A DNA stretch of 13,079 nt from NCBI GenBank assembly GCA_048939765.1, contig JBHLPF010000004.1:76884-89962 (forward strand). The letters run 5' to 3'. Shown here piece after piece: positions 1-13,079 of this stretch. The notes under the pieces are model-generated. The model saw only the letters and a program-made list of their open reading frames with translations. It was not told where the DNA came from and searched no databases. Source of the stretch: Promethearchaeota archaeon. Lineage in GTDB: Archaea; Asgardarchaeota; Thorarchaeia; Thorarchaeales; Thorarchaeaceae. Positions within the stretch are counted from its first letter, which is position 1. The number at the start of each line of letters is the position of its first letter. The position numbers were made by a program, and so were the translations under genes.

Positions 1-19
1 GTCCTTCTGCCTTCATATC

Positions 20-379
20 CTAGATTTCGTCGTCTACTTCGAAGGCGATTCCGCCTATTTCCTTTGTTTCAAAACCAATCCCAATTGTGTGCAATCCATC
101 CGAGAGTGGCTCTCCCTTCACATGAATCTCGACTTCAACGCCAACCTTGATTAGGAAGGTGTTTGCCTCTGTGACTTCTTTTGCTGCAACTTCTCCATCG
201 GGGGTTTTGATTAGCATCGCATCAAGCGGATACTCATTGCCATCAACAGTGACAGGTGCCAATGAGGTCGCAGTCCCATTCGATAATGAGTTCTTGATTT
301 TGAAGCTGAAGCCATCATCCTGGTTAGCGAGGCTATTCTTTACGTATAATCTCTTCAGGATACTTGCAGGTATCTTCAT
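20..379 (-). CDS. Conserved hypothetical beta-rich protein. It resembles stand-alone archaeal 'LKRLYVKxSLxN...GFxFKIKN' proteins (DUF6379-like, or the N-terminal accessory domain of some HMG-CoA reductases).
   Basis: 119-aa ORF with ATG. GGAGG at 396-392 upstream and TATAAAA at 437-431 on the - strand. Alternating hydrophobic beta-strand pattern. The family resemblance is from memory and the function is uncertain. Confidence 0.75.
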   Translation of the reverse strand: MKIPASILKRLYVKNSLANQDDGFSFKIKNSLSNGTATSLAPVTVDGNEYPLDAMLIKTPDGEVAAKEVTEANTFLIKVGVEVEIHVKGEPLSDGLHTIGIGFETKEIGGIAFEVDDEI

Positions 380-430
380 TTTTCATTCGTGCCTCCAATG
401 AGGGTCTTGAGTCTGGCTTTTGGCTCAATC

Positions 431-437
431 TTTTATA
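431..437 (-). promoter_or_regulatory. Putative TATA box for the 20..379 gene
   Basis: TATAAAA on the - strand about 55 nt upstream of the ATG, in the divergent intergenic region. Confidence 0.4.
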
Positions 438-583
438 GGTTCCGAACAGTATCTAAATCGATAAAACCCGCGAGAAATGTAACCAAGCCTTCTGTGGGAC
501 ATTCGTCTCGCCTGAGAGAGTGATTCCATAAGCCACCTCATCGAGTCTGCGGGAGAATAGCATGCCAATGGATTGTTGTAGTC

Positions 584-1654
584 ATGACAACTGCAGAAGA
601 TACTCAGGGTTTGGTCCAATATCGCTGCGAGGTCTGCAATGCGCCATATCCGCTTGGAGCGGATGATGTTATCTCAACTTGTCCTTATTGCGGACATACG
701 TTCATAGTCGATGGAGGAGAGATAAGGGCACACTTGCTTCTAAGGAATCAGCTCGACAAAGAAGGAGTGAATAAGACGGTTTCAGACTGGTTGCAGTTTG
801 CAGCATCGAAGTCAGTTGGAAAGGGCGTTACCAAAGACATAGAGCTAGGTGCGCCCATTCTTCAATGGATTCCTATGTTCCGAGTAAAGTCGTCAACCGA
901 AACATATCACTTTGGCGCTAAGCAAGAAGGGTCCGGTGACAAAAAGCGCTGGGTCAAAATCGAGGGGCATGATTCAGGCAAAATCACTGAATGGGTTTTG
1001 GCAAGGCGGTATGCAGCAACATTTGGTATCCAGGAGTTCATCGACAGTCTAGTGGACACAGAGTCAACGAATTTTGATATCAAACTCACTGATAAAGCGC
1101 CAGTGCTCAACGCTGAGATTGCTGATACTGATGCACCAGTTCGCGCAAAATATCAGAAGTCGGAGCGAGACCGTGCAGAACTGAAAGAGAGAATGGACAA
1201 GCTATTCGATTATAGACTCGATATGGAACTTGAAGATTGCACCTATGTACATGCTCCATATTGGCTAGTTAGATATGAATATCGAGGAGGCACCTTCAGA
1301 GTTGCAGTGTCCGGAGCAACCGGAAGGGTCGTTCTTGGAGAGTTGCCAGTCACGAAGACCTATCGAGTGAAGAAATGGTTCACAAGCGTATTCATGTTGG
1401 TTGCAGCGGCGCTTCTTCTTCAAGGAACACCATACATCCTCTATGGGATTCTGATGGCTGACTCATCTGATGGAGATGTCTTCATTATACCAATTGTGAT
1501 GCTCATCTTGGGGCTTATCCTATGGGTCGGATCTATCAAAATGGTTGACGGCGTATTGAAGTATGAGATAGAGCTGACTGCAGAAGGAGAGGAACGTGAG
1601 GAAGCTTCTCTTTTGGCGATTCCATTAAGGTATCTGGGAGGTAGGTTCTCATGA
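584..1654 (+). CDS. YdjG-like Zn-ribbon membrane protein (paralog 1)
   Basis: N-terminal CEVC...CPYC Zn ribbon, 'WIPMF' motif, C-terminal 'YVHAPYWLVRYEY...VAVSGATGRVVLGELP' motif like B. subtilis YdjG, then two hydrophobic helices. Confidence 0.8.
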   Translation: MTTAEDTQGLVQYRCEVCNAPYPLGADDVISTCPYCGHTFIVDGGEIRAHLLLRNQLDKEGVNKTVSDWLQFAASKSVGKGVTKDIELGAPILQWIPMFRVKSSTETYHFGAKQEGSGDKKRWVKIEGHDSGKITEWVLARRYAATFGIQEFIDSLVDTESTNFDIKLTDKAPVLNAEIADTDAPVRAKYQKSERDRAELKERMDKLFDYRLDMELEDCTYVHAPYWLVRYEYRGGTFRVAVSGATGRVVLGELPVTKTYRVKKWFTSVFMLVAAALLLQGTPYILYGILMADSSDGDVFIIPIVMLILGLILWVGSIKMVDGVLKYEIELTAEGEEREEASLLAIPLRYLGGRFS

Positions 1655-2628
1655 GCAAGATCCAATGCCCAAATTGTGATGGTCCAATCCAAATACCGCC
1701 TCATAGTAGTACAGTCGTCTGTCCATATTGCAGCACCACTGTGCAAGTGAAGACAGGGGAGATACTCAAAGAGAGCTATGTCATGAGAGTGCAGTATAGC
1801 CTTGATGACGCGTGGGGCAAGCTTCTGAATTGGGCTACAAAGCAGCTTGGTGCTCCGCAAGACCTGGAAGAGAAATCCAAAGTTGTCGAGAGTGAACTGG
1901 TATACTATCCATTCTGGGTTGTTGAGGTTGAGGCTGATGGCAATTTTGAAGGGACACAGAAGAAGCCGAACTGGGATGGTGGCGGTCGCTTCAAAAGCTT
2001 AAGTTGGGAATCGGTTGAAGAAACAGGCCATCTTGACTTAGAGAAAGATATCTTCGTTCCTGCTACAATGGATGTTCCAAAGGCACTAACTGACTACATC
2101 ATCCCTACAAAGAGAAAAGAGTTCTTCAGTAAAGACCTAATCGATGATGTAGCTGGAAAGCTAAGACCTGTTCAAATAGATCGCGAGGCTGCAATCGATC
2201 ATGCGAAGAAAGGAATGGCCCGACAACTCCATGAAGAGGCAATGAAAGAAGTTGATCACATCAATAGGATGCAAACAGACCTCGCTGTTCCTGCAGTTTT
2301 CTTGGTCTACGTTCCTGTATGGCATATCAAGTATGACTTCTCAATCAGGAAATACGATGCCATGGTGGATGGAGCTTCTGGACGGGTGATTTCATTGAAA
2401 TTCCCTAGAAAGATGGCCTTTAGAGCAATGACATTCATGGGAGGGTTACTACATCTTGGTGTTGGAGGCGGCTTTGGATTGCTCCTTGTCTACCTGGGTC
2501 TGACTCAGTTCGATGCAGTCTTCCCTACTGTGATAGGAATTGTGTTTGGTCTAGGAATGCTCGGATTTGCCCTCCGCTTTCTGAGGACTGCATTCACACT
2601 TGATGCGGAGGAGGAAGTAGCTGGTTAA
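1651..2628 (+). CDS. YdjG-like Zn-ribbon membrane protein (paralog 2)
   Basis: CPNC...CPYC, 'VYYPFW' and 'LVYVPVWHIKYDF...AMVDGASGRVI...FP' motifs, two C-terminal TM segments. ATGA overlap with the upstream gene and GGAGGT SD at 1637-1642. Confidence 0.82.
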   Translation: MSKIQCPNCDGPIQIPPHSSTVVCPYCSTTVQVKTGEILKESYVMRVQYSLDDAWGKLLNWATKQLGAPQDLEEKSKVVESELVYYPFWVVEVEADGNFEGTQKKPNWDGGGRFKSLSWESVEETGHLDLEKDIFVPATMDVPKALTDYIIPTKRKEFFSKDLIDDVAGKLRPVQIDREAAIDHAKKGMARQLHEEAMKEVDHINRMQTDLAVPAVFLVYVPVWHIKYDFSIRKYDAMVDGASGRVISLKFPRKMAFRAMTFMGGLLHLGVGGGFGLLLVYLGLTQFDAVFPTVIGIVFGLGMLGFALRFLRTAFTLDAEEEVAG

Positions 2629-2739
2629 AGACAAGTGGGTTTGACCCAGTGACACGCTCTCCGATTCCTCTCGACAAAGATAATAAGCGGACTTATCTCG
2701 ACCTATCATTGAACCAATCTCTATCAGAGGAGAACTTTA

Positions 2740-3108
2740 TTGCAATTCGGGGTCTTCGATACATTCTTTGGTGTCTTCTGGGAAGTGTTTGGAGTATTTT
2801 CTCTAGTCTTCATCCTCGTTCCAGTCATATTCTGTATAGCAATGGTATTCGTAATGAGAAATGCCTGCAGAGCAGGCTCACAGATAACAAGAGGCTGGAC
2901 AACAGAGGCGCCATCATTTGTAATTCCTGATAGACACAGAGGCAGGAGAAGAAGCGACGGTTCTGAGATTCGAACAGTGCGCTTACCTGAGCGGTGTCCT
3001 TCCTGCAATGCATCACTAACTCATGAGGACATCGATTGGACCGGGCCTCTAGAAGCAAGATGCAACTACTGCGGTGGAACAGTACGAGCCAGCTTCGAAA
3101 GCGTCTGA
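2740..3108 (+). CDS. Small membrane-anchored Zn-ribbon protein
   Basis: TTG start preceded by GAGGAG. N-terminal Phe-rich hydrophobic segment. C-terminal CPSC...DWTGPLEARCNYC four-Cys ribbon. Confidence 0.8.
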   Translation: MQFGVFDTFFGVFWEVFGVFSLVFILVPVIFCIAMVFVMRNACRAGSQITRGWTTEAPSFVIPDRHRGRRRSDGSEIRTVRLPERCPSCNASLTHEDIDWTGPLEARCNYCGGTVRASFESV

Positions 3109-3160
3109 GCTTATCTTAAGTATTGAATCATCGAACGTGTATACAATGAGGCATGCATCT

Positions 3161-3451
3161 ATGGCCAATGGGTTTCAAGTGCAAGATGATGGCACATCCA
3201 TTGAAGTCGCAGTGACAAAGGACTCACTTGAATCCGAGAATGTGTACTGCATTATCGATGATACTAGCAAGAGCATCTTCATCTGGAAAGGGCGTCGTTC
3301 GGGAGTCAGAAAGAAGTTCATCGGAGCTCAGACTGCAAATCGAATGCGCTCGGAGTATGGCACAACATTCAAGGTCCACTCCTTGGATGAGGGGGAGGAA
3401 CCAGCCGTTTTCTTCACTGCCTTAAGCAATAACTCTGGATCACAGGCCTGA
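3161..3451 (+). CDS. Single-domain gelsolin-like protein (Asgard ProGel-type actin regulator)
   Basis: Gelsolin-repeat pattern LxSENVYCIIDD...IFIWKGxxS...KFIGAQTAxxMR...VxxLDEGEEPxxFFxAL. Start moved from 3074 (which overlaps the upstream gene) to ATG 3161, with GAGG at 3148-3151. ATG 3146 is an alternative. Confidence 0.85.
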   Translation: MANGFQVQDDGTSIEVAVTKDSLESENVYCIIDDTSKSIFIWKGRRSGVRKKFIGAQTANRMRSEYGTTFKVHSLDEGEEPAVFFTALSNNSGSQA

Positions 3452-3514
3452 AGATGTTACCACGCCACAAGATTCTATAGTTCTGCAGGATAGTCGCGCC
3501 TGAGGTCTTTGAAG

Positions 3515-4558
3515 ATGAGAGGACTGATGAAGACTGCCCGGGGCGCAGGAAATCTTGAGATCCAAGAACTGGAGGATCCCAGACCAGGGCGGGATGAAGT
3601 CCTTATTGAGGTAGCCGCTGCAGGTATCTGTGGGACTGACATCCATATCAAGCATGACCAATCATTCTACACGCCACCTGTGATTCTAGGCCACGAATAC
3701 TCCGGGACTGTTATTGATGTTGGTCCTGATGTATTGGATGTCAAGGTGGGTGACAAAGTTGTTTCACCAGCAACTGCATATTGTGGCAGATGCTATCAAT
3801 GCAAGACAGGGCACATGAATCGCTGTACTGCTGAGGGAAAGCGCATACTTGGCGTTTCTCTGGCAAATGGGGCATTTGCAAAATACCTGACAGTGCCCGA
3901 GTACATAATCCATAGTGTGCCCAAAGGTGTCTCTCTAGAAGAAGCAGCACTGGCTGAACCTACTGCGTGTGTTGTTCATGCAGTGGCTGAAAGCACAGAC
4001 ATCTGTCCAGGTGACACAGTTTTGGTTCAAGGTCCTGGTACGATGGGATTGCTTGCAGTCCAAGTTGCCAAGGCCATGGGTGCTGGCAAGGTGATTGTAG
4101 CGGGTGTGACTGCAGACAAATGGCGATTCGACATTGCACGTAAGACCGGTGCTGACCTTACCATCGATGTTCAATCTGAAACGGACCCAGTTGAAATTGT
4201 GAAGGACTATACAAACGGGCTGGGAGCCGATGTTGTTATAGAGGCATCCGGGGCGTGTGTTGCCTGCGCTCAGTCTCTTGACTTTGTAAAAGTTGCAGGA
4301 CATGTTTCATTGGTGGGAGTCAGGGGCCGGCCTATGGAGATTGACCTTGATCCCATGATTGAGAAAGAGCTCACAATGACAGGGACCTGGGGGACCCTTC
4401 CGTCATCTTGGGTCACAACACTACGGCTAATGGGATCCAGAAAGATTGACGTCAGTCCACTCATTACGCACAGGACTGCCCTTGATGATTGGGAGAATGG
4501 TTTCAGCCTCATGGAAACCCAACAGGCCATCAAGGTGCTCTTCACAGAACTCGACTAG
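3515..4558 (+). CDS. Zn-dependent medium-chain dehydrogenase (sorbitol/threonine dehydrogenase-like MDR)
   Basis: Catalytic Zn motifs GICGTD and GHE, structural Zn CGRCYQC...NRC, LAEPTAC, and Rossmann GPGTMG. SD TGAGGT at 3501-3506 favours ATG 3515 (TTG 3509 is an alternative). Substrate not assignable. Confidence 0.92.
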   Translation: MRGLMKTARGAGNLEIQELEDPRPGRDEVLIEVAAAGICGTDIHIKHDQSFYTPPVILGHEYSGTVIDVGPDVLDVKVGDKVVSPATAYCGRCYQCKTGHMNRCTAEGKRILGVSLANGAFAKYLTVPEYIIHSVPKGVSLEEAALAEPTACVVHAVAESTDICPGDTVLVQGPGTMGLLAVQVAKAMGAGKVIVAGVTADKWRFDIARKTGADLTIDVQSETDPVEIVKDYTNGLGADVVIEASGACVACAQSLDFVKVAGHVSLVGVRGRPMEIDLDPMIEKELTMTGTWGTLPSSWVTTLRLMGSRKIDVSPLITHRTALDDWENGFSLMETQQAIKVLFTELD

Positions 4559-4584
4559 TCAACGGAAGGGAGTTGTTTCATTTC

Positions 4585-4938
4585 ATGTACCTGACAAAGG
4601 ATGGTCCGCTAGAGGACTATGAGTATTATTCCAGAGAAGGTGCCAAAGGATTCCGGAACAAGAGTCTTCTAGGTCCTGAGAACTCAGCAACGAGATTCGC
4701 TATGAGGACATACATCGTAGAATCCGGTGGCCATTCGGCTCCTGACAATCATCCGCACGAGCATGGCGTCTATGTAATCAGCGGAGTCCTTCAAGTGAGA
4801 GTCGGCGAGCAACTACTCGAGCTGAATCCCGGTGACGTGCTTCATATCGCAGCCCACGAGCCGCATCAATTCCTCAATCCTTGGGCTCAGCCGGCTAAGT
4901 TCCTCTGCGTACGCGATTTTCCCGAGCCTACTTCCTAG
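4585..4938 (+). CDS. Cupin-domain protein (Cupin_2)
   Basis: FAMR...GGHS...HPHEHGVYVISG and PGDVLHIAAHEPHQFLN metal-binding cupin motifs. Start moved to ATG 4585, downstream of the MDR stop. Confidence 0.88.
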   Translation: MYLTKDGPLEDYEYYSREGAKGFRNKSLLGPENSATRFAMRTYIVESGGHSAPDNHPHEHGVYVISGVLQVRVGEQLLELNPGDVLHIAAHEPHQFLNPWAQPAKFLCVRDFPEPTS

Positions 4939-5281
4939 GAGCCCACTTATCTAGAGCATCCTGCACGGTTGCGATATGAGCCGCAGCAGGGCCTCCTCCC
5001 ATTACAATAGCCACAGCTGCTGCTTCCATTATCTCATCTCTAGTGGCACCTGCTGATATCGCCTGTTTTGTATGATACACCATGCACGATTCACACGGAG
5101 AGAGGATGGATGCCACAATGCAGATGATCTCTTTGAACTTTGCAGGAAGCGCACCATCCTTGTGGACGGTCTTTAGAAGATCAGTGTAAGCATTCCTTGT
5201 GTCTGGGATATCCCTATTCAGAGCTCCAAAGTGTCTTTGAAATGATTTGAGGATCTGTTCGGCGTCTTCCATTTTTATCAT
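4928..5281 (-). CDS. Carboxymuconolactone decarboxylase / AhpD-like protein with CxxC
   Basis: GALPAKFKEII...CESCMVYH...AISAGATRDEIMEA...MGGGPA CMD signature. ATG 5281 overlaps the ligase TGA (ATGA). ATG 5272 is an alternative. Confidence 0.9.
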   Translation of the reverse strand: MIKMEDAEQILKSFQRHFGALNRDIPDTRNAYTDLLKTVHKDGALPAKFKEIICIVASILSPCESCMVYHTKQAISAGATRDEIMEAAAVAIVMGGGPAAAHIATVQDALDKWAPRK

Positions 5282-6087
5282 CTCGAATGGTATTCTGGGT
5301 TCAATATCCCCAGGTTCCACTCCGACTGGCTGTAGCGGTTCTGATATAAAGCATACGCAGTGGCCAGCTCCTCTTCATTCAACCTGCCAGGGACAATACT
5401 TGCCCTTGTGAACATTTGAATACCCTCTACAATCGCATTGATTATCTCTCTGTCAGAAGGCGGCTCTGGTAAAGCTTCTGAGATTGAAGTCACTATGTCC
5501 TGCTTGCTCTCCATACATCTTATTCTCCTCTTGTCACGGATGTATTGAGGTTGCTTTAAAGGGGCACTGAGACTCTTCCTAAGATGCTCCAGATTTGAGT
5601 TGATGAGCAAAGTACCATGAATGAATGAAATCCCTCGCTTTATCCATCCTGCTGTACCTGTGATCTTCTTCTTGCCGATTCGAATACAGGACCTTTCCTT
5701 ATCAAATTGTGCAGGTATTCCAATATCGGTTAAGCCTCTTGCAACTGTGCCTACGAAGTTGCGATACAGTGCTGGGAGTGTCTTTGCGACATAGGCCTCC
5801 TTTTGATCCATGCAGAGGGTAAAATTCAGGTTGCCCATATCGTGAAACACAGCACCTCCACCAGTGAATCTTCGAGCAATAGCAATCCGATTCTGCCTAC
5901 AGTAGTTGATGTCCGTTTCCTTATGGACACACTGAAACCTGCCGATGACAACCGCATCTGCCGCTCGCCACAGTCGTAGTGTGTTCATCTTTGTCTGTGA
6001 TTCGGAATTAACAATTGCGAGTGCTTCTTCGATAGCGAGATTACGATGTATGTCTACCTCGTCATCCTGAAGAAGCCTCCATGACAT
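5278..6087 (-). CDS. lplA: Lipoate-protein ligase A family, catalytic domain only (BPL/LplA/LipB superfamily)
   Basis: NLAIEEAL, VVIGRFQ, RRFTGGGAVFHDMGNLNFT, KKITGTA, HGTLL and terminal YSQSEWN motifs. SD GTGAGGAG (6104-6097) precedes ATG 6087. Confidence 0.9.
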   Translation of the reverse strand: MSWRLLQDDEVDIHRNLAIEEALAIVNSESQTKMNTLRLWRAADAVVIGRFQCVHKETDINYCRQNRIAIARRFTGGGAVFHDMGNLNFTLCMDQKEAYVAKTLPALYRNFVGTVARGLTDIGIPAQFDKERSCIRIGKKKITGTAGWIKRGISFIHGTLLINSNLEHLRKSLSAPLKQPQYIRDKRRIRCMESKQDIVTSISEALPEPPSDREIINAIVEGIQMFTRASIVPGRLNEEELATAYALYQNRYSQSEWNLGILNPEYHSR

Positions 6088-6149
6088 CTGAGCAATCTCC
6101 TCACTTGGTGTAAAATCCAATCAGGACTAGGTAGTGTCTACACATTAAA

Positions 6150-6315
6150 CCTTGAGGTACAAGAGGGGTGTGATGAGAATGGCAAGGGGGAATGCTGGTG
6201 ACAGAATTTAGTCCATCACCAGCTGATAACCTCGGAGCAGAGTCGAGGTTATAGAGCAGATGTCGTATTTTCGAGGCATGACGCAGGAGGGAATGCTGCG
6301 TCAATATGGACCTCC
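6150..6315 (-). ncRNA. Candidate structured RNA or cis-regulatory leader upstream of lplA
   Basis: Three perfect stems: 6194-6201/6216-6223, 6226-6234/6244-6252 and 6279-6286/6296-6303. The first extends to 12 bp with G-U pairs only on the - strand. Loop motifs are repeated. No known family recognised, and strand and ends are tentative. Confidence 0.45.
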
Positions 6316-6360
6316 GGTGGCCCAATTTAAGCCCGTACACATTTTCTGGTAATCAGACAA

Positions 6361-6669
6361 CTATCCAAAGGGCGTTCCACATTCTTGACAGAAGCTGTCG
6401 CCAGGTCTAATGTATGCTCCACATCGTCTGCAATGAGCTGTGGGTTGACTCGGCCTGTCTAGGACAAACCTACCAACCTTGCGTATATTCCTCAGGCCCA
6501 TAGTATCACTGTAGAGTTCAGTGTAGCCGCAGTCTGCACAGGTGAAAGCTTGTAGAGTCGCAGTAGAAAGCCCTGGCAAGTCAATTCTCACATGATGTTG
6601 GCCATAGATCCTGTGAGGTCCTGCTATTCTGTTGTTTCCACATTTCGGGCATTGCTTTGTTCGAATCAT
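6361..6669 (-). CDS. Double Zn-ribbon protein (DUF2082-like CxxCGYTExY ribbon plus C-terminal zinc_ribbon_2-like)
   Basis: CPKC...CADCGYTELY and CRRC...FCQECG. GGAG SD before ATG 6669. Confidence 0.82.
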   Translation of the reverse strand: MIRTKQCPKCGNNRIAGPHRIYGQHHVRIDLPGLSTATLQAFTCADCGYTELYSDTMGLRNIRKVGRFVLDRPSQPTAHCRRCGAYIRPGDSFCQECGTPFG

Positions 6670-6747
6670 CCCTTCTCCACTGGTTTGAACTCTGAAGAAT
6701 ATGCACATAATTGTTTGTTCCAACGCCAAGAGGTTTGGATAGGGAGT

Positions 6748-7971
6748 TCAGACTTTCATGAAGAATGGGCTTTCCAGATATTCCTTCAGTGCCAGCAGAA
6801 ACTGGCCCGCAGGAGCTCCATCGAGCACTCTATGGTCGACCGCACAACTCGCCATCATTGTTGAACGAATGACTATCTGGTCATCGACAACGACTGGCTT
6901 TTTCTTGATCTGGCCGAGAGCGAGAATCGCGGTTTCTGGGGGATTAATGACTGGGATGAACAAGTCGACTTGGAACGGACCCAAGTTCGAAACGGTGAAT
7001 GTGCTGCCGGTTAGTTCTTCAGGCGTTAGATCATTTGTTTTGGCTCTTCTGCCCATGTCCCTGGTTTCTTGAGCAATCTCCGTGATTGATTTCTTGTTGG
7101 CTTCCCTTACGGTTGGAACAATCAGACCTGTTTCTGTAGCCATTGCCACTCCGATGTTAATGTCCTCGAACATGTGGAGTTCATTCCCTATGAGTGTGGC
7201 GTTGAACCTCGGGAACCTCTCAAGGATGTCAGCCACTGCCTTCACGATGACATCATTGAACGAAACCCTAAAGCCCAGTTTCTTCTCATTACGTTTATTG
7301 ATATCATTTCTCAGCTCGACTGCGTCAGTCATGTCTATCTCTGTAATCATGGTGATATGGGGTCTCTGATAACTCTCTGTCATCCGACGGGCTATTGTCC
7401 TTCTCAAGGGTGAGAGTGCCTCTACCTTTCTCACCTTGCGGTCGTCTCCTGCCGCAAAAGGAATGCTCTTGTATTCTATGACATCTTTCTCGACTATCCT
7501 GCCTTCAGGACCGCTTCCCACAATCAATGCTAGGTCTATTCCCTTTTCCTTTGCTAGTCTCTTGGCCCTTGGTGACGCCTTGATTTTGCCACTCGGGAGT
7601 GTACTTGACTGGACTGTCTTTGTACTCGGGGCTGCCTGGACTGAGGTTGCGACAGTTGGAGTTGGTATAGGGGTAGGAGCAGCTGCAACAGCTCCCATCA
7701 GCTTCTTTGGTTTCACGTCAGGGATCTCTTCTCCCTTTTCACCGATGATTGCGATTGGCTCGCTGATCGGAATCTCATCATTCACCTCGCAGAGAATCTT
7801 AAGGAGAAGGCCATCAGCAGGGCTCTCTAGCTCGAACTCGTTCTTCTCTCCGAATATCTCTACTACTGCTTCGCCCTTCTTGACCTTATCACCCTCGTTC
7901 TTCAACCACTTGAGTATCACCCCATACTCCATAGCGACACTCATTCTCTGCATTATCATAATTGTGGCCAA
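6748..7971 (-). CDS. pdhC: Dihydrolipoamide acyltransferase (E2) of a 2-oxoacid/acetoin dehydrogenase complex (PdhC/AcoC-like)
   Basis: One lipoyl domain (W-K-EGDKVKKGE...GEK...ESP), Ala/Pro/Thr linker, subunit-binding domain (ASPRAKRLAKEKGIDL...GSGPEGRI), catalytic TFTVSNLG and DHRVLDGA. SD GAGGTG precedes TTG 7971. Substrate specificity is not established. Confidence 0.93.
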   Translation of the reverse strand: MATIMIMQRMSVAMEYGVILKWLKNEGDKVKKGEAVVEIFGEKNEFELESPADGLLLKILCEVNDEIPISEPIAIIGEKGEEIPDVKPKKLMGAVAAAPTPIPTPTVATSVQAAPSTKTVQSSTLPSGKIKASPRAKRLAKEKGIDLALIVGSGPEGRIVEKDVIEYKSIPFAAGDDRKVRKVEALSPLRRTIARRMTESYQRPHITMITEIDMTDAVELRNDINKRNEKKLGFRVSFNDVIVKAVADILERFPRFNATLIGNELHMFEDINIGVAMATETGLIVPTVREANKKSITEIAQETRDMGRRAKTNDLTPEELTGSTFTVSNLGPFQVDLFIPVINPPETAILALGQIKKKPVVVDDQIVIRSTMMASCAVDHRVLDGAPAGQFLLALKEYLESPFFMKV

Positions 7972-7981
7972 GTATAGCACC

Positions 7982-8956
7982 TCAGACTATCATACGAATT
8001 GCTTCAGCGATGCGTTTGTTATCAGGAATGAAATACTGTTCTAATGTAGGACTGAATGGCACAGGTGTGTCTGGTGCATTCACCCTTTTAATAGGTGCAT
8101 CTAACCAGTCGAACGCCTCTTCTTGTACCATTGCCGAAATCTCCGCTGTAGTTGCACCCGTCCTGGTTTCTTCGGTGACTAATACCAGCCTTCCAGTCTT
8201 CTTTACTGAGTCGATCAGTGTCTTTTTGTCAAGGGGCACGAGAGTCCTTGGATCGATTACCTCCACACTAATGCCTTCCTTTGCGAGTTCCTCTGCAGCC
8301 TCTAGAGCCTTGTGAACCATGAAGAACGTTCCCCAGACTGTCACATCCGTGCCTTCACGACGAACCTTTGCTTCACCAAATGGAATCAGGTATTCCTCGT
8401 CAGGCACCTCTTCTTTCCTATCGTAGACGAGCTTGTGTTCAAAGAACATGACAGGATCGGGGTCTCTGATTGCAGTCTTGATGAGTCCCTTTACGTCATA
8501 GGCAAAAGCAGGCACTGCGATCTTCAGGCCAGGTGTGTGCATGAACCATGCTTCTAGACTCTGCGAGTGATGGGAAGCAATGTTCTTTCCCCCGCCAAAC
8601 ACTGAGCGCAATACCAGTGGAACAGATGTCTGTCCTCCGAACATATATCTCATTTTAGCTGCCTGATTGCAAACCTGATCCATCGCAAGTGAGATGAGGT
8701 CTCCAAACATGATCTCAGCCACTGGCCGCATTCCAGTAATGGCTGCGCCAATAGCCGCACCAGCAATAGCATTCTCGGAGATTGGTGTGTCTCTCACACG
8801 ATCATCCCCAAACTCTTCAGCCAATCCCTTTGTGACTTTGAATGCCCCTCCCCAGTTACGGCCTACATCCTCTCCCATTATGAAGACGCTCTCATCTCGG
8901 AGCATTTCTTCTCGAAGACCCTGCTTGAGTGCATCTCTGTAAGTAATCTCCGCCAT
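7982..8956 (-). CDS. pdhB: 2-oxoacid/acetoin dehydrogenase E1 beta subunit (PdhB/AcoB-like)
   Basis: GEDVG, RVRDTPISE, GMRPVAEIMF, HHSQSLEAWF, PVMFFEHK and EVIDPRTLVPLD motifs. Confidence 0.95.
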   Translation of the reverse strand: MAEITYRDALKQGLREEMLRDESVFIMGEDVGRNWGGAFKVTKGLAEEFGDDRVRDTPISENAIAGAAIGAAITGMRPVAEIMFGDLISLAMDQVCNQAAKMRYMFGGQTSVPLVLRSVFGGGKNIASHHSQSLEAWFMHTPGLKIAVPAFAYDVKGLIKTAIRDPDPVMFFEHKLVYDRKEEVPDEEYLIPFGEAKVRREGTDVTVWGTFFMVHKALEAAEELAKEGISVEVIDPRTLVPLDKKTLIDSVKKTGRLVLVTEETRTGATTAEISAMVQEEAFDWLDAPIKRVNAPDTPVPFSPTLEQYFIPDNKRIAEAIRMIV

Positions 8957-9925
8957 CTAGATCGCCTCCATAAAGACATCATCGAGAGCTTCTTCTGGCG
9001 CGGGATGCTCTGATTTGATTGCAAAATCTGCAGCCTTGTCGACAGCCTTTTGCAGCTTCTTTCGTATGCTCTCTGCCTGCTTCTCTGTGAGTGCTTTCTT
9101 TTCAAGCGCAATTTTCCTAATTGTTTCTACAGCGTCTCGACCCATCCAATGGTCTACCTCATCTTGAGGACGATACTTCGCTTGATCGAATCGTGAGTGG
9201 CCCCTCATTCTGTATGTTTTGCATTCAATCAGACTGGGCCCTCCTCCCTCTCGAGCTCTCTTAACTGCTTGAACAGCAGCTTCATACACCTCCAGTGCAT
9301 TGTTACCATCCACTACAACCGATGGTGTGCAGTAGGCATCACCTCGGTCGGCGATATTCTGGCTTGGACAGGTCAGCTTTATCGGAGTACCCATCGCGTA
9401 GAGGTTGTTCTCAACGACCCACACTAATGGCAGCTGCCAGATTGCGGCCATATTGAGGGATTCTCCAAAGGTTCCGTTGTTTGATGCTCCATCCCCAAAG
9501 AAGCACGCGACGACTTCATCCGTCTTTCTCATCTGAGCTGATAGCGCAGCTCCGACTGCTATTGGAAGTCCTGATGCAACGACGCCAGTTGCTCCTAGCA
9601 CTCCGACATCGAACTGAGTGATATGCATTGAGCCTCCCTTTCCCTTGCATGAGCCAGTCTTTTTCCCCAACAGTTCAGCCAGTGCAGCATTCATGTCGGC
9701 TCCTTTCGCTACAACATGTCCATGACCTCGGTGGGTGCTTTGAATCCAGTCTGTTTCCTTGAGAGCTGCTGTGACACCAGCCGCGATAGCTTCCTGTCCC
9801 AGATACAAGTGCAGTGTGCCTGGAACTAGGTTCTGTCCGAAAAGTTCCCAGACTTTTTCTTCGAAGAGACGCACTTTGAGCGTACGCGTATAGAGATCAA
9901 CAAGAGTTTCTTTTCTGACTGCCAT
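8957..9925 (-). CDS. pdhA: 2-oxoacid/acetoin dehydrogenase E1 alpha subunit (PdhA/AcoA-like, TPP-binding)
   Basis: HLYLGQEA, STHRGHGH, GKGGSMH, TPP motif GDGA-x-NN and TYRMRGHS. Start set at ATG 9925 (9937 is an alternative). Stop abuts the E1beta ATG. Confidence 0.95.
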   Translation of the reverse strand: MAVRKETLVDLYTRTLKVRLFEEKVWELFGQNLVPGTLHLYLGQEAIAAGVTAALKETDWIQSTHRGHGHVVAKGADMNAALAELLGKKTGSCKGKGGSMHITQFDVGVLGATGVVASGLPIAVGAALSAQMRKTDEVVACFFGDGASNNGTFGESLNMAAIWQLPLVWVVENNLYAMGTPIKLTCPSQNIADRGDAYCTPSVVVDGNNALEVYEAAVQAVKRAREGGGPSLIECKTYRMRGHSRFDQAKYRPQDEVDHWMGRDAVETIRKIALEKKALTEKQAESIRKKLQKAVDKAADFAIKSEHPAPEEALDDVFMEAI

Positions 9926-9961
9926 TTTCTGTCCCATCCATTTGCCGCGTGAGGGATTACG

Positions 9962-9989
9962 GCGGAATCCGCGAACTATAGTTGATAAA
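9962..9989 (-). promoter_or_regulatory. Putative E1alpha promoter: TATA-like TTTATC (9989-9984) followed by two palindromes
   Basis: AACTATAGTT (9974-9983) and GCGGA-A-TCCGC (9962-9972) lie directly downstream of the TATA-like element. Confidence 0.4.
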
Positions 9990-10004
9990 GGCTTCGAACT
10001 AGCA

Positions 10005-10218
10005 GTGTCCGCTTCTCCCAATGTGCGGGCGGATACACAGCAATCATCATATCATCGTGCCATCTCTGTTATTTTGGCTAGGGACGTGGATATCTCCTAT
10101 TGCGTTTGGAAACTTACCATGTGATTCCTATCTACGTCTCTACTCAATTCGTGACCGCTGCTTAAACGGGGGTTGCGGCGGTCACAGGCCAAAAACGTGC
10201 ATTCCAGAATCGAAATGC
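10005..10218 (+). ncRNA. Candidate structured RNA upstream of fwdD (family not recognised)
   Basis: Stems 10005-10014/10027-10036 (10 bp), 10079-10092/10129-10142 (14 bp) and 10151-10161/10175-10185 (11 bp). Every non-Watson-Crick position in them is G-U on the + strand. Confidence 0.5.
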
Positions 10219-10315
10219 CCCTAACCAGCATTTTCTCCGTCTAGTGTAGTTGACCATGACACTCATATCTTGGTTTTGAAAAGAAACTCCTCATCCCAGA
10301 CTGGTGTTGTCAGCC

Positions 10316-10717
10316 ATGAATGATGTAGGTGTCGAAGTTCTCCTAACTTCTGGTCGGACACTCAAGCAGGGTCAGACTATGGAATTGGGAAAACTCAATC
10401 AGGAGTACTTTGAAGCTGTCGCTATTTGTGAAGTCGATAAGTCCACGCTTGTAACATTAGGACTCGAGGAGGGAGATCCAGTCAAGGTGAAGACTGCGAC
10501 TGGAAGCGTTGTTGTTGCCTGCAAAGTAGACAGAAGAGCTGAACCAGGTGTAGCGTTCATGCCCTGCGGTCCATGGGCTAATGCAGTCTTGGATTCGGAT
10601 ACTAGTGAAAGCGGCATGCCACAATACAAGGAAATGGATGCCAAGCTCTTCGCTGCGAAGGGTGAGAATATTCCGAGTGCAGAGGATTTGCTGAAGGCAT
10701 TAGTGGAGGTGTCGTAA
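10316..10717 (+). CDS. fwdD: Formylmethanofuran dehydrogenase subunit D
   Basis: LTSGRTLKQG, VKVKTATGSVVV, FMPCGPWAN and GMPQYK motifs. Directly precedes fwdB. ATG 10316 (GTG 10304 is an alternative). Confidence 0.92.
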   Translation: MNDVGVEVLLTSGRTLKQGQTMELGKLNQEYFEAVAICEVDKSTLVTLGLEEGDPVKVKTATGSVVVACKVDRRAEPGVAFMPCGPWANAVLDSDTSESGMPQYKEMDAKLFAAKGENIPSAEDLLKALVEVS

Positions 10718-12004
10718 ATGACCGAGGTGTTCGAAAATCAAGTTTGTCCGTTCTGTGGATGCCTTTGTGATGACATCAGGATTGAGGTTGAGAATGGAAA
10801 AGTCATCAAAAACGAAAATGGCTGTGCAATTAGCAAGGCCAAGTTCCTGAATCATCATCATGACCGCATAGAGTCGCCAACAATCAAAGAATCAGCAGTT
10901 TCACTCGATGATGCTGTTGATAGGGCTGTTGAGATACTTGCGTCTGCCAAAAGGCCGCTCATCTATGGACTTAGTTCTACAGAGAATGATGCTCATCGAG
11001 AGGCCTACAAGATTGCTGAAACAATAGGCGGAGTTGTTGATAACACCGCATCTGTCTGTCATGGACCAACAATTCTTGGTGCACAGGAGTCTGGAGAGGC
11101 AGCCGGCTCACTCGCAGAGGTCAAGAATCGTGCTGACACAATCATCTATTGGGGATCTAATCCGCAATTCGCTCATCCTCGTCACCTGAGTAGATACGTC
11201 CGAGCTGAAGGTGAGTACATCGGGGATCCCAAGGCTGACAGAAAGATTTGGGTATTTGATATTCGAAAGACAATTTCGGCTAATGTGGCTGACGAGTTTG
11301 TCAAATTGGCACCTGGTGGAGACCTCGAGTTCATTGGAGCTCTACGGGCAGCCGTGCGAGGTCATGCACTTGATGTTGAGGAAGTGGGAGGCGTTTCCAT
11401 GGAAAAGATAACTGAGATTGCTGAAACTCTCAAGAGTGCCAAATATGGGATTCTATTCTTTGGGCTGGGGCTTACCCAATCAAAGGGCCGTCACAGGAAC
11501 ATCGATGCTGCAATTCGTCTTATTCAGGACCTCAATTCCTATGCCAAATGGAATATGATGCCAATGAGAGGTCATTTCAATGTGGCTGGAGCAAACAAGA
11601 CCTCGACCTGGCAGACCGGATATCCATTTGCAGTCGACTATGCCAGAGGGTATCCGAGATATCAGCCCGGAGAGTACACTGCAGTTGATATGCTGGTGAA
11701 TAAAGAAGCTGACGCCATGTTGAATATAGCCGCGGACCCCGCTGCACATTTCCCAAGAGCTGCTATCAAGCACATGTCAACAATCCCTGTCATCAACATT
11801 GATCCCAAACGGAATATGACGTCGCTGATGGCAGAGGTGAATATACCTGTGGCACTATCCGGCATAGAGTGTGATGGCGCTGCGGTTCGAATGGACGGGC
11901 TTCCGCTATACCTAAGGAAGGTAGTAGAGCCACCCCCGGGCGTTCTGCCAGACAGGGATGTGCTGAGAATGATTCATGACAAGCTGAAGAAGGTGGTGAA
12001 GTAA
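10718..12004 (+). CDS. fwdB: Formylmethanofuran dehydrogenase subunit B (W/Mo-bisPGD, Cys-ligated)
   Basis: CPFCGCLCDD...GC [4Fe-4S] motif, DNTASVCHGP metal-ligand Cys, EVKNRAD, HPRHLSRY, PMRGHFNV, WQTGYPFAVD and RMDG motifs. Confidence 0.96.
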   Translation: MTEVFENQVCPFCGCLCDDIRIEVENGKVIKNENGCAISKAKFLNHHHDRIESPTIKESAVSLDDAVDRAVEILASAKRPLIYGLSSTENDAHREAYKIAETIGGVVDNTASVCHGPTILGAQESGEAAGSLAEVKNRADTIIYWGSNPQFAHPRHLSRYVRAEGEYIGDPKADRKIWVFDIRKTISANVADEFVKLAPGGDLEFIGALRAAVRGHALDVEEVGGVSMEKITEIAETLKSAKYGILFFGLGLTQSKGRHRNIDAAIRLIQDLNSYAKWNMMPMRGHFNVAGANKTSTWQTGYPFAVDYARGYPRYQPGEYTAVDMLVNKEADAMLNIAADPAAHFPRAAIKHMSTIPVINIDPKRNMTSLMAEVNIPVALSGIECDGAAVRMDGLPLYLRKVVEPPPGVLPDRDVLRMIHDKLKKVVK

Positions 12005-13079
12005 TGGCGAGTGACATTATTCTCAAGAACGGTCGAGTCTACGATCCGAAGAACAAGATTGACGGAGAGATCATGGACATCTCTGTATCAGGAGGCAAGA
12101 TTGTCGACAAGGTCAATGGCAAAGCAAAGGAAATTGATTTGAAAGGCCGAATGGTCATGGCTGGCGGAGTCGATATGCACGCCCACATCGTTGGAAGCAA
12201 ACTTGGCTTTGGCCGAGCAATGTGTCCTGAGGACCACAGAGGTGACCCAGTGCCAAAGACCAAGGTTACTCGTGGCGGTGTCGGATACACCATGCCGAAC
12301 TCCTATGTCATTGGCTACAGATACTCTGCAATGGGATACACGACAACAATCGAGCCAGCTCTCCCTGCCCTCAAGGGTCTGGGCAGCTGGGAGGAGCTCG
12401 AAGACTTACCAAACCTCAACTCAGGGCTCTTGCCACTGTTCTGTAACAGCATGCTTACGTTCCATTACGTCAAGGAGAAAGATATCAGTGGTCTAGCTGG
12501 CTACATTGCATGGATTCTAAGGAACGTGGGTGGCCTCGGAGTCAAGGTTGTCTGCCCAGGAGGCACCTATGCTTGGGCCCATGGTGGCAATGTTAGAGAA
12601 CTTGATACTGAGGTTCCAGATTGGGGCATCACGCCGCGTGAGATCATCCGCGGGCTTTGTCAGGCAACTGAGTCCTTGGGACTGCCTCATATGATGCATC
12701 TTCATCCATTGAACCTCGGTCGTGTAGGCAATATTGACACAACCATTGAACACCTAGAAGCGGTCAAGGACATAAAGGGCCACAATGGGCGAAAGCGAAT
12801 CCTTCACTTAACACATATGTCATTTGAGAGTCTGGCTATGCATGAGGATGAAAAGGCAAAACCAGAGTGGAAATGGGTCTCTTCGGGAGGGCTCAAACTA
12901 GCTGAGTATATGAACAAGAATGATCATTTCACAGTGGACCTGGGTCAGATTACTTTCGGACCAGCCACAACCATGACAGGAGATGGACCGTTCCAGTTTA
13001 GTCTGTACCAGATGACCAAGAACAAATGGGCCAACATCTGTGTGGATGTAGAGATGCCCGGCGGCGCCGGGGTCGTTCC
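12004..13079 (+). CDS. fwdA: Formylmethanofuran dehydrogenase subunit A (amidohydrolase), truncated by the window end
   Basis: Hand translation from ATG 12004 (TAATG overlap with the fwdB stop): MASDIILKNGRVYDPKNKIDGEIMDI...GGVDMHAH...MGYTT...GVKVVCPGG...LGLPHMMHLH...HLTH...VDLGQITFG...TMTGDGP. The frame stays open to the end, so it is missing from the ORF track. Confidence 0.95.
   Translation, partial: MASDIILKNGRVYDPKNKIDGEIMDISVSGGKIVDKVNGKAKEIDLKGRMVMAGGVDMHAHIVGSKLGFGRAMCPEDHRGDPVPKTKVTRGGVGYTMPNSYVIGYRYSAMGYTTTIEPALPALKGLGSWEELEDLPNLNSGLLPLFCNSMLTFHYVKEKDISGLAGYIAWILRNVGGLGVKVVCPGGTYAWAHGGNVRELDTEVPDWGITPREIIRGLCQATESLGLPHMMHLHPLNLGRVGNIDTTIEHLEAVKDIKGHNGRKRILHLTHMSFESLAMHEDEKAKPEWKWVSSGGLKLAEYMNKNDHFTVDLGQITFGPATTMTGDGPFQFSLYQMTKNKWANICVDVEMPGGAGVV

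Follow-up and report, generated by a model that had tools for sequence, protein, structure and literature searches.

What is the cluster of hairpins that sits in a gap of about 270 nt between two genes of a Thorarchaeota genome? The window analysed here, a 13,079-nt stretch of one contig, comes from a 3.37-Mb bin of 108 contigs, in which the element is single copy by genome search. A sequence-only reading of the window had proposed an undescribed structured RNA on the minus strand, and conservation, covariation, folding and the absence of an Rfam match all support that proposal. Judged by these sequence comparisons, the hairpins are part of a real small-RNA gene, some 90-135 nt long, previously uncatalogued and with a predicted promoter of its own. 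The RNA family, its structure, strand, conserved promoter motif, copy number and distribution are established by the comparisons given below. The gene occupies 6184..6307 (-), 124 nt as matched by covariance models; model R1 scored 141 bits (G000:C54:83067-83190(-)) and the refined model R2 113 bits. Its expression and exact ends are predictions, and the 3′ end could fall anywhere from about 6193 to 6160 (-).

All genes around the locus are on the minus strand. Those for the E1alpha, E1beta and E2 components of a 2-oxoacid dehydrogenase (10021-8957, 8956-7982 and 7980-6748, all (-)) precede a gene for a 122-aa double zinc-ribbon protein (6361..6729 (-); Pfam Zn_ribbon_3 and Zn_Ribbon_1), which lies upstream of the RNA and outside it, and which has a weak Cas12f1-like TNB match, below cut-off. 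Beyond the gap comes lplA, for a lipoate-protein ligase (5278..6087 (-); Pfam LplA-B_cat, E = 5.7e-42), overlapped by a CMD/AhpD-like gene (5320-4928 (-)). The lplA start is probably the ATG at 6087, with the Shine-Dalgarno (SD) sequence GAGGAG at 6102-6097, rather than the listed TTG at 6120. The LplA match in nearly all relatives begins at or near residue 12 of the listed ORF, where most of them carry an ATG, and the gene caller likewise picks the 269-aa form.

A repeat search bore out three perfect inverted repeats that had been claimed for the gap: 6279-6286/6296-6303 (8 bp, 9-nt loop), 6226-6234/6244-6252 (9 bp, 9-nt loop) and 6194-6201/6216-6223 (8 bp). Minus-strand G-U pairs lengthen the last stem to 11 bp, 6194-6204/6213-6223. 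Two reported word repeats are present as well, GGGAATGCTG at 6188-6197 and 6289-6298, where it sits within a 16-nt imperfect repeat, and GAGCAGA at both 6235-6241 and 6254-6260. What had been called a weaker fourth stem shrinks to a 3-bp UCG/CGA mini-helix with pairs that are invariant within the genus. Folding had been suggested as a check. The minus strand of the 240-nt gap gives −71.6 kcal/mol, against −54.3 ± 4.4 for dinucleotide shuffles (z = −3.91), and 0 of 200 shuffles equal it; for the plus strand of the same gap z is −1.94, with 6 of 200 shuffles equally good. At three positions the 3′ hairpin, H3, has G-U pairs, which would turn into A-C mismatches if the plus strand were the one transcribed. 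These pairs, together with the better fold z-score, fix the minus strand.

In 13 of 16 same-genus genomes a conserved counterpart of the gap can be recognised, always flanked by the zinc-ribbon gene and lplA. Compared with distant genus members the RNA keeps 74-79% nucleotide identity, versus 58-62% for lplA, 54-64% for the zinc-ribbon gene and 46-55% for the remainder of the gap. In the genus alignment the three helices have 96% of their cells paired, versus 30-58% with slid partners. Among 39 diverse copies, compensatory changes were found in 25 of 27 base pairs, and pairing extends to 92.5% of cells versus 28-55% with slid partners, in an alignment that leans towards structure through having been fitted to the covariance model. 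None of 500 shuffles of this alignment reached the observed covariation values. In an unbiased scan over all column pairs the structure's own pairs rank top, and no further helix or long-range covarying pair was seen in a scan of all alignment columns. The sequence-only reading had offered to give way if relatives showed neither conservation nor covariation or if folding proved no better than in shuffles; conservation, covariation and a folding excess were all found.

These data also bear on whether the locus is an RNA gene at all. It might instead be a 79-codon ORF, a DNA-level element, a mobile remnant (TnpB omega-RNA) or a set of chance palindromes, which we regard as very improbable. The ORF, at 6340-6101, does span the region in the source genome, without a Pfam match. 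Single-nucleotide indels in the best-conserved stretch shift its frame, however, and open frames are inconsistent between species; together with the loss of 20 nt in one genus member, these indels exclude a protein-coding role. The ORF is not conserved, and the same goes for one of 23 codons that begins at CAUGCC. Selection on an RNA is indicated by the compensatory changes and the G-U pairs. A TnpB omega-RNA was suggested by the CPKCG zinc ribbon upstream, and was rejected for a single-copy, non-repeated element whose upstream genes are E1/E2 and a small zinc-ribbon protein. A TnpB-like gene is the direct upstream neighbour in only one examined locus, in a g5 genome, and this and the sub-cut-off TNB match of the zinc-ribbon neighbour are what a mobile origin can call on; against it, the element stands without a TnpB in nearly all genomes and has its own promoter at a fixed distance.

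No known RNA class accounts for the element. Rfam 15 gave 0 matches at gathering level over the whole window, fitting an undescribed RNA as predicted. A permissive search (E up to 10) with representatives of genera g1, g28 and g5 found at best 9.6-19.6 bits (E = 0.76-10), for families whose gathering scores are 36-100. A search for tRNAs at the locus found none. The family alignment has no conserved RUGAUGA or CUGA boxes of the box C/D type, and the sole snoRNA-type match, SNORD35, is on the opposite strand (12.6 bits, E = 7.3). As for box H/ACA RNAs, the hairpins have no internal pocket, H1, H2 and H3 all being continuous helices without internal loops, and the conserved ACA lies inside the core, ~19 nt after H1 and off the hairpin base. 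No K-turn features were found in the small RNA.

The first covariance model was built from the 13 same-genus copies. Of the family's 86 genomes it detected the element in 67, which represent 10 of 16 genera; the refined model found the RNA in 19 of 26 sampled family genomes and raised the number of genera to eleven. Each genome has a single copy, apart from one bin with two copies on short contigs. A loose pattern scan of species genomes gave at least 120 matches, mostly random bacterial ones; two Thorarchaeota records among them point to the lineage, and one of the two appears to be a g28 contig. The refined model found 0 matches in 125 genomes of 26 other families in the phylum, and the small RNA appears, by these searches, to be restricted to one family of Thorarchaeota (Asgard archaea); strict filters and sampled genomes mean that such results read as 'not found' rather than 'absent'. 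Five family genera that carry lplA, namely g2, g9, g23, g24 and g27, gave no detection in the covariance-model search, so the RNA is not essential.

From 5′ to 3′ the RNA is made up of a 5′ hairpin, a near-invariant single-stranded core (GCCUCG..ACGACAUCUGCUC), an optional middle hairpin, a 3′ hairpin and a pyrimidine-rich tail. Copies across the family are about 78-138 nt long, that of the source genome about 124 nt. Hairpin 1 (H1, 6279..6303 (-)) has 8 bp and the 9-nt loop GCAUUCCCU; the loop and the first bases of the 3′ arm read CAUUCCCUCC. Its stem is variable in sequence across the family, with compensatory changes in 7 of 8 pairs, and its loop sequence is conserved within the genus only.

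The single-stranded core, UGCCUCGAAAAUACGACAUCUGCUCU (6253..6278 (-)), is the most conserved part of the RNA. Across the family it takes the form of GCCUCG, a short A-rich spacer and then ACGACAUCUGCUC; both blocks are invariant or nearly so in the genus and are kept in nearly all 48 family copies, genus g6 having a variant second block. In minimum-free-energy and consensus folds the core is unpaired except for the 3-bp mini-helix, and the exposed single-stranded segment between H1 and H3 measures 22-26 nt.

Hairpin 2 (H2, 6226..6252 (-); 9 bp, loop ACUCUGCUC) is an optional module, present in g1, g3, g5, g7 and g8 and missing from g4, g6, g28, g29 and most of g25. Where present it shows compensatory changes in all 8 modelled pairs, with G-C to A-U exchanges on the genus alignment. 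In sequence, its 5′ arm and loop together resemble an incomplete second copy of the core, CCUCG...UGCUC occurring twice, and the 3′ arm CGAGG is able to pair with either CCUCG copy. One genus member (G014) has lost the H2 5′ arm through a 20-nt deletion between UCUGCUC repeats; there the second copy is deleted and the alternative hairpin is retained.

Hairpin 3 (H3, 6194..6223 (-)) has 11 bp, including two G-U pairs, and an 8-nt loop. Its typical form is GCCGGUGG...CCACCGGC, with compensatory changes in 10 of 11 pairs across the family. The tail that follows, AUUCCCCCUUGCCAUUCUCAUC... (6160..6193 (-)), is a possible, weakly indicated termination zone; over 45 nt from the 3′ end of H3 (about 6193-6149) the sequence is 73% pyrimidine. 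A run of T4+ within 35 nt after H3 occurs at 16 of 48 loci versus 7% of control windows. None was found after H3 in the source genome, and there is no clear or consistent terminator over the 48 loci, so read-through into lplA is possible. Two TTAA motifs were tried as an enclosing helix and rejected, since they make at most five A-U-rich pairs and, judged by eye, show no covariation.

A TATA-like CTTAAAT had been pointed out at 6331-6325 (-), with the suggestion that transcription begins at the base of the first hairpin. The motif is there, within the TATA-type octamer GCTTAAAT (6325..6332 (-)), a predicted promoter that would place the start at about 6303-6301. In 44 of 48 loci, across 10 genera, an octamer of the type CCTTAAAT, CCTTATAT or CTTTAAAT (pattern [CGT][CT]TTA[AT]A[TA]) begins 29-33 nt ahead of the base at which H1 pairing sets in; in two more of the 48 the offset reflects a truncated model alignment. 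Around the octamer the sequence shows no conservation. Several tRNA genes of the source genome have comparable octamers, such as CCTTAAAT and GTTTAAAT, at 30-39 nt upstream, CCTTAAAT preceding tRNA-Cys. The fixed distance and the likeness to tRNA promoters both speak for the suggested start; with the spacing between TATA box and start that is usual in archaea, the most likely start site is the H1 base, near 6302. A contig look-up aimed at transcript ends turned up metagenome-type contigs alone, which run across the whole gap. A bacterial promoter and terminator scan of the locus found nothing, as expected in an archaeon. A second TATA-like motif, GGTTTAATG (6143..6151 (-); CAAnnnTTAAK in relatives), is a candidate lplA promoter. 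It is conserved in g1, has similar sequences in g3 and g5, and resembles weaker tRNA promoters of the source genome.

Whether the RNA is a gene in its own right or the leader of the gene behind it depends on its neighbours across the family. At most loci, in about 10 genera, it has the same orientation as lplA and precedes it by 44-280 nt, whatever lies on its other side; the distance to the lplA ATG is as short as 44 nt in two g5 genomes. The upstream neighbour varies (E2 plus zinc ribbon, a TnpB-like gene, a carotenoid-synthesis gene, UbiA) and has changed at least five times, and the persistence of the lplA adjacency through these changes suggests a link in cis. Such a link could mean that the RNA is a cis-acting 5′ leader of the lplA/AhpD-like operon, acting as riboswitch, attenuator or protein-binding leader, which we consider unlikely. 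The upstream promoter would then drive lplA through a ligand- or protein-sensing region that sets read-through or translation, a scheme that we would not expect to hold. Lipoate, lipoyl-AMP and redox state would be natural guesses at the signal, and release of a 5′-UTR-derived sRNA would be possible. The lack of a consistent terminator after H3 would suit such a leader, and so would the choice of the H2 3′ arm between two partners, a feature of alternative structures that could act as a switch.

Other loci argue against such a role. Genus g28 retains the intact RNA with its promoter in 4 of 4 genomes, but there a conserved gelsolin-like gene in convergent orientation follows downstream, the upstream neighbour being a polyprenyl synthetase or a methyltransferase gene; an lplA orthologue was not found in three of the four. 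In another genome (G048) the RNA and its promoter lie between two opposite-strand genes, with lplA on another contig. Conversely, five genera and two further genomes (G011 and G019) carry lplA without detectable RNA upstream. The second conserved TATA-like motif, between the RNA and lplA, would give lplA a promoter of its own, and the loops and junctions needed for a ligand pocket are not conserved, only the linear single strand being so. Nor is there cognate-specific pairing with the lplA start region: duplexes between the RNA and this region reach −28.8 kcal/mol for cognate pairs versus −29.2 for non-cognate and −28.7 for shuffled ones. A core/lplA-start-codon switch, in which GACAUCUG matches CAGAUGUC at the lplA ATG, was rejected after the sequence upstream of the ATG proved not to be conserved in relatives. 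The g28 and G048 loci without a co-oriented gene, the RNA-less lplA genes and the second TATA-like motif all favour a free-standing gene, so that the RNA is most likely, on genomic context, a free-standing sRNA rather than solely a leader. Its usual adjacency to lplA may reflect shared regulation or read-through.

What such an sRNA would act on was the subject of the boldest claim of the sequence-only reading, in which six CAU plus pyrimidine-rich tracts made it a multi-seed RNA directed against start codons and SD sequences. The comparisons do not sustain that design. Two of the tracts hold family-wide, CAUCUGCUC and, without its CAU, the GCCUC of CAUGCCUC; the other four occur in the genus or the closest relatives only, and the motifs are thus mostly genome- or genus-specific. 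The complement of loop 1, GGAGG-GA-AUG, has a 2-nt spacer, versus a spacing of 7-11 nt between SD and AUG in the source genome, where GGAGG-type SD sites start at −16 to −12. In the core, GCCUC lies 5′ of its CAU, the reverse of the order that an SD-AUG target demands, and so cannot cover SD and start codon colinearly.

A looser relation to SD sequences is still plausible. The 16S rRNA of the source genome ends ...GGAUCACCUCCU (also given ...CACCUCCU); this 3′ end carries CCUCC, so the CCUC/CUCC motifs of the small RNA mimic the anti-SD. Most copies are 31-39% C and they average 4.3 CCUC/CUCC motifs per copy, 3.1 of them unpaired, versus 2.0 in shuffles. The sites are found in the H1 loop in g1 and g4, in the H2 loop in g3, g7 and g8 and in the H3 loop in g28 and g29. 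This excess plausibly fits either an SD-directed or a protein-binding RNA and proves neither. The ACGACAUCUGCUC block is not anti-SD, so SD pairing cannot explain its conservation; it may serve to bind a protein or to seed pairing with a target still to be found.

Searches for pairing partners covered rRNA and mRNA. An rRNA-guide role was rejected, the best 16S and 23S duplexes (−26.3 and −24.6 kcal/mol) being within the range of shuffled queries, and no complementary word longer than 7 nt was found in the rRNAs, 800-nt flanks included. Extended perfect complements genome-wide were chance-level 11-13-mers; the four longest were examined, and none coincided with a credible gene start. Among 9,359 candidate start regions the top-ranking one belonged to an AhpC/TSA peroxiredoxin, the second gene of a tandem AhpC/TSA pair, with −30.4 kcal/mol and 23 bp over SD and start codon, versus −25.4 to −27.5 kcal/mol for shuffled cores, which were tried against one third of these regions.

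Pairing of start regions had been proposed as a check on the multi-seed idea, and the complementarity of its best match, the peroxiredoxin, is not conserved beyond the closest relatives. As a family-level target it was rejected, the complementarity being confined to the source genome and its 3-4 closest relatives. Elsewhere the pairing is at or near background (−11 to −20 kcal/mol) despite an unchanged core, and no peroxiredoxin orthologue was found in genus g3, which has the RNA. Peroxiredoxin targeting would, from this pattern of complementarity, be lineage-specific at most.

As to mode of action and targets, we infer the following. The reading that we favour, with a probability of roughly 0.5, is a free-standing structured non-coding RNA at 6307-6184 (-) acting in trans as a riboregulator. 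Its strong TATA-type promoter would start transcription at the base of the 5′ hairpin, and H1 and H3 would serve as clamps that hold out the near-invariant single-stranded segment. Both this segment and the C/U-rich loops would have as partners G-rich sequences, probably the ribosome-binding regions of mRNAs, or else a conserved protein, and either kind of contact would tune translation or stability.

If protein binding were its main role, the RNA would be the subunit of a small ribonucleoprotein, or a decoy that sequesters an RNA-binding protein, with the core and H3 stem as recognition site and mRNA pairing secondary; this too we consider unlikely. The core and H3 are conserved in sequence as well as in structure, and the rRNA, lplA-start and genome-wide searches found no conserved RNA target. 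The tRNA-like, constitutive-type promoter and the single copy per genome resemble those of housekeeping RNAs. Yet no candidate protein partner is linked to the RNA, because its neighbours vary, and an RNA that is undetected in five genera of its own family is not essential. K-turn, C/D and H/ACA features and Rfam matches are lacking.

The RNA might be dedicated to the lipoate/2-oxoacid-dehydrogenase/AhpD-type redox module, either as a ligand- or redox-responsive leader that releases a stable sRNA or as an sRNA that couples lplA/AhpD to peroxide defence, a proposal that we find quite doubtful. The leader version, if true, would be, for example, the first lipoate-related and the first Asgard-specific riboswitch. 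The peroxiredoxin start-region match in this species group would fit the peroxide-defence version, and the match was tempting because the neighbouring CMD protein is AhpD-like. Should the association with lplA and the AhpD-like gene turn out to be functional, riboregulation would be tied to protein lipoylation or redox defence, for neither of which do we know of an RNA regulator.

A full-text literature search on Thorarchaeota non-coding RNAs found no work. The present family is new and well supported; its compensatory base changes are many, its promoter and strand are defined and its taxonomic range is clear. It could be submitted as a family of its own and serve as a marker, and it offers a first handle on RNA-based regulation in Thorarchaeota, a lineage known here solely from metagenome bins, and its fixed-distance CCTTAAAT box documents what a strong promoter looks like in that lineage.

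Among known systems, riboswitch and other leader RNAs share with the present RNA a structured conserved element that is co-oriented with, and usually directly upstream of, one gene (here lplA). They differ in that the present RNA persists with its promoter where no co-oriented gene follows, has no conserved multi-helix junction or pocket, and is separated from lplA by a second promoter-like motif. The alphaproteobacterial 'cuckoo'/CcsR-type sRNAs, which form multi-copy tandem bacterial families, carry CCUCCUCCC loop motifs. The present RNA is archaeal and occurs as a single copy, with a CCUC enrichment of just ~twofold over shuffles; like them it has anti-SD-like CCUCC loop motifs, with the motif kept while position and stems vary.

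The RsaE/RoxS-type sRNAs of Firmicutes, the analogy drawn by the sequence-only reading, are short, multi-hairpin RNAs whose accessible C-rich loop or linker motifs are directed at G-rich Shine-Dalgarno regions. The present RNA shows neither sequence nor covariance-model similarity to them, no RsaE match having appeared in Rfam up to E = 10, and unlike these sRNAs it is archaeal, with a TATA-box promoter and an invariant core, ACGACAUCUGCUC, that is not a C-run. It resembles them in being short, with several hairpins, conserved motif-bearing single strands and C-rich motifs that could pair with SD regions. Methanosarcina mazei sRNA41 and similar archaeal sRNAs reportedly mask ribosome-binding sites in trans. 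The present RNA is from a different phylum, without detectable homology to sRNA41 and without a target of conserved complementarity found so far. Like sRNA41 it is archaeal, ~100 nt long, conserved within a clade and, as predicted here, independently transcribed, and for both a masking of SD sequences by pyrimidine-rich loops is proposed.

Two variants bear on the folding of the sRNA. In genus g5 (e.g. L031:1501-1620 and L032:1501-1623) the loop of hairpin 2 ends in GUUGCUC and the loop of hairpin 3 contains GAGCAAC, a perfect 7-nt complement that is invariant within the genus and suggests, at the level of sequence, a kissing-loop interaction or an alternative fold of the sRNA; no loop complement of this type was seen in g1, the genus of the window's genome (G000). 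Within g1, genome G014 (loci L006 / L024) carries a 20-nt deletion between its two UCUGCUC repeats (columns 113-132 of alignment A1) and so has no 5′ arm of hairpin 2; the 3′ arm that is left can pair with CCUCG of the core. Judged by this predicted pairing, the deletion form is a natural variant of the sRNA alternative structure.

The locus also carries two copies of the octamer TACACATT (minus strand AATGTGTA), at window positions 6139-6146 and 6336-6343; the former directly follows the second TATA-like motif, and the latter directly precedes the sRNA promoter. A mechanical ORF list starts lplA, the lipoate-protein ligase gene downstream, at a TTG at 6120, while relatives and the public gene call favour the ATG at 6087, which has the Shine-Dalgarno sequence GAGGAG in front of it (6102-6097). 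On this start the gap measures ~273 nt rather than 240. Most family members also have a second, distant lplA paralogue (G000:C79:47533-48255, about 257 aa, about 33% identical), among them the g28 genomes in which no orthologue of the sRNA-adjacent lplA was found.

Elsewhere in G000, two tandem AhpC/TSA peroxiredoxin genes (C57:25248-26215; loci L212 and L216) are separated by 14 nt and share 59% identity. Only in the species of G000 and its closest relatives does the sRNA core have a complement in the second gene's start region, GGAGCGGAUGUCAUG.... The 16S and 23S rRNA genes of the same bin may be unlinked, because they lie on different contigs (C94:64272-65773 and C41:36305-39388). ARAGORN found only 18 tRNAs in it, a low count that probably reflects either overlooked tRNAs with introns or an incomplete bin.

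Between the E2 gene and the sRNA, a minus-strand gene (window 6361-6729) encodes a 122-aa double zinc-ribbon protein that matches only generic zinc ribbons in Pfam; the gene is conserved across genera g1, g3 and g5, with a nucleotide identity of 52-64%, and we know of no function for such a protein in a 2-oxoacid dehydrogenase cluster. In g28 (L046:2143-2409, minus strand; L059, L061 and L055) a gene convergent with the sRNA encodes a conserved protein of 88-130 aa with the pattern ...YLWKGS...QLAGALAA...IDQGEEP..FL, which by eye looks gelsolin-like. In G020, a g5 genome, the E2 and zinc-ribbon genes are replaced, directly upstream of the sRNA promoter, by a gene (L032:52-1395) that is probably an insertion, its 447-aa product being TnpB-like with a Cas12f1-like TNB domain (E = 5.9e-15).

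Follow-up and report, generated by a model that had tools for sequence, protein, structure and literature searches.

What is encoded in the 378 nt (positions 9938-10315) that separate the divergent E1alpha and fwdD genes of a Thorarchaeota genome? Thorarchaeota are uncultured relatives of the eukaryotic ancestor, and to our knowledge no regulatory RNA of this group has been characterised. In the window, by which we mean the whole 13,079-nt stretch of DNA analysed, the gene for the TPP-dependent E1alpha (PF00676) lies on the - strand and is followed by E1beta and E2, and fwdD lies on the + strand and is followed by fwdB and fwdA. E1alpha has two in-frame ATG codons, at 9937 and 9925 (positions 9923-9937 of the window); the shorter form, from 9925, may be the real start, because alignments with homologues begin at residue 4-5. 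A sequence-only reading of the spacer had proposed a three-stem RNA element, possibly a molybdenum or tungsten cofactor (Moco/Wco) riboswitch of fwdDBA, with a free-standing RNA as its fallback. We find that the region holds a conserved, folded + strand RNA that matches no known riboswitch, and we lean towards interpreting it as a free-standing, lineage-restricted + strand small RNA gene of ~65-160 nt, found in two Thorarchaeota genera. The features of the spacer are collected in Table 1.

Table 1. Features of the E1alpha-fwdD spacer, in window coordinates.
Feature	Position	Strand	Evidence or content
Putative E1alpha promoter block, GTTCGAAG-CCTTTATCA (BRE + TATA)	9983-9999	-	Invariant in 15 congeners
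Palindrome ATGTG-N10-CACAG, candidate operator	10021-10041		TGTG and CACAG invariant in 14 sequences
TATA-like box CATCATATCA, putatively of the small RNA	10045-10054	+	Conserved across the genus
Core hairpin of the RNA	10079-10142	+	Covariation, G-U/A-C asymmetry, z, conservation, single-copy model matches
Second hairpin, 11-bp stem, loop UUAAACGGGGGUU	10151-10185	+	100% paired in 8 sequences
T-run, candidate RNA 3' end in the subgroup	10231-10234	+	T-rich tract at the same alignment position in 8 of 8 group-1 sequences
Promoter-like block of the downstream gene	10253-10281	+	GACAC/GAAAC (BRE-like), TCATATCT (10263-10270), TTTTGAAA (10274-10281)
GGTG Shine-Dalgarno-like motif and fwdD start codon (ATG 10316)	10303-10318	+	PF01568

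The three stems of the sequence-only reading (10005-10014 with 10027-10036, 10079-10092 with 10129-10142, and 10151-10161 with 10175-10185) all lie where it had placed them, and the MFE fold of 10005-10260 gives the three; the short motifs that it quoted (CUCCC at 10015-10019, GGGGG at 10168-10172, GCCCCU at 10217-10222 and the TATA-like TTTTGAAA) are also at their correct positions in the sequence. The fold signal of this 256-nt region as a whole is modest (z = -2.27 on the + strand, -1.23 on the - strand). The middle hairpin, folded alone, reaches -22 kcal/mol on the + strand (z = -4.65, with 0 of 200 shuffles as good), against -12.5 kcal/mol on the - strand (z = -1.53). Its closing stem, P1, is formed by 10079-10092 with 10129-10142, and a short inner helix (~10098-10101 with 10118-10121) is capped by a 16-nt loop, within which GCGUUUGGA (10102-10110) is invariant.

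Evolutionary evidence for this hairpin is strong in both pairing and sequence. In alignment A2, 96% of the cells of the stem are paired and six pairs have changed on both sides, a result matched by 0 of 500 shuffles; alignment A3 draws its 26 distinct sequences from two genera and has 94.6% of the cells of P1 paired. Within the 12-bp closing stem, C-G has become U-A and U-A has become C-G between the two subgroups, other pairs having gone from G-U to G-C, and the 4-bp inner helix covaries too. The non-Watson-Crick cells of P1 in A3 comprise 40 G-U and only 2 A-C, and the pairing is therefore one of RNA, on the + strand, as the sequence-only reading had argued from the G-U pairs of the stems. 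That reading had also proposed a search for homologues and covariation; the alignments supplied both, the covariation lying in the middle hairpin. The spacer can be aligned in 14 of the 16 genomes of the genus and its conservation is patchy: the hairpin is 81-92% identical to that of relatives whose four-fold degenerate E1alpha sites are 45-49% identical, and the linkers have diverged as much as neutral sites.

The other two stems fared differently, so that the proposed three-stem element stands in part: the middle and third hairpins hold in relatives, and the first stem is not conserved. In the third hairpin (10151-10185) three positions vary (A-U/G-U, C-G/U-G and U-G/C-G/U-A) without loss of pairing, and its G-U pairs can form on the + strand only; the pairing is not significant against shuffles, and the hairpin is specific to the window's subgroup, occurring neither in the other half of the genus nor in the sister genus. 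Pairing in the first stem (10005-10036) is 63%, which is the shuffle level, and the stem overlaps the promoter and palindrome region. The suggested kissing interaction between the CUCCC and GGGGG loops, with GCCCCU as an alternative partner, is not borne out, CUCCC and GCCCCU not being conserved among the eight closest homologues. An alternative partner for the invariant GGGGG loop could be CUCC in the internal loop of the middle hairpin, which is likewise invariant; the two sides of this candidate contact are both present only in the window's subgroup.

Could the long inverted repeats act at the DNA level alone, forming operators or a cruciform, and specify no functional RNA? The ten inner P1 pairs hold 34 G-U cells and not one A-C cell, the fold is much weaker on the - strand, and the arms lie 36-60 nt apart, unlike operator half-sites; a purely DNA-level element is thus highly improbable, even though the spacer does contain one palindrome of DNA type (10021-10041). 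The mismatches of this palindrome show no strand bias (9 of G-T type, 5 of A-C type), unlike those of the RNA stem, which makes a DNA site more likely than an RNA hairpin, and we read it as a candidate transcription-factor site. The palindrome and the CATCATAT that follows it (10021-10052 together) are conserved in the genus, its counterpart in the sister genus is GTGTAY-N4-RTACAC, and it sits just upstream of the RNA's TATA box. Between that box and the stem, at 10055-10078 and homologous positions, there is also a semi-conserved GTTGTRYAC/GATGTRYAC; it resembles a third palindrome half-site and might serve a repressor that covers the start point.

A protein-coding origin of the conservation was considered for the 67-aa ORF at 10021-10224 and rejected: only 3-16 codons of it are left in five congeners and the substitutions are non-conservative, and it is therefore not coding. 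No Pfam family was found for the ORFs at 10021-10221 and 9942-10121, no conserved ORF was found at the RNA locus, and a tRNA/tmRNA search found none.

The interior that P1 encloses comes in several forms. In most copies of the sister genus, P1 (13-14 bp) closes a three-way junction made up of a small hairpin with GUUGCG, a UGGAUGA joining strand, a 5-6 bp hairpin (P3) and an A-rich return strand; P3 covaries and has a GAAU or GAAA loop. One clade of that genus has GGAUUGG repeats in the interior instead. The RNA of the window is the minimal form, with UUGCG-UU-UGGAAA within its 16-nt loop, and UUGCG and UGGA are the motifs that its interior has in common with that of the sister genus. One divergent copy (L168; metagenome contig Ga0224507_10047550, ~571-700) has lost ~35 nt between palindrome and stem, TATA box included; both of its P1 arms are shortened in a compensating way, and its UUGCG loop reads UUAUA. 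Either this copy is degenerating, or it indicates that a different start site can serve for making the RNA.

The distribution of the RNA was traced with covariance models. The first, R1, built from the hairpin, found one copy in the window's own genome and weak matches in a second genus (the sister genus), all of which adjoin E1alpha. Rebuilt as R2 after these matches, the model gave strong single matches in 13 of 16 genomes of the own genus and 22 of 28 of the second, both in the Thorarchaeaceae, and further copies came from metagenome contigs, among them L156 and L163 from White Oak River SMTZ samples. R2 had no credible match in the other 14 genera of the family, where four weak ones (E 2e-4 to 5e-3) are at chance level and the one inspected falls outside the E1alpha locus in coding-looking sequence, nor in 125 genomes elsewhere in the phylum, where two weak matches were dismissed on checking. 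Among these weak matches outside the two genera, those in G036, G039 and G055 fall in coding-looking sequence away from E1alpha and were taken as chance. On the E1alpha tree the distribution needs at least three gains or losses, so the RNA-bearing genomes do not form a simple clade on this gene; the repeated loss in sister lineages shows that the RNA is dispensable.

The neighbourhood is fixed on one side and variable on the other. All own-genus copies and 19 of the 19 tabulated second-genus copies are divergent neighbours of E1alpha, and 14 of those 19 have fwdD downstream, the other five, and G067, preceding other genes; because the separation from fwdD amounts to about one rearrangement in one clade, it counts once, and the 19 of 19 overstates the independent evidence for E1alpha linkage. 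In that clade fwdD is replaced by a methyltransferase-like gene in four genomes and by another gene in two. No fwdD homologue is detectable in G087 (97% complete) or G065 (92% complete), both of which keep the RNA, and in three other genomes fwdD-like genes lie elsewhere and the sole credible model match is still beside E1alpha. In many relatives without the RNA, E1alpha and fwdD are still neighbours, across a spacer of 98-260 nt. The functional tie to fwdDBA that the sequence-only reading had suggested is thus not supported, the RNA being kept where fwdD is replaced or undetectable and missing from many relatives that keep it.

Three further loci merit description. On the complete chromosome CP070658 (G004; L011/L111), E1alpha matches only over residues 4-131 and the contig runs on, so that this gene may be broken or rearranged, with RNA and fwdD intact. 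In G010 (L014) the spacer has an N-run near the fwdD start, with an inverted duplication of the start region beside it; misassembly is the likeliest cause. The RNA-free relative G043 (L048) has a 991-nt E1alpha-fwdD spacer with an inserted small ORF; its product starts MDQRNIPVDTKTYELLKALKRPSESF and resembles a ribbon-helix-helix or antitoxin-type protein, which suggests a mobile insertion at the same spot.

Where would transcription of this RNA begin? The genome's own tRNA genes (G000) provide a reference: CGAAR (BRE), 1-4 nt and TTTAWATC-like boxes stand ~25-38 nt before the mature 5' end. A tRNA-Sec gene is among those present in this genome, so the organism probably makes selenoproteins. 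The 17-nt block 9983-9999, which scores highest with the PWM across the intergenic region and has exact or one-mismatch copies in 77 of 86 family genomes, reads TTCGAAG-CCTTTATCA on the - strand; it fits the CGAAR + TTTAWATC pattern, and we take it to be the putative E1alpha promoter. On the + strand, TCATATCA (10047-10054) ends 24 nt before P1 and is comparable to the GATTATATCAAG of this genome's tRNA-Leu promoter. A canonical TAAATAAT or TAATATT precedes P1 by 20-23 nt in the sister genus, where the spacer sequence differs, so that a TATA-like box stands 20-25 nt before P1 in every subtype. As judged from sequence, the RNA would thus have its own BRE/TATA ~25 nt upstream of its 5' end, in the manner of a free-standing archaeal sRNA.

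This geometry would also suit a promoter-associated divergent transcript acting in cis, for which the act of transcription, or a factor bound to the palindrome, would tune the E1alpha promoter, the stable hairpin mainly protecting or terminating a short RNA. The promoters lie back-to-back (60 bp apart here, ~130 bp in the sister genus) with the palindrome between their TATA boxes, and the RNA is the divergent neighbour of E1alpha in every copy examined. We nevertheless regard such a transcript as quite unlikely: conservation of the GCGUUUGGA and GUUGCGCUAUGRAUGA motifs exceeds what a hairpin serving stability alone would require, and the same E1alpha promoter block is in use in relatives that lack the RNA.

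At the other end, a T4 tract (T3-T5 across the eight close homologues; Table 1) marks a possible terminator in the window's subgroup, and most sister-genus copies have T3-T7 runs 5-15 nt after P1. An RNA extending past the extra hairpin to the T4 would be ~155 nt long, and this segment has a z of -3.22. Beyond it lies the conserved block that the sequence-only reading, on the strength of its TATA-like element, had suggested might be fwdD's own promoter. The 27 nt at 10253-10279 are 89-100% identical across the genus; the block has a homologous counterpart in the sister genus and can still be recognised in two closely related copies where fwdD has been replaced (L129, L142), and it is therefore best read as the promoter and operator of the downstream gene, in agreement with that suggestion. 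Reading it as an RNA hairpin was rejected in favour of a promoter or operator, since the sister genus does not preserve the 7-bp pairing seen in this genus.

These observations bear directly on whether the RNA instead belongs to the downstream gene (fwdD, or the methyltransferase-like gene in one clade) as its structured 5' leader, perhaps a riboswitch-like aptamer. Transcription would then start at ~10077, and ligand- or protein-dependent folding would set read-through of the T-run into the ORF. Two things lend this arrangement some plausibility: the weak T-runs of this genus, and an aptamer-like architecture, a P1-closed junction (three-way in the sister genus) with near-invariant junction nucleotides. 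In addition, the RNA precedes the next gene in the same orientation in every case, and its interior differs in the clade whose downstream gene has changed. We consider it unlikely all the same: a conserved promoter-like block stands between RNA and ORF, no conserved alternative pairing or Shine-Dalgarno-sequestering element was seen across the subtypes by inspection, no Rfam riboswitch model matches, Moco included, each genome has one locus and no other gene carries the RNA, and the RNA persists where fwdD is undetectable and has been lost in many lineages that still have fwdD, as described above. Less likely still is an orphan metabolite- or protein-sensing aptamer of Asgard archaea, a P1-closed junction that would act as leader or in trans to switch between the E1alpha and fwdDBA pathways; if this were true, a sensing RNA would sit at the node of 2-oxoacid oxidation (the E1alpha operon) and the C1/Wood-Ljungdahl branch (fwdDBA).

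We return, then, to the free-standing small RNA gene, the fallback of the sequence-only reading, which fits because the structure is formed on the + strand and fwdD has a separate promoter-like block. According to this model, ~10077-10142, and probably on to ~10235 in the window's subgroup, would encode a structured small RNA driven by its own weak BRE/TATA (10045-10054), behind the candidate palindromic operator and back-to-back with the divergent promoter of the E1alpha operon. Its 5' end would fall at the foot of the 12-14 bp closing stem, which would present the UUGCG...UGGA loop or junction, and fwdD would be transcribed separately, from the 10253-10281 block. The T-runs of this genus are short (T3-T5) and lie 90 nt past the core hairpin, so read-through into fwdD is possible. 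Counting against the model is the divergent copy L168, in which the stem survives, with compensation, although the TATA region is gone; there, transcription could come from elsewhere. As to function, we favour, speculatively, an RNA acting in trans through its conserved unpaired GGA-rich and UUGCG motifs, by protein binding or short base pairing; a factor binding the palindrome might, equally speculatively, switch the RNA together with, or opposite to, the dehydrogenase operon. The complement of the invariant loop has no other site in the genome at one mismatch or fewer in a meaningful context, and duplex folding of the RNA interior with the E1alpha leader revealed no significant complementarity (z from -1.0 to +0.6).

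Taken together, covariation, strand-specific wobble pairs, promoter geometry and a single copy per genome make this a comparatively well-supported RNA family, absent from Rfam, with a fixed place between two central-metabolism operons. It is a concrete target for metatranscriptome mapping and biochemical probing, and a tempting annotation as a Moco/tungsten riboswitch has been removed as unsupported.

It is instructive to compare this RNA with known families. Rfam yielded no match for the window at gathering score, none for 9850-10400 (551 nt) at E <= 10, for the Moco and cobalamin models as for the rest, and none for seven homologous loci at E <= 5, with Moco, cobalamin, TPP, hammerhead and guide RNA models included; the only hit, sR60, scores 15.5 bits against a gathering score of 50 and lies on the other strand in another place. 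Like the Moco/Wco RNA motif (RF01055), this is a structured RNA upstream of a molybdo/tungstopterin enzyme gene, with echoes in UAGGG and UUUGGAAA. Unlike that motif, which has a multi-stem fold, its conserved core is one 64-nt hairpin, and its linkage to Mo/W genes is inconsistent, given the copies that lack fwdD downstream. Covarying helices around a conserved core, as in riboswitch aptamers generally, are present (P1, and P3 in the sister genus), and the sister-genus form, a ~75-nt P1-closed junction with two hairpins and conserved joining strands, recalls the purine riboswitch; it differs from the latter in that it has no Rfam match and no expression platform that we could find, each genome has a single locus, and there is no coherent set of genes under its control.

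Three further classes were tried and rejected. Archaeal C/D and H/ACA guide sRNAs are of similar size, with paired termini and GA-containing motifs, but this RNA lacks C/D boxes at guide spacing, and no ACA box follows its stem. An archaeal SECIS element does not suit fwdD, fwdB and fwdA frames that are open without UGA, nor a hairpin upstream of a separate promoter block. A type III hammerhead requires the core strands CUGANGA and GAA, with one nucleotide separating stems III and I; the sister-genus junction has UGGAUGA, AAAACA and a 7-10 nt A-rich joiner, and no Rfam hammerhead model matches it.

A further comparison is with OxyS/oxyR, GcvB/gcvA and SgrS/sgrR, bacterial small RNA genes that diverge from a co-regulated neighbour. 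The Thorarchaeota locus differs from these in that the neighbour is a metabolic operon (E1alpha-E1beta-E2) rather than a regulator gene, and the host is archaeal, with BRE/TATA promoters. The arrangement is otherwise alike: a short structured RNA with its own putative promoter back-to-back with that of its neighbour, a candidate operator between the two, and a putative U-run at the 3' end.
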